Source of the DNA: a virus
Lineage: Duplodnaviria > Heunggongvirae > Uroviricota > Caudoviricetes
IMG/VR virus record: IMGVR_UViG_2526164662_000053
DNA: 27,867 bases
Reading direction: 5' to 3' (one strand)
In this document: positions 1 to 27,867 of the stretch, one piece after another
Numbering within the stretch: position 1 is the stretch's first letter
Layout of the letters: each line of letters starts with the position of its first letter
Made by a program: the position numbers and the translations under genes
The notes under the pieces: generated by a model
Databases searched by the model: none
Seen by the model: only the letters and a program-made list of their open reading frames with translations
Told to the model about the DNA's origin: nothing

Positions 1-345
1 GTTATCAGTGATGATACGCAGACGACGGTAGGCCGGGTCGTTCAGCTGAGCCGGATCTTCACCGGGAAGACGCTCAACCGCCTGCTGGTAATTAAATTCG
101 TGTTTCGGCTTGACGTAGCCCGGACGTAACACGCGGGTTTCACCACCACGATGACGCAGCACTTTTCCTTCAACAACCGGGGAAACATAGGCCGCCACCG
201 GCGTTTTTCCGGTAATTTTGTCCAGCATCACCTCTTCGGTATGGAAATTCACCGTACGGCGGAAAAACAGCTCCAGAAACAGCGCACGAAATTTCACTTT
301 TTGTTCGGTATAACCGAGTAACTGGCGGGTCGTAAACAATCCCAT
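1..345 (-). CDS. E: major capsid protein (lambda gpE-like), N-terminal 115 codons; gene runs off the window start
   Basis: ATG at 345 with AAGGA about 9 nt upstream; translation MGLFTTRQLLGYTEQKVKF...GYVKPKHEF recalls the lambda E N-terminus; no stop before position 1. Confidence 0.8.
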   Translation of the reverse strand, partial: MGLFTTRQLLGYTEQKVKFRALFLELFFRRTVNFHTEEVMLDKITGKTPVAAYVSPVVEGKVLRHRGGETRVLRPGYVKPKHEFNYQQAVERLPGEDPAQLNDPAYRRLRIITDN

Positions 346-402
346 AAATCAGTTCCTTTCATTCAGAAATCAGTCAGGCCACCGCGGTGGCCTGATAACG
401 TG

Positions 403-750
403 TTACGGCAGCGCCGCGTGACTCAGGGCACTGCCGGCAAAGGCGTTGGCCTTTTTGTGTTCATCCACACTTTCAGGCCAGCGGATTGCCTCCGTCGCAA
501 AGGTCCCCGACTTGTAATAGGTCAGCGCCGTCTCTGTGCCTTCAAGCGGCAGTACCAGTATGCCAACCGCACTACCGGCTTTCTGTCCGTCCCAGACCAC
601 CAGTTTCCCGGTGGCCTCATCCAGCATCAGGGGCGTCAGTGCCGGTGTTGCCGAGGAAATCCCGCTGCTGCCTGTGGCGGTATGAGCCGGATCATTACCG
701 GCAAAAATACGTACTTCCGCACGCTGTTCAGTGATAGTTTTCGTCACCAT
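403..750 (-). CDS. D: head decoration protein (lambda gpD-like)
   Basis: 115 aa ORF; GNDPAHTATG...TPLMLD...VWDG...AVGIL...YKSGTF matches recalled gpD; sits between C and E as in lambda. Confidence 0.85.
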   Translation of the reverse strand: MVTKTITEQRAEVRIFAGNDPAHTATGSSGISSATPALTPLMLDEATGKLVVWDGQKAGSAVGILVLPLEGTETALTYYKSGTFATEAIRWPESVDEHKKANAFAGSALSHAALP

Positions 751-786
751 ATTGTAAAAACCTCCTGTTGATGGTCAGCACTGGCT

Positions 787-2292
787 TCATGGCATGGCCA
801 TGAGCATTTTCACGTCCGCATCACCGTCTGCTGACGTCTGTGGCACGCCACCCTGTACCGCTGCCGGTGAATGGTTCGCCATGATGCGTTCAAACATGGC
901 GGTTGTGGATGCAGAGACCGGTTCTGCCTTACCTGATCCCGCAGCCAGCACAGCCCGGGCGCTCTCCACAGTCATTCCCGGGCAGGCAGCCAGCTGTTCA
1001 GCCTGCGCCTCAGCCCCTTTTGCCTCATCCAGTGCCATGATCTGATCACGGAGTGAGGGTCCGGCATCCGCCTGCGGTGAAGCAGCCAGGATCGGGCGGG
1101 CTTTTTCCACCGTCATCTCCGGCATCGCCGCCAGCGTTGCCGCCAGTTGTTCACGACCTTTCGCTTCTTCACACGCCATAATGCGATCGGCTTCACTCTG
1201 CGCGGATGCCACCGGCTGCTGTGGTGCCGCCGCGGCCAGAATCGCCCGGGCCTGTTCAACGCTCATGCCCTGTTGTCCTGCCAGCATCGTGGCAAGCTGT
1301 TCACGTCCTTTCGCTTCCTGGCATGTCAGGATCCCCATCACTCGCTGGTTCTCCTGCGCGGCGGCTTCCGTTGCAGTTAATTGCGGCATAGTGCCTCCTC
1401 TGACATTACTGTTCAGCGCCGTGGCCATCACACTGATGGCATCCGACGCATTGATTAATTCATCCGCCAGCCCGGCCTCAATGCCGGACTGACCTTCAAA
1501 AACGGCGGCCTCTGTTCCCGTGACGGCATCAACAGACAGACCGGTATACATCGCTACTTTTTCAGCAAACATCCGGCGCGCCGCATCAATGCGCTGTTGC
1601 ATGTCCTGGCGAACCTCTGCCGGCAACGCTTCAAACTGATTGCCATCCACCTTGTGCGCCCCTGAGTAAATCAGCGTGATATCAACACCGGCCTGCGCCA
1701 GATGACCGGCATAGCTGACATGGCTCATCATCACGCCAATGGAGCCGATACGGGATGTCTGGGTAACCAGCCGTCGGGAGCAGGCCGACGCCAGCAGCAT
1801 GGCTGCAGAGCAGGCCGTGTCATTGCACAGTGCCCAGACCGGCTTCTGCTGACGGAGGCGGTAAATCATGTCAGCGCAGTCAAACGCGCCGGCGGCCTGC
1901 CCGCCCGGACTGTCAATGTCCAGCAGTACGCCCCGCACCTGGCTGTCCGCCATTGCCTGCTGAAGACAGGCGACAATGCCGTCATAGCCTGTCATTCCGG
2001 AAAATGGCCGCATACCCCCCAGCCGGTGCACCAGCGTGCCGGTCACCGGCAGTACAGCAATACCGTTCACCACCCGGTAAACACGGGCCGGTCGTTTACC
2101 TCCGGCCATGTACTCGTCCGTTTCAGCCAGCATTCCGGGAGCATCAAACTGTACCTGCTGTTGTGGTACCGAAAGACTTGATGCCCCCATCTCGCGCCCG
2201 AGCGCGCAAAAGAAAACCCGCGCATAGGCGGGCTCCAGAAGCAGCGGTTCATTGAATGCTGCGGCAATAATGTGTGAAAGATTACGTCTCAC
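787..2292 (-). CDS. C: head maturation protease / scaffold (lambda gpC-Nu3-like, S49 peptidase family)
   Basis: 501 aa; N-terminus NEPLLLEPAYARVFF and core VWALCNDTACSAA...GSIGVMM match recalled gpC; C-terminal third is the Nu3-like scaffold region. Confidence 0.85.
   Translation of the reverse strand: MRRNLSHIIAAAFNEPLLLEPAYARVFFCALGREMGASSLSVPQQQVQFDAPGMLAETDEYMAGGKRPARVYRVVNGIAVLPVTGTLVHRLGGMRPFSGMTGYDGIVACLQQAMADSQVRGVLLDIDSPGGQAAGAFDCADMIYRLRQQKPVWALCNDTACSAAMLLASACSRRLVTQTSRIGSIGVMMSHVSYAGHLAQAGVDITLIYSGAHKVDGNQFEALPAEVRQDMQQRIDAARRMFAEKVAMYTGLSVDAVTGTEAAVFEGQSGIEAGLADELINASDAISVMATALNSNVRGGTMPQLTATEAAAQENQRVMGILTCQEAKGREQLATMLAGQQGMSVEQARAILAAAAPQQPVASAQSEADRIMACEEAKGREQLAATLAAMPEMTVEKARPILAASPQADAGPSLRDQIMALDEAKGAEAQAEQLAACPGMTVESARAVLAAGSGKAEPVSASTTAMFERIMANHSPAAVQGGVPQTSADGDADVKMLMAMP
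880..1345. repeat. three tandem repeats of about 150 bp inside the C/Nu3 coding region
   Basis: Protein shows three consecutive units of about 50 aa (IM-x-EAKGREQLA...GMTVE-AR-ILAA); related DNA strings recur near 980-1040, 1141-1186 and 1290-1331. Confidence 0.6.
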
Positions 2293-3875
2293 GTGGTGTT
2301 GTCTCCTCTTCCGGCCTGCGACTCTCCGCTATCTGCTGCTCATACGCCTGCGCTATCCACACCGGACGTGAGAGTCCGGCTTTTTGTCGCTCAGCAGATT
2401 CCCTGACCTGCTGGCGGAAAATGTCCTGATAATCCTCGCCCATCAGCGCCAGCTCTTTCTCATACGTGCTCAGTCCGGCCTCAATGCGCATCACTGATTC
2501 CTGGACTTCCTTGAGCCCGTCAATGGCCATTCTTCCGGCTCCAATCCACTCTGCCCGTGACCAGGCTGATCGCGCCTGATAAAAATCAAAACGTGCCCGT
2601 GGCGGACGAATAATCCCCCGAAGAAGTGCCTCTTCCAGCCAGCAGGAAAACATCTGCGTGGCCAGCCGGGCCGCAATAAATTTTCGTCGTCCCATAAAAT
2701 AGCGCCACGACTCATTGGCGGAGGCGCGGGCACTTGAGTAACTGACCTTGAGTAATCACGGGACGAACTGTTCGTAGGAAACGCCAAGACCGGCGGCGAT
2801 ATACCGCAGCAACGCCTGTTCAAGCGCAGAAAATCCATTGTCTGAATCCTGCGCAGTCTGTAGTTTCAGATCATCACCAGGGAAAAGGTGCGGAATTTTG
2901 ACACCGCCCAGTGTCACGTTATTCGTGTCATACCAGCTGGAGAACTTCTCCAGAATATTAATAAGCGGATTATCTTTCTGCTCCTGTGGCGCGCCGGCGA
3001 TATATTCAAAGGCCTTTTCGGTATCAAGTTCACTTTCAATCGTCGCTGCATACATGGCTTTCACAATGGCCGACTGAAGCTGTGTTGCCTGCAGGGAATC
3101 CAGCATCTTCAGCCGTTCCATGACGCTGTAAAACTGATTAGCCCCACGGGTCTGCCCGTCCTCCACCGGCTCGAAAATATGCAGCATGGCCGGACGCCCG
3201 GTGGGTAGTTCACGCGGTATCCGTTCCCATCGTCCACTACCAGAGACGGAAAATCATCCTCACAGATATGGTACGCAACGGCACGGCCATATCGATCGAC
3301 CTCCACCCCGGCCCGCAGAAAACGGTTCCCTATACCGTGTCCTGGCGTGTCCACCCGTTTCGGACTCACGGCTTTAAAACGCGTACGAAACAGTTGCGTG
3401 CTCTCCGTATCCCAGACCGGCTGCACAAAGATTTCGCCGTTAAACGCATGAACGCCCACACCTTCACGGATAAATTCCGTAAACGTGCGTTTCCCTTCCA
3501 CGTCGATCTCGCCAGACATCCCTTCGGCGTATTCCGACCAGGCCGCCTCCACCTCATCGACAAAACTTTTTGCTGCAGTCTCCCGCATCCCCAGCCAGCG
3601 CCAGTTCGGACGGTAGCTGATCAGGAACATATGCCCGACAATATGATCCTTATGCAGTGCCACCGCATTTGGCCGCTATCCCGTTATTGCGCACCAGATC
3701 ATCTGCACGGGCATTGCCCAGACGCAACGCGGGCAACAGGGCCGCATCGGCACTCTGCGCCGGTGGCAACCACTCCGCCCATTTGCCCGCCAAATCCTGC
3801 ACCGCCCCCGTTGTAGCTGAGGCTCTCCCGAAGCGGAACACCGTTCACATCAATCAGGACAGGCGTTCGTTTCAT
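2282..3875 (-). pseudogene. B: portal protein (lambda gpB-like), interrupted by several frameshifts and an in-frame TGA
   Basis: ATG at 3875 overlaps the W stop (ATGA); portal similarity is split over ORFs 3650..3841, 3109..3663, 2756..3187 and 2282..2695; frame breaks near 3775-3785, 3668-3670 and 3205-3250; TGA at 2756-2758. Confidence 0.75.
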
Positions 3876-4081
3876 AACCTCACTCCCAGCGGACGACGGC
3901 GGCGGCTTGTTGTCCCCAGCACTGACTCCGCATCATTGATCGCCCGGTTAAGATCATCCAGAGAGGCCACCGTATATTCAATTCTTCGTCCATCTTTCTG
4001 GACAGACACCACCCGTTTACCGGTTAATAAATCAAGGCGCGCCTGACGCAGCGCCTGCAGTTCAGCGACGTAACCATTCAC
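3872..4081 (-). CDS. W: head-tail connector protein (lambda gpW-like)
   Basis: C-terminal 69 codons of ORF 3872..4609 (…LTGKRVVSVQKDGRRIEYTVASLDDL…) match recalled gpW; only in-frame start is GTG at 4081; no stop separates it from the terminase frame. Confidence 0.55.
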   Translation of the reverse strand: MNGYVAELQALRQARLDLLTGKRVVSVQKDGRRIEYTVASLDDLNRAINDAESVLGTTSRRRRPLGVRL

Positions 4082-5990
4082 TCCTCCGGACAGCTTCGCT
4101 GCCAGTTCTTTCAGGGTTGGCCGGGTCGTCTCTTCTTCCCGGGATTTTGCCAGTACAGCCAGATCAAGCTGCCAGCGTTGCACGGACACACGTAATGCCG
4201 CGTAGGCATACACCAGGCAGTCCAGCGCTTCGTTACGCCGCTTTTTGTTATCCCACAGCAGACGCATCTTTCCTTTTTCCCACTTCTCCACCAGCTCTTC
4301 CGCCACCAGTTGCTGCGCCTCTGTCTGCGAAAAAATCTCCGGATCATCAGGAAAACGGATGGCATACGACGTGGCTTCATCCGCAGGCGAGGGATCGGCT
4401 TTCATACGGGCATAGAGAATTTCTTTTGCGGTGTCCGTTCCCACTTCACACAGATACACGCCCCGCTGATTGCGGGTTTTTGCATGGTGATCACCGGCTT
4501 GCCATAGACAGATGCGCCTTTTACCGGCAGCACCCGGGAAAAAACCGTGTTTTTTTGTATCTCTGATAAACAATTTCACCATCGATCCCCCCGGTGTCCC
4601 AGCAGACACGGGAAATAGTCATTTCGGTGCCATCCGCATGGCGGTATTTTTTGTTGATCGCCGCATCCACACGTAACAGCGTCTCTTCCTCATCAGGACG
4701 CCCCATAATGATGATTTTATCCACCAGAAAGGCTTCCTCTCCCGGAGCCCATCCCCAGACATACATCTCAAAACGGTTTCGCTGCGAGTCAATGCCCGCC
4801 GTCAGATAAACCACCCGGGCAGGCACCGCCGCCGTGTAACGCACCACCTTATCCATCAGTACCTGGTGATCGAGTTTTTCGCCCACGGCCTCTTCCCAGG
4901 TCTCGCCCAGCGTGGTGTTCACAAAGGTTTTCAGGCCGTTGGGATCTTTCAGTGCATCCAGCCAGTCATAGACAATCTGTACCCAGGTGGTGAACGGACT
5001 GTACGCCGTCCAGATATGGAACGTGATGGAGCGCGGCGGCGGAATTTCATCACCCCGGGCGCTGAAAAACGTCAGACCGTCACGGGTCCACATGCCCGTG
5101 TTTTCACAGATCCACCGCCCGTTGCTCTGGTCCAGTTCAGACTGATGGATCACGCAGCCATGATGTTCACAGAGGTAGAAAACACTTTCAGGGCTGTCCT
5201 TCTCCCATTTAAGCCCAAAAGGCGTGGACTCATCGCCAAATTTCAGATACTGCTCCTCCCCACAGTGCGGGCAGGGCACATAAAAACGCATAAAATGCGC
5301 CGACTCGTTAGCGGCTTTTTCGATCTGGCAGGTGCCTTTGATTTTAGGCGTCGAGCCGCGAATGGATTTTGGCCACACCGACCCCTCAATACGCTTATCC
5401 CCCAGCAGGGTTGGCGAGCCCTCTTTTTCGACATCCGGCTCGAACGAGGAAAGTTCGTCATAGCAGACCACGTCCACGGATTTTTCACGGTAGTTTTTGG
5501 CGGCAGCGCCGCCCAGGCACCAGAAACCGACGCCCGATGAAAAGCGTTTCAGCGTGAGAGTATTGTCACGATGTTTACGCCCCAGCCATGGGGAAAGGTC
5601 TTTCAGGCATGGCACGTTCCGAATCGTCGCCTCCACGTGAGACTTCATAAAATCTTCAGCGGCAGAATCCGTGGGCTGAAAAAGCAGACTGTTTCGGGAT
5701 TTATGCTCAATAAAATACCCGACCACCCCCAGCAACATCTTTGTATAGCCAACACGGGCAGATTTAATCAGATTAACAGTGCGGATCTGATCATTCCCCA
5801 TGCTGTTCATGATGGCGATCTGGAATGGCAGCGTTTTCCATTCGCCCTCACCATATGAAGATTCTTTAGGCAGATAATAATTTTGATCAGCCCATTCAAC
5901 TGGCGTCACCGGCAATGCCCTTATCAGGGGCTGTAATGCAGTTGTGACAGCGCTCATCATATTATTCAGTTGTTGCTCTGATATATTCAT
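4082..5990 (-). pseudogene. A: terminase large subunit (lambda gpA-like), frameshifted
   Basis: ATG at 5990 (MNISEQQ…); strong gpA similarity through WDTGGIDGEIVYQRYKK, then three frame changes at runs 4549-4555 (T7), 4532-4537 (CCCGGG) and 4477-4481 (T5); C-terminal similarity resumes and runs into W. Confidence 0.75.
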
Positions 5991-6468
5991 CAAGTAAATC
6001 CGGTAATTTATCCCCTGCCCGCGCACACTGATTTGCCCCCTTAGCAATAAGGGTTTTCAGATGGTCAAGATGGCGCGGTGTTAAATCAGGAAACTGTCGC
6101 TGCATGGATAAAGGGATGGAATCAAGCGTACTGGATAACGCCATTGCCAGCTTACTGAGGGCAAAAATACAGAATCCGGTGTCAATAAGCTTACCTTCGG
6201 TTACCTGATTTTTAAGTTTTTGAGCTACGGCCTGTTCTTCTGTCAGTTCAGCTCTGGCCCGAAGCAGCCTTTCCTCCAGATCGCCCTCGTCATCAGGTAT
6301 TCTCTGATTGTGTTGTCGCCGCTCGCGATCTATCTCCAGTACAGTTTTAACGTCATAAAAAACTTCCCTCCCCCGACGCTCAACAGGAGGAACGCCCCAT
6401 TTATCAAATGCCTGAACAGATATACCGATGGAGGAGGCCATATCACTTTTATTCAATAAAAAGGCCAT
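5962..6468 (-). CDS. nu1: terminase small subunit (lambda Nu1-like)
   Basis: ATG at 6468 preceded by GGAGAGGAG; MAFLLNKSDMASSIGISVQAFDKWG…PLSMQRQFPDL aligns with recalled Nu1; 3' end overlaps terL start. Confidence 0.8.
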   Translation of the reverse strand: MAFLLNKSDMASSIGISVQAFDKWGVPPVERRGREVFYDVKTVLEIDRERRQHNQRIPDDEGDLEERLLRARAELTEEQAVAQKLKNQVTEGKLIDTGFCIFALSKLAMALSSTLDSIPLSMQRQFPDLTPRHLDHLKTLIAKGANQCARAGDKLPDLLDEYIRATTE

Positions 6469-6662
6469 CTCCTCTCCATAAGCCATCGATAAAAAGCGAT
6501 ACAACAACCATGTGTTTTTACAAAACCATTTGATATCATTGACATTTTTCGCATTGACGACATCAAAACACATCGTAAGGTTGTTGTATTTATTTTATTT
6601 TCACCTTACTTATCAATTAGATATACCAAACAATTAAACAACAACTCCCCCTCAAAAAATCT

Positions 6663-6726
6663 CATAAATAGCGAAAACCCGCGAGGTCGCCGCCCCGTAA
6701 CCTGTCGGATCGCCGGAAAGGACCCA
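6663..6726. other. cos site (cosN 12-mer at 6684-6695, adjacent lambda-like end sequences)
   Basis: cataaatagcgaaaacccgcgaggtcgccgccc is the reverse complement of the recalled lambda left end; following cgtaacctgtcggatcgccggaaaggaccc matches the lambda right end with one mismatch; about 190 bp upstream of Nu1. Confidence 0.8.
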
Positions 6727-6902
6727 CGAAAATGATAATAATTATCATCTACATGAGGTTTATCACGACATGTGTGTACGCCATCAAACCACGAGAAATA
6801 ATCAATTATTACGCAGGTATCGTATTAATTGATCTGCATCAAATTAGCGTAAAAGCAACTTCAGATAATACAAATCAGCAACACTGAATACGGGGCAACA
6901 TT

Positions 6903-7127
6903 ATGTCATCAAAGAACAGAACCCGCAGAACAACAACCCGCAACATCCGATTTCCAAACCAGATAATTGAACAAATTAACATCGCTCTTGACCTGAAAGG
7001 TTCAGGTAATTTTTCAGCGTGGGTTATTGAAGCCTGCAGAAGAAGATTAATTAATGAAAAATATTCTCAATTTGTACCCAACAAAGACAAACACGACCAG
7101 AGCACCTGTTCAGACAGGTTTACTTAA
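6903..7127 (+). CDS. small basic protein, YnfO/YlcI-family-like
   Basis: 74 aa ORF; MSSKNRTRRTTTRNIRFPNQIIEQINIALDLKGSGNFSAWVIEACRRRL resembles recalled Qin/DLP12 YnfO/YlcI; family assignment from memory. Confidence 0.55.
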   Translation: MSSKNRTRRTTTRNIRFPNQIIEQINIALDLKGSGNFSAWVIEACRRRLINEKYSQFVPNKDKHDQSTCSDRFT

Positions 7128-7145
7128 ACGACTTATATATGACAC

Positions 7146-7175
7146 AAAAAGCGACCACTAAAGTCGCTTTTTCTT
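7146..7175. terminator. bidirectional intrinsic terminator between convergent genes
   Basis: aaaaa-gcgac-cactaaa-gtcgc-ttttt: GC stem flanked by A-run and T-run. Confidence 0.5.
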
Positions 7176-7208
7176 ATGGTAACAGGCAATAACTCTCTCA
7201 GATATTTT

Positions 7209-7523
7209 TTAGCATTTTTTTGACCGCGCGTTTCCGGACGTATTCTGTTCTCCTGTCCCTTTATATCGTCGGAATACCCGCCGCTCTTCAAATCCCATTC
7301 CCAACTCAGAATGTAGTCTGTTGACCGCTTGTTTTATTTCGGTCAGGTTCACCGGTGAAACCGGAGTCCGGCGCGCCTTACGCAAACACTCTGCTCGTTT
7401 CTGTGCCGCCACTTTTCTTTTCTGGTCATCACTTAGCTGTACCATCACTTTTGCCCATCGTTCAGCTGCTCTCCGGTACAGTCCTTTTTTCTCCAGACAT
7501 TCTGCCACGTGATCATGTAGCAT
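7209..7523 (-). CDS. PerC-family-like transcriptional regulator
   Basis: 104 aa; ATG at 7523 with GGAGG 7 nt upstream; LEKKGLYRRAAERWAKVM resembles the conserved PerC/Pch motif as recalled. Confidence 0.5.
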   Translation of the reverse strand: MLHDHVAECLEKKGLYRRAAERWAKVMVQLSDDQKRKVAAQKRAECLRKARRTPVSPVNLTEIKQAVNRLHSELGMGFEERRVFRRYKGTGEQNTSGNARSKKC

Positions 7524-7988
7524 AAGTGACCTCCGATTATCTACAGACTGCCATCCTGAATTTACCTTCCCTTAATGAAATAACAATAAAAAACAAACCA
7601 CGCAAAAACAATAAAACAACACACAAAAAAAACTAAATAATAAACAAAAATAATCACCTTGTTTTATTATTTTTTGAGGGAGCAATTACTGAACAAAAAA
7701 CGCTGACTATATACTCAAAACCAAACAACTATTCTGCCAATCAGGTATCATGGCAACACACGGAATTACCGTGTTTTTGCCTTCTCTGCCCATACAATAC
7801 GGGCATATACTTCATTCTCTATTGTAATATTTCTATCCATGTGCCCCACTCCATTTACCTGTAAATAATATTCAAAATATTTATCACAGAAATCGTTTTT
7901 GGCCATGAACTGAGCACACTATAAAGTCCGGAACTGACTCTTTGTTAAATTACCTTAACGTTACCAGTAACACCTTCATAACAAAATA

Positions 7989-8456
7989 TCACGGTATACA
8001 CTGGGTACGGATATATTCCTGTGCTCCTTCCAGTTGCTTCTGCATTGCCATCAGCCGTTCTCTGAGGATGAAATAATCCCGTTCAGCGGTGTCTGCCAGT
8101 CGGGGGCCGGTTGCATTATCCACGCCGGAGGTGCCGGTGGCTTCACGCACGGTACCGGAGCAGGTGGCGTTGATCCGCAGGCGCTTACGACCAGCGGCAA
8201 CATCAGCACGCAGAGTTTCATTTTCAGCTCTCGCATCGGCTAATTCCCTCGAGTATCTGGCATCAAGTGCAGCGACATCACGCTGGCGTATCTGCATATC
8301 AGTAATTGTCGCGTTCGCCAGCTCCAGCTCACTGGCTTTTTTATCGCGCTGCTCTTTGTAGATGATGGCGTGATCACGGTAATGATTCAGCCCCAGACTA
8401 AGCGCACCACAGGCCACCAGCAGGACAATGATAACCACGCACAGAACACGGTTCAT
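7989..8456 (-). CDS. Rz: i-spanin (lambda Rz-like)
   Basis: Internal ATG at 8456; MNRVLCVVIIVLLVACG…NHYRDHAIIYKEQRDK…DMQIRQRDVAALD… matches recalled Rz. Confidence 0.85.
   Translation of the reverse strand: MNRVLCVVIIVLLVACGALSLGLNHYRDHAIIYKEQRDKKASELELANATITDMQIRQRDVAALDARYSRELADARAENETLRADVAAGRKRLRINATCSGTVREATGTSGVDNATGPRLADTAERDYFILRERLMAMQKQLEGAQEYIRTQCIP
8051..8236 (-). CDS. Rz1: o-spanin lipoprotein (Rz1-like), embedded in Rz in another frame
   Basis: 61 aa; lipobox LVVSAC followed by proline-rich CVKPPAPPAWIMQPAPDWQTPLNGII as in lambda Rz1. Confidence 0.8.
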   Translation of the reverse strand: MRELKMKLCVLMLPLVVSACGSTPPAPVPCVKPPAPPAWIMQPAPDWQTPLNGIISSSENG

Positions 8457-8457
8457 A

Positions 8458-8571
8458 TCACCACCAACGGATTGCCCAGACCAGAACAGCAATGGCCACA
8501 ATACGAATGGCAAAAGCTGCCGCTCTTGTTAAATCCAGACTGGCTGGCGTCTCCACTTCAATGCCTTTCAT
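8458..8571 (-). CDS. candidate 37-aa single-helix membrane peptide coupled to Rz
   Basis: ATG at 8571 with GAGG about 9 nt upstream; MKGIEVETPASLDLTRAAAFAIRIVAIAVLVWAIRWW; TGA ends 1 nt before the Rz ATG; below the 60-aa cutoff of the ORF track. Confidence 0.3.
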   Translation of the reverse strand: MKGIEVETPASLDLTRAAAFAIRIVAIAVLVWAIRWW

Positions 8572-8670
8572 AATGGACAACCTCAGAAAGAATCTTTTAT
8601 ACTTCCTCACAGGGAAAGTACCTCCCTACCCATAATTTCTCCCTTGCCTTGCTCAAGGTCAGAAAACACA

Positions 8671-8708
8671 AAACCCCGCTTGCTGCCAACAAACGGGGTT
8701 TTTACTTT
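8671..8708. terminator. intrinsic terminator hairpin between endolysin and Rz
   Basis: aaaccccg…cggggttttt stem flanked by A-rich and T-rich runs, so it could act on either strand. Confidence 0.45.
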
Positions 8709-8791
8709 TATTCACTTAGGTTTTACCAGTTTTCAGGATTTCGTGTTATCCACCCGCGTTGGCCAACGTCATTTTTCAGGAAAATATTCTG

Positions 8792-9325
8792 CTATCTGTC
8801 GATGTCCCAGCACGCCAGCGCGCTCTCCTGGTCACGCCGTGAGACCTGACCGTAGCAATTATTTGAACGGATACGGCAGTCTCTGCCACCGTCCTTAATC
8901 CACCAGCGAATCGCCTCACAGGCACCTTTTCGATCGCCTGCATTAATTCGTTTATAAAACGTCGACGGGAAGCACTTACCGGGGCCAATGTTGTACGGAC
9001 AGAATGACGCGATCCCCGCTTTCTGGGGTTCGGTCAGCGGCACCCGGATGTTTTTCTCCACCCATGCCAGCGCCTTGTCACGTTCGATGGCATTAACCCG
9101 GTCGCATTTTTCCTTTGACAGCTTCATGCCAGGAATAACAGGCTTACCATCCACCAGAATGGCACCACGGCAGATGGTCCAGATCCCCGCACCATCACGG
9201 TATGCCGTGGTGTGGTTACCTTCCTTTTCATCCAGAAACTGGTCGAGGATTTCAGGCGCAGAAGCACCTGCACCAATCAGCGCCAGAACGGCAGCCGACA
9301 GGCCGTATTTTATTTTTTCGTGCAT
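8792..9325 (-). CDS. endolysin, T4-lysozyme-like (GH24), with hydrophobic N-terminal segment suggesting SAR type
   Basis: 177 aa; E-x8-D-x5-T arrangement (EKEGNHTTAYRDGAGIWTICRG); N-terminal Ala/Gly-rich stretch YGLSAAVLALIGAGASAP; paired with a pinholin-like holin. Confidence 0.8.
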   Translation of the reverse strand: MHEKIKYGLSAAVLALIGAGASAPEILDQFLDEKEGNHTTAYRDGAGIWTICRGAILVDGKPVIPGMKLSKEKCDRVNAIERDKALAWVEKNIRVPLTEPQKAGIASFCPYNIGPGKCFPSTFYKRINAGDRKGACEAIRWWIKDGGRDCRIRSNNCYGQVSRRDQESALACWDIDR

Positions 9326-9442
9326 GGGGATTTATCGATTTCTAATCCCTTGATATGTTAGGTATATAATCCAACACTCATGGTCGCTCTCATAAACATA
9401 TCCCTTGAGACGCAGCAGATTACAACAAATGAAGCCATATAA

Positions 9443-9757
9443 ATGAACAGTAAAGAAAGTTTGCGCAGAAGATTTTTACAACTAATGACAGAAAACGTTA
9501 AATCAGAGTTACTTCTTCTGATGGCAGATAATAACGAAGCAACAAGCAGCATTCTTGCAGACCCTTACGGTAAGATCTCACATAAAACGCTGGATATTAT
9601 TACCACAACATTAACACCGCTGATGCTTCAACGGCTGAAACATAATATCAACGCATGGGTTAATGAAGAATTAAGTCCTCCCTGCTTATGGGATTCTCGT
9701 TACGCATGTCAGCAAAAAATGCGAATTTTCAACTTACTATCACCAAAGCTCAGGTAG
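9443..9757 (+). CDS. hypothetical protein encoded antisense within the holin-endolysin spacer
   Basis: 104 aa ORF in AT-rich DNA; no clear SD; identity not established. Confidence 0.3.
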   Translation: MNSKESLRRRFLQLMTENVKSELLLLMADNNEATSSILADPYGKISHKTLDIITTTLTPLMLQRLKHNINAWVNEELSPPCLWDSRYACQQKMRIFNLLSPKLR

Positions 9758-10012
9758 CCATAAAATCCTGCCCTTCATGGCATACAGGATTTCAATGGAA
9801 TCACAATGACCAACTCTTGCACAGCTGTATCCCTGACTCCCCGACAACTCAGATTTTCAGTATCTGCTGCTATCTAAAGAGAAAGCGCACAAATGCAAGG
9901 GTCTTTCATCACGTCCTGTTATTGATTGCCTGTGACCTTTTCTTACCTCATGGAACGTTTTTTCAGTTAGAAATATTCATTTTACAACCAGTTCGTATTG
10001 TTTATTCATCGA

Positions 10013-10219
10013 CTACTCTCCCCGCGCCACCTTACGACGGTCCTCTCTGATTTTGAAATACAGGTTAGTCAGATACGTCAGCAGGCCAAACAGCAGACTT
10101 CCCAGCACACCTATTGCCACCCACTGGGACGGAGAGACTTTGTCCAGCAGCTGCAGTAACCAGTATCCCGTCCCCACCGCTGACGTGGTGTATGACACAC
10201 CTGTTGTGATTTTTTCCAT
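10013..10219 (-). CDS. S: holin, phage-21 S21-like (class II / pinholin type)
   Basis: 68 aa; [55 protein letters not shown] matches recalled S21. Confidence 0.8.
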
Positions 10220-10473
10220 CTGATGTATGTCTCCGTCACCGCCGACAGAAAATGAAAGTAAAGAAAAACAAAAAAACCGCCAGTGTCACCCACTGACGGC
10301 CAACTCCGGGAGCCGTGATTATGGCATTCAGGCTCTGCTAAAAATGCCAGATAACATTCCGGCCTCCCCTGATTCAGGTTATAAATGACACAATATCTTG
10401 ACAACACCCGTCACTGTCTGTCAGAAAATATACCGCCAGGCATAAGTATCATGTGAAATCCAACTATCCTTCT

Positions 10474-10512
10474 GAGCCAGCACCTCTCCACCGAAAGTCA
10501 GTGCTGGCTGTT
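10474..10512 (+). terminator. plus-strand intrinsic terminator, antisense to the late operon
   Basis: agccagcac…gtgctggct stem followed by TGTTTTTTT on the plus strand only. Confidence 0.45.
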
Positions 10513-10666
10513 TTTTTCCTTAATAAAGCATCTGTAACTGAAACAATCCGCATATTGATAATATATTGACAGGCATCATTGCTGTCTGTGAAAAATAAGT
10601 CTCTACAAACATATAAGGCCTTTTAGCCAGCGTCTTCTTTCAGGTCAGTCGCTGGCTCTTTTTTTA

Positions 10667-12517
10667 TTATGCTGCCGGTGCATTTATCTCCAGCACCAGA
10701 CTTTCTATCTCAACGCCATACGCTGCATTTTTTGTAACATCCGTCAGCGTCAGCGCATTCAGTCCCAGTGTCAGACTGTCTTTTATAACCTGGAATGCCG
10801 GGCCAGCCACTCCATTCAGTTTCGGAGTAACCGTGGCACTGCCGGCGGTGAACACCAGCTCCAGCGTCTGCCAGTCGTTACCGTAATCGCCGAACTCCCC
10901 CAGCTTCGTGTTTCCGGCTTTCCTGTGATGCATCAGATTCACTCTGCCGTCAGTGGTCTGAGTGAAGTACGACATCAGGAACGGATTACCGGTACCCGTC
11001 ATCGCCACACCATCAGGAACGGGAGCATCCGTATACAGATAAATCCCCAGCCCGAACTGATTGTTGGTCAGTGCGCCTGACAGGCGGAACTTACAGGTCA
11101 GTCTGCCGCCCTGTGTCAGCAGGGTAATTGCGTCATCCACCGGATGCGTCAGGGACCAGGTTTTATTGCTCTGCTTGGTGATCTTAAATACACCATCTGA
11201 CAACTGAATTCCGCCATCCTTAATGCTCCAGCCCTGCGCAGCAGCCTCTCCGGCTGCCGGCAGCAGGGAGATTGTGCGAACGGACGTATCTGCAGACGGA
11301 CCCGATGGCGTGTTGCCGCCGGGCGAGGGTTTGATTTCCGGTGCCTTACCACTGATGAAGGCTGAGGTGCGCCCGGCTGCGTTCAGAATAGCGGTTGCCA
11401 GACGATCCGGAATAATGCTCCTGCGCGCCCATGAACTGAAATGTGTCGGGCGGTTTGATGATACCTGGTTTCCATTCGTTCTCGATGCCGCACCGTAATA
11501 TCCTGATGCCGGAATATCCGGATCTTCTGCCGGCGCGTTAGTGGCGGTATTGACGCCGTTACCGTCTGTCATGAAGGGCACAAAATAAACGCCCTCACTC
11601 TCCCTGTTTTTATACCCGCCGTACACGGTGTCGTACTGGGTAGCGTATGTATTTTTCCAGTAATACGTCGTGTCACCACAAATCCACGGCACATTTACAG
11701 CACTGCCACCATGACACTGCGCGTTAAACACAGTGAGGTCAGCACGAAACTGCTTCAGCATGGCTGTAAACAGCGCAGGTTGCTGTGCGTAGGTGGCGGC
11801 GCTCATGTCAAACTCTCCCTGCATCCAGCACACCGCCAGCAACACATTTTTCGGGTTCTTCTGTAATGCAGCTTTAGTGCGCGCAATCAGGTCCTGATAT
11901 AACGGTTTACCCACACCCCAGCGTGCCGAATCCTGGCTGGCCCCCGTGTCCGCACTGAATGTCCCCTCCGCGCCCTGGGTGAATGCCGAACCACCACGAC
12001 AGCATGGTGCCAGCAGGATCCCCGCGTTATTCGGGATATACGGAAGCAGTTTTTTGGCAATATGTAAGCCCTGGCCGACACAGCCGTACTGCCCTTTGCT
12101 CAGGTCTGCCTTCGGATGATTCAGCGTACTCATATCCTGCACATCATGCAGGCAGTGGTCGGCCGGAATAATATCGTTATATCTGCAGGCAGCCCCACCC
12201 GGCGTCACTGTACTGCGGCGCGCCAGCTGTTTAATGCGCGGATCCGGAGCATCGTATGAATCCGGCAGCGGAAGCCCTTCACCGTAAGCCATGGCATTGG
12301 ACTGCCCGGCCAGTACGATGACGTAGTACCAATCCGGCTCAGTTGCACCACTGACCACCACATCACCTTCTGCTGTAATCGCCTGCATCAGAGTATAAGG
12401 GGTTATGGCCACCGGACTACCAAACGGCTGCCAGCCCTCTTTCAGTTTATGTGTCAGCTTTTCCGCAAGATCTGATGGCGACGCCGCCCTGACAACATCA
12501 TAGTGTTTAAATGCCAT
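10667..12517 (-). CDS. prophage sialate O-acetylesterase (NanS-p-like; SGNH/SASA domain)
   Basis: 616 aa from ATG at 12517; N-terminal MAFKHYDVVRAASPSDLAEKL…, esterase block VIVLAGQSNAMAYG; position between tRNAs and lysis genes as in Stx-type lambdoid phages. Confidence 0.8.
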   Translation of the reverse strand: MAFKHYDVVRAASPSDLAEKLTHKLKEGWQPFGSPVAITPYTLMQAITAEGDVVVSGATEPDWYYVIVLAGQSNAMAYGEGLPLPDSYDAPDPRIKQLARRSTVTPGGAACRYNDIIPADHCLHDVQDMSTLNHPKADLSKGQYGCVGQGLHIAKKLLPYIPNNAGILLAPCCRGGSAFTQGAEGTFSADTGASQDSARWGVGKPLYQDLIARTKAALQKNPKNVLLAVCWMQGEFDMSAATYAQQPALFTAMLKQFRADLTVFNAQCHGGSAVNVPWICGDTTYYWKNTYATQYDTVYGGYKNRESEGVYFVPFMTDGNGVNTATNAPAEDPDIPASGYYGAASRTNGNQVSSNRPTHFSSWARRSIIPDRLATAILNAAGRTSAFISGKAPEIKPSPGGNTPSGPSADTSVRTISLLPAAGEAAAQGWSIKDGGIQLSDGVFKITKQSNKTWSLTHPVDDAITLLTQGGRLTCKFRLSGALTNNQFGLGIYLYTDAPVPDGVAMTGTGNPFLMSYFTQTTDGRVNLMHHRKAGNTKLGEFGDYGNDWQTLELVFTAGSATVTPKLNGVAGPAFQVIKDSLTLGLNALTLTDVTKNAAYGVEIESLVLEINAPAA

Positions 12518-12776
12518 GGTTCTTTCCACCATCTGAAAAATAATTCTTTAAAATACCTGACATGTAATACAGAAAAAACACAAAACCATACCTTAAATAA
12601 AAACCTGATTATCAAGCAGATATGCATGGATAAACTACAAGACGAGATATAAACCACCCTGTATTTAAATAAACAATAAACAACATCAGAAAAATAATTC
12701 TGCTCTATGGTTTAATTCAAAAATATCATTTATACTTTTCAGAACATCACCAGCAAGGCATAAACAAGGAAAGTAA

Positions 12777-13112
12777 ATGAAGTGGATTGTGATTGATACA
12801 GTTATCCAGCCATCATGCGGAATATCTTTTTCAGTCATATGGAGTAAAATAAAATTAATAATCTGGTATCAATCGGATGCTTTCTTACCTCCTGAAAGTA
12901 TATTTACACTGACTCACACAGGTATCATGCTCAATAACAAAGTGCTACCTGTAACCATTTACAACATAGTACCATTCAATAAAACATTCTGGAATTTAAT
13001 CAAAAACAGCCAGGAATGCCCTACAAATACAGATAACGTATTGAATGAATGCTTTAATAACCGTTGCACTCTGCAAATATGTCCTTATGGGCTAAAACAA
13101 CAAAATCCATAA
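12777..13112 (+). CDS. hypothetical protein in AT-rich cargo region
   Basis: 111 aa ORF in strongly AT-rich DNA; no recognisable motif. Confidence 0.25.
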
Positions 13113-13559
13113 GGAGTTTACTCACATCTGACAAAATCAATATAAACAGCCCCTCCGGAGAGGGGCTGGAGAGTGGCGCTATGTGCCATTGCATGGTGCC
13201 GGGTGCCTCCCGGTGAATTCAGTACCAGCACCTGAATCCGCGATTATCCCATATACCTACTCGCTGATTGCCCCTCCGCACAGGGGGATTCACCATGCCA
13301 GTTTCTTTTAACAAACTCCCCGCAAACCAGACAACAGTCAACCGCCTGAATTGTGAAGTATTTAAAAATTTCTCCCGCTAACTGATACCCGGCTAACAGT
13401 CTGGCGTTTTCTTTTTCAGCAACGGGAAAGCAACAACCACCACACCCGCCACCAGCACACCGTCAGCCAGCACTGACATTATCCGGCTGCTGCAATGCCA
13501 TTCACAAAAACAGTAAGCAATCACTTTTTACCGTAACAGGTGATAATCCAGATATGTAT

Positions 13560-13913
13560 CTACCCCAGATGAGTAATCCGAAGTTCATCCATACCACAGG
13601 TCCTGGCTATTCTGTTGTACTCCTGAACAAGAGCAAATAATTCTGAATTAGCAACCATGAACTCATCGCAAACCCTCTGTATAGCATCACTATTCAGAAT
13701 AATAACGTCTCTTCCCGAAAGACGATCAGGAGTACAGAACAAAACTGTCAAACGGCTGAAGGCCTTTGCTCGTGCTGCATTGACTATATCAATACGCTGC
13801 CTAAGGATGAAACACCCCGACGCCTCATCAATATTCACTCTACCCACACCATATGAATGATAAATATTTAATGCTGAAAAAACCATTAGACCGTATAACA
13901 AATATTCAATCAA
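13560..13913 (-). CDS. hypothetical protein with hydrophobic N-terminus, at the stx-equivalent position
   Basis: 117 aa ORF directly downstream of the tRNA pair; no recognisable similarity. Confidence 0.3.
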   Translation of the reverse strand: MIEYLLYGLMVFSALNIYHSYGVGRVNIDEASGCFILRQRIDIVNAARAKAFSRLTVLFCTPDRLSGRDVIILNSDAIQRVCDEFMVANSELFALVQEYNRIARTCGMDELRITHLG

Positions 13914-14023
13914 TACTTAACAGAACTTTTATTTTTGACAAACATATAATATTTTCAACAATATCCTGAGCCAGGTATATTTCAGTATAAGGCTCTGCCG
14001 GAAGGAATCTGGAAGAATGAATA

Positions 14024-14100
14024 TGGCGCGCTGTACTGGATTCGAACCAGTGACCGATTGCTTAGAAGGCAATTGCTCTGTCCGGCTGAGCTAACAACGC
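14024..14100 (-). tRNA. tRNA-Arg (anticodon UCU)
   Basis: Reverse complement folds as cloverleaf: 7-bp acceptor stem GCGTTGT/ACAGCGC, anticodon loop CTTCTAA, T-arm GGTTCGAATCC, 3' CCA. Confidence 0.9.
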
Positions 14101-14201
14101 TGAATACCGATAATGGACCGCCATCGGGGACCCGCCCCCCGCACCAACAACCCTGTTATCGTGTCGTCTGCTCTTCCTGATAAGCTAATGGCGGTTTGTG
14201 A

Positions 14202-14277
14202 TGGTGGCCCTTGCTGGATTTGAACCAGCGACCTGGCGATTATGAGTCGCTCGCTCTCACCACTGAGCTAAAGGGCC
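14202..14277 (-). tRNA. tRNA with CAU anticodon, ileX/ileZ-like (tRNA-Ile2; reads as Met by anticodon)
   Basis: Perfect 7-bp acceptor stem GGCCCTT/AAGGGCC, anticodon loop CTCATAA, T-arm GGTTCAAATCC, CCA end; close to recalled E. coli ileX. Confidence 0.9.
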
Positions 14278-14312
14278 GGGAGCAGAATAATAACGGTCCG
14301 TAATTAATTTCG

Positions 14313-14340
14313 CAATAAAAAACCCGCTCAGCGGCGGGTT
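14313..14340 (-). terminator. intrinsic terminator downstream of Q (tR'-like)
   Basis: Stem aacccgc/gcgggtt with 6-nt loop followed by TTTTTTATT on the minus strand, about 80 bp after the Q stop. Confidence 0.5.
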
Positions 14341-14387
14341 GTAGAAACTCTTCTAACGTCAGGCATAAAACGCCCATCGTTATGACG

Positions 14388-14415
14388 AATTTACCACAGA
14401 TTCCGGAAAAATCAA
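14388..14415 (-). promoter_or_regulatory. candidate late promoter (pR'-like) just after Q
   Basis: Minus strand TTGATT-N16-TAAATT between the Q stop and the terminator; weak match, placed by analogy to lambda. Confidence 0.35.
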
Positions 14416-14420
14416 CCTTG

Positions 14421-15242
14421 TTACCTAGTTACCTTTTTTAACTGCCGCTCAGCCCATGCTTCTTCAATATCAAACCGGGTCACCAGCGCATCATAAAATT
14501 TCTTAACTGTTTTTTCCCATGACGCGCGTGTTATCTGGTTTGTCACCTCGCATATAGCATTAAATGCCTCCGTTGATGGTAGTCTTTCATAGCCACGACC
14601 ACCACAACGCTGGCAGTCTCTGATAACAGGCATACCACGTTTTACCGACTCTTCACGATGAATGGCGACACCACGCCCACGGCAATCCTTACAGGCGGTG
14701 GAAACCTCACCCTTTCCGCCACACTCCGGACAGGCAACTTTTACCACCTCCCTGACTTTTTTCCATTCTTCCCAGTAAGACGGATACACACCTTTCGTAC
14801 ACTTTGCCCATACCGGCGGCTTACCATCCGGATACTGGACCTTGTTTGTAAAAACTATGCTTTCAATAAATTTTTCCCCATAGCAACAAGGGCACTGCTT
14901 TTTACTCGCTGCGCTGCGGGCATAATCCTCAAAAGCGTACGAAGCCATAATGCGCATCACTACCGGTTTTATTTCTGCCGGAAGTTTTCTCAACGCCGCC
15001 ACACGATCGCACCGACTGAGTGCATAATCTGCCAGTAATTCTGTTGCCCGCGCCCTGTCATTCATACTGATGCCCATTTTCCCCAGGAACGCAGAAAAAC
15101 CCATCTCAGCCCGATTCTGTGTCATGCCCTGCGCGGCCATCACATCAGTGATACTCAGCGCATCTTTTGACGTTGAGGCCGATGCATCGGTCAGGCCAGG
15201 GGATTTTGGGGAGTAGTATTTCGGTAAATCTTCCAGTTTCAT
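14421..15242 (-). CDS. Q: late-gene antiterminator Q
   Basis: 273 aa; N-terminus KYYSPKSPGLTD…TDVMAAQGMTQ and C-terminal zinc-finger block CPECGGKGE…CKDCRGRG…CQRCGGRGYERLP match recalled lambda Q. Confidence 0.85.
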   Translation of the reverse strand: MKLEDLPKYYSPKSPGLTDASASTSKDALSITDVMAAQGMTQNRAEMGFSAFLGKMGISMNDRARATELLADYALSRCDRVAALRKLPAEIKPVVMRIMASYAFEDYARSAASKKQCPCCYGEKFIESIVFTNKVQYPDGKPPVWAKCTKGVYPSYWEEWKKVREVVKVACPECGGKGEVSTACKDCRGRGVAIHREESVKRGMPVIRDCQRCGGRGYERLPSTEAFNAICEVTNQITRASWEKTVKKFYDALVTRFDIEEAWAERQLKKVTR

Positions 15243-15256
15243 TTTTTGACCTGCTC

Positions 15257-15613
15257 TTAATGCATTATGGGGTAAATCTTCACCCCCAGACGTCCACCAG
15301 ATACTGGCTGACCACGAACGATATTGATTTCATCAAACTGCTCATCGTCCATTAACACTCCCGCATGCGTCAGCGCATCCAGCGGTGCTTTCAGAATGTT
15401 GTCCAGGTCGCGACGACGCTTATCCGGTGGCTCTGCAATCACCTTTATCGCCAGCCTTCCGGACAGGCTTAATTTCAGCCGCTGCTGGCGAACAATAAGC
15501 GCCACAGCCCGGCGATAACGCTTTCCCTCCTCCGAGATAAAATATGTGCTGCCACGGCGTCGCCAGTAAGTGTTCACCGTCGGCGGGTAAGGTAAAACCA
15601 AATCTATGAGCAT
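15257..15613 (-). CDS. rusA: Holliday-junction resolvase RusA
   Basis: 118 aa; PDKRRRDLDNILKAPLDALTHAGV matches the RusA catalytic core. Confidence 0.85.
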   Translation of the reverse strand: MLIDLVLPYPPTVNTYWRRRGSTYFISEEGKRYRRAVALIVRQQRLKLSLSGRLAIKVIAEPPDKRRRDLDNILKAPLDALTHAGVLMDDEQFDEINIVRGQPVSGGRLGVKIYPIMH

Positions 15614-15625
15614 CAGTCACCTCTT

Positions 15626-16675
15626 TTACCCAAGCACGCCAGTTGCAAAGGCGTGATCAAGAAAACGAAAAATTAAATCAACCTGAGAACCATGCTTTTC
15701 TTCGAACGCCAGCGGATCCGCATGAAGCTCGTTGTGATGCTCCCGACACAGCGGTAGCGTGAAAATATCGTGAGATTTTGTCCCCATTCCGCCCTGACCA
15801 TGACCAATCAGGTGATGGGGATCGTCGGCTGGCTTACCACAACACGCACACGGCTGTGTCTTCACCCAGCGTGTGTATTTCTCGTTAACCCAGCGGCGAC
15901 GTTTAGGTCGTTTCATGAAAGATTCCGGAGGCTCAGGATCAACGGCAATGCTGACCACCGTCTTTTCCTGTGGTGGGTTCTGTTGCTGGTGGGCGTGAGG
16001 CAGCGGCGCAAGATTTTTTGTGCGCTGTTTCAGTATGCTGATGGCGGTCTGCTCTCCCGGTACGATGTCGCTTTCGCGGTACAAGGGGCGGATTTTTTCC
16101 GCACGTAACCCCAGAGAACGACGTAATACTGCCTCCGGAAGCGCGTCCGCCACCTGATTGCAGACCGCCCACCAGGATAATTCAGCCAGAGATAATTCAC
16201 GCTCCTGCGTACCGCTTATTGCGTGACCGATGACGTCAATCATCCATGCTGACAGGTTTTGATGAGCAAGTTGCTCGAGTGATTCGGATGTCTGGTCACG
16301 CAGCTGGTTGTCGCAGTGCCAGCACAACACCATTGCGCCGGTACCATAACGGTGAATGACGGTTTCGCTGTGATGATAATCGCCGTGTGGCCACTGGCAG
16401 GATTTAATATGGCGCAACAGCCAGTCAGACAATGCACCAGCACCACCAGCAGCACGAATCACCCGTGCGTTACTGAAAAACGGCAGCAATGTTTTGTCTT
16501 CCACTAGCGGCTGGTGAACGGCAGGAACAACCCCGGACGGCAGATTACGCATGCTTTTCGGTTCCGGCTCCACCAGTACCCGGGTATTGTGGAATACCGG
16601 CATGGATTCACGGCCCGGCTTAACGATCACCAGCCCGAGTTCCGGTACCAGAACAGGTCGAAGTAATACCCGCAC
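15626..16675 (-). CDS. YdfU-like (DUF968-type) prophage protein with C-terminal Cys/His motif
   Basis: 349 aa; C-terminal CACCGKPADDPHHL…CREHHNELH zinc-binding-like motif; size and position as recalled for Qin ydfU. Confidence 0.55.
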   Translation of the reverse strand: MRVLLRPVLVPELGLVIVKPGRESMPVFHNTRVLVEPEPKSMRNLPSGVVPAVHQPLVEDKTLLPFFSNARVIRAAGGAGALSDWLLRHIKSCQWPHGDYHHSETVIHRYGTGAMVLCWHCDNQLRDQTSESLEQLAHQNLSAWMIDVIGHAISGTQERELSLAELSWWAVCNQVADALPEAVLRRSLGLRAEKIRPLYRESDIVPGEQTAISILKQRTKNLAPLPHAHQQQNPPQEKTVVSIAVDPEPPESFMKRPKRRRWVNEKYTRWVKTQPCACCGKPADDPHHLIGHGQGGMGTKSHDIFTLPLCREHHNELHADPLAFEEKHGSQVDLIFRFLDHAFATGVLG

Positions 16676-16676
16676 G

Positions 16677-16955
16677 TTACCTCCAGATGCGTTGCTGGAA
16701 TGTGCGGGACGGACGCGGTGGGCGCTCGGAGTAAGGAAGCCTGACGGAGATTATCCAGTGACGATAATCGAGGCTGAGGGCTTTCTTAATCTCGTATCCG
16801 TGTCTGCGGTAGCACTGAATTAGCCACTCGGCCTGTTCTTCAGTGCATGGGGGATGCTGGAACCAGTCAGATTTGAAAGTGCGGGAACGCCGCCCGTGCC
16901 TGCTGGCAAAGACGGCAGAATCATCAGAATTGTGTAATTTGGTATCGTGCGCCAT
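16677..16955 (-). CDS. hypothetical protein (Rem-like position)
   Basis: Internal ATG at 16955 chosen; the longer ORF to 17084 would cross the terminator hairpin at 17025-17054. Confidence 0.3.
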   Translation of the reverse strand: MAHDTKLHNSDDSAVFASRHGRRSRTFKSDWFQHPPCTEEQAEWLIQCYRRHGYEIKKALSLDYRHWIISVRLPYSERPPRPSRTFQQRIWR

Positions 16956-17024
16956 CGGTTGTCTCTGCTGGCGCAGCAGGTGCCAGTTGTTCAGGCTGGC
17001 GTGCGAATTGTAAACCAGAATGCT

Positions 17025-17054
17025 AGGAAAAAACAAAACCCGCCGAAGCGGGTT
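17025..17054 (-). terminator. intrinsic terminator between IS186 copy 1 and the rem-like gene
   Basis: acccgc-cgaa-gcgggt stem followed by TTTTGTTTTTT on the minus strand. Confidence 0.45.
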
Positions 17055-17109
17055 AAGTGCGGGTGCGTTGAGGATGCCTGACACATCAGAGGTGGCGAGG
17101 GATTCTCCC

Positions 17110-18449
17110 CATAAGCGCTAACTTAAGGGTTGAACCATCTGAAGAATGCGACGCCTCGGTGCCTCGTTAAGACGATGCCTCGCGTTCTTCAATTGCGTTT
17201 TGTAGGCTGTCAGGGATACTGTCCCACGAATGGCCACCTGTAAGCTCCAGATGACCATTTTTGTTATTCTCCACAACGAGTTAGTTCTTCTTTTCGGATC
17301 CGGCACTTCTGGGGGGGAAATCCAGCGATGGCTGGATTATGTCGTCAATTAAAAATGCGGCGAGTAGATTAGCAAATATCCACGCTTTCGCGAGTTCAGG
17401 TTCCTTTGCACGCAAAGCATCCAGGTGCAGCAAACTTTTGAGCCGCTTAAAAGCCAGTTCAATTTGCCATCGCAGACGGTAACAATCAGCCACTTGCTCT
17501 GCTGAATATTCATCTTCCGGTAATGATGTTAGCAATAGCACATGGCCCGCTGCTTCCAGCGTTTCCGCCTGAACTACTCGTCCTTTTCGACGATTCTCGC
17601 TGAGCAGTCGGGTTTTACTGATTAATGCTTTTTCGGGAGGAAGTGATACGGCAATGAGACGTGCCGGAAAGGGAGCTCCGGTCTTTTTTATTACCTGAAT
17701 TGCCTATCATTACAGTGGTTTCACCGTTCTTACCGCAATCCAGCCCGCGCAGAAAACCCATCATGTCAAAGCGCATTCCTTCTGCAGTTAACCAGCGCAA
17801 TCCTCGCCAGTGAACCCGGACGATATAATCAGCTTCTCCAAAAGCAAGTGAGCGGATACATTCGGGACGCGAACCGAATCCCCGGTCAGCAATGCGTATC
17901 TCGTCTGCCGTTTGCGCAAATCGGTCCAGCCGTTCAGCGTCTCTGCTGTCGGTTAGCTCAAAATCAGTGAACTGACAGGTATGAGGATCATATCCCATAT
18001 GTAGTCGCCATTCAGCGCTGCCGCCCCCGGGCGCACTGATTGCTGTTCCATCGACAAGACGCAATCTCTTTCCGCTTGTACAACCCGTAACTGCGGCGCG
18101 TACAGCAAGTGTTTGTGCGGCAAGTATGCCAAACCAGTCGGCGGCATTCCGCAGCCGCTTCAGGAGAGCCACGTCAGATAATGTTGCAACGTCATGGAGC
18201 TGAGCCCATGCAGTGACTTCACGTAATGACATCCCCCCGGGGCCGTAAGCCAGCCCCAGACGTAGCAGAGTTGCAGCATCACGAATTTCGCGGCGGCGGG
18301 TTAGAGCCCCGGCATTACGTGCCGAAGTATCCAGTTCTTCGGGCTTACCAATATGGGCCAGAATTGCTGACCAGTTATCGTGAGAGTAATTCATCGGCAC
18401 GTTAAATCATATCAGGCGTAATACCACAACCCTTAAGTTAGCGCTTATG
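17110..18449 (-). mobile_element. IS186 copy 1 (IS4 family)
   Basis: Perfect 23-bp terminal inverted repeats CATAAGCGCTAACTTAAGGGTTG; transposase recognised as IS186 InsL; 1340 bp, flanked by GGGATTCTCCC and GGGATTGCTCCCC. Confidence 0.9.
17281..18400 (-). pseudogene. insL: IS186 transposase, split by one frameshift
   Basis: ORFs 17615..18400 and 17281..17541 together cover the transposase; copy 1 reads ccggtctttttta where copy 2 reads ccggctttttta. Confidence 0.8.
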
Positions 18450-18471
18450 GGGATTGCTCCCCGCACAACGG

Positions 18472-18624
18472 CTACTTCTTCGGTTCGTAAGCGAGAACAG
18501 CCTTAAACTCAATATTACGTTCCTTTACGGTGAACTCACACAGCGAGTCTCCGACCAGAAGCGTAAATCCCAGTACCGTCAAACACAGCACTATTACTGC
18601 CACAAGGGCATATTTCGTCAGCAT
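18472..18624 (-). CDS. hokE: Hok/Gef-family type I toxin, HokE-like
   Basis: 50 aa [50 protein letters not shown], matching recalled HokE; IS186 end lies 22 bp past the stop. Confidence 0.8.
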
Positions 18625-18769
18625 GTTTATATTGCCTCCATGCGAAGAAGGGACTACCATCCGAGTTGTTGAGGCTCGGAGTGGCAGCCCCAGGATTGAT
18701 AGAAATATCTCCTGGGGCTTCATCTTTCCAGACCTCAGAGTTAACCTGAAACCGGAAAGCTTCAGGCAC
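18536..18769 (-). CDS. candidate mok-like overlapping reading frame for hokE
   Basis: 77-codon ORF in a different frame that starts upstream of hok and stops inside it, as in hok/mok/sok loci; no sequence recognition. Confidence 0.35.
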
Positions 18770-18963
18770 CCGCCGTTATCTTACCCTTCCTCAACAAAAT
18801 ATCTGTTTATTTATACAGTGAATCCTGTTTCGGACTTCTGTCGGCAAAACTCATCATTGCTCTTAAAACGAAATCGCCCGCAGCCATCACTGACCGCGGG
18901 CGAAAGTGTAAAGCAGGTGCCTTACCATCCTGACCTGACAACCGGATATGCGGGGATTGCTCC

Positions 18964-20301
18964 CATAAGCGCTAACTTAAGGGTTGAACCATCTGAAGAA
19001 TGCGACGCCTCGGTGCCTCGTTAAGACGATGCCTCGCGTTCTTCAATTGCGTTTTGTAGGCTGTCAGGGATACTGTCCCACGAATGGCCACCTGTAAGCT
19101 CCAGATGACCATTTTTGTTATTCTCCACAACGAGTTAGTTCTTCTTTTCGGATCCGGCACTTCTGGGGGGGAAATCCAGCGATGGCTGGATTATGTCGTC
19201 AATTAAAAATGCGGCGAGTAGATTAGCAAATATCCACGCTTTCGCGAGTTCAGGTTCCTTTGCACGCAAAGCATCCAGGTGCAGCAAACTTTTGAGCCGC
19301 TTAAAAGCCAGTTCAATTTGCCATCGCAGACGGTAACAATCAGCCACTTGCTCTGCTGAATATTCATCTTCCGGTAATGATGTTAGCAATAGCACATGGC
19401 CCGCTGCTTCCAGCGTTTCCGCCTGAACTACTCGTCCTTTTCGACGATTCTCGCTGAGCAGTCGGGTTTTACTGATTAATGCTTTTTCGGGAGGAAGTGA
19501 TACGGCAATGAGACGTGCCGGAAAGGGAGCTCCGGCTTTTTTATTACCTGAATTGCCTATCATTACAGTGGTTTCACCGTTCTTACCGCAATCCAGCCCG
19601 CGCAGAAAACCCATCATGTCAAAGCGCATTCCTTCTGCAGTTAACCAGCGCAATCCTCGCCAGTGAACCCGGACGATATAATCAGCTTCTCCAAAAGCAA
19701 GTGAGCGGATACATTCGGGACGCGAACCGAATCCCCGGTCAGCAATGCGTATCCCGTCTGCCGTTTGCGCAAATCGGTCCAGCCGTTCAGCGTCTCTGCT
19801 GTCGGTTAGCTCAAAATCAGTGAACTGACAGGTATGAGGATCATATCCCATATGTAGTCGCCATTCAGCGCTGCCGCCCCCGGGCGCACTGATTGCTGTT
19901 CCATCGACAAGACGCAATCTCTTTCCGCTTGTACAACCCGTAACTGCGGCGCGTACAGCAAGTGTTTGTGCGGCAAGTATGCCAAACCAGTCGGCGGCAT
20001 TCCGCAGCCGCTTCAGGAGAGCCACGTCAGATAATGTTGCAACGTCATGGAGCTGAGCCCATGCAGTGACTTCACGTAATGACATCCCCCGGGGCCGTAA
20101 GCCAGCCCCAGACGTAGCAGAGTTGCAGCATCACGAATTTCGCGGCGGCGGGTTAGAGCCCCGGCATTACGTGCCGAAGTATCCAGTTCTTCGGGCTTAC
20201 CAATATGGGCCAGAATTGCTGACCAGTTATCGTGAGAGTAATTCATCGGCACGTTAAATCATATCAGGCGTAATACCACAACCCTTAAGTTAGCGCTTAT
20301 G
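18964..20301 (-). mobile_element. IS186 copy 2 (IS4 family)
   Basis: Same 23-bp inverted repeats; 1338 bp; flanked by GGGGATTGCTCC and GGGATTCTCCCCC; same orientation as copy 1. Confidence 0.9.
19135..20252 (-). pseudogene. insL: IS186 transposase, split by one frameshift near the N-terminus
   Basis: ORFs 20013..20252 and 19135..20085; C5 run at 20086-20090 where copy 1 has C6; plus one substitution (ADGIRIA versus ADEIRIA). Confidence 0.8.
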
Positions 20302-20324
20302 GGGATTCTCCCCCGCCTGGTCTC

Positions 20325-20480
20325 TTACTCCTCAGGTTCGTAAGCTGTGAAGACAGCGACCTCCGTCTGGCCGGTTCGGATTCGTACCTCGCAGAGGTCT
20401 TTCCTCGTTACCAGTGCCGTCACTATGACGGTTAAACAGATGACGATCAGGGCGATTAACATCGCCTTTTGCTGCTTCAT
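20325..20480 (-). CDS. hokD: Hok/Gef-family type I toxin, HokD(RelF)-like
   Basis: 51 aa MKQQKAMLIALIVICLTVIVTALVTRKDLCEVRIRTGQTEVAVFTAYEPEE; AAGGAG 9 nt upstream; IS186 end 23 bp past the stop; HokD versus HokC call is from memory. Confidence 0.8.
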   Translation of the reverse strand: MKQQKAMLIALIVICLTVIVTALVTRKDLCEVRIRTGQTEVAVFTAYEPEE

Positions 20481-21147
20481 AGCCTGCTTCTCCTTGCCTT
20501 TCGGCACGTAAGAGGCTAACCTAGATTTGCCGTTCATAGATTGAGCCTCAGATTAATGTTAAGCGTCTTGCAGGACGCGTAATGTTAACTGGGGCTTTTC
20601 TCTATCTGCCTTTGGTGTTCATGCCTGAGACAGATAGCCTCAAGCACCCGCAGCCATTCTACTTAACTCCCGTTACCTCGCCAATATGAAATCAGTCAGA
20701 AAGGCGATCCATAAGAACAACAGCAAGGCAATAAATTGCCATTACAGCAGCAATAGCCAGCGCACATTTGAGAACCAGCACCACAACCTCCTGTATTGGA
20801 CGTACACCAGTCCTGATAAATATGAGGCTGTCTCGTCAGTGATTCAATACAACTATTGGGTATAGTTTCTGTGATTTTGTTCTGTAGAAATGGAACATAA
20901 TAACCTGTCACCACCAGCACTTCTTTAAATACGCCAAGTCCGACGCAAGCTAACCTTCTAGCCCGCTTTGAGCGAAGAACGGACTGAGTAATTCAGGCCG
21001 TTAGCGACACTATGACATCATTAGCAACCAACTAGGAGTTGGTAATAGATGAGTTAATTAATTGATTAAAAACCGACGATTTTACTAGATTACGGGAAGA
21101 AGAAAGGCCGCTGGTACGGCCTCCCAGAGACTAGTCTATTGTTATGC

Positions 21148-21345
21148 TTAGAAACGCTTTTCTATCTCTTTTTCTCTTTCGTTTATTGCATCGTCAATGA
21201 TTTTTTTTGCTGAATTAATTTGTGGTGTTTTTTCTGGTAATACATCTTCAAGATCTTTGGCAATTTTCTTTAATTTATCGATTTCTTTAGTTAAATCAGT
21301 TACAGATTTATCCGCTATTGACTTTGTCATTTTTCCATATTCCAT
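21148..21345 (-). CDS. hypothetical small charged coiled-coil-like protein
   Basis: 65 aa ORF in AT-rich DNA; terminator-like hairpin aggccg…cggcct with U-rich tail just downstream on the minus strand. Confidence 0.35.
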   Translation of the reverse strand: MEYGKMTKSIADKSVTDLTKEIDKLKKIAKDLEDVLPEKTPQINSAKKIIDDAINEREKEIEKRF

Positions 21346-21539
21346 TCAATTTATTTATCAATCAGTTACCCGTAAACCTTATCATGGATTCCAATTATCG
21401 ACAGCTGGGATTTTTACTTTCTTGATCTGCCCCAGGCGAATGACATATCCCCATTAACCAATGTCCGCTCCTAGCACTTAGTAGACATTAATAGATTGTA
21501 AGCGTTCCCGTCATGTAGCGGTCACCGATTGGTGATGAA

Positions 21540-21899
21540 TTGAAGCGGATCATTGATGAAAGTCGCAATAACGTGGCCAGCCCATTTATCGTTCACCAGA
21601 TCCCGGAACGGCAGGTTAAACGCAGCAAAGAAGTTTCTCATCCCACTCAAGTTGCACCAGACTATTTGAGTCGGTCGTTTTCAGCTACGCGTGACAAGCT
21701 GGGTTTATATGACAAACGGCCGATGGATGAAAGGCCAACCTTTCACGAAATTCGCGCCTTAGCAGCACATCTTTTTGATCAGCAGGGCATCGATCCACAA
21801 GGACGAATGGCACACAGCGATGCGAAATCAACTAAAATCTACACGCAAAACCATATCGACTGGGTTGTAGTTCCACATGGAGAAATTAAAGCCAGCTAG
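21540..21899 (+). pseudogene. tyrosine integrase, C-terminal fragment only
   Basis: ERPTFHEIRALAAHL…MAHSDAKSTKIYTQ matches the recalled lambda Int C-terminal catalytic region (R, H, Y present); N-terminal two-thirds absent; frame opens with TTG. Confidence 0.7.
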
Positions 21900-22000
21900 C
21901 ACCAAGTAAGGCATAGAATTTTATTAACCAAGGAGCATATGACCAGTAATTAATTCTTACCGGAAAGTTAGCCCTGCTAAAATTAATATTAACAAATAAA

Positions 22001-22035
22001 AAATAGGGGCAAATATTTATATTTGCCCTCGCAAC
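22001..22035. terminator. bidirectional intrinsic terminator between the integrase fragment and the SLATT gene
   Basis: gggcaaata-ttta-tatttgccc stem with A-run upstream and T-rich tail on the minus strand. Confidence 0.5.
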
Positions 22036-22039
22036 ATAT

Positions 22040-22621
22040 TTATCTTCTTTTCAGTTCCTTGGGAAGAAAAGCATCTATTTCTTCTTCAGAAAATGTTAAA
22101 TCTTCTTTGTTTTTTAATGCGTCCTGTGCTTTTTTATAAGCTTCAAATGTTGTACTAGGAGAGCCTGAATACACTGAATGTAAACTCTCGAGTAACGAAT
22201 CCCGCTCTGACTGCAATTGCTCGATTGGTTTTTCACCCATTGCTAAGTCTGTAAGCAATGATAAATACTTTTCTCGGATTAACCAGATCTCATTTGCAGC
22301 CTGCTTATGTTTTTGCGCCAACTCACCAAGGTCATAATCTTTGGTATAAGCGTTAAGAATGAGAAGCAGTGTTGAAACAACAATCCCAACCCCCGTGCCT
22401 ACTTCACCCGCGCCGAAAAAAGTTGCTAGAAAGCCTCCAGTAGTTAAGGCGGAGAGAATTATTTGCCAAAACTTTATAGAAGATAGTCGAGATAGGAGAA
22501 TGTCTGAGCATTTTTCATGCGTCTTATGTGAGTAAACGACCCGACCATAACACTCTCTGATCTGCCCTTCTAAAACCCTTCTAGATTCAGGTGTATCCTT
22601 AGTCTGGAAATGTTGATCCAT
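22040..22621 (-). CDS. SLATT-like two-helix membrane protein (candidate effector)
   Basis: 193 aa from ATG at 22621 (GGGAGA SD); two adjacent hydrophobic helices FWQIILSALTTGGFLATFF and GVGIVVSTLLLILNAY flanked by charged regions; start lies 23 nt inside the upstream gene. Confidence 0.6.
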   Translation of the reverse strand: MDQHFQTKDTPESRRVLEGQIRECYGRVVYSHKTHEKCSDILLSRLSSIKFWQIILSALTTGGFLATFFGAGEVGTGVGIVVSTLLLILNAYTKDYDLGELAQKHKQAANEIWLIREKYLSLLTDLAMGEKPIEQLQSERDSLLESLHSVYSGSPSTTFEAYKKAQDALKNKEDLTFSEEEIDAFLPKELKRR

Positions 22622-23480
22622 AAATCTCCCGCCATTTTTGCTTAGCCGACCATTCGCGTTTTGGGGTCGCCATTTCATGCTCTATAGCTTCGAGTGAAAT
22701 GTTATAGCACCGTTTTGCTTTATATTGGAAAAGCCCTTTACCATAGACATACTGACCACTTCCTGGCGCTTTCCAATACTCCTTACTCGTATCTTGATCA
22801 GCCATCCATTTGAAGAAATCACGACTCATGAAATCGTAGTAAAGATACGACTTATCTCTATGCGCCCAATTTTCAATGAATTGATACGCAAGCGTATCAA
22901 TGAGTAAACCACTTATAGGTACATCCCATTTACGCTTCCAAGCTCTTGCCATTCTACAAAGTTGCACCAAATTGTTATTGGTAATGTTATTTCTTAACCT
23001 CATTGCAGAAATTTCTGGCTTTGGATTTGTAATCCTCCAACGGCCACCACCGTTCGCATCAGGAAATGTGTAACTATCACTAACATTGAGGAAAGCTGGA
23101 ACGACTTCAAATGTAATTCCATCATTGAACGGTACAAGGATCACTTGACCGTCACCTCTAATACTAGTGGTAGCATAGGTTTTTTCAATAGATCTCTTAA
23201 CCGCTTGAAGCAATGCTGACTGCCCATTTCCTAAGTAGCTATTGTATTTTTGATACTCGGAATATGGTAGCTGAAAAATCATATCCAGATCGCTCAAGCC
23301 TTGCGTAGCTGTGTTCCGACCATATGATCCAACGTAGAGACTATGAGAAGTATCAGAACTGCTATCCCAAAAATCCGTATTTAAACGCTTCGTTATATTC
23401 CTATATCTAGTTGAAATTGTTCCACCATCTTTTACAGTAAGATTGGAGCAAAATCCGCAAAACCACTCAGCTAAACCCAT
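22599..23480 (-). CDS. SMODS / CD-NTase-like nucleotidyltransferase (candidate signal synthase)
   Basis: 293 aa from ATG at 23480 (AAGGA SD); motif VGSYGRNTATQGLSDLDMIF (GS…DxD) and downstream acidic motif NDGITFEVVPA. Confidence 0.65.
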   Translation of the reverse strand: MGLAEWFCGFCSNLTVKDGGTISTRYRNITKRLNTDFWDSSSDTSHSLYVGSYGRNTATQGLSDLDMIFQLPYSEYQKYNSYLGNGQSALLQAVKRSIEKTYATTSIRGDGQVILVPFNDGITFEVVPAFLNVSDSYTFPDANGGGRWRITNPKPEISAMRLRNNITNNNLVQLCRMARAWKRKWDVPISGLLIDTLAYQFIENWAHRDKSYLYYDFMSRDFFKWMADQDTSKEYWKAPGSGQYVYGKGLFQYKAKRCYNISLEAIEHEMATPKREWSAKQKWREIYGSTFPD

Positions 23481-23775
23481 GCTCAATTCCTTTTCTAAAA
23501 TCTAATGAAAAATTCAAGGGCGCATGTTCCATGCATCATTGATAACTTTTTTCAGTCAGCTAGAGCAACATAATTGATACTAACTAGCTGTTTCTTCAAG
23601 TGAGTAACCTACTTTAGCATCAAGGTATTATACCTACCAAGCATGGGGAGAAACCACCACTTAAGCCATTGAAGTATATAGAGCAGATTTTGTTGAAAAA
23701 GCACTGTTTGTCTATACATATGAATATGTGCTTTTAACCAGCAATAGCGCGGCTCTCAGCGTTTTACAAGCAGTG

Positions 23776-23822
23776 TCATGGGGTGTCGGGGATCGGAAGT
23801 TCAAATCCTCTCGTGCGACCCA
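23776..23822 (+). other. 3' fragment of a tRNA-Pro-like gene (anticodon loop to 3' end); attachment-site remnant
   Basis: tcatggggtgtcggggatcggaagttcaaatcctctcgtgcgaccca resembles the 3' part of recalled E. coli proM; no matching 5' half upstream. Confidence 0.6.
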
Positions 23823-23834
23823 AAAGATTATATA

Positions 23835-23860
23835 AACCAGCCTGTTATTGCTGGTTTTTT
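23835..23860 (+). terminator. intrinsic terminator after the tRNA-Pro fragment
   Basis: accagc-ctgttatt-gctggt followed by TTTTTT. Confidence 0.5.
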
Positions 23861-24049
23861 ATGCCTACCTTCCTGGTAGGGAAGCTATGGGGAATTACTG
23901 GGGAATCCCCCCCCTTTACCTGCTCCCATTAAACTAACATAGCACGATGTAAGCAACTTCCGCTTCTGGCACAAAGCGGACAACCACGCTAGCTCTACCC
24001 TGTGCCACAAAATGTCAATTTACATCTGAACTAATGCACTTTAATCTCG

Positions 24050-24472
24050 TCACTTCAAAAAATACCGAACATCCCCCTGATAAAACGACAATATCCACTG
24101 CATAACTTCGCTTTTACGACACTCAGTACAAATTATATTATGACGCCTGTCGTAACGACGTATTTCTCCATCAGGTAATGACCAGATAAGGTCCGGATCA
24201 ACCGCAGATGGTTTCTTCAGCTTTGCCCTTGAGAGCTTTTTACGGGCATTTTGCCAGTCCTTACGCGCCTGTTCAGACGGGAATAACCCGTAACCAGAGT
24301 TGTATACATCGCCACTGGCAACCAGCTCTCTGGCCAGAACGCTCATCAGATATCTTGTTGCCCCAGTTTTAGCTTCCAGTTGTCGTAACGTCTCGCGCCC
24401 ACTCTGGCGTACGAGTTCAAGAACCTGCCCTTTAATTTTTTCCCGCTCTTCTTGTGTAAAAACTTTTGCCAC
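24050..24472 (-). CDS. hypothetical protein with HTH-like segment (lambda P position)
   Basis: 140 aa ORF downstream of the O-like gene; function not recognised. Confidence 0.4.
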   Translation of the reverse strand: MAKVFTQEEREKIKGQVLELVRQSGRETLRQLEAKTGATRYLMSVLARELVASGDVYNSGYGLFPSEQARKDWQNARKKLSRAKLKKPSAVDPDLIWSLPDGEIRRYDRRHNIICTECRKSEVMQWILSFYQGDVRYFLK

Positions 24473-24512
24473 AAGCCCTCCTGAAAATTACCTCATGACC
24501 AGAAATACACAC

Positions 24513-25589
24513 TTACCCCCTGAAGCCCGGTGGAATTTCGGTATCCGGTTCAGAAATATGATTCACACAACGCTGGTTGTTCGTACCGCTTACCGGGAGC
24601 AACCAGGGGTTTTCAAAATTCCGGTCCGGTCCAAAAAACGTCGTCGCTCGCTGAACAAATTCCGTTCCCGTTTTCCCGGTAGCCGCCAGGTATCTTGCGT
24701 AACGCCTCACACCATCCAGCATGGTCTCTGGTGGCACCCCCTCGCGTAATCTGGCCTTCCAGGCACTGAAAGCGGATTTCTTCGGGTTTGCCCCAGCACG
24801 CAACGGGTATTCCCGCCAGACCTGTTCGAACACATCCGGATAATCTACTCGCCCCACAGGCTGCCCGGTGTTTTCCGGGACTACCCGATCGGCTTCCCGC
24901 TGAATGGCGGAATCGGCTTCAGGCTGCTGCAGTTGGTGTGATTGCTCCGGCCTTGCGGTCATCACCTGCTGCACAGCGCCCGAATCGGCTTTCAGCGCAT
25001 ACGCTGAATCGGCTTCCGGTGTCGTGCCTGCTGGCTGACCAGGATTGACGGTCTGAACATCCCCTGCCTGGTTCGTGGCGTTTTTTACGCCATGGACCAT
25101 AGTGTTTTGATCTTCTTGATCTGTATCTTTATCTGTATCTTTATCTGTCGTGACTCGTCGTGACATGTGCGTGACATTTCGTGACGCGCCGTGACAATCG
25201 CCATTTTGTTCCCGCTTTCTTTCCCTCTCTCGCTGCGCCCTCTTGCGCTCTGCAGGAGATTTTGCGGTTTGCGAAATATTGCCGTTGTCCTCTTTAAGCA
25301 CCTGGCGTTTTTCCCATCCAGTGATTAAATCACCATCAAGTACCCGCCCCTGCATCGTCTGCAAAATTGAATCAATTACCTCTTCTGTCACGTCGAGCGC
25401 ACTTGCCAAATCTTCTGTCGTGACATCAATGTGACCTCGCGTGACATTTCGTGACGCGCTCACCAGGAGGTGGATATACACTGCCATCACTGTTGCAATT
25501 GGCTGCCCTGACACCCTGGCAATTGTTCGCCACTTAGGGTCATTTGGCATGTCATGCCATAATCTGAGCCAAGCGTTAGCCATACTCAC
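24513..25589 (-). CDS. putative replication initiation protein (O-like)
   Basis: 358 aa; position after cro and a cII-position gene; iteron-like repeats inside its coding sequence as in lambda O; protein similarity itself is weak. Confidence 0.5.
   Translation of the reverse strand: MSMANAWLRLWHDMPNDPKWRTIARVSGQPIATVMAVYIHLLVSASRNVTRGHIDVTTEDLASALDVTEEVIDSILQTMQGRVLDGDLITGWEKRQVLKEDNGNISQTAKSPAERKRAQRERERKREQNGDCHGASRNVTHMSRRVTTDKDTDKDTDQEDQNTMVHGVKNATNQAGDVQTVNPGQPAGTTPEADSAYALKADSGAVQQVMTARPEQSHQLQQPEADSAIQREADRVVPENTGQPVGRVDYPDVFEQVWREYPLRAGANPKKSAFSAWKARLREGVPPETMLDGVRRYARYLAATGKTGTEFVQRATTFFGPDRNFENPWLLPVSGTNNQRCVNHISEPDTEIPPGFRG
25145..25200. repeat. iteron cluster 1: five direct CGTGAC(A) repeats at 10-11 bp spacing, next to an AT-rich repeat
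   Basis: CGTGAC at 25149, 25159, 25170, 25180, 25190; preceded by atctgtatctttatctgtatcttt (about 25120-25145). Confidence 0.55.
25386..25456. repeat. iteron cluster 2: four direct (C/T)GTGAC repeats plus one inverted copy
   Basis: GTGAC at about 25419, 25431, 25440, 25450 at 10-11 bp spacing; inverted gtcacg at 25387-25392. Confidence 0.5.
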
Positions 25590-25654
25590 CTCTTCTGATA
25601 CCGAATCTTTTTACTCACGAGTTGCCGGAAGCGATTCGATATGGCTATTGTCAG

Positions 25655-26080
25655 TCAATGTACTGCCACAGCATTTCCTGCCGGGCCACCACGGTTCATC
25701 TGATTGAAACCGGCGATTGCCACTGCGACAAAATCATCAGCGTCTCTCACCAGTCGCTCCCGCGTCTCCACCAGCTCCCGAAAATAAGCTGAACTGTGGC
25801 TGCGCATTCTGGCCACCAGCAAAGGTGGCATTGCCTTTTCGATCGCTGGTAACAACGCCTGAATTTTTTCAACTGCATCAGGGGTATCTTTCTCTATCCA
25901 GCGGAAAATTTTCTGGGTATTGCGAGCCAGGGCTTCCGGATGGCTGTCGTCGTACAGTTCAGGAAACGTCATACCCAACTCAAAATAAGCCTGGGTTATT
26001 CCAGCTGCCGGAACTTTTTCGCCATCAGGACGCGCCCAGGCATTCATCGCCATGCGGATGTGTTCATGCTTGATTTTCAT
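25655..26080 (-). CDS. hypothetical protein at the cII position (possibly YdaT-like)
   Basis: 141 aa from ATG at 26080 with G-rich SD; overlaps the cro 3' end by 17 nt; assignment by position and size only. Confidence 0.4.
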   Translation of the reverse strand: MKIKHEHIRMAMNAWARPDGEKVPAAGITQAYFELGMTFPELYDDSHPEALARNTQKIFRWIEKDTPDAVEKIQALLPAIEKAMPPLLVARMRSHSSAYFRELVETRERLVRDADDFVAVAIAGFNQMNRGGPAGNAVAVH

Positions 26081-26306
26081 GAATCCCCCCTTGGTTAGAA
26101 GGCGGATTATGATCAGAACCGGGAATGACAACCGTCGGTATGTGTAACTCATATTTGAGCGCCCCGGCAGTGACTGCCTGAATTAGCAACGCCCATTTCC
26201 ACGGAACCTCTTCCCCCCACATGCTGACTGTGGTTTTTGACGTTCCTAGAGCTGCGGCTGTTTTAACAACTCCGCCAAAATAGCCTAATACTTCTGATTT
26301 TTTCAT
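26064..26306 (-). CDS. cro: Cro-like HTH repressor
   Basis: 80 aa from ATG at 26306 (GGAG 8 nt upstream); HTH segment GGVVKTAAALGTSKTTVSMW; divergent from cI. Confidence 0.7.
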   Translation of the reverse strand: MKKSEVLGYFGGVVKTAAALGTSKTTVSMWGEEVPWKWALLIQAVTAGALKYELHIPTVVIPGSDHNPPSNQGGIHENQA

Positions 26307-26335
26307 GAGTCGCTCCATAAAACTGAACGCCAAAA

Positions 26336-26397
26336 GTTTAATAATCAAAACCAAAGAAAGTCAAGAAACAAAACCATCTGTGTTTTAAAATCAAAAC
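26336..26397. promoter_or_regulatory. cI/cro operator region with two related palindromes
   Basis: GTTTAATAATCAAAAC (26336-26351) and GTTTTAAAATCAAAAC (26382-26397), each GTTT…AAAC symmetric; the second ends at the cI ATG. Confidence 0.5.
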
Positions 26398-27036
26398 ATG
26401 AGCAAGCAAACAATATCTGAACGCATAACCCAACGTATGCATGCGCTAAACCTGAAAGGCAAAGACCTTGTCAATGCCACTGGCGCATCAAAAGGCTCCG
26501 TAAGTCAATGGATGAACGGTGGAGGAGCGCCGTCCTCGCGTTACATAAGTTCACTGGCAAAAATATTGAAAGTAAACGAAAATTGGCTTCTTAATGGAGG
26601 AGAGTTAAATACAGGTGATTCGCTTGATCTATCTTTACCGCCGATAAAAACGGTTCCGCTACTATCACTTCAGCAGGCAGCAAGCTGGAGTGATTATATG
26701 AAAAATTCCTCAATAACCTCTTGTGTGCAGCTTGTCGGAGAAATCCCGGCCAATACCTTTGCAGTTGTTCTAGAGAGTGACAGTATGTCAACATCTGGTG
26801 GGGGAGTTTCCATCCCAAATGGTTCAACAGTTTTTGTTGATCCCAATCGAACCGTACAACCAGGAAATATTGTCCTTGCCTTACCCAAAGGGACCACAAC
26901 ACCTGTCATTCGTAAACTGGAGATAGAAGGGCCGGATATTCTTTTAGTCCCCACGAATCCTCGCTACCCTTCAATTATGCTGGATGATCTATCTTGCATA
27001 TTGGGCGTATGCTTTAAAATTCAACAAGATATTTAA
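26398..27036 (+). CDS. cI: CI-type repressor (HTH plus LexA/S24-like autocleavage domain)
   Basis: 212 aa; N-terminal HTH LKGKDLVNATGASKGSVSQWMNG; C-terminal S24-peptidase-like region; divergent from cro. Confidence 0.85.
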   Translation: MSKQTISERITQRMHALNLKGKDLVNATGASKGSVSQWMNGGGAPSSRYISSLAKILKVNENWLLNGGELNTGDSLDLSLPPIKTVPLLSLQQAASWSDYMKNSSITSCVQLVGEIPANTFAVVLESDSMSTSGGGVSIPNGSTVFVDPNRTVQPGNIVLALPKGTTTPVIRKLEIEGPDILLVPTNPRYPSIMLDDLSCILGVCFKIQQDI

Positions 27037-27328
27037 CCGACCTCATCTATTTGATTAACTGTATGCCATCGTGGTGATGGCTTAACAGCTGCCTGCTTAA
27101 AATGTTTTGATAAAAAAACATTGACCTGAAAAGTTCATTTTTCTAAACTTCATTCATTCCCTCTCCCCACCCCACAGAATGCAGGGCAATACTTCGAGTT
27201 ACCAGGCAGTGGTCAGGGGTTAAGTAGCCAGCCCGAGGCGTAAGAACATGACGGCAGGGTTCAACTTTAATAACTATGCAGCAGGTTTTTGTTCCGCTAC
27301 CCCGGCGTTAAGGGGAAATGAGGTCAGC

Positions 27329-27481
27329 ATGGATACTATCGATCTTGGCAACAGCGAATCTCTGGTATGTGGCGTGTTCCCCAACCAGGACGGTACGTTC
27401 ACCGCGATGACGTATACCAAAAGCAAAACGTTTAAAACTGAAGCTGGCGCGCGTCGCTGGTTAACCAGAAACACTGACTGA
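27329..27481 (+). CDS. small protein (possibly YdfA-like)
   Basis: 50 aa from ATG at 27329 with GAGG SD; stop overlaps the next gene's ATG (TGATG); family call from memory. Confidence 0.4.
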   Translation: MDTIDLGNSESLVCGVFPNQDGTFTAMTYTKSKTFKTEAGARRWLTRNTD

Positions 27482-27867
27482 TGAGGTTGACGATGGAATT
27501 TAAAGATTTACCAGTACCATTCCAGGAAATGGCATCGAATGTGGTTCGCTCTCAACTGGCGACTCTTGACCTGAGTACCGTAGAAAAAGAAACCATCGAT
27601 ACTATATCCGGTAACGTGCGTCGTGCCTTTATCGGTCTGTACGAAGAGAAGCAGCTCTCTGATAACCAGGATTTACATGAAAAATACTTCATGGAATTAA
27701 TGGACATCATTAATAAAGGATTTGGCTTGTTAATGAAAAAGAAAGGGATTCGAATAGCTCCCCTTGAAAATCATTTTACAGCGAGCAGTATTAATTCCTG
27801 TGATTTAAAGCATCACACATCCGATGGGAAAGTTGAATCAAACAACAAAATATCAATTAATCATTAA
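27481..27867 (+). CDS. hypothetical protein
   Basis: 128 aa ORF coupled to the upstream small gene; ends with TAA at the window end. Confidence 0.4.
   Translation: MRLTMEFKDLPVPFQEMASNVVRSQLATLDLSTVEKETIDTISGNVRRAFIGLYEEKQLSDNQDLHEKYFMELMDIINKGFGLLMKKKGIRIAPLENHFTASSINSCDLKHHTSDGKVESNNKISINH

What the first reader, a model, noticed from the sequence alone, without database searches (positions are those of the whole stretch)
3872..5990. Large terminase has three indels within about 80 bp and reads through into W
gpA-like similarity changes frame three times at 4549-4555 (T7), 4532-4537 (CCCGGG) and 4477-4481 (T5), then continues in-frame into the W-like sequence without a stop. Lambda, as recalled, has a TGA/ATG overlap at the A-W junction; here the junction tccggaggagtgaatggttac appears one base shorter. 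The clustering is either a local low-quality patch in the assembly or mutational decay.
Basis: partly seen in the sequence, partly recalled or inferred. Interest (0 to 1): 0.45.

Follow-up and report, generated by a model that had tools for sequence, protein, structure and literature searches.

The report
Terminase frameshifts are probably assembly errors
The broken terminase gene fused to its neighbour W is really in the sequence, but it belongs to a patch of nine one-base errors in a repeated prophage region of a 2012 draft E. coli assembly, and other contigs of that assembly carry the same stretch intact, so it is almost certainly a sequencing artefact.

Summary
On the minus strand, a phage-21-type terL (start 5990) changes frame at 4558 (+1), 4536-4538 (+1) and 4482-4483 (-1). 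A fourth one-base deletion at 4069/4070 fuses the terL C-terminal frame to W.

The finding is only the upper half of a larger patch. Nine one-base indels lie in 2749-4558, and five of them also shatter the portal gene. About 30 other genes in the window are intact.

The window is AIGU01000048.1:1-27867, a draft assembly of E. coli DEC10F (GCA_000250095.2), and it starts at a contig end. Two other contigs of the same assembly cover the same head-gene stretch (AIGU01000052.1 and AIGU01000079.1). They share the strain-private W A37V and the same mosaic portal allele, but carry none of the nine indels. Contig 79 reads the terL C-terminus, its stop and W intact.

No copy in 5,426 complete E. coli genomes has the triple indel. 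The truncated terL protein occurs on this one contig only.

Contig 79, and both IS421 copies in the window, carry their own private one-base indels. The most likely explanation is consensus error in repeat-derived sequence (about 0.87). Genuine decay is about 0.1. Interest is low.

The parts
5962..6468 (-). terS (Nu1-like small terminase), intact
   Evidence: Gene called on the source contig with PF07471 Phage_Nu1. Annotated as terminase small subunit in relatives.
4521..5990 (-). terL fragment 1: native codons 1-478, then 11 out-of-frame codons and a stop
   Evidence: ORF list and translation. Pfam finds GpA_ATPase plus the first 165 of 294 positions of GpA_nuclease. This exact 489-aa product occurs on one contig only among 153 billion gene positions.
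4482..4558 (-). Triple-indel stretch: +1 at 4558, substitution at 4543 (V483F), +1 at 4536-4538, -1 at 4482-4483
   Evidence: Alignments with B1_2, PhiR12_1, phage 21 and DEC10F contig 79. No copy among 2,929 places in complete E. coli genomes exceeds 97.0% identity over 4455-4585.
3872..4609 (-). Chimeric ORF: terL residues about 504-640 read through into W residues 4-68
   Evidence: Pfam finds GpA_nuclease positions 173-287 plus gpW in one ORF. The source record also has a called 177-aa gene carrying both domains.
4069..4070 (-). One-base deletion (A of TTACAGTC) inside the 17-nt terL/W overlap; it fuses the two frames
   Evidence: The base is present in all references and in DEC10F contigs 52 and 79.
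2282..3875 (-). Portal gene (530 aa when intact), broken into fragments 3699-3875, 3109-3663, 2756-3187 and 2282-2695 by five one-base indels (3778-3780 +1, 3668-3670 +1, 3245-3247 -1, 2765 +1, 2749/2750 -1)
   Evidence: The same allele with the indels reverted exists exactly as EHW93071.1 on DEC10F contig 52.
1..4805 (.). Part of the contig that the same assembly holds redundantly: 1-4805 is also in AIGU01000079.1 and 1-4295 is also in the end of AIGU01000052.1. All nine indels lie inside it
   Evidence: Pairwise and multiple alignments. Window coordinates equal record coordinates of AIGU01000048.1, so position 1 is a contig end.
2552..2993 (-). Genuine mosaic patch of the portal allele: 16 substitutions relative to B1_2, 12 of them synonymous
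   Evidence: Window 2790-3010 matches portal genes of O157:H7 strains 493/89 and LSU61 at 100%. DEC10F contigs 52 and 79 share the patch at every variant position except 2687 and 2690, and so does an independent Logan assembly that matches contig 52.

Best explanation
The locus is the ordinary DNA-packaging and head module (terS, terL, W, portal, S49 protease, decoration protein, major capsid protein) of a phage-21-type lambdoid prophage in E. coli DEC10F.

The three terL frameshifts and the terL-W read-through are most likely base-calling or consensus errors, not mutations. This module is present in several near-identical copies in the strain. The assembler split the reads among three partly redundant contigs. 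The consensus of the copy attached to contig 48 was then left with nine one-base indels and a few singleton substitutions across 2749-4558.

In the organism, terL (642 aa) is expected to be continuous and to end 17 nt inside W, as in contig 79 and in all relatives.

Shown: the indels are private to this contig, lie only in the redundant stretch, and are absent from the sister contigs.
Inferred: the cause is low or mixed read coverage. The sequencing platform is not verified.
For: 1. Source. The window is AIGU01000048.1:1-27867 of draft assembly GCA_000250095.2 and begins at a contig end. Protein names identify the strain as DEC10F.

2. Localisation. Against B1_2 over 17.1 kb, all nine indels lie in 2749-4558 and none lies elsewhere. 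About 30 other genes translate full length.

3. Redundancy within the assembly. Contig 52 dovetails with window 1-4295 at 99.63% identity. Contig 79 covers window 4805-1. Both share the strain-private W A37V and nearly all of the mosaic portal patch. Neither has any of the nine indels or the substitutions 4543, 3625, 3331 and 3218.

4. Intact copy in the same strain. Contig 79 encodes a continuous 247-aa terL C-terminus followed by an intact W.

5. Uniqueness. No place among 2,929 in 5,426 complete genomes has the triple indel. The truncated terL is on one contig only. The frame-corrected proteins that keep V483F (terL) or M181I (portal) are absent from 15 billion proteins. The portal without M181I, and W A37V, are present, and W A37V occurs in DEC10F only.

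6. Error-like spectrum. There are 9 indels against 5 private substitutions. Every indel is exactly 1 nt, with 5 insertions and 4 deletions, in non-runs or 2-nt runs.

7. The same symptom appears in other repeats of this assembly. Contig 79 has three different private 1-nt indels in the portal gene. Both IS421 copies in the window carry a private 1-nt indel beside a homopolymer, relative to an intact IS421. None of about 8,900 IS421 places is 100% identical to either copy.

8. Literature. A published study noted suspicious frameshifts in cas genes of sister DEC draft genomes and could not exclude sequencing error (PMC5592225).
Against: - No reads or quality values are available, so the error was not observed directly.
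- The last 2.7 kb before the contig end (1-2748) is clean. A simple picture of a ragged contig end does not predict that.
- Contig 48 differs from contig 52 at a few allele-like sites (2495, 2504, 2507, 2687, 2690). At least two real paralogous copies therefore exist, and the contig-48 copy could in principle be a distinct, genuinely damaged one.
- Three of the five private substitutions are synonymous, which is not what random error predicts, although n=5 is too small to weigh.
- Defective lambdoid prophages with frameshifts are common in EHEC-like strains (my own background knowledge).
Confidence: 0.87

Rival explanations
1. Genuine pseudogenisation. One of several co-resident copies of the head module in DEC10F has really acquired nine one-base frameshifts. 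These truncate terL within its nuclease domain, fuse its tail to W and break the portal gene, so this prophage cannot package DNA.
For: - The sequence as deposited reads this way.
- At least two real paralogous alleles exist in the strain, shown by the allele-like differences between contigs 48 and 52 at 2495-2690.
- Contig 48 has a private synonymous substitution at 1945, outside the indel patch.
- Defective prophages are frequent in such strains (background knowledge).
Against: - The single-copy flanks differ from intact prophages by only 3 substitutions in about 12.5 kb. That leaves too little time for nine neutral indels in 1.8 kb.
- The indel-to-substitution ratio of 9:5, the exclusively 1-nt size, and insertions being as common as deletions do not match natural spectra.
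- None of the indels is seen in any other assembly or genome.
- The sister contigs carry the same strain-private markers without the indels.
- Other repeats in the same assembly show the same kind of private 1-nt indels.
Confidence: 0.1
2. Import of a long-decayed segment. A recombination tract from an old, degraded prophage remnant replaced 2.5-4.6 kb of an otherwise intact prophage.
For: The patch coincides with a region of raised substitution density, and the portal allele is mosaic.
Against: - The mosaic substitutions are mostly synonymous. They occur in intact portal genes elsewhere and, at nearly every site, in the clean contig 52.
- From 3000 to 4560 the backbone is identical to the B1_2 allele apart from private singletons. 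It therefore lacks the many substitutions an old remnant would carry.
- No donor with any of the indels exists among about 3,000 copies.
Confidence: 0.02
3. Programmed recoding. The frame changes are decoded by ribosomal frameshifting to yield terL or a terL-W fusion.
For: None beyond the presence of A/T runs near two of the shifts.
Against: - All relatives, including phage 21, PhiR12_1 and about 2,900 genomic copies, have one continuous 642-aa ORF through this stretch.
- Three shifts of mixed sign within 80 nt, plus five more in the portal gene, are not a recoding signal.
- The A7 run has the same length in intact genes.
Confidence: 0.01

Closest known systems
Phage 21 gene 2 / lambda gpA large terminase with downstream gpW (phage-21-type head module; OL657228.1, M81255.1)
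   Same: - 92% nucleotide identity to phage 21, and 96% to PhiR12 phages, over terL-W-portal.
- Same gene order: terS, terL, W, portal, S49 protease, decoration protein, MCP.
- GpA_ATPase and GpA_nuclease domains are present.
- The IKSARVGYTK stretch resembles the lambda gpA P-loop as I recall it.
- After correction, the junction has the 17-nt terL/W overlap.
   Different: As deposited, terL is split after codon 478 and its C-terminus is fused to W. The intact version of this very allele is present on contig 79 of the same strain.
Intact prophage copies in complete E. coli genomes (for example B1_2 NZ_CP074764.1, terL WP_024017589.1, W WP_000258991.1)
   Same: 99.7% identical over 2.5 kb. The terL protein is identical once the frame is corrected, except for V483F.
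   Different: Seven private differences in 2.5 kb, five of them one-base indels.
Repeat-associated consensus errors in early draft assemblies (suspected frameshifts in cas genes of sister DEC drafts, PMC5592225)
   Same: - Private single-base frameshifts in a draft from the same project.
- In this window they are confined to multi-copy sequence (prophage head module, IS421).
- The same stretch is held redundantly on several contigs.
   Different: The platform and coverage for DEC10F could not be checked, because Hazen et al. 2012 is not held. A paper from the same laboratory describes 454 Titanium with Celera, or Illumina with Velvet, for other strains.

Membership tests
Lambda-type large terminase (gpA family) | N-terminal GpA_ATPase domain (PF05876) | tested here: met
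   E = 5.9e-56, full-length match, in ORF 4521-5990.
Lambda-type large terminase (gpA family) | Complete C-terminal GpA_nuclease domain (PF20454) in the same polypeptide, about 640 aa | tested here: not met
   The domain is split. Profile positions 3-165 are in ORF 4521-5990 and positions 173-287 are in ORF 3872-4609. It is met in contig 79 of the same strain and in all relatives.
gpW head-tail joining protein (PF02831) | gpW domain | tested here: met
   E = 4.2e-21, positions 4-66 of 66, inside the chimeric ORF.
gpW head-tail joining protein (PF02831) | Own start codon and an independent 68-aa product | tested here: not met
   The deletion at 4069/4070 shifts the frame after W codon 2. From the W ATG the window reads MVTSLNC... 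to an early stop. An intact W A37V is present on contigs 52 and 79.
Lambda-family portal (PF05136) | Single continuous ORF of about 530 aa carrying the Phage_portal_2 domain | tested here: not met
   The domain is spread over at least three ORFs in three frames. An intact copy with an identical allele is on contig 52.
Genuine prophage pseudogene (mutational decay) | Lesions reproducible in independent assemblies or related strains | tested here: not met
   The truncated product is on one contig only. No complete genome shares the indels. The sister contigs lack them.
Genuine prophage pseudogene (mutational decay) | Divergence of the flanks sufficient to accommodate the number of lesions, with substitutions outnumbering indels | tested here: not met
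   Outside the patch there are 3 substitutions in about 12.5 kb. Inside 1.8 kb there are 9 indels against 5 private substitutions.
Assembly or consensus artefact in repeated sequence | Anomalies confined to sequence that is multi-copy or redundant in the same assembly, with a clean version present | tested here: met
   All nine indels lie within 1-4805, which contigs 52 and 79 also cover without them. IS421 copies and contig 79 show further private 1-nt indels.
Assembly or consensus artefact in repeated sequence | Low or mixed read support at the affected positions | not testable with these tools
   No reads or quality values are available. The strain marker W A37V has no Logan source, so no independent read-level assembly of DEC10F was found.
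Programmed ribosomal frameshift | Frame change and slippery site conserved among homologues | tested here: not met
   All homologues are continuous through this stretch.

The most novel reading that the evidence does not exclude
The nine one-base indels are real. One of several near-identical co-resident prophage head modules in DEC10F would then have suffered a very recent, sharply localised burst of frameshift mutagenesis across terL, W and portal. That burst would disable packaging in this copy while sister copies in the same cell stayed intact.
Probability: 0.08. Interest if true: 0.35.

Novelty: not a real feature. Interest (0 to 1): 0.05.

Why it matters
The value is mainly in housekeeping. 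The truncated GpA fragment, the GpA_nuclease-gpW chimera and the portal fragments deposited for this contig should not be read as pseudogenes, as gene fusions, or as evidence that this prophage is defective.

The case also gives a practical check for draft genomes. Look for sister contigs of the same assembly that cover the same repeat before calling decay.

If the lesions were real after all, they would only mark one more defective lambdoid prophage, although with an unusual mutation pattern.

Tried and rejected
- **Recombination from a divergent allele as the cause of the whole patch.** The substitutions in 2552-2993 are indeed a real mosaic allele. They are mostly synonymous, match O157 portal genes at 100%, and are shared by contig 52. 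The indels are not part of that allele.
- **A donor or relative sharing any of the indels.** I searched complete E. coli genomes with 2.5-kb, 1.2-kb and 131-bp queries and found none.
- **Independent assemblies of the same strain.** I used exact-protein look-ups. The strain marker W A37V occurs only in GCA_000250095.2, so no independent data exist in the collections.
- **The DEC genome announcement (Hazen et al. 2012) for platform and coverage.** It is not held, by DOI or by PMC id. Searches for AIGU00000000 and DEC10F found nothing. The strain name comes from protein names. It also fits the accession series AIGK-AIGS given in PMC5592225.
- **Programmed frameshifting.** Rejected for lack of any conservation.
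- **The simple idea of a ragged contig end.** It is only partly satisfactory, because the terminal 2.7 kb is clean.
Full report
**What is in the sequence**

On the minus strand the window carries the head and packaging module of a lambdoid prophage. The genes are:
- terS, 5962-6468
- terL, starting at 5990
- W
- portal
- an S49 protease/scaffold gene
- a decoration-protein gene
- the first 115 codons of the major capsid gene, cut off at window position 1

The module is phage-21-type. It is 92% identical to phage 21 and 96% to PhiR12 phages. It is up to 99.7% identical to prophages in complete E. coli genomes. In all of these, terL is a continuous 1,929-nt ORF of 642 aa, and W starts 17 nt before the terL stop (ATGGTTACAGTCGCTGA).

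That is not the arrangement of this phage type.

**Checking the observation**

I aligned window 3700-6200 with E. coli B1_2, PhiR12_1 and phage 21. The window differs from B1_2 at seven positions, and five of them are one-base indels. Those relevant to the finding are:
- an extra base at 4558
- an extra base at 4536-4538
- a missing base at 4482-4483
- the substitution at 4543 (V483F)
- a missing A at 4069/4070, inside the terL/W overlap

The effects on the reading frames are:
- terL runs for 478 native codons and stops at 4521.
- The next 25 codons are spread over two other frames.
- The remaining terL residues, about 504-640, lie in ORF 3872-4609. Because of the 4069/4070 deletion, that ORF continues into W residues 4-68.
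- Pfam places the first 165 positions of GpA_nuclease in the first ORF. It places positions 173-287 together with gpW in the second.

The homopolymers it named (T7, T5) have normal lengths, and the changed bases lie next to them.

**The finding is part of a larger patch**

Against B1_2 the window aligns over 17.1 kb at 99.78% identity. All nine indels in that alignment fall between 2749 and 4558. There are three in terL, one in the terL/W overlap and five in the portal gene (3778-3780, 3668-3670, 3245-3247, 2765, 2749/2750). The portal gene is broken into at least four ORFs.

About 30 other genes in the window translate full length against reference proteins. The only other oddity is a homopolymer-length difference in a DUF977 gene. 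Nine indels falling within one 1.8-kb span of 17 kb is of order 1e-7 by chance.

**Two kinds of difference in the patch**

The substitutions in 2552-2993 are mostly synonymous third-position changes. Window 2790-3010 matches portal genes of O157:H7 strains 493/89 and LSU61 at 100%. These substitutions are a genuine mosaic allele.

The nine indels and five substitutions (4543, 3625, 3331, 3218, 1945) behave differently. They are found in none of six references. No place among 2,929 in 5,426 complete genomes exceeds 97.0% identity over 4455-4585. None exceeds 98.3% over 2500-3700.

**Where the window comes from**

An exact look-up of the truncated 489-aa terL product returned a single contig among 153 billion gene positions. 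It is AIGU01000048.1 of GCA_000250095.2, with record coordinates equal to window coordinates. The window therefore starts at a contig end of a draft assembly. Protein names identify the strain as E. coli DEC10F. This fits the accession series of the DEC collection listed in PMC5592225.

**The decisive comparison**

I rebuilt the three proteins with the indels reverted and looked them up exactly.

| Rebuilt protein | Result of exact look-up |
|---|---|
| Portal with the mosaic allele, without M181I | Exists as EHW93071.1 of DEC10F |
| W with A37V | Exists only in DEC10F, on two contigs |
| terL with V483F | Absent from 15 billion proteins |
| Portal with M181I | Absent from 15 billion proteins |

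Fetching those contigs showed that the assembly holds this module three times:
- **Contig 52** (13,122 bp). Its last 4,295 nt dovetail with window 1-4295 at 99.63% identity.
- **Contig 79** (5,597 bp). It covers window 4805-1 and runs about 790 nt further.
- **Contig 48**, which is the window.

All three share the strain-private W A37V. They share the mosaic portal patch at every variant position except 2687 and 2690. None of the window's nine indels, and none of the substitutions 4543, 3625, 3331, 3218 and 1945, is present in contig 52 or contig 79.

Contig 79 encodes a continuous 247-aa terL C-terminus, its stop, and an intact W. Contig 52 is clean throughout. Its portal allele recurs nucleotide for nucleotide, apart from position 2543, in an independent Logan assembly (L018).

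Contig 79 has three private one-base indels of its own, at positions equivalent to 2758, 2833 and 2900. They break its portal gene at a different place.

**Other repeats in the window show the same symptom**

The window holds two direct IS421 copies (17099-18462 and 18953-20313). Relative to an intact IS421 of strain C1, each carries one private one-base indel beside a homopolymer: +T at 17682 and -C at 20085. Each indel breaks the transposase ORF. None of about 8,900 IS421 places in complete genomes is 100% identical to either copy.

The insertions at 17682 and at 4558 have the same form. A base identical to a downstream homopolymer is inserted one position ahead of the base that precedes the run. 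From my own knowledge this resembles pyrosequencing carry-forward error. I could not verify the platform, because the genome announcement is not held. A paper from the same laboratory reports 454 Titanium with Celera, or Illumina with Velvet, for other strains. Independent authors flagged unexplained frameshifts in cas genes of sister DEC drafts.

**Interpretation**

The best explanation is consensus error in the repeat-derived part of a draft contig, at about 0.87. The lesions have these properties:
- They are private to one contig.
- They are confined to sequence that is redundant in the same assembly.
- They are absent from sister contigs that carry the same strain-specific markers.
- They are all exactly 1 nt, with insertions as common as deletions.
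- They outnumber the private substitutions.

Similar private indels occur in other repeats of the assembly, while about 20 kb of single-copy prophage sequence is clean.

Genuine decay is about 0.1. It would need nine frameshifts in 1.8 kb on a background that differs from intact prophages by 3 substitutions in 12.5 kb. It cannot be excluded without reads, for three reasons. At least two real paralogous copies exist, shown by the allele-like differences between contigs 48 and 52 at 2495-2690. The terminal 2.7 kb of the contig is clean. Three of the five private substitutions are synonymous.

Import of an old decayed segment, and programmed frameshifting, are both rejected. No donor exists, the backbone is B1_2-like, and homologues do not conserve the frame changes.

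**Comparison with known systems, and novelty**

After correction the genes are ordinary members of the gpA terminase, gpW and lambda-portal families, and they are essentially identical to annotated RefSeq proteins. The frameshift cluster is not a biological feature.

Its practical importance is that the deposited fragments should not be interpreted as pseudogenes or fusions. This applies to the truncated GpA, the GpA_nuclease-gpW chimera and the portal pieces. Interest is 0.05.

Noticed in passing
window 17099-18462 and 18953-20313: Two direct copies of IS421 (IS4 family) flank a 490-nt segment that carries a hok-like remnant. Related prophages have one copy (2013C-4991) or none (B1_2) at this site. 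Each copy has a private 1-nt indel next to a homopolymer (17682 +T, 20085 -C) that breaks the transposase ORF. This could be a composite arrangement or a mis-assembly.
   Followed up: partly
L020 (AIGU01000079.1), positions equivalent to window 2758, 2833, 2900: A sister contig of the same assembly has its own three private one-base indels. They split its portal gene into ORFs of 333 and 137 aa.
   Followed up: yes
window 3969 (W codon 37): W A37V is found only in DEC10F among 15 billion proteins, yet all three contigs covering the module carry it. Either the co-resident prophage copies were homogenised by gene conversion, or one locus was assembled more than once.
   Followed up: partly
window 22043-23480: An intact gene pair, SMODS nucleotidyltransferase plus SLATT, sits in the prophage early region. 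It looks like a CBASS-like defence cassette. In B1_2 the SMODS gene is split, and a 14-nt stretch (22812-22825) is missing there.
   Followed up: no
window 14024-14100 and 14202-14277: Two prophage tRNA genes lie downstream of the antiterminator gene. ARAGORN calls Arg(TCT) and Met(CAT). RefSeq annotates the CAT one as tRNA-Ile in related genomes.
   Followed up: no
window 24050-24060 and 21997: A-run length differences from both closest genomes. The one at 24056 shortens the C-terminus of a DUF977 gene, and that gene's length also varies between the two complete genomes.
   Followed up: no
window 2749-2765: A -1 and a +1 indel lie 16 nt apart in the portal gene and would compensate each other, altering only five codons. 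Both are absent from contigs 52 and 79.
   Followed up: yes
window 5900-6400: The terS allele and the terL 5' end match B1_2 but diverge strongly from 2013C-4991 (terS about 74% aa identity). This marks a mosaic boundary near the terS/terL junction.
   Followed up: no

Follow-up and report, generated by a model that had tools for sequence, protein, structure and literature searches.

In lambda-like lysis cassettes the endolysin gene R lies directly against the spanin gene Rz, and the prophage described here raises the question of what fills the 335 nt by which these two genes are separated and whether this interval takes part in lysis. The window, which designates the whole 27,867-nt stretch of DNA that was analysed, is a lambdoid prophage of Shiga-toxin-producing E. 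coli. O103, O145, and O157 genomes contain, with 100% identity, the 451 nt surrounding the small ORF of this interval (window 8380-8830), and at least 80% of this query was found in 668 of 5426 complete E. coli genomes.

The lysis cassette

The lysis genes of the window were assigned as follows:
10013-10219, minus strand: holin S of phage-21 type (PF04971, Phage_holin_2_1, E = 1.3e-32)
8792-9325, minus strand: SAR-type endolysin R, a lysozyme (PF00959, E = 7.7e-24)
7989-8456, minus strand: Rz, the i-spanin (PF03245, E = 8.4e-49)
8051-8236, minus strand: Rz1, the o-spanin, embedded in Rz (PF06085, E = 1.7e-21)

The N-terminus of R is weakly hydrophobic, as is typical of SAR endolysins (best 19-residue Kyte-Doolittle window 1.67). 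The stop codon of R (TAG 8794-8792) and the start codon of Rz (ATG 8456-8454) delimit a gap at 8791-8457, which confirms the 335 bp reported in the first-pass annotation of this DNA. The same annotation regarded the adjacency of endolysin and Rz as the normal layout, in agreement with the lambda, DLP12, Qin, and Sp3 cassettes, where R stands directly against Rz without a small gene between them; because R abuts or overlaps Rz in K-12 Qin and Sakai Sp3, the gap is a real departure from the lambda-like layout. In the K-12 Qin prophage no counterpart of the small gene was found. The description of the spacer as non-coding could not be retained, since the gap holds a gene under purifying selection.

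A conserved small gene between R and Rz

The ORF noticed earlier in this gap runs from ATG 8571 to TGA 8460-8458 and encodes 37 aa with a single hydrophobic helix; it is preceded by a GAGG Shine-Dalgarno sequence (8584-8581), its stop lies 1 nt before the Rz ATG, and all these previously given coordinates hold. An ORF of 37 codons taken alone could be due to chance, but its conservation pattern is not. When the window was compared with a diverged copy (locus L128), approximately 18 synonymous and 6 non-synonymous differences were counted in 37 codons (Fisher p = 1.5e-9), and among the diverged copies, which come from other lysis cassettes and show 78% nucleotide identity in the ORF, dN/dS was 0.03-0.07 in frame and at least 0.9 in the two other frames. 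The residues exchanged are I, L, V, and A, which replace one another in the hydrophobic stretch. On this substitution pattern by codon position, which was considered decisive evidence, the small ORF is a genuine conserved gene under strong purifying selection, and the conservation in related lysis cassettes on which the first-pass annotation had made the ORF depend was found.

The product is a full-length match to PHROG 4493 (E = 1.4e-24; residues 1-50 align with profile positions 1-54 of 56). RefSeq lists it as a hypothetical protein of 37 aa (WP_000675931.1), and the 37-aa form is also annotated in phage GER2, while the original EDL933 annotation has 50 aa (AAG56189.1; UniProt Q8X4B6, “transmembrane protein” or hypothetical) and most Stx phage records leave the ORF unannotated. 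Searches of Pfam, NCBIfam, and PADLOC (no match at E <= 1) and of PDB sequences gave no match for the small protein, and the suggested search among small-protein, holin, and antiholin families thus revealed no holin, antiholin, toxin, or defence match. In the literature, queried by accession, peptide string, and PHROG identifier, no paper on these small proteins was found; the gene, although annotated, is uncharacterised and apparently unstudied. The scan of GTDB species representatives gave only two spurious matches. In the profile search of 1.84 billion representative proteins only 25 clusters were found, so that the family is either narrow or too short to trace. The phage tblastn count for the family of the window (2 records) is not meaningful, as the low-complexity filter masks the helix.

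Related loci and other occupants of the slot

Scanning of viral contigs for the pattern CGN-TGG-TGG-TGA-N-ATGAA yielded 98 loci with Rz downstream, in which the junction TGGTGGTGA-N-ATG precedes Rz; approximately 7 of these 98 copies are frameshifted or truncated. The family of the window is designated type A, and type B corresponds to PHROG 6632 (45 aa, GTG start, dN/dS 0.09-0.2), which is found in H-19B, Stx1a/Stx2c phages, Rac-SA53, and Salmonella SPN3UB. Both types share the 13-codon extension, the Met at position 14, and the Arg-Trp-Trp (RWW) end; no homology between them was detectable beyond the last 13 residues (hhalign probability 33%), and common origin is not supported beyond the C-terminus.

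Types A and B together occupy three kinds of cassette, namely S21 holin with R21 lysozyme, holin_8 with M15, and holin_8 with GH108. Type A also accompanies holins of PF16931 and PF05449 with Peptidase_M15_4 or GH108 endolysins, and beside these holins it sits directly before either Rz or the gene of a 60-aa lipoprotein (PHROG 7528, phrog_7528). In non-redundant loci with identifiable neighbours the small gene always lies between the endolysin gene and the next envelope-related gene, and no co-variation of the family with any one holin, endolysin, or Rz anchor type was found.

The slot before Rz accepts other genes as well. One version of the gap with a length of 641 nt carries four small transmembrane ORFs in a row, and the R-Rz gap of Sakai Sp10 contains an antirepressor gene followed by a 48-aa transmembrane ORF of PHROG 4906 that ends 7 nt before Rz. 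Every family that fills the slot before Rz encodes a transmembrane helix; elsewhere the R-Rz junction also holds insertions of Ant, dam, and LT-II toxin genes. Distant relatives are located just after a lambda-like major capsid gene (L222) and after the capsid gene of an SU10-like podovirus (L223), and in Pseudomonas phage YMC11/02/R656 a type B relative is grouped with small ORFs of the tail region, with no recognisable lysis genes nearby. A pinholin-like gene comes after the units in L222; next to it is a B-like gene with the RWW end, which terminates 3 nt before a SAR endolysin gene.

Start codons and predicted protein

Two candidate in-frame starts, GTG 8610 and ATG 8571, each with a Shine-Dalgarno sequence, would define two forms of the gene:
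8458-8610, minus strand: small membrane-protein gene, long form, 50 aa from GTG 8610 (MRKYKRFFLRLSIMKGIEVETPASLDLTRAAAFAIRIVAIAVLVWAIRWW)
8458-8571, minus strand: short form, 37 aa from ATG 8571, with GAGG at 8584-8581, as in RefSeq and GER2

The reading frame is open upstream to GTG 8610. The distant members of the 25 clusters (34-48% identity) keep the pattern xYKRxFLRLSxM of the N-terminal extension at the amino-acid level, dN/dS of the extension is 0.07-0.2 (0.03-0.07 in the core), and the two haplotypes L174 and L215 have ATG where the window has GTG 8610. Because the extension is kept in distant relatives and ATG can stand in place of GTG, the full product probably comprises 50 aa from GTG 8610 and not 37; the ORF of the first-pass annotation is thus real, and the length given for its peptide is likely too short. 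The Met at 8571 is conserved in most relatives and has its own GAGG, and natural variants limited to the short form exist (28-aa forms in type A; 32-aa forms in type B, with a stop in the extension). According to these features ATG 8571 is possibly a second start giving a shorter isoform, or else encodes an internal Met.

A single segment of the product exceeds the usual membrane-helix threshold (residues 30-48, best 19-residue window with mean Kyte-Doolittle 2.1). Its N-terminal flank carries a net charge of +4 and only WW follows the helix; one helix is also predicted by AlphaFold2, whose block-mean pLDDT for residues 31-50 is 94-95. By the positive-inside rule the N-terminus would be cytoplasmic and the Arg-Trp-Trp end would be placed at the periplasmic face. 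This end is not only a by-product of the Rz ribosome-binding site, since the relative P0129 in L222 has the same RWW end and, directly after it, a terminator in place of a gene that could be coupled.

Terminator, leader, and proposed translational relay

The remaining features of the gap are given in the order in which they follow R, the speculative plus-strand element being included:
8713-8791, minus strand: conserved segment after R, up to the terminator, alignable in type A, B, and B' phages
8661-8712, minus strand: intrinsic-terminator hairpin, bidirectional (stem 8702-8670, A-run 5', T-run 3')
8642-8658, minus strand: second small hairpin of 5 bp (CCTTG 8658-8654 with CAAGG 8646-8642)
8607-8643, minus strand: Shine-Dalgarno sequence GGGAG (8643-8639) and 8-codon mini-ORF from ATG 8633 to TGA 8609-8607
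8574-8603, plus strand: promoter-like element TGGACA-18-TATACT (speculative), 10/12 consensus matches
8457-8465, minus strand: GGTGGTGAT, the last codons (WW) and stop of the small gene, a putative extended Shine-Dalgarno sequence for Rz

In the alignments of type A, B, and B' phages the segment 8713-8791 includes the core CGGATAACAC(G/A)AAATC. The terminator that follows has a G+C-rich stem (8702-8670) of 15 pairs with a 3-nt loop, succeeded by TTTTGTGTTTT, and since an A-run precedes and a T-run follows the stem, the hairpin resembles a terminator on both strands. Among the 9 terminator-like sites of 7700-10500, against 2.8 in shuffled sequences, it ranks as the strongest, and it is present in the predicted folds of both the plus-strand RNA 8610-8716 (z = -2.6) and the sense leader. 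Compensatory changes affect 5 of 12 terminator stem pairs in 14 phages and the inner stem covaries; the G+C-rich hairpin and U-run of an intrinsic terminator are therefore combined with a structure kept by compensatory change, and the strong hairpin terminator placed earlier at 8671-8708 is borne out.

The second hairpin is directly 5' of, and overlaps, the Shine-Dalgarno sequence of the mini-ORF. It belongs to the minimum-free-energy fold and to the RNAalifold consensus of 11 phages with some compensatory pairs, and for the whole unit of terminator and leader this consensus contains 9 of 17 pairs with double changes that keep the pairing. The covariance model built from 11 examples has one match in the window (R1, 8628-8712, 93.5 bits), and in L222 it detects three copies in tandem, every one of which precedes a small transmembrane ORF. 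The order of terminator hairpin, approximately 12 nt, 5-bp hairpin, Shine-Dalgarno sequence, and small ORF is the same at all related places, i.e., in the three cassette types, downstream of capsid genes, and in the Pseudomonas phage; this constancy together with the covariance-model matches indicates that terminator, leader, and gene behave as one evolutionary unit. Rfam gave nothing credible for 8300-9000 at the gathering threshold or at E <= 10. No sense promoter-like site was found between terminator and ORF in 33 haplotypes, and transcription must therefore pass through the terminator. In lambdoid phages such passage is presumed to be the task of Q-modified polymerase.

The start of the mini-ORF is positionally equivalent to the type B protein start, and its stop overlaps GTG 8610 as GTGA. 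It stays open in the clade of the window and has 4 or 13 codons in the other clade, and the GGGAGG upstream of GTG 8610 is sequestered in a predicted 7-bp hairpin within the mini-ORF. At the other end of the gene GGTGGTGAT, located 1 nt before the Rz ATG, agrees at 8 of 9 positions with GGAGGTGAT, which is complementary to the 16S rRNA 3' end. This geometry suggests a relay in which translation would be handed from the mini-ORF to the small protein and then to Rz. The coupling to Rz that had been proposed earlier is thus supported as regards placement, but it is not specific to this endolysin/Rz pair, since the family also accompanies different holins and endolysins, can precede a lipoprotein gene in place of Rz, and is present outside lysis cassettes.

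Proposed function and alternative explanations

According to the proposed mechanism, RNA polymerase leaving R would first meet the bidirectional terminator, past which only the Q-modified, termination-resistant enzyme would read. In the conserved leader that comes next, with its 5-bp hairpin and strong Shine-Dalgarno sequence, ribosomes would start on the 8-codon mini-ORF, stop at the TGA overlapping GTG 8610, and reinitiate; they would then make the 50-aa protein, possibly also the 37-aa form from ATG 8571, and would terminate, 1 nt short of the Rz ATG, on codons that would serve as the Rz Shine-Dalgarno sequence. The protein, in which a basic N-terminal part (net +4) is predicted to lead into a C-terminal transmembrane segment and the conserved Arg-Trp-Trp end, may tune the timing or efficiency of lysis by helix-helix contacts with a lysis protein, which could be the holin, the SAR endolysin anchor, or the Rz anchor.

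It is proposed tentatively, as a reading that falls somewhat short of probable, that the small protein assists the lysis cassette as a non-essential accessory factor in the inner membrane. This reading is favoured because of the fixed position of the gene between endolysin and spanin in enterobacterial prophages, its coupling to Rz, the analogous genes that fill the same slot, and the precedents of Mu releasin and LambdaSo Lcc6. The gene appears to be dispensable for lysis as such, as lambda, DLP12, Qin, and Sp3 do without it and approximately 7 of the 98 copies are broken, and no specific phage partner is indicated, since the family tracks no holin, endolysin, or Rz anchor type.

An unlikely explanation, which nevertheless stays serious owing to this lack of co-variation with particular lysis partners and to the presence of the family outside lysis cassettes, is that of a mobile, moron-like membrane-protein gene with a role unrelated to lysis, e.g., phage exclusion or a late change of the host membrane, which would stand before Rz only since terminator-bearing junctions of late operons favour insertion or recombination. 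The presence of the unit behind the major capsid genes of L222 and L223 and in the tail-gene region of Pseudomonas phage YMC11/02/R656, its threefold tandem repetition in L222, and the insertions of Ant, dam, and LT-II toxin at the R-Rz junction are consistent with such mobility. However, the gene of enterobacterial prophages keeps a constant position between the endolysin gene and the next envelope gene, with the stop overlapping the Rz ribosome-binding site, and the L222 units are themselves within an apparent lysis cassette. Moreover, expression in the lysogen, which exclusion needs, is not expected from a gene with no sense promoter, and PADLOC gave no match.

Very unlikely is an arrangement like that of type I toxin-antitoxin modules, in which a plus-strand antisense RNA of approximately 100 nt, running from near 8610 to the terminator, would repress the hydrophobic peptide. 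The promoter-like element TGGACA-18-TATACT, with its 10/12 matches, points at the bidirectional terminator and is identical in 33/33 type A haplotypes, among which all substitutions in the surrounding 39-nt block before ATG 8571 fall outside the hexamers; yet promoter-like sites number two in this region against 4.3 in shuffles, and type B and the distant relatives contain nothing comparable. This block of 39 nt shows 92% identity between clades with 78% identity in the ORF bodies, and synonymous divergence over 8572-8610 (pS 0.25-0.35) is below that of the core (0.63-0.71), a drop that is only suggestive (P = 0.08). The conserved block could mark the antisense RNA, or equally the internal ribosome-binding site of ATG 8571. 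The terminator is good on both strands, the predicted antisense RNA folds with z = -2.6, and the window holds two hok/sok loci, which show that such modules live in this prophage. On the other side, the gene has no sense promoter and no Rfam match, and it has the orientation of Rz, to which it is coupled within the late operon. Among the Hfq-bound sRNA peaks mapped in Sakai Sp3, Sp4, and Sp10 (Tree et al. 2014, Table S2) none falls in the R-Rz gap, the candidates of these prophages being located upstream of the holin or downstream of Rz.

The relay geometry (Shine-Dalgarno sequence, mini-ORF, GTGA overlap, ORF, TGA-N-ATG, and Rz Shine-Dalgarno sequence) and the filling of the same slot by unrelated sequence families would also follow if the peptide were functionless and only its translation mattered, as a cis-acting means of reloading ribosomes for Rz after the terminator. 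This is highly improbable, because dN/dS of 0.03-0.07 and the conservative I/L/V/A changes point to selection on the amino-acid sequence, all slot-filling families encode a transmembrane helix, and P0129 of L222 ends RWW before a terminator with no gene to couple to. Finally, an untranslated chance ORF, which the shortness of the reading frame and its omission from most Stx phage records could suggest, is contradicted by the substitution pattern at codon positions, with frame-specific purifying selection in two independent families, and is excluded for practical purposes.

Significance

The phage-21-type cassette, composed of pinholin, SAR endolysin, and Rz/Rz1, is a model of lysis control and releases the virions and the toxin of many Shiga-toxin phages; within it there is a conserved and strongly selected gene that has apparently remained unstudied. 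Mu releasin and LambdaSo Lcc6 show that accessory membrane factors can decide whether and when lysis happens, and the gene is short and present in genetically tractable phages (H-19B, Stx phages, lambda-21 hybrids). The recurring terminator-leader unit hints at a way in which genes for small membrane proteins pass from one phage late operon to another. In a bolder proposal, which is regarded as quite unlikely, a mobile cassette of terminator, leader hairpin, Shine-Dalgarno sequence, and transmembrane ORF would shuffle genes among the late operons of Enterobacteria and Pseudomonas phages, and the two-start isoforms would represent a new class of lysis regulators gating the pinholin, SAR endolysin, or spanin step; if true, the textbook phage-21-type lysis cassette of many Shiga-toxin phages would gain a fifth gene.

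Comparison with known systems

[quoted passage not shown] It possesses an N-terminal transmembrane segment (N-out) and an acidic cytoplasmic domain, while the protein of the window has the opposite layout with a C-terminal segment and a basic N-terminus. Identity as a Mu-type releasin (DUF2730) was rejected on these grounds, the transmembrane segment being C-terminal, the N-terminal part basic, and a Pfam match lacking. Lcc6 of the Shewanella phage LambdaSo, a single-pass protein of 65 aa, is reported to be required at the pinholin step (bioRxiv 10.1101/2024.01.23.576932). In a comparison by description, both Lcc6 and the window protein are small single-pass proteins of phages with pinholin, SAR endolysin, and Rz/Rz1, but in Lcc6 the transmembrane segment is N-terminal and the tail cytoplasmic, the gene is remote from those for lysis, and lysis depends on the protein.

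Assignment as holin or antiholin is not supported either, as there is no Pfam or NCBIfam match at E <= 1 and RWW follows directly after the helix without a charged tail. Dual-start genes for holin and antiholin are known as S107/S105 in lambda and S71/S68 in phage 21. These are likewise small membrane proteins of lysis cassettes, and the isoforms of the window could similarly differ in N-terminal positive charge; however, their starts are 1-3 codons apart, whereas those of the window gene are separated by 13 codons and its product has one helix and no charged C-terminal tail. The lysA gene of P2 resembles the window gene in its position between endolysin and spanin genes, but its product LysA has four transmembrane segments against one.

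With the type I toxins Hok, Ldr, Ibs, and ShoB the small ORF shares the character of a short hydrophobic prophage peptide with a possible antisense promoter nearby. Of the features typical for such toxins the small hydrophobic peptide is present (Kyte-Doolittle 2.1) and an own toxin promoter is absent; unlike them, the ORF matches nothing in Rfam or Pfam and forms a coupled part of the late operon. The moron layout of promoter, gene, and downstream terminator was rejected, since no promoter is found and the terminator is upstream of the gene. T4-type phages carry mobile regulatory cassettes, in which promoter plus stem-loop units flank small ORFs. The unit of the window resembles them as a conserved regulatory RNA/DNA element repeated before small shuffled ORFs, but it consists of a terminator and a translational leader and belongs to late operons of temperate phages, where a role in recombination can only be supposed.

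Among the catalogued phage families, phrog_4493, with the related phrog_1115 and phrog_3246, comprises small phage proteins with a C-terminal hydrophobic helix like that of the window protein; it has no assigned function, so that membership names the protein without explaining its role. The families phrog_6632 and phrog_4906 use the same slot before Rz and have similar size and one transmembrane helix; phrog_6632 also has the GTG start, the Met at position 14, and the RWW end of the window protein, whereas phrog_4906 is without the RWW end. In comparison with these systems the small protein would belong to a known kind, that of small accessory membrane proteins of lysis cassettes, while its sequence family, its opposite layout, and its conserved regulatory unit are new.

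Stops in the type B extension

In four related loci (L005, L008, L081, and L088) the type B gene, the PHROG 6632 analogue of the small gene, carries a CGA to TGA stop within the N-terminal extension, while the frame is intact from Met14 onwards. The copy of L005, which belongs to the Stx2a phage Stx2_14040, contains an additional stop resulting from a TGG-to-TAG change. Judged from these sequences, the stops suggest either that the short form is able to stand alone or that the gene is decaying in some Stx2 phages.

Other genes found next to the small gene

Where the cassette encodes an M15 or GH108 endolysin (L128:3116-3298 and similar loci), the small gene is followed by a gene for a 60-aa lipoprotein instead of Rz; this product, with the lipobox LVGC, belongs to PHROG 7528. 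Gene calling gave no Rz in the M15/GH108 loci carrying the lipoprotein, which could be an unrecognised outer-membrane lysis factor. In L131/L132 (positions 1287-2424) the A and B genes of the heat-labile enterotoxin LT-II are inserted, with the GH108 endolysin gene upstream and the small gene downstream, and degradation has affected the terminator, the GTG start codon, and also the lipoprotein gene further downstream. A DNA adenine methyltransferase gene begins at the exact usual Rz start in L047, L050, and L058, with a TGA-N-ATGAA junction after the RWW stop, and the helix of the small protein in these loci is altered by W-to-R and A-to-E changes.

Terminator and leader at other loci

The unit of terminator and leader was also observed three times in tandem in the viral locus L222:2925-3654, each time upstream of a different small transmembrane ORF; the array is flanked by a lambda-like major capsid gene on one side and by a pinholin-like gene and a SAR endolysin gene on the other. 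In Pseudomonas phage YMC11/02/R656 (L219:2416-2644) the same terminator and leader precede a gene whose product is homologous to the type B protein (50% identity); its neighbours are small ORFs of the tail-gene region, and it is not close to lysis genes.

Regions flanking the endolysin gene

Two intervals of the window adjoin the endolysin gene R:

8713-8791, minus strand: conserved segment from the R stop to the terminator, about 80 nt, kept across E. coli and Salmonella phages
9326-10012: gap between the holin and endolysin genes, 687 nt

The core of the conserved segment is CGGATAACAC(G/A)AAATC, and its initial part, GCAGAATATT..., recurs downstream of the lipoprotein gene in L128. The segment may mark a module boundary, or it may give rise to a 3' UTR-derived RNA.

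The holin-endolysin region of a near-identical RefSeq locus is 187 nt longer and contains a truncated YdfR-family pseudogene. Within the gap of the window a 104-aa ORF lies on the opposite strand (9443-9757), for which no Pfam match was found.

RNA elements elsewhere in the window

13138-13327, 14027-14277, 18616-18771, and 20475-20649, all minus strand: STnc100 sRNA, two tRNAs, and two sok antitoxin RNAs of hok/sok loci (Rfam matches at gathering score)
10220-10666, minus strand: region from the NanS-p-like esterase to the holin
10301-10275, minus strand: terminator-like hairpin in the esterase-holin region

The esterase-holin region gave no Rfam match. Prophage anti-sRNAs (AgvB/AsxR, Pas sRNAs) are reportedly located between the NanS-p-like esterase and holin genes.

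Follow-up and report, generated by a model that had tools for sequence, protein, structure and literature searches.

The DNA analysed here (the window, 27,867 nucleotides) represents a lambdoid prophage and is identical to positions 1232877-1260743 of the genome of E. coli strain 2013C-4991 (NZ_CP027355.1). The late genes of the window are on the minus strand, where the order is Q, a tR'-like terminator, tRNA-Ile(CAU), tRNA-Arg(UCU), a slot, a NanS-p esterase gene and a holin gene. The features identified in and around the slot are as follows (window coordinates):

15242-14421, minus strand: late antiterminator Q, 273 aa (Pfam PF03589, E 6.3e-55; PGAP "antitermination protein")
14388-14415, minus strand: putative late promoter PR', from reading of the sequence (TTGATT, 16 nt, TAAATT)
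14340-14321, minus strand: tR'-like intrinsic terminator 3' of Q (7-bp GC-rich stem, then TTTTATT)
14277-14202, minus strand: tRNA gene with CAU anticodon, ileZ type (ARAGORN; Rfam tRNA, 72.5 bits)
14100-14024, minus strand: tRNA-Arg(UCU) gene, argO type (ARAGORN, Rfam and PGAP)
14023-12533: slot between the tRNA-Arg gene and the esterase gene, 1,491 bases
13357-14010, minus strand: exchangeable cargo cassette proper (blastn against L018, an O157:H7 Stx2c prophage)
13958-13931: promoter-like site, possible low-level source of transcripts for the 92-aa gene and DUF3927 (promoter scan)
13838-13560, minus strand: conserved 92-aa gene with GTG start, PHROG 2873, of unknown function (conservation and profile match)
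13524-13393, minus strand: DUF3927 small hydrophobic protein, 43 aa as annotated (PF13064, 95.6 bits vs 25, E 1.7e-27)
13327-13138, minus strand: STnc100-family small RNA (Rfam RF02076)
13168-13147, minus strand: intrinsic terminator of STnc100 (terminator scan)
12777-13112, plus strand: iraL, RssB anti-adaptor of the IraM family, 111 aa (109 of 111 residues as in CFT073 IraL)
12744, plus strand: iraL transcription start (matches the published CFT073 5'-RACE start)
12731-12736, plus strand: -10 element of the iraL promoter, TATACT (7 nt upstream of the transcription start)
12532-10667, minus strand: NanS-p-type sialate O-acetylesterase with SASA, DUF1737 and DUF6645 domains (Pfam)
10219-10013, minus strand: class II holin, first gene of the lysis cassette (ORF list and PGAP)

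The putative PR' is absent from the list generated by the promoter scan because it matches 8 of 12 consensus positions, which is under the scan threshold. The tRNA(CAU) gene was called Met(cat) by ARAGORN vs tRNA-Ile by PGAP; in the PGAP annotation the esterase appears as "SASA family carbohydrate esterase" with its start at 12517, and lysozyme and Rz come after the holin. G and C make up 28-35% of positions 12500-13100 and 33-42% of positions 13600-14000, rising to 50-53% at 13100-13400. With respect to a locus of the Stx-phage type, Q and tR', the tRNA genes, and NanS-p together with the lysis cassette are all present, while for stxA and stxB neither a Stx-like ORF nor a Pfam match was found in the slot. 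A preliminary description of this DNA, made from the sequence alone, had proposed the arrangement Q, tR', tRNAs, cargo, NanS-p and lysis, with two hypothetical ORFs in AT-rich DNA and a GC-rich structured stretch around 13140-13330, and had noted that neither ORF resembles the Stx subunits; each of these features, the composition profile and the lack of resemblance to Stx were recovered in the present analysis.

The largest ORF in the slot (12777-13112, plus strand) is antisense to late transcription, converges on the STnc100 terminator and corresponds to iraL. It is annotated as an IraM-family anti-adapter in RefSeq, scores 161.8 bits against the NCBIfam IraM model PRK09919 (cut-off 121), matches IraM in the PDB (8TWD) with E 7e-32, and differs from IraL of CFT073 by two conservative changes, I64V and N110S. 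This 98% identity to the CFT073 protein suggests that the window IraL binds RssB and stabilises RpoS. In CFT073, iraL has its own sigma-70-type promoter, which is active in log phase, and loss of the gene halves the log-phase RpoS half-life; moreover, IraL raises both the level and the half-life of RpoS in exponential phase in CFT073 and in Shigella sonnei (Hryckowian et al. 2014, PMC4045071). With respect to the partner region on RssB, IraL binds the N-terminal domain only while IraM binds both domains. The first 29 nt of the CFT073 iraL 5'-RACE sequence match the window exactly and only once, with the start at 12744 on the plus strand, and since TATACT is positioned 7 nt upstream of this start, iraL appears to have its own promoter, opposite to the late operon. 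Judged from the sequence, iraL is not a Q-controlled late gene, and the Q-dependent late control that had been proposed for everything in the slot does not extend to it. Over the region from -100 to +33 there are five differences compared to CFT073, i.e. a 1-bp deletion near -30, one base each at -1 and -82, and two bases in the spacer from the Shine-Dalgarno sequence to the ATG, and because of these the promoter strength or the translation of iraL may differ here. Sequences of the iraL type with at least 95% identity are present in about 1,400 genomes.

The GC-rich structured stretch represents an STnc100-family small RNA, which matches RF02076 with 132.4 bits (threshold 47; E 3e-29) over model positions 1-206 of 206. 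Its predicted fold (-69.5 kcal/mol) is better than that of 200 out of 200 shuffled sequences (z = -2.96), and the consensus structure has 34 pairs, four of which show compensatory changes in a small sample of seq­uences (seven). Homologues were found in 285 phage records, mostly those of Stx2a-, Stx2c- and Stx1-converting phages, where the homology begins about 45 nt past the stop codon of stxB and lies ahead of the esterase gene. Members of this family have been studied elsewhere: EcOnc27/sRNA103 is an Hfq-binding STnc100-family RNA at the 3' end of stxAB, with Northern evidence, and frequently has AsxR or AgvB as a convergent anti-sRNA partner; EDL933 has 11 STnc100-family copies, all 11 of which are transcribed without induction and one of which was confirmed by Northern blot; and copies have been reported in outer membrane vesicles. 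As family copies are transcribed in uninduced EHEC cultures, Q-dependent control is too narrow also for this RNA. Upstream of the sRNA the sequence TTGAC(T/A) is conserved, and no acceptable -10 element of a sigma-70 promoter was found 16-18 nt downstream of it; the sRNA may be processed out of a longer transcript. AsxR and AgvB (RF02703 and RF02702) gave no match in the window, either at the gathering threshold or at E <= 1, in a search that did detect AsxR in the positive control, L015. Predicted pairing of the sRNA with the start regions of iraL, DUF3927, the 92-aa gene, nanS-p and the holin gene was in no case better than in shuffled controls. PGAP places a pseudo-CDS over STnc100. The region has a mosaic make-up, and recombination breakpoints fall at the sRNA or within it.

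The minus-strand ORF originally delimited as 13560-13913 contains a real gene but is about 25 codons too long, and the start of that gene is the GTG at 13838. Three diverged lineages were compared, i.e. the window together with CFT073 and E2348/69, the loci L009 and L010, and the locus L011. Over its 276 nt the gene has no indels in any of the three; dS is 0.9-1.1 and dN/dS 0.26-0.29, and on these sequence comparisons purifying selection acts on the 92-aa gene. A start at the TTG of 13913, which would give 117 aa, was rejected, as the 5' extension is frameshifted in L010 (L009 and L010 differ by a 4-nt indel just upstream of the GTG). In L011 the corresponding GTG is preceded by a strong AGGAG and the PGAP annotation has the 92-aa form, vs only a weak Shine-Dalgarno sequence, GGG, ahead of GTG 13838 in the window. 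The gene was assigned to 13838-13560 because of the indel-free conservation, the frameshift upstream of it in L010, the annotation in L011 and the starts of homologous proteins: among the matches listed, the full-length homologues are 91-95 aa long and start at the point that corresponds to GTG 13838.

Residues 1-92 of the predicted protein align with positions 17-108 of the phrog_2873 profile (E 5.6e-58). The family is small, with only 22 relatives recovered when 1.84 billion representative proteins were searched exhaustively; none of the proteins matched in these searches has a functional name, and the protein had no match in Pfam, NCBIfam or PADLOC. The AlphaFold2 model is a two-helix hairpin (pLDDT 84.9), for which fold searches returned generic coiled-coil matches only. 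A lead to GapR/UPF0335 was rejected, since the PDB profile match was non-significant (E 0.056) and the fold searches gave no support. No signal peptide or hydrophobic N-terminus is present in the conserved 92-aa core; the extension from the TTG is hydrophobic and is not conserved as coding sequence. The gene is always downstream of Q, and its immediate upstream neighbour in L009 and L010 is the gene of a YdeO/GadX-like AraC regulator. In RefSeq no feature covers it in any of 36 sampled complete genomes (at least 98% identity; the variant is held by 1,183 genomes), and it is also unannotated in CFT073 and E2348/69. There is thus an annotation gap in RefSeq, i.e. a gene under purifying selection for which the sampled carriers have no feature.

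A third small gene in the slot, DUF3927 (13524-13393), had been overlooked in the preliminary description. Its product matches phrog_1470, corresponds to the PGAP protein WP_000562553.1 and contains a single, strongly hydrophobic segment. Which codon serves as its start is uncertain; in E2348/69 a 28-aa version is annotated from an internal ATG. In prophage PP2 of E2348/69, a DUF3927 gene is positioned immediately ahead of PasD2, and because the same adjacency is seen in the window and in PP2, the DUF3927 gene and an STnc100/PasD RNA form a recurring pair.

PasD1 and PasD2 of the EPEC strain E2348/69 have been described (Pearl Mizrahi 2021; Zhu, Shabalina and Storz 2026), and a common origin of STnc100 and PasD has been proposed. 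Their 5' part (GCATGGTGAATCC..., CGGGAGGC) is common to the window sRNA and their context is also similar, with a DUF3927 gene upstream and an esterase gene downstream. However, the 3' half of PasD, which includes the seed UGUGAG and the terminator, differs from that of the window sRNA and the two 3' halves do not align; furthermore, the PasD2 locus is below the STnc100 threshold, whereas the window copy scores 132 bits. The PasD probe, CATGCGCAGCCAGAACTCACAAGG, had no match in the window with up to three mismatches allowed. The identification of the window sRNA as PasD was consequently rejected; with the PasD probe and 3' half absent, it is a separate STnc100 copy.

Comparison with L018, in which the order is Q, three tRNAs, stx2cAB, an opposite-strand IraM-family gene and the esterase gene, delimits the exchanged part of the slot. 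By blastn, window positions 14011-14315 (the tRNA region) align to L018 with 84% identity and positions 11384-13356 with 69% identity, where the latter cover the 5' part of the esterase gene, the iraM-family gene, the sRNA and approximately 30 nt upstream of it, while 13357-14010 gave no alignment to L018. Since the flanks align and the interior does not, positions 13357-14010, with the 92-aa gene and DUF3927, replace stx2cAB. The proposed analogy to the Stx locus is therefore correct and can be drawn more sharply than it had been, with 13357-14010 as the cassette at the stx2cAB position of L018.

Nine complete E. coli genomes contain all 1,491 bases of the slot with 100% identity. Among the 5,426 complete E. 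coli genomes compared, coverage of the slot reaches at least 80% in 863, and 2,861 have parts of it. Carriers include isolates from wastewater, pig, dog and river water, and the same module is found in the sequenced phages mEp460_ev081 and vB_EcoS-640R1.

Taken together, iraL, STnc100, the 92-aa protein and DUF3927 very probably make up a composite module for lysogenic conversion, one that other E. coli prophages (the potB prophage of CFT073 and PP5 of E2348/69) are already known to carry. The module is regulatory and fitness cargo, not toxin. To call the cargo uncharacterised, as was done before, is wrong for its main parts, as the plus-strand ORF is the characterised IraL and the structured stretch the known STnc100. 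Anything in the slot had earlier been suggested to be a candidate virulence or fitness factor. Neither the 92-aa gene nor DUF3927 has any toxin-like feature. Because the cargo consists of components already described (IraL and STnc100) and two small proteins of unknown function, the slot is largely ordinary: the locus is approximately 99% identical to one published in 2014 and the sRNA family is in Rfam. What is added here is minor, i.e. the unannotated 92-aa gene, the exact equivalence of the cassette with stx2cAB, and the position of iraL, which is that of AsxR.

We infer from relatives that iraL, the sRNA and both small proteins are expressed in this strain. In the lysogen, and as judged from CFT073, iraL, which is encoded opposite to the late operon, would be transcribed from a sigma-70-type promoter of its own, and IraL would bind the adaptor RssB, such that RpoS is protected from ClpXP in exponential growth and the general stress response is raised. 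Here RpoS is expected to escape ClpXP because IraL sequesters RssB, as shown for close relatives. The sRNA would, like its relatives, be made without induction and act via Hfq. It marks the 3' boundary of the exchangeable cassette, both in Stx1 and Stx2 phages and in this prophage. Q-dependent expression is a reasonable assumption for the 92-aa gene and DUF3927, and of the slot contents it is reasonable for these two only: their position suggests late transcription once Q passes the polymerase through tR' and the sRNA terminator, and low-level transcription might also originate from the promoter-like site at 13958-13931. More speculatively, late read-through past the sRNA terminator would yield RNA antisense to iraL, which could thereby be silenced when the prophage is induced. 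As IraL raises RpoS during growth, the carrier strain is likely more stress-tolerant than its core genome suggests, which is relevant to how pathogenic E. coli survives in food and in the host.

An extended version of this would have iraL and STnc100 as a convergent regulatory pair and, in addition, the 92-aa protein as a host-directed factor of the late operon that is interchangeable with stxAB. The iraL mRNA in the lysogen would then end at, or run antisense into, the sRNA, and after induction Q-mediated read-through would generate antisense RNA across iraL and turn RpoS stabilisation off at lytic growth; we regard this combination as rather unlikely. That the slot instead holds a novel virulence or toxin-like factor, expressed like stxAB only under Q-dependent late control, is highly improbable. 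The 92-aa gene and DUF3927 are indeed co-oriented with the late operon, downstream of Q, PR' and tR' and in the exact stx2cAB position, and no function is assigned to either product, but the conserved 92-aa core is devoid of a signal peptide or hydrophobic N-terminus, and its predicted fold is a plain helical hairpin with generic coiled-coil matches. Moreover, the largest ORF in the slot is IraL, on the opposite strand and with its own promoter, and the module is present in hundreds of genomes, including those of the wastewater, pig, dog and river-water isolates.

Two other explanations concern the integrity of the region and the relation between DUF3927 and the sRNA. The prophage has a frameshifted IS421 transposase gene and a recombinase pseudogene, the region has a mosaic structure with breakpoints at the sRNA or within it, and PGAP has nothing over the 92-aa gene and a pseudo-CDS over the sRNA, all of which would be expected if the ORFs and the structured stretch were non-functional recombination leftovers in a decaying prophage. 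Set against this, the 92-aa gene is under purifying selection (dN/dS 0.26-0.29), iraL is intact with promoter and start site, the STnc100 match is full length with an intact terminator, the downstream lysis, terminase and head genes are intact, and the module is also carried by mEp460_ev081 and vB_EcoS-640R1; degenerate remnant DNA with unconserved ORFs, an outcome that the preliminary description had allowed for, is accordingly most improbable. Likewise, we give very little credence to DUF3927 and the adjacent sRNA being a type I toxin-antitoxin-like pair in which the peptide mRNA is controlled by the neighbouring RNA. The peptide does have one strongly hydrophobic segment, and its gene is directly ahead of STnc100/PasD in at least two prophage backbones (that of the window, CFT073 and PP5, and that of PP2 with PasD2). 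However, complementarity of the sRNA to the DUF3927 translation start region is at the level of shuffled sequences (z = -0.02), the two genes are co-directional and not antisense, Stx phages have the same sRNA after stxB without a DUF3927 gene, and the Rfam and PADLOC toxin-antitoxin models gave no match.

The module as a regulatory and fitness cargo has its closest known counterpart in the iraL locus of the CFT073 potB prophage, where the DNA is approximately 99% identical from the tRNA-Arg gene to the esterase start and the gene order is the same, i.e. the unannotated 92-aa gene, DUF3927 (the identical WP_000562553.1), STnc100 and iraL. CFT073 differs in that it has an IS200C insertion after Q and in that its esterase gene is a truncated DUF1737 pseudogene, whereas the window esterase is intact. 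The gene order in prophage PP5 of E2348/69 is also as in the window. IraM of E. coli K-12, which is encoded next to e14 (PDB 8TWD), is 63% identical to IraL over 107 residues with the cysteine-rich C-terminal part conserved; both are RssB anti-adaptors of one protein family, yet the genomic context of K-12 iraM differs from that of the window iraL, and no STnc100 remnant was found beside K-12 iraM. IraM responds to Mg2+ starvation via PhoP, and IraL acts in log phase.

In Stx2 phages and the Stx2c prophage the order is, as in the window, Q, tR', ileZ/arg tRNAs, cargo, STnc100, NanS-p and lysis, and in both the Stx2 phages and the window an STnc100-family sRNA follows about 45-75 nt after the cargo. 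The Stx2c prophage further resembles the window in having an opposite-strand IraM-family gene between the sRNA and the esterase gene, and iraL in the window occupies the sRNA-convergent position that AsxR has in Stx2 phage II. The differences are that the window cargo consists of the 92-aa gene and DUF3927 whereas that of Stx2 phages is stxAB, that the window Q is of another type than Q of the Stx2 phages, and that the window has two tRNA genes whereas phage 2851 and CFT073 have three. Together, these comparisons describe the Stx slot as a defined exchange cassette, bounded by the tRNA-Arg gene and the conserved sRNA, between which cargos are swapped, and they place an IraM-family gene beside the toxin in at least one Stx2c prophage.

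The slot between tRNA-Arg(UCU) and the NanS-p esterase gene encodes the small RNA STnc100 (13327-13138, minus strand) and iraL, the gene of an RssB anti-adaptor (12777-13112, plus strand). PGAP also places a pseudogene here:

13183-13308, plus strand, PGAP pseudogene, "incomplete hypothetical protein"

Over its whole length this call lies antisense to the STnc100 RNA, and it is most likely an annotation artefact. With respect to iraL, its homologue in prophage PP5 of the EPEC strain E2348/69 (E2348C_1245) is represented in published RIL-seq data by 11 Hfq chimeras in which its mRNA is joined to Spot 42, a core small RNA. This hints at post-transcriptional control of iraL.

In a diverged version of the slot, represented by the homologous sequences L009 and L010, the 92-aa gene encoding the predicted helical hairpin protein is preceded, with a gap of 21 nt, by a regulator gene:

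L009 164-889 and L010 2756-3481, YdeO/GadX-like AraC regulator, 241 aa, phrog_1450

In these two sequences the AraC-type prophage regulator and the hairpin protein may constitute one operon.

The following tRNA spacer, regulator gene and early-region features were also recorded:

14101-14201, 101-nt spacer between the tRNA-Arg(UCU) and tRNA(CAU) genes
7209-7523, minus strand, annotated PerC-family transcriptional regulator gene, downstream of the lysis cassette
17118-17306 and 18972-19160, minus strand, two ORFs with identical 62-aa translations
18471-18626, annotated hokD
18616-18771, minus strand, hok/sok-type locus (Rfam sok model, 86.5 bits)
20475-20649, minus strand, hok/sok-type locus (Rfam sok model, 110 bits)
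20187-21627, minus strand, overlapping SMODS nucleotidyltransferase and SLATT-domain genes (PGAP annotation)

Neither ARAGORN nor Rfam predicted a tRNA within the spacer. At the equivalent position, a second tRNA-Arg gene is present in both CFT073 and phage 2851, and an older annotation of E2348/69 also records a tRNA there. The spacer may be a degenerate argN remnant. The identical 62-aa ORFs are spaced 1,854 bp apart and enclose a frameshifted IS421 transposase gene (17281-18392) together with hokD, suggesting a direct repeat or a duplication tied to IS insertion. Judging from the PGAP annotation, the SMODS and SLATT genes, which map to the prophage's early region, represent a putative CBASS-like anti-phage defence pair.

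Finally, similarity to PasA of E2348/69 identified a further small RNA gene:

10444-10517, extending to 10668, plus strand, PasA-type small RNA (EcOnc51/52 family)

The identity to E2348/69 PasA is 92% across 74 of 85 nt, and 95% for the long form (236 nt in E2348/69). The gene is positioned between the esterase and holin genes and is oriented antisense to the late operon. The esterase gene is flanked by the PasA-type RNA and STnc100, the same arrangement as described for prophage PP2 of E2348/69.

Follow-up and report, generated by a model that had tools for sequence, protein, structure and literature searches.

A CBASS island in a lambdoid prophage is probably the fossil int-cargo-attP end of a proL-integrating phage, with exchange points inside shared 24-bp sites

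An AT-rich block at positions 20969-23977 of the window (the whole stretch of viral DNA that was analysed, 27,867 nt, IMG/VR record IMGVR_UViG_2526164662_000053) is, with a probability that we put at roughly 80%, the fossil int-cargo-attP end of a proL-integrating lambdoid phage, exchanged as a cassette into the slot where it is now found. Taken by itself the island is unremarkable; what is of interest is the pair of sites at which the cassette was exchanged. Phage defence hotspots, in the literature that we found, are defined by conserved flanking genes; here the exchange points are located to within a few base pairs, in a discrete 24-bp site common to lambdoid and P2-like phages, so that the shuttling of defence genes between unrelated phages becomes a directly testable question. 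The island also illustrates that a tRNA half beside an integrase is not always the scar of an integration, and that such a tRNA half can be the fossil of an unused attP, carried along for the sake of the adjoining defence cargo.

The GC content of 20969-23977 is 0.402, compared with 0.490 for the whole window, and windowed GC stays at 0.35-0.44 over about 20750-24250 between flanks of 0.50-0.57, in agreement with a sequence-only reading that had described an AT-rich island made up of a small open reading frame, a piece of integrase, a SMODS/SLATT operon, and a piece of tRNA-Pro. All of these parts were found; the integrase remnant taken alone, at GC 0.476, is not AT-rich. That reading had placed the island at 20940-23860, where it does lie, although the limits were slightly off: the mapped breakpoints fall between 20968 and 20969 on the left and between 23977 and 23978 on the right, giving a block of 3.0 kb whose ends are two 24-bp sites common to every alternative cargo in the slot, and not att sites.

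The integrase remnant (21497-21899, plus strand) matches in frame from 21525, where positions 21525-21899 correspond to residues 269-392 of the intact 392-aa Int of a prophage in Enterobacter sp. RIT637, with 88% identity; the C-terminal third of a tyrosine integrase previously recognized at 21540-21899 is thus real and slightly longer than supposed (124/392 residues). A frameshifted trace, its frames read by eye, reaches back to about 21497. The remnant is annotated as a pseudogene in RefSeq, and its Pfam Phage_integrase score of 20.9 bits is under the cut-off of 27.1. A functional tyrosine integrase has complete arm-binding, core-binding, and catalytic domains, and only residues 269-392 of 392 are left here; because the N-terminal 268 residues are absent, the remnant is non-functional, and the attP of the island is therefore dead.

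The core of that attP (23776-23822, plus strand) is a decayed copy of the 3′ 47 nt of the tRNA-Pro(GGG) gene proL, from the anticodon loop to CCA, and differs from positions 31-76 of Escherichia coli K-12 proL by two G>A changes and one missing C, so that the tRNA-Pro-like 3′ fragment seen in the bare sequence does have a close match, the K-12 proL 3′ end. Neither ARAGORN nor Rfam called the fragment, because it is merely a 3′ part, and direct alignment was used instead. In the free phages the 3′-terminal 45 nt of K-12 proL are reproduced without change in the core (invariant alignment columns). To the left lies the P arm (23643-23775, plus strand), with about 76% identity to the DNA that separates int from the core in Eeyore, Flotzy, and Phi06_2987S; to the right lies the P′ arm (23861-23915, plus strand), in which three GGGAA repeats 11 bp apart, at 23879, 23890, and 23901 (+18, +29, and +40 from the core), keep the same register as in these three phages and are probably arm-type Int binding sites. 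The P′ arm aligns to those of free phages with local scores of 17-18, as against 6.9 ± 1.5 for shuffled sequences (0/500 shuffles reach the observed score), and both the genuine attR of Enterobacter RIT637 and the region downstream of K-12 proL score at background against it. The terminator said to follow the tRNA fragment, as far as 23860, is a hairpin (23823-23860, plus strand; −10.8 kcal/mol, z −3.1) that folds, mirrors proL's own terminator, and is found in the free phages too, but we grade it as terminator-like.

Because phage arm DNA lies on both sides of it, the tRNA-like core is an attP (POP′) and not an attL or attR. An attP is recognized by a core that closely resembles the target tRNA gene's 3′ part, by arms of phage type to either side, and by an adjoining cognate integrase; all three are present, the cognate integrase being intact in Eeyore, Flotzy, Phi06_2987S, and RIT637 and a remnant only in the window. 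An attL or attR has target DNA for one of its arms, whereas both arms here are phage-like.

The relatives of this module differ in what lies between the two pieces. In free phages an intact int is followed, no more than 22 bp away, by a homologue of window 23643-23860; the int-homologous and attP-homologous pieces are 1755 bp apart in the window, with SLATT and SMODS genes between them, and 1439 bp apart in Phi06_2987S, with a different cargo. The int-attP gap is empty in Eeyore and Flotzy, holds an ImmA-like protein and an HTH protein in Phi06_2987S, and holds CBASS in the window. The RIT637 prophage, 77-79% identical to the window in nucleotide sequence across the module, has the intact 392-aa Int, a xis-like gene, SLATT, SMODS, and then a true attR, in which a proL 3′ fragment abuts a host gene. 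The combination of intact int and CBASS was found only in this 78%-identical Enterobacter relative; in none of the E. coli genomes of the collection is this CBASS accompanied by an intact integrase at proL. In this phage family the gap from the integrase stop codon to attP is a cargo slot, occupied here by a two-gene CBASS of type I. Temperate phages that integrate into tRNA genes can carry cargo genes in the int-attP interval, for example the O-antigen conversion genes of P22/Sf6-type phages. The island likewise has an operon between an integrase stop codon and an attP with a core copied from a tRNA 3′ part, but its module is dead (truncated integrase, decayed core), and it lies between hok/sok and the replication genes rather than at a prophage end.

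The operon consists of a SMODS/CD-NTase-type oligonucleotide cyclase (22599-23480, minus strand, 293 aa) and a SLATT_4 two-transmembrane effector (22040-22621, minus strand, 193 aa), both intact and overlapping by 23 nt, followed by an intrinsic terminator (22007-22028, minus strand; a 9-bp stem and then a T-run). The SMODS/SLATT assignment is borne out by Pfam (SMODS 2.1e-50, SLATT_4 6e-74) and by full-length PADLOC matches (Cyclase PDLC00786, 4.6e-144, residues 1-292 of a 293-position model; 2TM Effector PDLC00696, 1e-84, full length). Between the integrase remnant and attP these are the only two open reading frames with family matches; the others listed for that stretch are of at most 60 aa and all lie inside the cyclase or effector gene, and the stretch contains no Cap2/Cap3, HORMA/TRIP13, or other ancillary genes. 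As judged from its predicted products, the operon is a two-gene CBASS type I system with full-length components, resembling known cyclase-plus-2TM-effector systems in gene content as read from sequence. If family membership is a guide, the cyclase would make a nucleotide signal upon infection, and the signal would switch on the SLATT 2TM protein, which may then damage the membrane and cause abortive infection. Among solved structures the cyclase has a distant likeness to the nucleotidyltransferases 6P82 and 6P8U (7e-9); a sequence search with the SLATT_4 effector found no similar solved structure.

The same 3.0-kb block, 99.5% identical, follows tfa in AR435, CE0007a, and 82.0311, which are lambdoid prophages at three chromosomal loci that carry it in the tail-fibre-proximal b region. 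Since the b region is the proper place of an attP-int module, we infer that cassette exchange between phages brought the block to its present position: i) truncation of the integrase would have left a dead block that was kept in the b region of lambdoid prophages with other integration sites; ii) block 20969-23977 would then have been swapped into the variable slot that runs from hok/sok to the DUF977/replication genes of the present serU prophage, a direction that we consider probable; and iii) the swap would have taken two crossovers, each within the middle 7-8 bp of a near-palindromic site 24 bp long.

The two sites in question are built of 8-bp inverted arms around a 7-8-bp centre, of which there are two non-identical types. 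Site A (20961-20984; type 1, centre TGAGCGA) holds the left breakpoint and is a hybrid, its outer 8 bp being of the hokD/DUF977-slot backbone type and its inner 8 bp as in the b-region copies; site C (23958-23981; type 2, centre TGGCACA on the plus strand) is inverted relative to site A, holds the right breakpoint, and is likewise a hybrid of the b-region and slot versions. Counted along each site, the crossovers fall within positions 9-16 at the left end and 10-16 at the right end. Site B (21463-21486, GTCCGCTCCTAGCACTTAGTAGAC) is a degenerate third copy whose end is 38 nt upstream of position 21525, where the in-frame integrase match starts, and about 10 nt upstream of the frameshifted trace read by eye. 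Other cargo occupies the same slot in UMNK88, EC556, A20, Tritos, and Evi, bounded by the same pair of sites in UMNK88, EC556, Tritos, and Evi and with a degenerate left copy in A20. More widely, such sites bound cassettes in many temperate phages of enterobacteria: no fewer than 27 different cargo clusters, most of the tested ones defence-like, lie between paired inverted copies in phages of the lambdoid and P2-like kinds, and cassette arrays exist. In 62 cassettes the outer half-site goes with the backbone and the inner half-site with the cargo, and every one (62/62) has one type-1 and one type-2 end. When folded as hairpins in RNA or single-stranded DNA the site stems are modest, and the one freely varying stem pair (C-G 23, T-G 16, C-A 13, T-A 3) shows no compensatory change; for these reasons a structural-RNA or terminator role was rejected and the site is read as sequence-specific.

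The crossovers may have been catalysed by a site-specific enzyme or have come about through short-homology recombination. Homologous recombination, whether ordinary or relaxed (by RecA, or by annealing of the phage Red/RecET type), with the sites serving as the longest available microhomology and no dedicated machinery, has in our estimate a chance somewhat short of even: phage recombinases use short, diverged homology, and the crossover intervals are the only stretches, 7-8 nt each, over which the b-region versions of the sites do not differ from the slot versions. It does not account, however, for a sharply delimited 24-bp element that persists in no fewer than 22-24 unrelated sequence surroundings for each type, for a centre that equals the arms in conservation even when sites are searched for by the arms alone, or for the pairing of one type with the other at the ends of all 62 cassettes. 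The sites do combine inverted arms, a conserved asymmetric centre, and exchange within that centre, as expected of site-specific exchange, and we tentatively entertain the idea that they are substrates of a dedicated cassette-exchange system of which this island would represent one swap. If so, the system would be nature's equivalent of recombinase-mediated cassette exchange, and would allow enterobacterial phages of the lambdoid and P2-like groups to trade defence genes between genome positions that lack homology.

The nearest known likeness is in P2-like coliphages, whose Z-region inserts have annotated left and right inverted repeats (AJ512677 P2-EC31, AJ512681 P2-EC48). The 24-bp sites form the inner ends of these repeats; the left repeat of P2-EC31 shares 88% identity with window 23918-23977, and one 984-bp cargo is present in this lambdoid slot as well as between repeats of the P2 type. 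Among the records examined, the inverted-repeat annotation was seen only for the P2 Z region. Literature searches for the site sequence, the hokD hotspot, and inverted repeats at prophage hotspots gave no relevant match. Nor did the literature that we found describe the sites in the lambdoid b region or hokD/DUF977 slot, their two types of centre, or the way in which outer halves go with the backbone and inner halves with the cargo.

Acinetobacter plasmid pdif modules, integron cassettes, and engineered recombinase-mediated cassette exchange all involve discrete modules between short recombination-type sites. The 24-bp sites resemble these in having inverted arms around an asymmetric centre, exchange inside the sites, modules in arrays, and non-identical ends, which would block excision or inversion yet permit swapping; they differ in that no recombinase turned up for them among ten cargo ORFs compared with Pfam. 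Their sequences are, as we take it, unlike those of XerC/D (dif) or attC sites, the core consensus of attC being GTTRRRY. An integron has a single attC per cassette and an adjacent intI, whereas each cassette here has two sites of different sequence, and no integrase was seen beside the cassettes examined. Short conserved edges of variable genes have also been proposed to serve modular shuffling in the promoter-early stem-loop (PeSL) cassettes of T4-type phages and in the "boundary sequences" at the module joints of lambdoid phages; the 24-bp sites share with them the edging of variable phage genes by short conserved sequences, but differ in sequence, in belonging to temperate phages, in having two inverted site types, and in having a defined crossover zone.

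The sequence data are symmetric with respect to the direction of transfer: the two contexts are 99.5% identical, and both have sites compatible with the hybrids. The reverse transfer, in which the island is native to the slot and the b-region copies are derived from it, is nevertheless unlikely in our view. Three things point to movement from the b region to the slot, namely i) the order tail fibre, attP, cargo, int in the b region, which is that of the free phages; ii) a core that is less decayed in the b-region copies than in the slot copy; and iii) the apparently greater frequency of the b-region context, at three chromosomal sites and in an inferred total of about 35 genomes (three of them examined) as against an inferred 12 for the other context.

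That the cassettes are non-autonomous transposons (mobile insertion cassettes), with the sites as terminal inverted repeats and a transposase acting in trans, we consider very improbable. The sites do flank the cargo as inverted repeats, and the existence of arrays would suit such elements; but in a transposon whole repeats move with the cargo and the target site is duplicated, whereas here no target-site duplication is visible beside the sites, and the outer half-site remains with the backbone when the cargo changes, so that the repeat is not carried along in full. Ten cargo ORFs, from ten of the 27 clusters, were compared with Pfam, and none (0/10) matched a transposase or recombinase family.

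Least credible of all is the proposal of the sequence-only reading that a second element entered the prophage by site-specific integration at a tRNA-Pro-like target and later decayed, leaving the tRNA half as an attR or attL scar: the integrase remnant and the tRNA 3′ fragment do share an orientation and lie 1.9 kb apart, which is the geometry of a real attR in Enterobacter RIT637, but the DNA downstream of the core is a phage P′ arm and not target DNA, no second copy of the core exists in the window (no repeat of the fragment of 12 nt or more, as the earlier failure to find a direct repeat at the left edge had suggested), no proL-like motif is present in this slot in five relatives (phages or prophages), the island ends in 24-bp sites, and the same block is present in another phage region. 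What survives of that proposal is a single decayed integration module with the defence operon as its cargo; the site-specific integration at this place does not, and the tRNA half is an unrecombined attP within an exchanged cassette.

A promoter scan of the island gave hits no more numerous than in shuffled sequences. Cassette A, between sites A and B (20985-21462, minus strand), is AT-rich (GC 0.35) and contains a 65-aa ORF (21148-21345, minus strand) for which Pfam and PHROG searches gave no matches above threshold; the family candidates Pfam MtrB (0.003) and PADLOC JetC (8e-4) were both below any threshold and were set aside. The sequence-only reading had given this small ORF a terminator of its own, and although the terminator scan did not call it, a hairpin does lie 3′ of the ORF (−16.4 kcal/mol, z −2.3).

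The window is a lambdoid prophage of E. coli whose integration site lies beside tRNA-Ser and mtfA; strain DEC9B holds a prophage 99.9% identical to it, in which RefSeq labels a 'recombinase, incomplete', a 'SLATT', and a 'SMODS'. Every component that the sequence-only reading listed for an AT-rich island is present: i) a 65-aa ORF (21148-21345, minus strand) followed by a hairpin; ii) a C-terminal integrase fragment (residues 269-392 of 392) that shares 88% identity with the intact integrase in an Enterobacter sp. RIT637 prophage; iii) a SLATT_4 gene (22040-22621) and a SMODS gene (22599-23480), both on the minus strand with a 23-nt overlap, and their intrinsic terminator (22007-22028); and iv) a 47-nt tRNA-like piece (23776-23822), then a hairpin. 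The low GC noted by eye is likewise real (0.35-0.44 over about 20750-24250 versus 0.50-0.57 on both sides; 0.402 for the island in its final limits versus 0.490 for the window).

The integrase remnant and the tRNA piece are two halves of a single phage integration module. Searching phage genomes for distant DNA similarity recovered three free phages, Eeyore, Flotzy, and Phi06_2987S, each with an intact integrase gene of about 370-395 aa and an exact copy of the 3′ 45 nt of E. coli K-12 proL, tRNA-Pro(GGG), from anticodon loop to CCA; the window copy, rightly called tRNA-Pro-like, matches the proL 3′ end except for two G>A changes and one missing C. A homologue of window 23643-23860, about 220 bp long, directly follows the integrase stop codon in Eeyore and Flotzy, and lies past a cargo gap in Phi06_2987S. 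This gap is 22 bp in Eeyore versus 1755 bp in the window, where SLATT and SMODS occupy it, and 1439 bp in Phi06_2987S, where it holds an ImmA-like peptidase and an HTH protein. The interval from the integrase stop codon to attP is thus a slot for variable cargo in its own right (for example Phi06_2987S 2430-3860), empty in Eeyore and Flotzy and filled with CBASS in the window and RIT637. The RIT637 prophage preserves the order xis-like gene, intact integrase, SLATT, SMODS, and proL 3′ fragment at 77-79% nucleotide identity to the window, and there the proL fragment abuts a host transporter gene; this junction is a real attR.

In an attL or attR scar, element DNA flanks the core on one side and target DNA on the other. 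By comparison with the free phages, the arm upstream of the window core is phage-like, and the downstream arm carries, past the hairpin, three GGGAA repeats at +18, +29, and +40 in the same register. Local alignment of the downstream arm scores 17-18; shuffled sequences average 6.9 +/- 1.5, and none of 500 scores as high. Aligned with the same window arm, the RIT637 attR arm and the DNA downstream of K-12 proL reach 6, a background value. Judged by these arms, the window tRNA piece is an attP, not an attL or attR scar. The sequence-only reading took a tRNA 3′ half beside an integrase as the usual scar of a second, site-specifically inserted element; since both arms are phage-like, no second copy of the fragment of 12 nt or more exists anywhere in the window (that reading, too, had found no matching direct repeat at the left edge), and no proL-like motif was found in the slot of five related phages and prophages with other cargo, we conclude that no such integration occurred here.

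How, then, was the island acquired? It fills a slot between hok/sok (Rfam sok match, 2.4e-25) and the DUF977 gene whose inserts differ widely among related prophages and phages Tritos and Evi: an 810-bp gene, a 1335-bp FRG-domain gene, an acetyltransferase with a regulator, or a segment of about 230 bp. Comparison with related prophages, suggested earlier as a check on the boundaries, revealed these other inserts and moved the limits from 20940-23860 to 20969-23977. On each side of the slot, backbone homology ends within a 24-bp near-palindrome (left copy, 20961-20984; right copy, 23958-23981); a third copy (21463-21486) ends 38 nt before the in-frame integrase match. The left and right sites are mutually inverted and, read from outside inward, differ at two central positions, the centres being TGAGCGA (type 1) and TGTGCCA (type 2). 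The island breakpoints fall inside these two sites, at positions 9-16 on the left and 10-16 on the right. In a single backbone, the outer half-site is constant and the inner half-site varies with the cargo, a rule that the left and right window sites follow; the inner half-sites of one 984-bp cargo stay with it whether it lies in the lambdoid slot or in a P2 Z-region. This pattern places the exchange point in the central 7-8 bp of the site. Site-specific recombination and short-homology recombination both agree with a central exchange, which rules out transposition of the whole repeat; a hairpin role is unsupported because the free stem pair lacks compensatory variation.

The sites are not peculiar to this slot. 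Window 23918-23977 is 88% identical to the annotated 'left inverted repeat' beside the P2-EC31 Z-region insert, and an exact-pattern scan of viral contigs gave at least 120 matches. Among the matches listed, all 62 adjacent inward-facing pairs combine one type-1 with one type-2 site; the cargo they enclose forms at least 27 clusters, and their flanks at least 11-13. Both flanks are unrelated in at least 22 type-1 and 24 type-2 contexts, and information content drops to about zero beyond the 24 bp. An arms-only search still yields mostly a few related centres, the two types foremost (TGTGCCA[GA] in 38 and TGAGCGA[AG] in 28 of 142 sites, with only about 8 random-looking). Other centres with the same arms were TCGGTCAG (13 times), CCGGCCAG (8 times), and TGGGTCA (6 times), and may represent further site types used by other lineages of phages; seven contigs have two sites spaced 1513 bp apart (for example L216, 2224-2247 and 3737-3760). 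Several cassettes can also stand in a row, a type-2 site being followed 4-20 nt on by the next cassette's type-1 site, as in viral contigs L147 (2672-5044), L151 (10374-10851), L124, L175, and L159. Cassette cargo is mostly low-GC; a Pfam scan of ten cargo ORFs gave matches for six, each of a kind typical for defence genes (TIR, RelA/SpoT, AbiEii-like AAA ATPase, trypsin-like peptidase, FRG, and DUF2971), and none of the ten matched a recombinase family.

Of 5426 complete E. coli genomes, just 47 carry the cargo region, and none of these copies falls below 99% identity. Eleven keep the window context (at least 80% of a 4.2-kb query), as does a twelfth, CH4804, truncated by an IS; the remaining genomes, about 35 by elimination, share window 20969-23977 only. 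In three aligned genomes (AR435, CE0007a, and 82.0311) the block is 99.5% identical and lies at three separate chromosomal loci, each time just past a tail-fibre assembly gene and no more than about 2 kb from the end of the prophage. The free phages have the same order (tail fibres, attP, cargo, integrase), making this b region the natural home of the old attP-integrase module, which would have been superseded once the phage gained another integration specificity. The attP core is also less decayed there, with two G>A changes only. We infer that the b region was the donor of the block and the window's slot the recipient; transfer in the reverse direction is the less favoured possibility. In b-region contexts, the stretch from island to prophage end always encodes a conserved 280-aa protein of unknown function (PHROG 29508, 1e-43; L008 4908-5750, L007 4906-5748, and L002 10841-11683), and the left site of these contexts borders other cargo too, in viral contig L186. 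Two genomes show CBASS under destruction by IS elements: ISKpn26 truncates the SLATT gene in CH4804 (L009 5873-7524), and IS1203 splits the region in AUSMDU00014361 (NZ_CP045827).

Cyclase and effector give full-length matches to PADLOC CBASS models, and no accessory CBASS genes accompany them in the island, consistent with type I CBASS; from family membership, the pair would act by abortive infection. The cyclase (22599-23480) has 59-86% amino-acid identity to homologs in genomes from many phyla, an unusually high conservation for a defence gene that suggests recent, wide horizontal spread. The distant phyla (loci L014-L093) include Planctomycetota, Chloroflexota, Nitrospirota, Bacteroidota, and Cyanobacteria, among others, and there the effector gene usually follows the cyclase. 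Prophage-borne CBASS operons and decayed integration modules are already known kinds, and the P2 inverted repeats were annotated in GenBank records of 2002-2004; the phage defence-hotspot literature examined does not mention the boundary sites, and little appears to have been described of their extension to lambdoid slots, of their two types, or of the mapped exchange zone.

Elsewhere in the prophage, further AT-rich stretches (6250-8000, 9250-10000, and 12250-13250; GC minimum 0.31-0.34) may be additional cargo slots. Two phage-borne tRNA genes lie at 14024-14277, a tRNA-Arg(TCT) and one with a CAT anticodon, called Met by ARAGORN versus Ile by RefSeq in the DEC9B prophage. Window 17111-20301 (3191 nt), just left of hok/sok, is missing from that prophage, with a 12-nt alignment overlap at the junction resembling a target-site duplication; a 316-aa transposase-like ORF (19135-20085, minus strand) lies within it, so the segment is probably one or two inserted IS elements.

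Follow-up and report, generated by a model that had tools for sequence, protein, structure and literature searches.

The two overlapping minus-strand genes at positions 22040 to 23480 of the window (the entire 27,867-nucleotide stretch of DNA analysed here) very probably constitute a Type I CBASS anti-phage operon, which is carried as cargo in a lambdoid E. coli prophage; anti-phage defence is the function predicted from the encoded proteins. The operon is an ordinary example of a catalogued kind and not a new system. The features of the locus are as follows.

22599..23480, minus strand: CD-NTase/SMODS cyclase gene, 293 aa, with its start codon ATG at 23480 and a TAA stop codon whose last base is 22599 (RefSeq WP_000521772.1)
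22040..22621, minus strand: SLATT_4 two-transmembrane effector gene, 193 aa, with its ATG at 22621 behind GGGAGA (RefSeq WP_000371964.1)
22599..22630, minus strand: overlap junction, with the effector Shine-Dalgarno sequence GGGAGA (22630-22625) and the ATG at 22621 lying within the last cyclase codons
22000..22028, minus strand: intrinsic terminator found by a terminator scan, whose 9-bp GC-clamped stem (GGGCAAAUA / UAUUUGCCC) leads into a U-run
23481..24049, minus strand: upstream non-coding region, 569 nt with no convincing ORF
21540..21899, plus strand: integrase remnant that retains only the last ~122 codons and converges on the effector gene

The product of the upstream gene matched the Pfam SMODS profile along its entire length (PF18144; E = 2.1e-50, 171.6 bits against a cut-off of 26.5, positions 1-164 of 164) and the PADLOC CBASS Cyclase model over positions 1-292 of 293 (PDLC00786; E = 4.6e-144). 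Its catalytic residues are G51-S52, D64-x-D66 and E125, the first four of which lie in residues 50-69 (VGSYGRNTATQGLSDLDMIF), and G51, S52, D64, D66 and E125 are invariant across 27 cyclase homologs. In the alignment with P. aeruginosa CdnD (PaCdnD) they fall on its GS, DxD and third Asp, the third acidic residue being Glu here, not Asp. The closest solved structure by sequence was that of PaCdnD (6p8u; E = 6.7e-9 with a single sequence and 3.3e-12 with a profile). The cyclase scored below the cut-off of the NCBIfam CBASS_cyclase_b equivalog (NF041117; 116.9 versus 200 bits), and because it falls outside this equivalog PGAP names it only “SMODS domain-containing nucleotidyltransferase”.

The cyclase could be modelled only poorly (pLDDT 57), since the alignment of 27 sequences was at least 78% identical throughout. 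When this weak model was compared with the PDB using Foldseek, the top 18 matches were all bacterial CD-NTases, followed by cGAS; the TM-scores of about 0.3 are unusable quantitatively and the ranking alone is informative. Among solved structures, the closest relatives of the cyclase by sequence belong to clade D, yet relatives at 45-49% identity carry AGS-C, a domain that CD-NTases of clades A, C, D, and E lack and that occurs patchily in F and G (bioRxiv 10.1101/2023.05.21.541620). We infer that the cyclase may itself belong to clade F or G.

The product of the downstream gene matched Pfam SLATT_4 over all of the profile (PF18186; E = 4.4e-74, 248.1 bits against a cut-off of 27, positions 1-165 of 165), NCBIfam SLATT_4 (NF033632; 150.7 bits, cut-off 55) and the PADLOC 2TM Effector model (PDLC00696; E = 9.9e-85), while SLATT_5 gave a weak match (E = 0.02). 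Kyte-Doolittle values in 19-residue windows exceeded 1.4 over residues 51-93 in two blocks, and the hydrophobic segments (about 51-69 and 71-92) are separated by a short GAGEVG turn and charged on either side. A cytoplasmic helix at the N-terminus of the protein precedes the TM hairpin (about residues 51-92), and the C-terminal part, about 100 aa, is a helical domain; the AlphaFold model, a monomer prediction from a shallow alignment, is all-helical (pLDDT 71; helices 11-60, 62-69, and 73-95). Sequence and profile searches of the PDB with the effector returned chance-level matches only, comparison with solved structures gave no specific match, and no recognisable nucleotide-binding or sensor domain (SAVED, STING or similar) was found in the protein. 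We know of no solved SLATT structure.

Chance is excluded as a source of these matches by the profile E-values (2e-50, 4e-74, 5e-144, and 1e-84). We classified the operon by the scheme of Millman et al. 2020, which PADLOC implements with CBASS models derived from the Millman 2020 CBASS catalogue. As Type I CBASS requires, a CD-NTase/SMODS cyclase with intact GS, DxD and acidic residues was found adjacent to a recognised effector, with no ancillary genes. In the RefSeq annotation of 20 kb on each side there are phage, IS and hok genes only, with no Cap2/Cap3, HORMA/TRIP13 or QueC/TGT/OGG, and PADLOC gave no CBASS match among ten neighboring ORFs, nor was there an ancillary Cap gene within about 8 kb.

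Such an arrangement is well precedented. A cyclase and an effector alone define Type I CBASS, which is abundant and ranks among the most widespread types of defence; over 80% of Type I operons combine clade D, E or F cyclases with 2- or 4-TM effectors, a two-gene Type I system suffices for defence, and the EcCdnF04-SLATT6 and EcCdnF05-SLATT6 operons protect at least 10,000-fold against phages (bioRxiv 10.1101/2023.05.21.541620). SLATT4 is among the listed CBASS membrane effector classes (PMC12480259). In the E. coli SLATT operons tested by experiment, the effector is SLATT6, not SLATT4. A literature search on WP_000521772 and WP_000371964 found no phage-challenge data for this exact operon.

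These results bear on a preliminary description of the same DNA, made from its letters alone, which had proposed an overlapping two-gene module of the CBASS type and had named profile searches and structure prediction as ways to check it. The module was borne out, both proteins being full-length family matches. The nucleotidyltransferase signature that it had read as GS…DxD with a later acidic motif corresponds to the residues given above, and the SMODS/CD-NTase and SLATT identities that it had suggested were obtained in the profile searches, each far above its cut-off. Its placement of the second start codon 23 nt inside the first ORF, behind GGGAGA, agrees with the RefSeq coordinates, and the two adjacent hydrophobic helices with charged flanks were recovered by hydropathy and are compatible with the all-helical model. 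In the structure predictions, the fold ranking of the cyclase had CD-NTases exclusively at its top, and the SLATT_4 model found no specific structural match. The description had also called the layout minimal rather than canonical. It was right that there is no sensor domain and no Cap gene; however, a minimal layout is the very definition of Type I CBASS.

The cyclase gene (23480..22599) and the membrane protein gene (22621..22040) overlap by 23 nt, and both coordinate pairs are exactly those of the RefSeq annotation in a strain with a 99.9% identical copy. Longer versions of the ORFs in a mechanical ORF list (starting at TTG 23486 and ATG 22678) were rejected, as family profiles and homolog alignments favour the shorter starts; the PADLOC alignments that back these starts run over positions 1-292 of 293 in the cyclase model and 3-185 of 189 in the effector model. 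The junction sequence and the overlap are identical in the related loci L002-L005 (78% nucleotide identity) and the overlap is also kept in L006, where the cyclase has 78% amino acid identity, such that the SLATT_4 gene overlaps the SMODS gene here and in L002-L006. Gene pairs with an equal 23-nt overlap occur in other Enterobacteriaceae prophages and on one distant metagenomic contig. At the level of sequence, the overlap implies that translation of the effector would be coupled to that of the cyclase.

The identical pair was present in 48 of the 5,426 complete E. coli genomes, and 47 E. coli genomes retain it at 99% identity or higher. Proteins identical to both ORFs are encoded on more than 1,000 contigs and relatives number thousands; the pair is conserved across phyla at at least 78% identity, and nucleotidyltransferase-SLATT pairs are also found on Microcystis and Enterococcus plasmids. 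Judged by dN/dS (0.06 for the cyclase, measured against L002, and 0.03 for the effector), both genes are under strong purifying selection. In a phage collection, on the other hand, megablast left the pair unmatched and tblastn returned two Listeria phage records only, at 44% identity. The pair is therefore not typical of the sequenced phage isolates in that collection, though it is prophage-borne in genomes.

A mechanism can be proposed for the operon from what is established for CBASS generally. In an uninfected lysogen the cyclase would be idle. A cue arising late in phage infection would activate it (phages that escape Type I systems have mutations in capsid, prohead-protease and scaffold proteins), and the active cyclase would join NTPs into a cyclic di- or tri-nucleotide. 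The SLATT_4 protein would recognise this product through its cytoplasmic helices, which are very conserved; its 2TM hairpins would then oligomerise and permeabilise or depolarise the inner membrane. The cell would die before the phage is completed, an abortive infection that would protect both the prophage and sibling lysogens. That SLATT_4 recognises a ligand and forms a pore is assumed in this scheme because the protein has neither a recognisable nucleotide-binding domain nor a solved structural relative.

Another possibility is that the cyclase and SLATT_4 form a stable membrane-bound complex in which the cyclase gates the pore directly, or by a product passed in cis. CBASS would then work here by a variant mechanism. 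Among relatives of the pair, several 50%-identity clusters contain single-chain SMODS-SLATT_4 fusions (P0280, P0284, and P0286), so that in independent clusters a polypeptide of 489-508 aa carries both domains, has TM hairpins and keeps the acidic catalytic residues mostly intact. These fusions hint at physical coupling of cyclase and effector. The conserved overlap and junction would provide coupled, stoichiometric translation, and SLATT_4 lacks a known ligand-sensor domain. However, the fusions indicate functional linkage and are not proof of a stable complex in unfused systems, and related Type I cyclases exchange effectors freely, which is consistent with a diffusible ligand (bioRxiv 10.1101/2023.05.21.541620). 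We consider a stable complex unlikely, and it is similarly doubtful that SLATT_4 is a new kind of cyclic-nucleotide receptor and pore in physical complex with the cyclase. If it were, the invariant helices that flank the TM hairpin (GRVVYSHKxHEKC...DILL and NAYTKxYDLGELAQKHKQ) would be a docking site for ligand or cyclase without a solved counterpart, the signal would stay at the membrane instead of travelling as a freely diffusing second messenger, and the E. coli pair would be a convenient model for the activation of SLATT effectors. A Type I CBASS operon whose effector responds to a cyclic nucleotide remains our preferred reading.

The prophage around this operon is decayed, with IS elements and frameshifted integrases, and expression of the operon there is therefore not guaranteed. 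The integrase remnant convergent with the effector gene has 86.6% identity (blastp, 119 aa) to the intact 392-aa integrase that stands beside the gene pair in L002-L005; by tblastn the identity was 88.5% over 122 aa, and the match is to the C-terminus (about residues 269-392). It matches Pfam Phage_integrase weakly, is labelled “recombinase, frameshifted; incomplete” in RefSeq and marks one border of an imported cassette.

As the preliminary description had noted, the operon is AT-rich (GC 0.40 at 22040-23480 compared to 0.49 for the entire window) and is followed by a terminator, which it had placed at 22001-22035. The hairpin occupies 22028..22007, 11 nt past the effector stop codon and with a T-run after it; its RNA folds at -16.1 kcal/mol (z = -4.71 versus shuffles), a value equalled by 0 of 200 shuffles. 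The claim that the operon has its own upstream region was sustained in part. The 569 nt that precede the cyclase gene hold no convincing ORF and are presumed to contain the promoter or regulatory region of the operon, and the segment 23641-23860 is conserved in related loci, with 73-76% nucleotide identity to the upstream region of L002-L005. A scan of the upstream region for promoter consensus sequences, however, found 8 sites where 8.0 were expected by chance, and none stood out. A perfect TATAAT at 23632-23627 (minus strand) was not called a promoter, as by eye it has no acceptable -35 or TG extension. An Rfam scan of positions 20000-25000 placed no RNA element inside the operon or upstream of it.

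It could be speculated from this setting that the cassette is an inactive relic, which arrived together with a broken integrase and has ceased to be expressed or to function in the decayed prophage. The truncation of the neighboring integrase, the IS copies and frameshifted genes in the surrounding prophage and the chance-level promoter scan would all fit. On the other hand, neither ORF is broken and both encode proteins identical to those on the many contigs mentioned above, their dN/dS values are low (0.03-0.06), the operon retains intact catalytic residues, ribosome-binding sites and a terminator, and 47 E. coli genomes retain the pair at at least 99% identity; we regard loss of function as very unlikely. 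That the nucleotidyltransferase has no signalling role, and instead modifies a macromolecule (MenT/AbiEii-like) or restrains a constitutively toxic SLATT protein in a toxin-antitoxin-like prophage addiction module, is hardly credible: Pol-beta-fold nucleotidyltransferases do include protein- and RNA-modifying toxins and hok/sok addiction modules are also present in the region, but the weak Pfam NTP_transf_2 match of the cyclase indicates a generic fold only, the SMODS and CBASS cyclase matches are full-length (E down to 1e-144), the solved relatives by sequence or fold are exclusively CD-NTases, and Pfam, NCBIfam, and PADLOC reported no MenT or AbiEii similarity. The most likely explanation for the locus is thus a Type I CBASS operon.

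As defence cargo, the operon may shape the phage susceptibility of its strain. The annotation is useful and carries little weight as a discovery: the pair is already labelled by standard annotators, RefSeq naming it SMODS/SLATT by domain and the PADLOC models capturing it, and its class is common and experimentally validated. Being short, highly conserved and native to E. coli, the pair should be a practical model for the activation of SLATT proteins and Type I CBASS.

PaCdnD (6p8u/6p82/6p8j) is a distant relative of the cyclase that shares the CD-NTase fold and the GS...DxD...acidic triad, the alignment running over residues 27-292. We take PaCdnD to belong to a Type III CBASS that is regulated by HORMA/TRIP13 and has a nuclease effector; none of the HORMA/TRIP13 and nuclease effector genes of that system is present at our operon. 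With Cap15 and other TM effectors, SLATT_4 has in common the proposed logic that a nucleotide switches on a small membrane protein, which disrupts the inner membrane and thereby kills the cell. Cap15 binds its ligand through a soluble beta-barrel domain. In contrast, SLATT_4 is predicted to be all-helical, with no recognisable sensor domain and no specific match to a solved structure. [quoted passage not shown] In these systems, however, SLATT is partnered by a reverse transcriptase that has an ncRNA, and cDNA rather than a cyclic nucleotide has been proposed as the activator.

Two Type I systems are closer. The lactococcal plasmid CBASS pUCCL631_167/168 (PMC11381338) has an effector of the same PF18186 family (190 aa) beside a CD-NTase. 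Its cyclase is a 408-aa protein with a C-terminal AGS-C and CdnB (7LJO) as best structural match, whereas ours has 293 aa and no AGS-C, and it is plasmid-borne in a Gram-positive host while ours is prophage-borne in E. coli. In EcCdnF04-SLATT6 and EcCdnF05-SLATT6 (Richmond-Buccola et al., bioRxiv 10.1101/2023.05.21.541620), as in our operon, the gene after the E. coli CD-NTase encodes a SLATT 2TM effector, ancillary genes are absent, and the cyclase lacks AGS-C while near relatives have it. One difference lies in the effector, which is SLATT6 in those operons and SLATT_4 (PF18186) in the window.

The two genes of the operon are on the minus strand, at the positions given in the preliminary description, and are listed here with other features of the window.

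23480-22599, minus strand: cyclase gene (ORF1), ATG at 23480 to a TAA ending at 22599, 293 aa
22621-22040, minus strand: effector gene (ORF2), ATG at 22621, 193 aa
21540-21899, plus strand: integrase remnant, last ~122 codons, convergent with the effector gene
20325-20649, minus strand: hokD-type Hok/Gef toxin gene and sok antisense RNA (Pfam HOK_GEF, E=3e-23; Rfam RF01794)
17099-18464 and 18953-20316: IS4-like IS421 region in tandem direct duplication, copies 99-100% identical, spacing ~1,853 nt
14024-14100 and 14202-14277, minus strand: prophage tRNA-Arg (tct) and CAT-anticodon tRNA, downstream of the Q antiterminator

The effector ATG lies three bases downstream of GGGAGA and inside the cyclase gene, giving an overlap of 23 nt. 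Longer starts (TTG 23486 and ATG 22678) in a mechanical ORF list were rejected, as the PADLOC models align from positions 1 and 3 of the shorter versions, homologs begin at the shorter starts, and RefSeq coordinates are identical in a strain with a 99.9% identical copy. The operon has a GC content of 40% compared to 49% in the window, and a 9-bp GC-clamped hairpin with a U-run begins 11 bases past the effector stop codon (-16.1 kcal/mol, z = -4.7; none of 200 shuffles folded as well). The overlap, the AT-richness and the terminator had all been proposed previously and are borne out.

Upstream of the operon, the 569-nt region contained no credible ORF, and no promoter was identified by a scan that returned 8 sites against 8.0 expected by chance. 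A non-coding stretch of ~220 nt (23641-23860) shows 73-76% identity to the region upstream of the cyclase in four related Enterobacteriaceae prophage loci (L002-L005), but from there to the cyclase start codon the sequences could not be aligned. This stretch, which may be regulatory, matched no Rfam family and contained no convincing promoter.

To identify the cyclase we used profile, sequence and structure comparisons. Pfam SMODS matched over the whole domain (E=2.1e-50; 171.6 bits, cut-off 26.5) and the PADLOC CBASS “Cyclase” model PDLC00786 matched end to end (residues 1-292 of 293, E=4.6e-144). The PADLOC CBASS models come from clustering the proteins of loci in the Millman et al. 2020 catalogue (PMC8565338); the full-length match therefore places the window cyclase inside that catalogue. 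The NCBIfam equivalog CBASS_cyclase_b scored 117 bits, below its cut-off of 200, which is why RefSeq gives the generic name “SMODS domain-containing nucleotidyltransferase”.

Sequence comparison with solved structures gave relatives among CD-NTases only, led by Pseudomonas aeruginosa CdnD (6p8u; E=6.7e-9 from the single sequence and 3.3e-12 from a family profile) and then another CdnD (9ntn). In the CdnD alignment, G51-S52 and D64-x-D66, within residues 50-69 (VGSYGRNTATQGLSDLDMIF), are the catalytic GS and DxD, and E125 aligns with the third catalytic Asp; none of these five residues varies among 27 homologs. The AlphaFold model was poor (pLDDT 57), owing to a shallow alignment of sequences that are too similar, but its top 18 Foldseek matches in the PDB were all bacterial CD-NTases (CdnC, CdnE, CdnD, CdnG, DncV and CdnB), followed by cGAS. 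In a phage collection of 50,697 records, the sole matches were two unannotated Listeria phage genomes (OR846759.1 and OR848108.1; hits H16 and H17), encoding a protein 44% identical to cyclase residues 21-209.

The window cyclase does not possess a C-terminal AGS-C domain (PF18134). This domain is present in five relatives with 43-49% identity (P0252, P0256, P0263, P0275 and P0281), and the nearest divergent relatives and the window protein thus straddle the boundary between proteins with and without AGS-C described for some CD-NTase clades. Clades A, C, D and E are reported to lack AGS-C, and in clades F and G its occurrence is patchy (bioRxiv 10.1101/2023.05.21.541620). Because relatives at 45-49% identity carry it, the comparison suggests clade F or G for the cyclase, although the nearest solved structures belong to clade D.

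The effector was matched over the whole domain by Pfam SLATT_4 (E=4.4e-74), and also by NCBIfam SLATT_4 (150.7 bits, cut-off 55) and the PADLOC CBASS “2TM” effector model PDLC00696 (E=9.9e-85). Its hydrophobic segments (~51-69 and 71-92) adjoin, with GAGEVG between them, and charged helical regions flank the hairpin on both sides. The AlphaFold model is all-helical (pLDDT 71). These results agree with the earlier proposal of a SMODS-type nucleotidyltransferase, recognized from its GS…DxD signature and a later acidic motif, beside a SLATT-like two-helix protein, and the profile searches suggested at that time confirm both assignments.

Within 20 kb of the operon in both directions, RefSeq annotates only phage, IS and hok genes, and PADLOC found no CBASS match among ten neighboring ORFs. 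The preliminary description, which also saw no ancillary Cap-type gene, had called the layout minimal rather than canonical. That wording does not hold: a cyclase and an effector without ancillary genes are the definition of Type I CBASS, and the operon is a Type I CBASS with a SLATT4 effector. Its kind is already annotated and catalogued, and there is no novelty at that level.

The pairing is conserved well outside E. coli. In L002-L005 the cyclase is 86% identical, its partner is again SLATT_4 and the genes again overlap by 23 nt; both pair and overlap are kept in a metagenomic contig (L006; cyclase 78% identical). Microcystis and Enterococcus plasmids carry more distant nucleotidyltransferase and SLATT pairs. 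Comparison of the window with L002 gave dN/dS values of 0.06 (cyclase) and 0.03 (effector), although synonymous sites are near saturation. The pair is found at at least 99% identity in 47 of 5,426 complete E. coli genomes, always on the chromosome, while in a 48th the match is partial and more distant; >1,000 contigs carry the exact proteins. Homologs of the cyclase (78-81% identical) and of the SLATT protein (82-83%) also appear in MAGs labeled Brocadiaceae, Ignavibacteria, Sphingopyxis, Thalassolituus and Vicingaceae. Such identity across distant taxa is unusually high and implies horizontal transfer that is both recent and frequent, or very tight constraint, or the two combined.

The window is co-linear with a lambdoid prophage of E. 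coli 2013C-4991 (97-99.9% identity), with replication and immunity genes (DUF977, an O-like protein, YdaT, Cro, CI) on one side of the operon and hok/sok loci, IS copies and nin/Q genes on the other. In L002-L005, at the end of a different prophage, the same gene pair has an intact 392-aa integrase beside it (7533-8711 in L002), and the integrase remnant of the window matches the C-terminus of that protein at 86.6% identity in blastp and 88.5% in tblastn. Nucleotide homology (78%) starts within the integrase, spans both genes as far as a point immediately upstream of the cyclase, and picks up again at 23641-23860. The remnant is the 3' end of the pair-flanking integrase, and therefore the cassette moved with a piece of its neighbor. 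It follows that the cassette normally occupies an integrase-proximal cargo position and was imported here, with the broken integrase, into the middle of another prophage, which explains its low GC.

The Hok/sok type I toxin-antitoxin locus lies ~1.4 kb from the operon (sok RNA, 110 bits; gathering score 59). The reference strain has one IS421-region copy only, and the spacer at 18465-18952 (~488 nt), which the reference locus lacks, codes for a second Hok-like peptide on its minus strand; the duplication may reflect either a true IS-mediated rearrangement or the assembly. The CAT-anticodon tRNA is called Met by ARAGORN and Ile by RefSeq.

Based on established CBASS biology, a late-infection cue would switch on the cyclase, whose cyclic di- or trinucleotide would activate the SLATT_4 protein. 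This protein would oligomerize through its hairpin and breach the inner membrane, so that the cell dies before phages are released. Type I phage escape mutations fall in capsid, scaffold and prohead-protease proteins. Oligomerization and membrane breach are the weakest link, because SLATT_4 has no recognizable ligand-binding domain and no solved structure; a 2026 RT-SLATT study calls SLATT signal detection “a central open question” (bioRxiv 10.64898/2026.04.29.721553). A site for a ligand or a partner would most obviously be sought in the strikingly invariant stretches beside the hairpin (residues 26-47 and 90-122).

Searched exhaustively, 1.84 billion cluster representatives yielded 1,552 cyclase relatives, among which SMODS and SLATT_4 are joined in one polypeptide of 489-508 aa in several independent clusters (P0280, P0284 and P0286, and P0288 by its sequence; 38-40% identity to the cyclase, TM hairpin at ~residues 320-375). 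Such fusions are classical evidence of the two parts working together. Together with the conserved overlap, they are compatible with a variant whose two proteins work as a physical complex, which we consider improbable. Acidic residues at the catalytic positions are mostly kept in the fusions. In P0280, K and E replace the DxD aspartates; judged from such substitutions, some fusions may be catalytically altered.

Type I CBASS is one of the most widespread defence types (PMC8565338). Among 2,376 Type I operons analyzed, >80% have a cyclase of clade D, E or F together with a 2- or 4-TM effector (bioRxiv 10.1101/2023.05.21.541620), and SLATT4 is named among the abundant CBASS membrane effectors (PMC12480259). 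The operon retains value only as a small model, native to E. coli, for the mechanism of SLATT activation. A lactococcal Type I CBASS has an effector of the same family (PF18186; PMC11381338). On the other hand, E. coli EcCdnF04-SLATT6 and EcCdnF05-SLATT6, which restrict phages from five families at least 10,000-fold (bioRxiv 10.1101/2023.05.21.541620), use a SLATT6 effector where the window operon has SLATT_4.

What the first reader, a model, noticed from the sequence alone, without database searches (positions are those of the whole stretch)
25090..25460. Helically phased CGTGAC iterons inside the O-like gene: probable replication origin
Five direct CGTGAC(A) copies at 10-11 bp spacing (25149-25195) lie next to an AT-rich repeat (atctgtatcttt twice); a second cluster of four copies plus an inverted copy lies about 250 bp away (25387-25455). 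Iterons embedded in the initiator gene next to an AT-rich unwinding element is the lambda ori arrangement; two separated clusters is less usual.
Basis: partly seen in the sequence, partly recalled or inferred. Interest (0 to 1): 0.5.

Follow-up and report, generated by a model that had tools for sequence, protein, structure and literature searches.

The report
Two-cluster iteron origin in prophage initiator gene
Inside the replication-initiator gene of an E. coli lambdoid prophage lie two arrays of a 6-base repeat, spaced one DNA turn apart, next to an AT-rich stretch; comparison with about 50 relatives shows they are selected as DNA, so this is very probably the phage's replication origin, of a widespread type I found no description of.

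Summary
CGTGAC occurs five times at 10-11 bp spacing (25149-25195), beside a 29% GC repeat tract (25100-25148). A second array lies about 260 bp away: three exact copies, one TGTGAC and one inverted copy (25387-25455). All sit inside a 358-aa replication-initiator gene (24513-25589, minus strand) of an E. coli lambdoid prophage.

The repeats are selected as DNA, not as protein. They fall in all three codon phases. Across 21 homologues from hosts of 34-69% GC, synonymous sites inside the hexamers are frozen (0.22 versus 1.64 bits, p=1.5e-6). The two-array layout and a (GATAAA)n tract recur in 43 of about 53 related loci. More distant relatives keep the layout with other hexamers (GTAACG, GAACGC), and a basic helix of the initiator changes with them. 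The module recombines exactly at the AT-rich tract and pairs with different helicase-recruiting partners.

The best reading is a replication origin: initiator-binding iterons plus an unwinding element. The array next to the AT-rich tract is the core and the other is auxiliary. The logic is lambda-like and SPP1-like, but the initiator is not a lambda O homologue and the iterons are short, direct and bipartite. No binding or replication was tested. It is a new variant of a known kind, of moderate interest.

The parts
24513..25589 (-). Replication initiator gene (358 aa): N-terminal winged-helix origin-binding domain, a disordered linker, and a C-terminal domain that ends in a DnaT-like tail.
   Evidence: ORF listed. 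It matches phrog_3729 'replication initiation protein' over its full length (E=1.6e-257), and the C-terminal half matches phrog_1701 'DnaD-like helicase loader'. No Pfam family matches at E<0.01. It is 97-98% identical to genes of the phages Tritos, Evi and vB_EcoS-640R1 and is full length in about 1646 complete E. coli genomes.
25149..25195 (-). Iteron cluster B, next to the unwinding element. Five copies of GTCACG (CGTGAC on the + strand) at 10/11/10/10 bp. Proposed core initiator-binding array.
   Evidence: Coordinates. The copies encode VT, MSR, VT, ASR and CHG, in three codon phases. The hexamers stay invariant while the spacers differ in L001. An array at the equivalent position is present in 43 related loci.
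25387..25455 (-). Iteron cluster A, inside the winged-helix coding region. Direct copies at 25450, 25440, 25430 (GTCACA variant) and 25419, plus one inverted copy at 25387-25392. Proposed auxiliary array.
   Evidence: Coordinates. It encodes the end of a helix and a surface loop, aa 45-57. Codons here are frozen: GTC 21/21, ACG 21/21, GGT 21/21, TCA 20/21. L001 and L004 carry a 21-bp insertion that adds two copies. It is absent in some lineages that keep cluster B.
25100..25148 (.). AT-rich tract with strong strand asymmetry, (ATCTGTATCTTT)n on the + strand and (AAAGATACAGAT)n on the coding strand. It encodes the DKDTDKDTD linker. Proposed DNA unwinding element.
   Evidence: 29% GC, the lowest in the gene, with a period-12 repeat. 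The repeat number varies: +36 bp in L002. A homologous CAGATAAAGATAAAGAT tract follows cluster B in nearly all relatives, whatever the host GC (mean 33% against 55% for the gene). GAT and AAA codons are strongly preferred there.
25196..25386 (-). Spacer of about 190 bp between the arrays. It encodes the helix-turn-helix, the wing and the basic helix (aa 112-128) of the origin-binding domain.
   Evidence: Structure model. The start-to-start distance between arrays is 258-260 bp in the commonest arrangement (about a third of the loci) and up to about 350 bp in others. Residues that track the iteron class lie at aa 103-119.
25069..25099 (.). Inverted repeat with 13-bp arms and a 5-nt loop, flanking the AT-rich tract on the side away from the iterons.
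   Evidence: (pair I4). It lies in the half of the gene that is not shared with L001, so its conservation with the origin module is not established.
24516..24587 (-). C-terminal 24 residues, QRCVNHISEPDTEIPPGFRG, resembling the C-terminal tail of the host primosomal protein DnaT. Proposed link to host DnaB-DnaC loading.
   Evidence: NCBIfam DnaT equivalog, aa 335-358 against profile positions 156-179 of 179, E=0.0015 and far below the family cut-off. PDB DnaT chains 6aep_A, 2ru8_A and 9zbt_D match at E=0.02-0.07 for the single protein and 0.002-0.009 for the profile.

Best explanation
The region is the replication origin of this lambdoid prophage, embedded in its own initiator gene.

1. Early rightward-type transcription (Cro-like, then cII-like, then initiator; leftward in window coordinates) produces the initiator.
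2. Its N-terminal winged-helix domain, together with the adjacent basic helix, binds the GTCACG hexamers. Because the copies are direct and about 10.3 bp apart, the bound subunits line up head to tail on one face of the DNA.
3. The five-copy array at 25149-25195 next to the AT-rich tract is the core. The array 260 bp upstream (25387-25455) is an auxiliary site that is probably drawn into the same complex by initiator oligomerisation, looping or wrapping the DNA in between.
4. The strain melts the 29% GC purine/pyrimidine-asymmetric tract at 25100-25148.
5. The C-terminal part of the initiator, with its DnaT-like tail, then brings in the host DnaB-DnaC helicase. No phage loader is encoded in this module.

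Shown here: the anatomy, DNA-level selection on the hexamers, family-wide conservation, differences in hexamer sequence between initiator subfamilies, and the modular exchange of the C-terminal partner. Inferred: binding, looping, melting and the route of helicase loading.
For: Gene identity and context. The gene matches phrog_3729 'replication initiation protein' (E=1.6e-257). It sits in the order cI (S24 repressor) / P22-Cro-like / YdaT-cII-like / initiator / DUF977 Ren-like.

Selection acts on DNA, not protein.
- The hexamer sits in all three codon phases and encodes VT, (A/M)SR, CHG or GHI; the inverted copy encodes DVT.
- In 21 homologues from genomes of 34-69% GC, third positions of four-fold codons at conserved residues carry 0.22 bits of entropy inside hexamers (n=10) and 1.64 bits outside (n=31); Mann-Whitney p=1.5e-6.
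- In L001, hexamers are invariant while spacers have diverged.

Conservation. The two-array layout (about +116 to +165 and +385 to +435 from the start codon, 10/11-bp steps) recurs in Escherichia, Serratia, Rahnella, Pseudomonas, Bordetella, Acidovorax, Chromobacterium, Aquitalea, Castellaniella and others. It also occurs in a P. aeruginosa 50.9-kb circular phage-like element.

Specificity classes. More distant relatives keep the layout with GTAACG or GAACGC units. Residues not encoded by the iterons track the class: a 9-aa insertion at aa 103-111 and positions 112, 117 and 119 of the basic helix.

Unwinding element. A (GATAAA)n tract follows the last cluster-B copy in nearly all loci, at 33% GC against 55% for the gene. 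GAT and AAA codons are enforced there even in 65-68% GC genes such as L018 and L019.

Modularity. Homology with L001 breaks exactly at the AT-rich tract. The same N-terminal domain with its arrays is found in three arrangements:
- fused to a domain with a DnaT-like tail (the window);
- fused to a DnaT DNA-binding domain (PF17948) and followed by a lambda-P gene (L001); L017 likewise has a lambda-P gene downstream;
- as a stand-alone 160-aa protein followed by a DnaB-like helicase gene.

Copy number varies in helically sensible, in-frame steps: +21 bp adds two iterons, and +36 bp adds three AT-rich units.

Against: There is no experimental evidence of binding, melting or origin activity for any member of this family, and I found no paper describing these iterons.
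- Part of the link between hexamer class and protein sequence is circular, because the arrays encode the loop and the linker. The remaining class-specific residues are confounded with phylogeny.
- The predicted recognition helix (aa 69-79) is acidic rather than basic, and DnaD N-terminal domains are oligomerisation modules. The DNA-contacting surface is therefore uncertain.
- The DnaT-tail match covers only 24 residues with weak E-values.
- Some relatives have no arrays (L046-L048, L051-L053) or only one or two iteron-like copies (L029, L031, L045).
- Helical phasing between the two clusters is only weakly conserved (resultant 0.45, with non-independent data), so looping is not demonstrated.
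Confidence: 0.8

Rival explanations
1. The arrays are initiator-binding sites, but one or both serve control rather than initiation. Cluster A inside the coding region could act as an autoregulatory roadblock, a titration site or a handcuffing site, as the control iterons of plasmids do. Only cluster B plus the AT-rich tract would then fire as the origin.
For: Cluster A is dispensable in evolution. L038, L054, L029, L031 and L045 keep iteron copies next to the unwinding element but have none in the loop region. Cluster A lies 260 bp from the AT-rich tract and early in the coding sequence. Phase between the clusters is only weakly conserved.
Against: This is not exclusive with the main explanation. 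Cluster A is retained at the same position, orientation and spacing in more than 40 loci across two proteobacterial classes, and it gains copies in step with helical phase (+21 bp). That pattern suits an architectural role in one complex equally well.
Confidence: 0.25
2. The hexamer arrays are binding sites for some other protein, not the initiator. Candidates are a host winged-helix regulator that reads one-turn-phased direct repeats (PhoB/OmpR style; the Pho-box half-site CTGTCAT/C resembles TGTCAC) or another phage protein.
For: From general knowledge, PhoB-type regulators bind 7-bp direct repeats at 11-bp phasing. Three window copies read TGTCAC.
Against: The hexamer differs between initiator subfamilies (GTCACG, GTAACG, GAACGC), while hosts within one class range from Escherichia to Bordetella and Pseudomonas. 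The spacers are GC-rich, not the A/T-rich Pho-box spacer. No copy lies in the cI-cro operator region. The arrays always travel with the N-terminal domain across mosaic junctions and different partner genes.
Confidence: 0.05
3. The repeats have no cis function. They would be a by-product of a repeated peptide motif (SRNVT ... SRxVT) or of slippage-prone tandem DNA.
For: The protein does contain ASRNVT twice (aa 45-50 and 135-140), and the VT dipeptide recurs.
Against: The same hexamer is read in three frames and gives different residues. Synonymous positions inside it are frozen across hosts of 34-69% GC, while those outside are near saturation. A true in-frame peptide repeat in the same gene (EADS; GAATCGGCTTC at spacings of 72 and 24 bp) shows what protein-level repetition looks like.
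Confidence: 0.02

Closest known systems
Bacteriophage lambda ori within gene O, and the Stx-phage variants
   Same: The origin lies inside the initiator gene. Iterons are followed, in the direction of transcription, by an AT-rich unwinding tract (PMC7466680). The gene sits downstream of cro/cII-type genes in the early operon. Iteron number varies between relatives and adds in-frame residues to the initiator: lambda has 4 and Stx phages 6 (PMC7466680), and here +21 bp adds 2 copies. Mosaic exchange separates the origin-specific N-terminal half from the partner-specific C-terminal half. From memory, lambda also has a palindrome beyond its AT-rich tract; here one lies at 25069-25099.
   Different: The initiator is not a detectable lambda O homologue: no Pfam Phage_rep_O hit. 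Lambda iterons are about 19 bp with internal dyad symmetry and bind O dimers (general knowledge). Here the conserved core is 6-7 bp, direct, at one-turn spacing, and split into two arrays about 260 bp apart. No P gene is present in this module.
Bacillus phage SPP1 oriL within gene 38 (replisome organizer gp38)
   Same: oriL lies within the initiator gene and consists of direct repeats plus an AT-rich unwinding element bound by gp38 (PMC6316719). The window protein has a weak, full-length but sub-threshold match to Pfam Phage_rep_org_N (E=0.13, 12.7 bits) and a DnaD-NTD-like fold. Some database records name it 'phage replisome organizer'.
   Different: Family membership is not established by sequence, since the match is below the Pfam cut-off. 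SPP1 uses a dedicated loader and helicase (gp39, gp40) and has a second origin elsewhere in the genome. I could not compare repeat sequence or spacing.
SaPI (staphylococcal pathogenicity island) origins
   Same: Short penta- or hexanucleotide iterons are read by a winged-helix domain, arranged in two sets, with an AT-rich region that melts (PMC9371898).
   Different: SaPI iterons flank the AT-rich region on both sides, point in opposite directions and lie downstream of rep. The SaPI initiator is itself a self-loading helicase. Here both arrays lie on one side, in the same orientation, inside the gene, and the initiator has no helicase domain.
DopC, the domesticated O-like protein of Cellvibrionales and Oceanospirillales (Brezellec et al. 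2017)
   Same: The architecture is an N-terminal helix-turn-helix plus a C-terminal DnaT motif (PDB 2ru8), encoded next to a lambda-P-like gene (PMC5509034). This resembles the window protein (DnaT-like tail) and its relative L001 (DnaT DNA-binding domain followed by a P gene); L017 also has a P gene downstream.
   Different: The authors found no iterons in dopC and concluded that it is no longer an origin. Homology of DopC to this family was not tested here. The Gilvimarinus loci I retrieved (L011, L017) carry iterons, and L017 lies in a prophage context with YdaT-like, P and NinB genes.

Membership tests
Lambda-type origin (ori inside gene O) | The initiator is a homologue of lambda O (Pfam Phage_rep_O N-terminal domain). 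| tested here: not met
   No Pfam family matches at E<0.01. At E<10 the only hits are HTH_Crp_2, PhyR_sigma2 and Phage_rep_org_N, all below their cut-offs.
Lambda-type origin (ori inside gene O) | The origin is embedded in the initiator gene, with iterons followed by an AT-rich tract in the direction of transcription. | tested here: met
   In gene orientation the arrays start at +134 to +165 and +394 to +435, and the 29% GC tract follows at +441 to +489.
Lambda-type origin (ori inside gene O) | Iterons are about 18-19 bp with internal inverted symmetry and form a single cluster of 4-6. | tested here: not met
   The conserved core is 6-7 bp, direct, with a 10-11 bp period and variable spacers. 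There are two clusters 260 bp apart.
Lambda-type origin (ori inside gene O) | A P-type helicase loader gene lies immediately downstream. | tested here: not met
   The downstream gene is DUF977/Ren-like, followed by SMODS and SLATT genes. Relatives L001 and L017 do have a lambda-P gene.
PHROG 3729 replication initiation proteins | Full-length profile match. | tested here: met
   E=1.6e-257; aa 3-358 against profile positions 1-356 of 356.
Phage replisome organizer, N-terminal domain (Pfam PF09681; SPP1 gp38 type) | The Pfam profile matches above the gathering score. | tested here: inconclusive
   12.7 bits against a cut-off of 23.3 (E=0.13), but the match spans aa 7-124 against profile positions 1-118 of 121. 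The fold is a DnaD-NTD-like winged helix.
Phage replisome organizer, N-terminal domain (Pfam PF09681; SPP1 gp38 type) | The initiator binds direct repeats next to an unwinding element inside its own gene. | not testable with these tools
   The sequence anatomy fits. Binding would need EMSA or footprinting.
Iteron-type replication origin (general) | The repeats are conserved as DNA, independently of coding needs. | tested here: met
   Third-position entropy is 0.22 bits inside against 1.64 bits outside, p=1.5e-6. The hexamer occupies three codon phases.
Iteron-type replication origin (general) | The repeat sequence changes together with the cognate initiator subfamily. | tested here: met
   GTCACG, GTAACG and GAACGC classes occur at the same positions. 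Class-specific residues lie outside the iteron-encoded segments. Caveat: this is confounded with phylogeny.
Iteron-type replication origin (general) | The region supports autonomous, initiator-dependent replication. | not testable with these tools
   This needs a cloning and replication assay. The only hint is a 50.9-kb circular P. aeruginosa element, deposited as a plasmid, that carries the module.
DnaT (primosomal protein I) | Full-length match to the DnaT equivalog. | tested here: not met
   18.2 bits against a cut-off of 201; only the last 24 residues align. The resemblance is to the C-terminal tail only.

The most novel reading that the evidence does not exclude
This would be the first recognised example of a very widespread, uncharacterised class of phage origin.
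- Two arrays of one-turn-phased hexamers are read by a DnaD-NTD-like winged helix plus a basic helix.
- At least three specificity classes exist (GTCACG, GTAACG, GAACGC).
- A sequence-conserved polypurine (GATAAA)n unwinding element doubles as the (Asp-Lys)n linker of the initiator.
- In the E. coli form, the initiator carries a DnaT-like tail and so borrows the host replication-restart primosome to load DnaB, which removes the need for a phage-encoded loader.
Probability: 0.35. Interest if true: 0.6.

Novelty: new variant of a known kind. Interest (0 to 1): 0.45.

Why it matters
The module is common. It is full length in about 1646 of 5426 complete E. coli genomes, and the N-terminal domain has 871 homologues across many proteobacteria. 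PGAP nevertheless often labels the gene 'hypothetical protein'.

A defined origin would give three things:
- a simple sequence rule for annotating the origins of many prophages;
- a set of natural specificity variants for studying how a small winged-helix initiator reads one-turn-phased short repeats;
- a tractable case of overlapping constraint, in which origin DNA dictates the residues of a protein loop and linker.

If the DnaT-like tail does recruit the host restart machinery, that would be a loader-free way for a lambdoid phage to capture DnaB. This origin type also lies in prophages of pathogenic E. coli, whose induction and copy number affect the expression of the genes they carry.

Tried and rejected
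- Host-factor sites. There is no DnaA box in the origin region: the only two window matches to TTWTNCACA lie elsewhere and are at chance level. There is no IHF consensus between 25050 and 25600. One oriC-13-mer-like match with two mismatches at 25118 is at chance level (15 found, 9.9 expected).
- Known RNA. No Rfam family matches in 23000-27867.
- An 'ACTACG iteron class' (L046, L053) was rejected. The repeats encode a YVYYV / GIY-YIG-like motif in an unrelated inserted domain.
- Loop as specificity determinant. The idea that the iteron-encoded loop (aa 45-57) itself sets DNA specificity is weakened. L038 has a divergent loop but keeps GAACGC arrays next to the unwinding element. L029, L031 and L045 keep the GAACGC-type basic helix with different loops.
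- Strict helical phasing between the clusters. The resultant is only 0.45 on non-independent loci, so I treat it as suggestive.
- Sequence search of solved structures gave nothing for the N-terminal domain and only the DnaT tail.
- Promoter and terminator scans around the gene were at chance level.
- Literature searches for GTCACG or CGTGAC iterons, and for replisome-organizer origins in prophages, found no description. The Weigel & Seitz 2006 review of phage replication modules is not held in the library, so I could not check whether it predicts this origin.
Full report
**The observation.** The window sequence and an exact search confirm five CGTGAC copies on the + strand at 25149, 25159, 25170, 25180 and 25190, with steps of 10/11/10/10 bp. 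A second group has copies at 25419, 25440 and 25450, a one-mismatch copy (TGTGAC) at 25430, and one inverted copy at 25387-25392. The whole window holds 20 copies against 10.6 expected, and 0 of 100 shuffles reach 20. Nine of the 20 lie within 307 bp, where 0.12 are expected (Poisson P about 1e-14). Tandem Repeats Finder independently reports a period-10 array at 25147-25196 and a period-12 array at 25114-25148. The tract 25100-25148 is 29% GC, the lowest in a gene that otherwise runs at 55-60%. It is strongly T-rich on the + strand. The two clusters also share longer matches, a 16-mer and an 11-mer.

**Context.** Everything lies inside the ORF 24513-25589 on the minus strand (358 aa).
- The ORF matches PHROG 3729 'replication initiation protein' end to end (E=1.6e-257). 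Its C-terminal half matches 'DnaD-like helicase loader' and 'primosomal protein' PHROGs.
- Its neighbours form a lambdoid early region: an S24 cI-type repressor (26398-27036, +), then, divergently on the minus strand, a P22-Cro-like gene, a YdaT/cII-like gene, the initiator, and a DUF977/Ren-like gene.
- The DNA is 97-98% identical to the isolated phages Tritos, Evi and vB_EcoS-640R1. It is 99.9% identical to a prophage of E. coli 2013C-4991, where the gene is annotated 'hypothetical protein'.
- About 1646 of 5426 complete E. coli genomes carry the full-length module.

**DNA-level or protein-level repeat?** In gene orientation the motif is GTCACG. Its copies start at gene offsets 134, 144, 154, 165, 394, 404, 414, 425 and 435, so they fall in all three codon phases. 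They encode ASR, VT, GHI, VT, CHG, ASR, VT, MSR and VT; the inverted copy encodes DVT. A peptide repeat cannot produce that pattern. The same gene holds a true in-frame repeat (EADS; GAATCGGCTTC at spacings of 72 and 24 bp), which serves as an internal contrast.

**Comparison within E. coli.**
- A prophage of strain 09-02E (L001) shares only the N-terminal half. Homology starts exactly at the AT-rich repeat.
- All five cluster-B hexamers are invariant there, although the spacers between them have diverged.
- Cluster A has a 21-bp insertion that adds two more copies. Twenty-one bp is two helical turns and seven codons.
- Strain GCU-H1 (L002) has 36 extra bp, which is three more 12-bp AT-rich units.

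**Family-wide comparison.** The N-terminal 160 residues have 871 homologues at E<=0.001, typically 58-70% identical, in Enterobacterales, Pseudomonas, Bordetella, Achromobacter, Chromobacterium and others. In their alignment the invariant residues include those encoded by the hexamers: S46, V49, T50, R51, G52, S136 and T147, among others. A genome scan returned 53 loci from 53 contigs.
- In about 25 loci, with GC from 0.34 to 0.69, GTCACG occurs at about +116 to +165 and +385 to +435 in 10/11-bp steps. Often there is an inverted copy at about +180 to +197, and almost no copies in the 5-kb flanks.
- A codon alignment of 21 of them shows frozen codons at hexamer positions: GTC 21/21, ACG 21/21, GGT 21/21, CAC 20/21, TCA 20/21. 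Equally conserved residues elsewhere use all synonymous codons; for example, P15 is CCA 7, CCC 7, CCG 5, CCT 2, and T22 is ACG 7, ACC 6, ACA 4, ACT 4.
- Third-position entropy at four-fold sites is 0.22 bits inside hexamers and 1.64 bits outside (Mann-Whitney p=1.5e-6).

**Specificity classes.** More distant relatives keep the same two positions and the same 10-bp period with other units. GTAACG/GAAACG occurs in six loci, including Pantoea, Enterobacter, Marinobacter and Sphingomonas. GAACGC occurs in twelve loci, including Janthinobacterium, Variovorax, Rhodoferax and acidobacterial MAGs. A GAACGCC variant occurs in one alphaproteobacterial MAG. The units share an ACG(C) core.

Part of this link between hexamer and protein is circular, because the arrays encode a loop and a linker of the protein. 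Residues not encoded by the arrays also separate the classes, however: a 9-residue insertion (aa 103-111) and positions 112, 117 and 119 of a basic helix. That helix reads AERKRxQRERE in the GTCACG class, AERAKAWRE in the GAACGC class and AxRVKxF/YRE in the GTAACG class.

An apparent 'ACTACG class' proved to be an artefact of a GIY-YIG-like coding motif. Several relatives have no arrays (L046-L048, L051-L053) or only one or two iteron-like copies (L029, L031, L045).

**The unwinding element.** In nearly all of the 43 loci that have both arrays, the last cluster-B copy is followed at once by (A/C)(C/T)AGATAAAGATAAAGAT. This is a polypurine, AT-rich tract that encodes an (Asp-Lys)n linker. Its mean GC over 45 bp is 0.33, against 0.55 for the genes. 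In this tract GAT and AAA are used almost exclusively (for example GAT 19 of 19 Asp codons at D149, and AAA 15 to AAG 1 at K150), whereas Asp and Lys elsewhere in the same genes favour GAC and AAG. The tract is therefore also constrained as DNA. Lineages that have lost cluster A keep cluster B and this tract (L038, L054 and, in reduced form, L029, L031 and L045). I therefore take cluster B plus the tract as the core and cluster A as auxiliary.

**The protein.**
- An AlphaFold2 model built on 59 sequences gives a confident winged helix (aa 18-90, pLDDT 82-97), a basic helix at 112-128, and disorder from 131 to 160.
- Cluster A encodes the end of helix 31-47 and the loop 48-57. Cluster B and the AT-rich tract encode the disordered linker. 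The DNA constraints thus sit in the structurally most permissive parts of the protein.
- Pfam gives no significant hit. Phage_rep_org_N aligns end to end but below threshold (E=0.13). No lambda O family matches.
- The last 24 residues (QRCVNHISEPDTEIPPGFRG) resemble the C-terminal tail of the host primosomal protein DnaT. DnaT acts with PriA and PriB to load DnaB-DnaC at restart sites (PMC13220808).

**Modularity.** The N-terminal domain with its arrays is found in three arrangements:
- fused to a domain with the DnaT-like tail and no loader gene (the window);
- fused to a DnaT DNA-binding domain (PF17948) and followed by a lambda-P gene (L001); L017 likewise has a lambda-P gene downstream;
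- as a stand-alone 160-aa protein that ends just after the AT-rich tract and is followed by a DnaB-like helicase gene, in a 50.9-kb circular P. aeruginosa element deposited as a plasmid. That element has four plus four GTCACG copies and the GATAAAGATACAG tract.

An origin-recognition cassette exchanged among different helicase-delivery partners is what is known for lambdoid replication modules.

**Mechanism.** The initiator is made from the early operon. It binds the hexamers as a head-to-tail array on one face of the helix, since the mean step is about 10.3 bp. Oligomerisation is plausible for a DnaD-NTD-like domain, and it would join the two arrays and strain the adjacent 29% GC tract until it melts. 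The C-terminal part then recruits host DnaB-DnaC. The anatomy, selection, conservation, specificity classes and modularity are shown. Binding, looping, melting and the loading route are inferred. No DnaA box, IHF site or significant 13-mer is present, and no Rfam family matches.

**Comparison with known systems.**
- Lambda. The logic matches lambda ori, with iterons followed by an AT-rich tract inside the initiator gene (PMC7466680). The initiator family, the iteron type (short, direct, one-turn phased) and the bipartite layout differ, and P is absent here.
- SPP1 oriL. This origin has direct repeats plus an unwinding element inside gene 38, bound by the replisome organizer (PMC6316719). It is probably the nearest relative in protein terms, but membership is not established.
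- SaPI origins. They are a precedent for hexanucleotide iterons read by a winged-helix domain in two sets (PMC9371898), with a different geometry and initiator.
- DopC. It shares the HTH plus DnaT-C architecture but was reported to lack iterons (PMC5509034).

Full-text searches found no description of GTCACG or CGTGAC iterons or of this origin. The 2006 review of phage replication modules could not be consulted.

**Verdict.** The feature is best described as a new variant of a known kind, an intragenic iteron origin. It is common, conserved and so far apparently undescribed. It is not surprising in principle that a lambdoid prophage has an origin in its initiator gene, so the interest is moderate.

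Noticed in passing
window 22040-23486 (-): Overlapping genes for a SMODS nucleotidyltransferase (295 aa, PF18144, E=2e-50) and a SLATT_4 two-transmembrane effector (212 aa, PF18186, E=6e-74) lie about 560 bp downstream of the DUF977 gene that follows the initiator. This looks like a defence-type cargo pair.
   Followed up: no
window 14024-14100 and 14202-14277 (-): ARAGORN finds tRNA-Arg (anticodon tct) and tRNA-Met (anticodon cat) genes. The second is annotated tRNA-Ile in the near-identical E. coli record. Both lie just downstream of the Q-like antiterminator gene in the direction of transcription, as in Stx-type prophages.
   Followed up: no
window 24907-25019: Three copies of G(C/A)xGAATCGGCTTC at spacings of 72 and 24 bp encode an in-frame (E/K)ADS peptide repeat in the C-terminal half of the initiator. 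This is a protein-level repeat and contrasts with the out-of-frame hexamers.
   Followed up: partly
window 25069-25099: An inverted repeat with 13-bp arms and a 5-nt loop lies immediately beyond the AT-rich tract. From memory, a palindrome occupies the same position in lambda ori. It lies in the mosaic half not shared with L001, so its link to the origin is unproven.
   Followed up: partly
L057 (CP137943.1) 4001-4483: A 50.9-kb circular P. aeruginosa element deposited as a plasmid carries a stand-alone 160-aa version of the origin-binding domain with four plus four GTCACG copies. It is followed by a DnaB-like helicase gene. The initiator gene is not in the distributed gene table.
   Followed up: partly
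L047, L048, L051, L052 (one beta-proteobacterial MAG, bin-090): Four contigs of a single MAG each carry a homologue of the N-terminal domain. L047 and L048 have no hexamer arrays and a Pro/Val-rich linker instead of the Asp-Lys linker. L051 and L052 are cut at about residue 100. These may be degenerate copies, or they may use a different origin.
   Followed up: no
L046, L053 (Serratia MAG, Pantoea sp.): In these relatives the winged-helix domain is followed by an inserted segment with a GIY-YIG-like motif (YVYYV...VGIS.NPW.R) in place of the basic helix, iterons and linker.
   Followed up: no
L011, L017 (Gilvimarinus, Cellvibrionales): Cellvibrionales loci of this family carry intact GTCACG arrays and the (GATAAA)-type tract. 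L017 is followed by a lambda-P gene in a prophage-like context. This bears on the published statement that the O-like dopC genes of this order lack iterons; dopC itself was not examined.
   Followed up: partly
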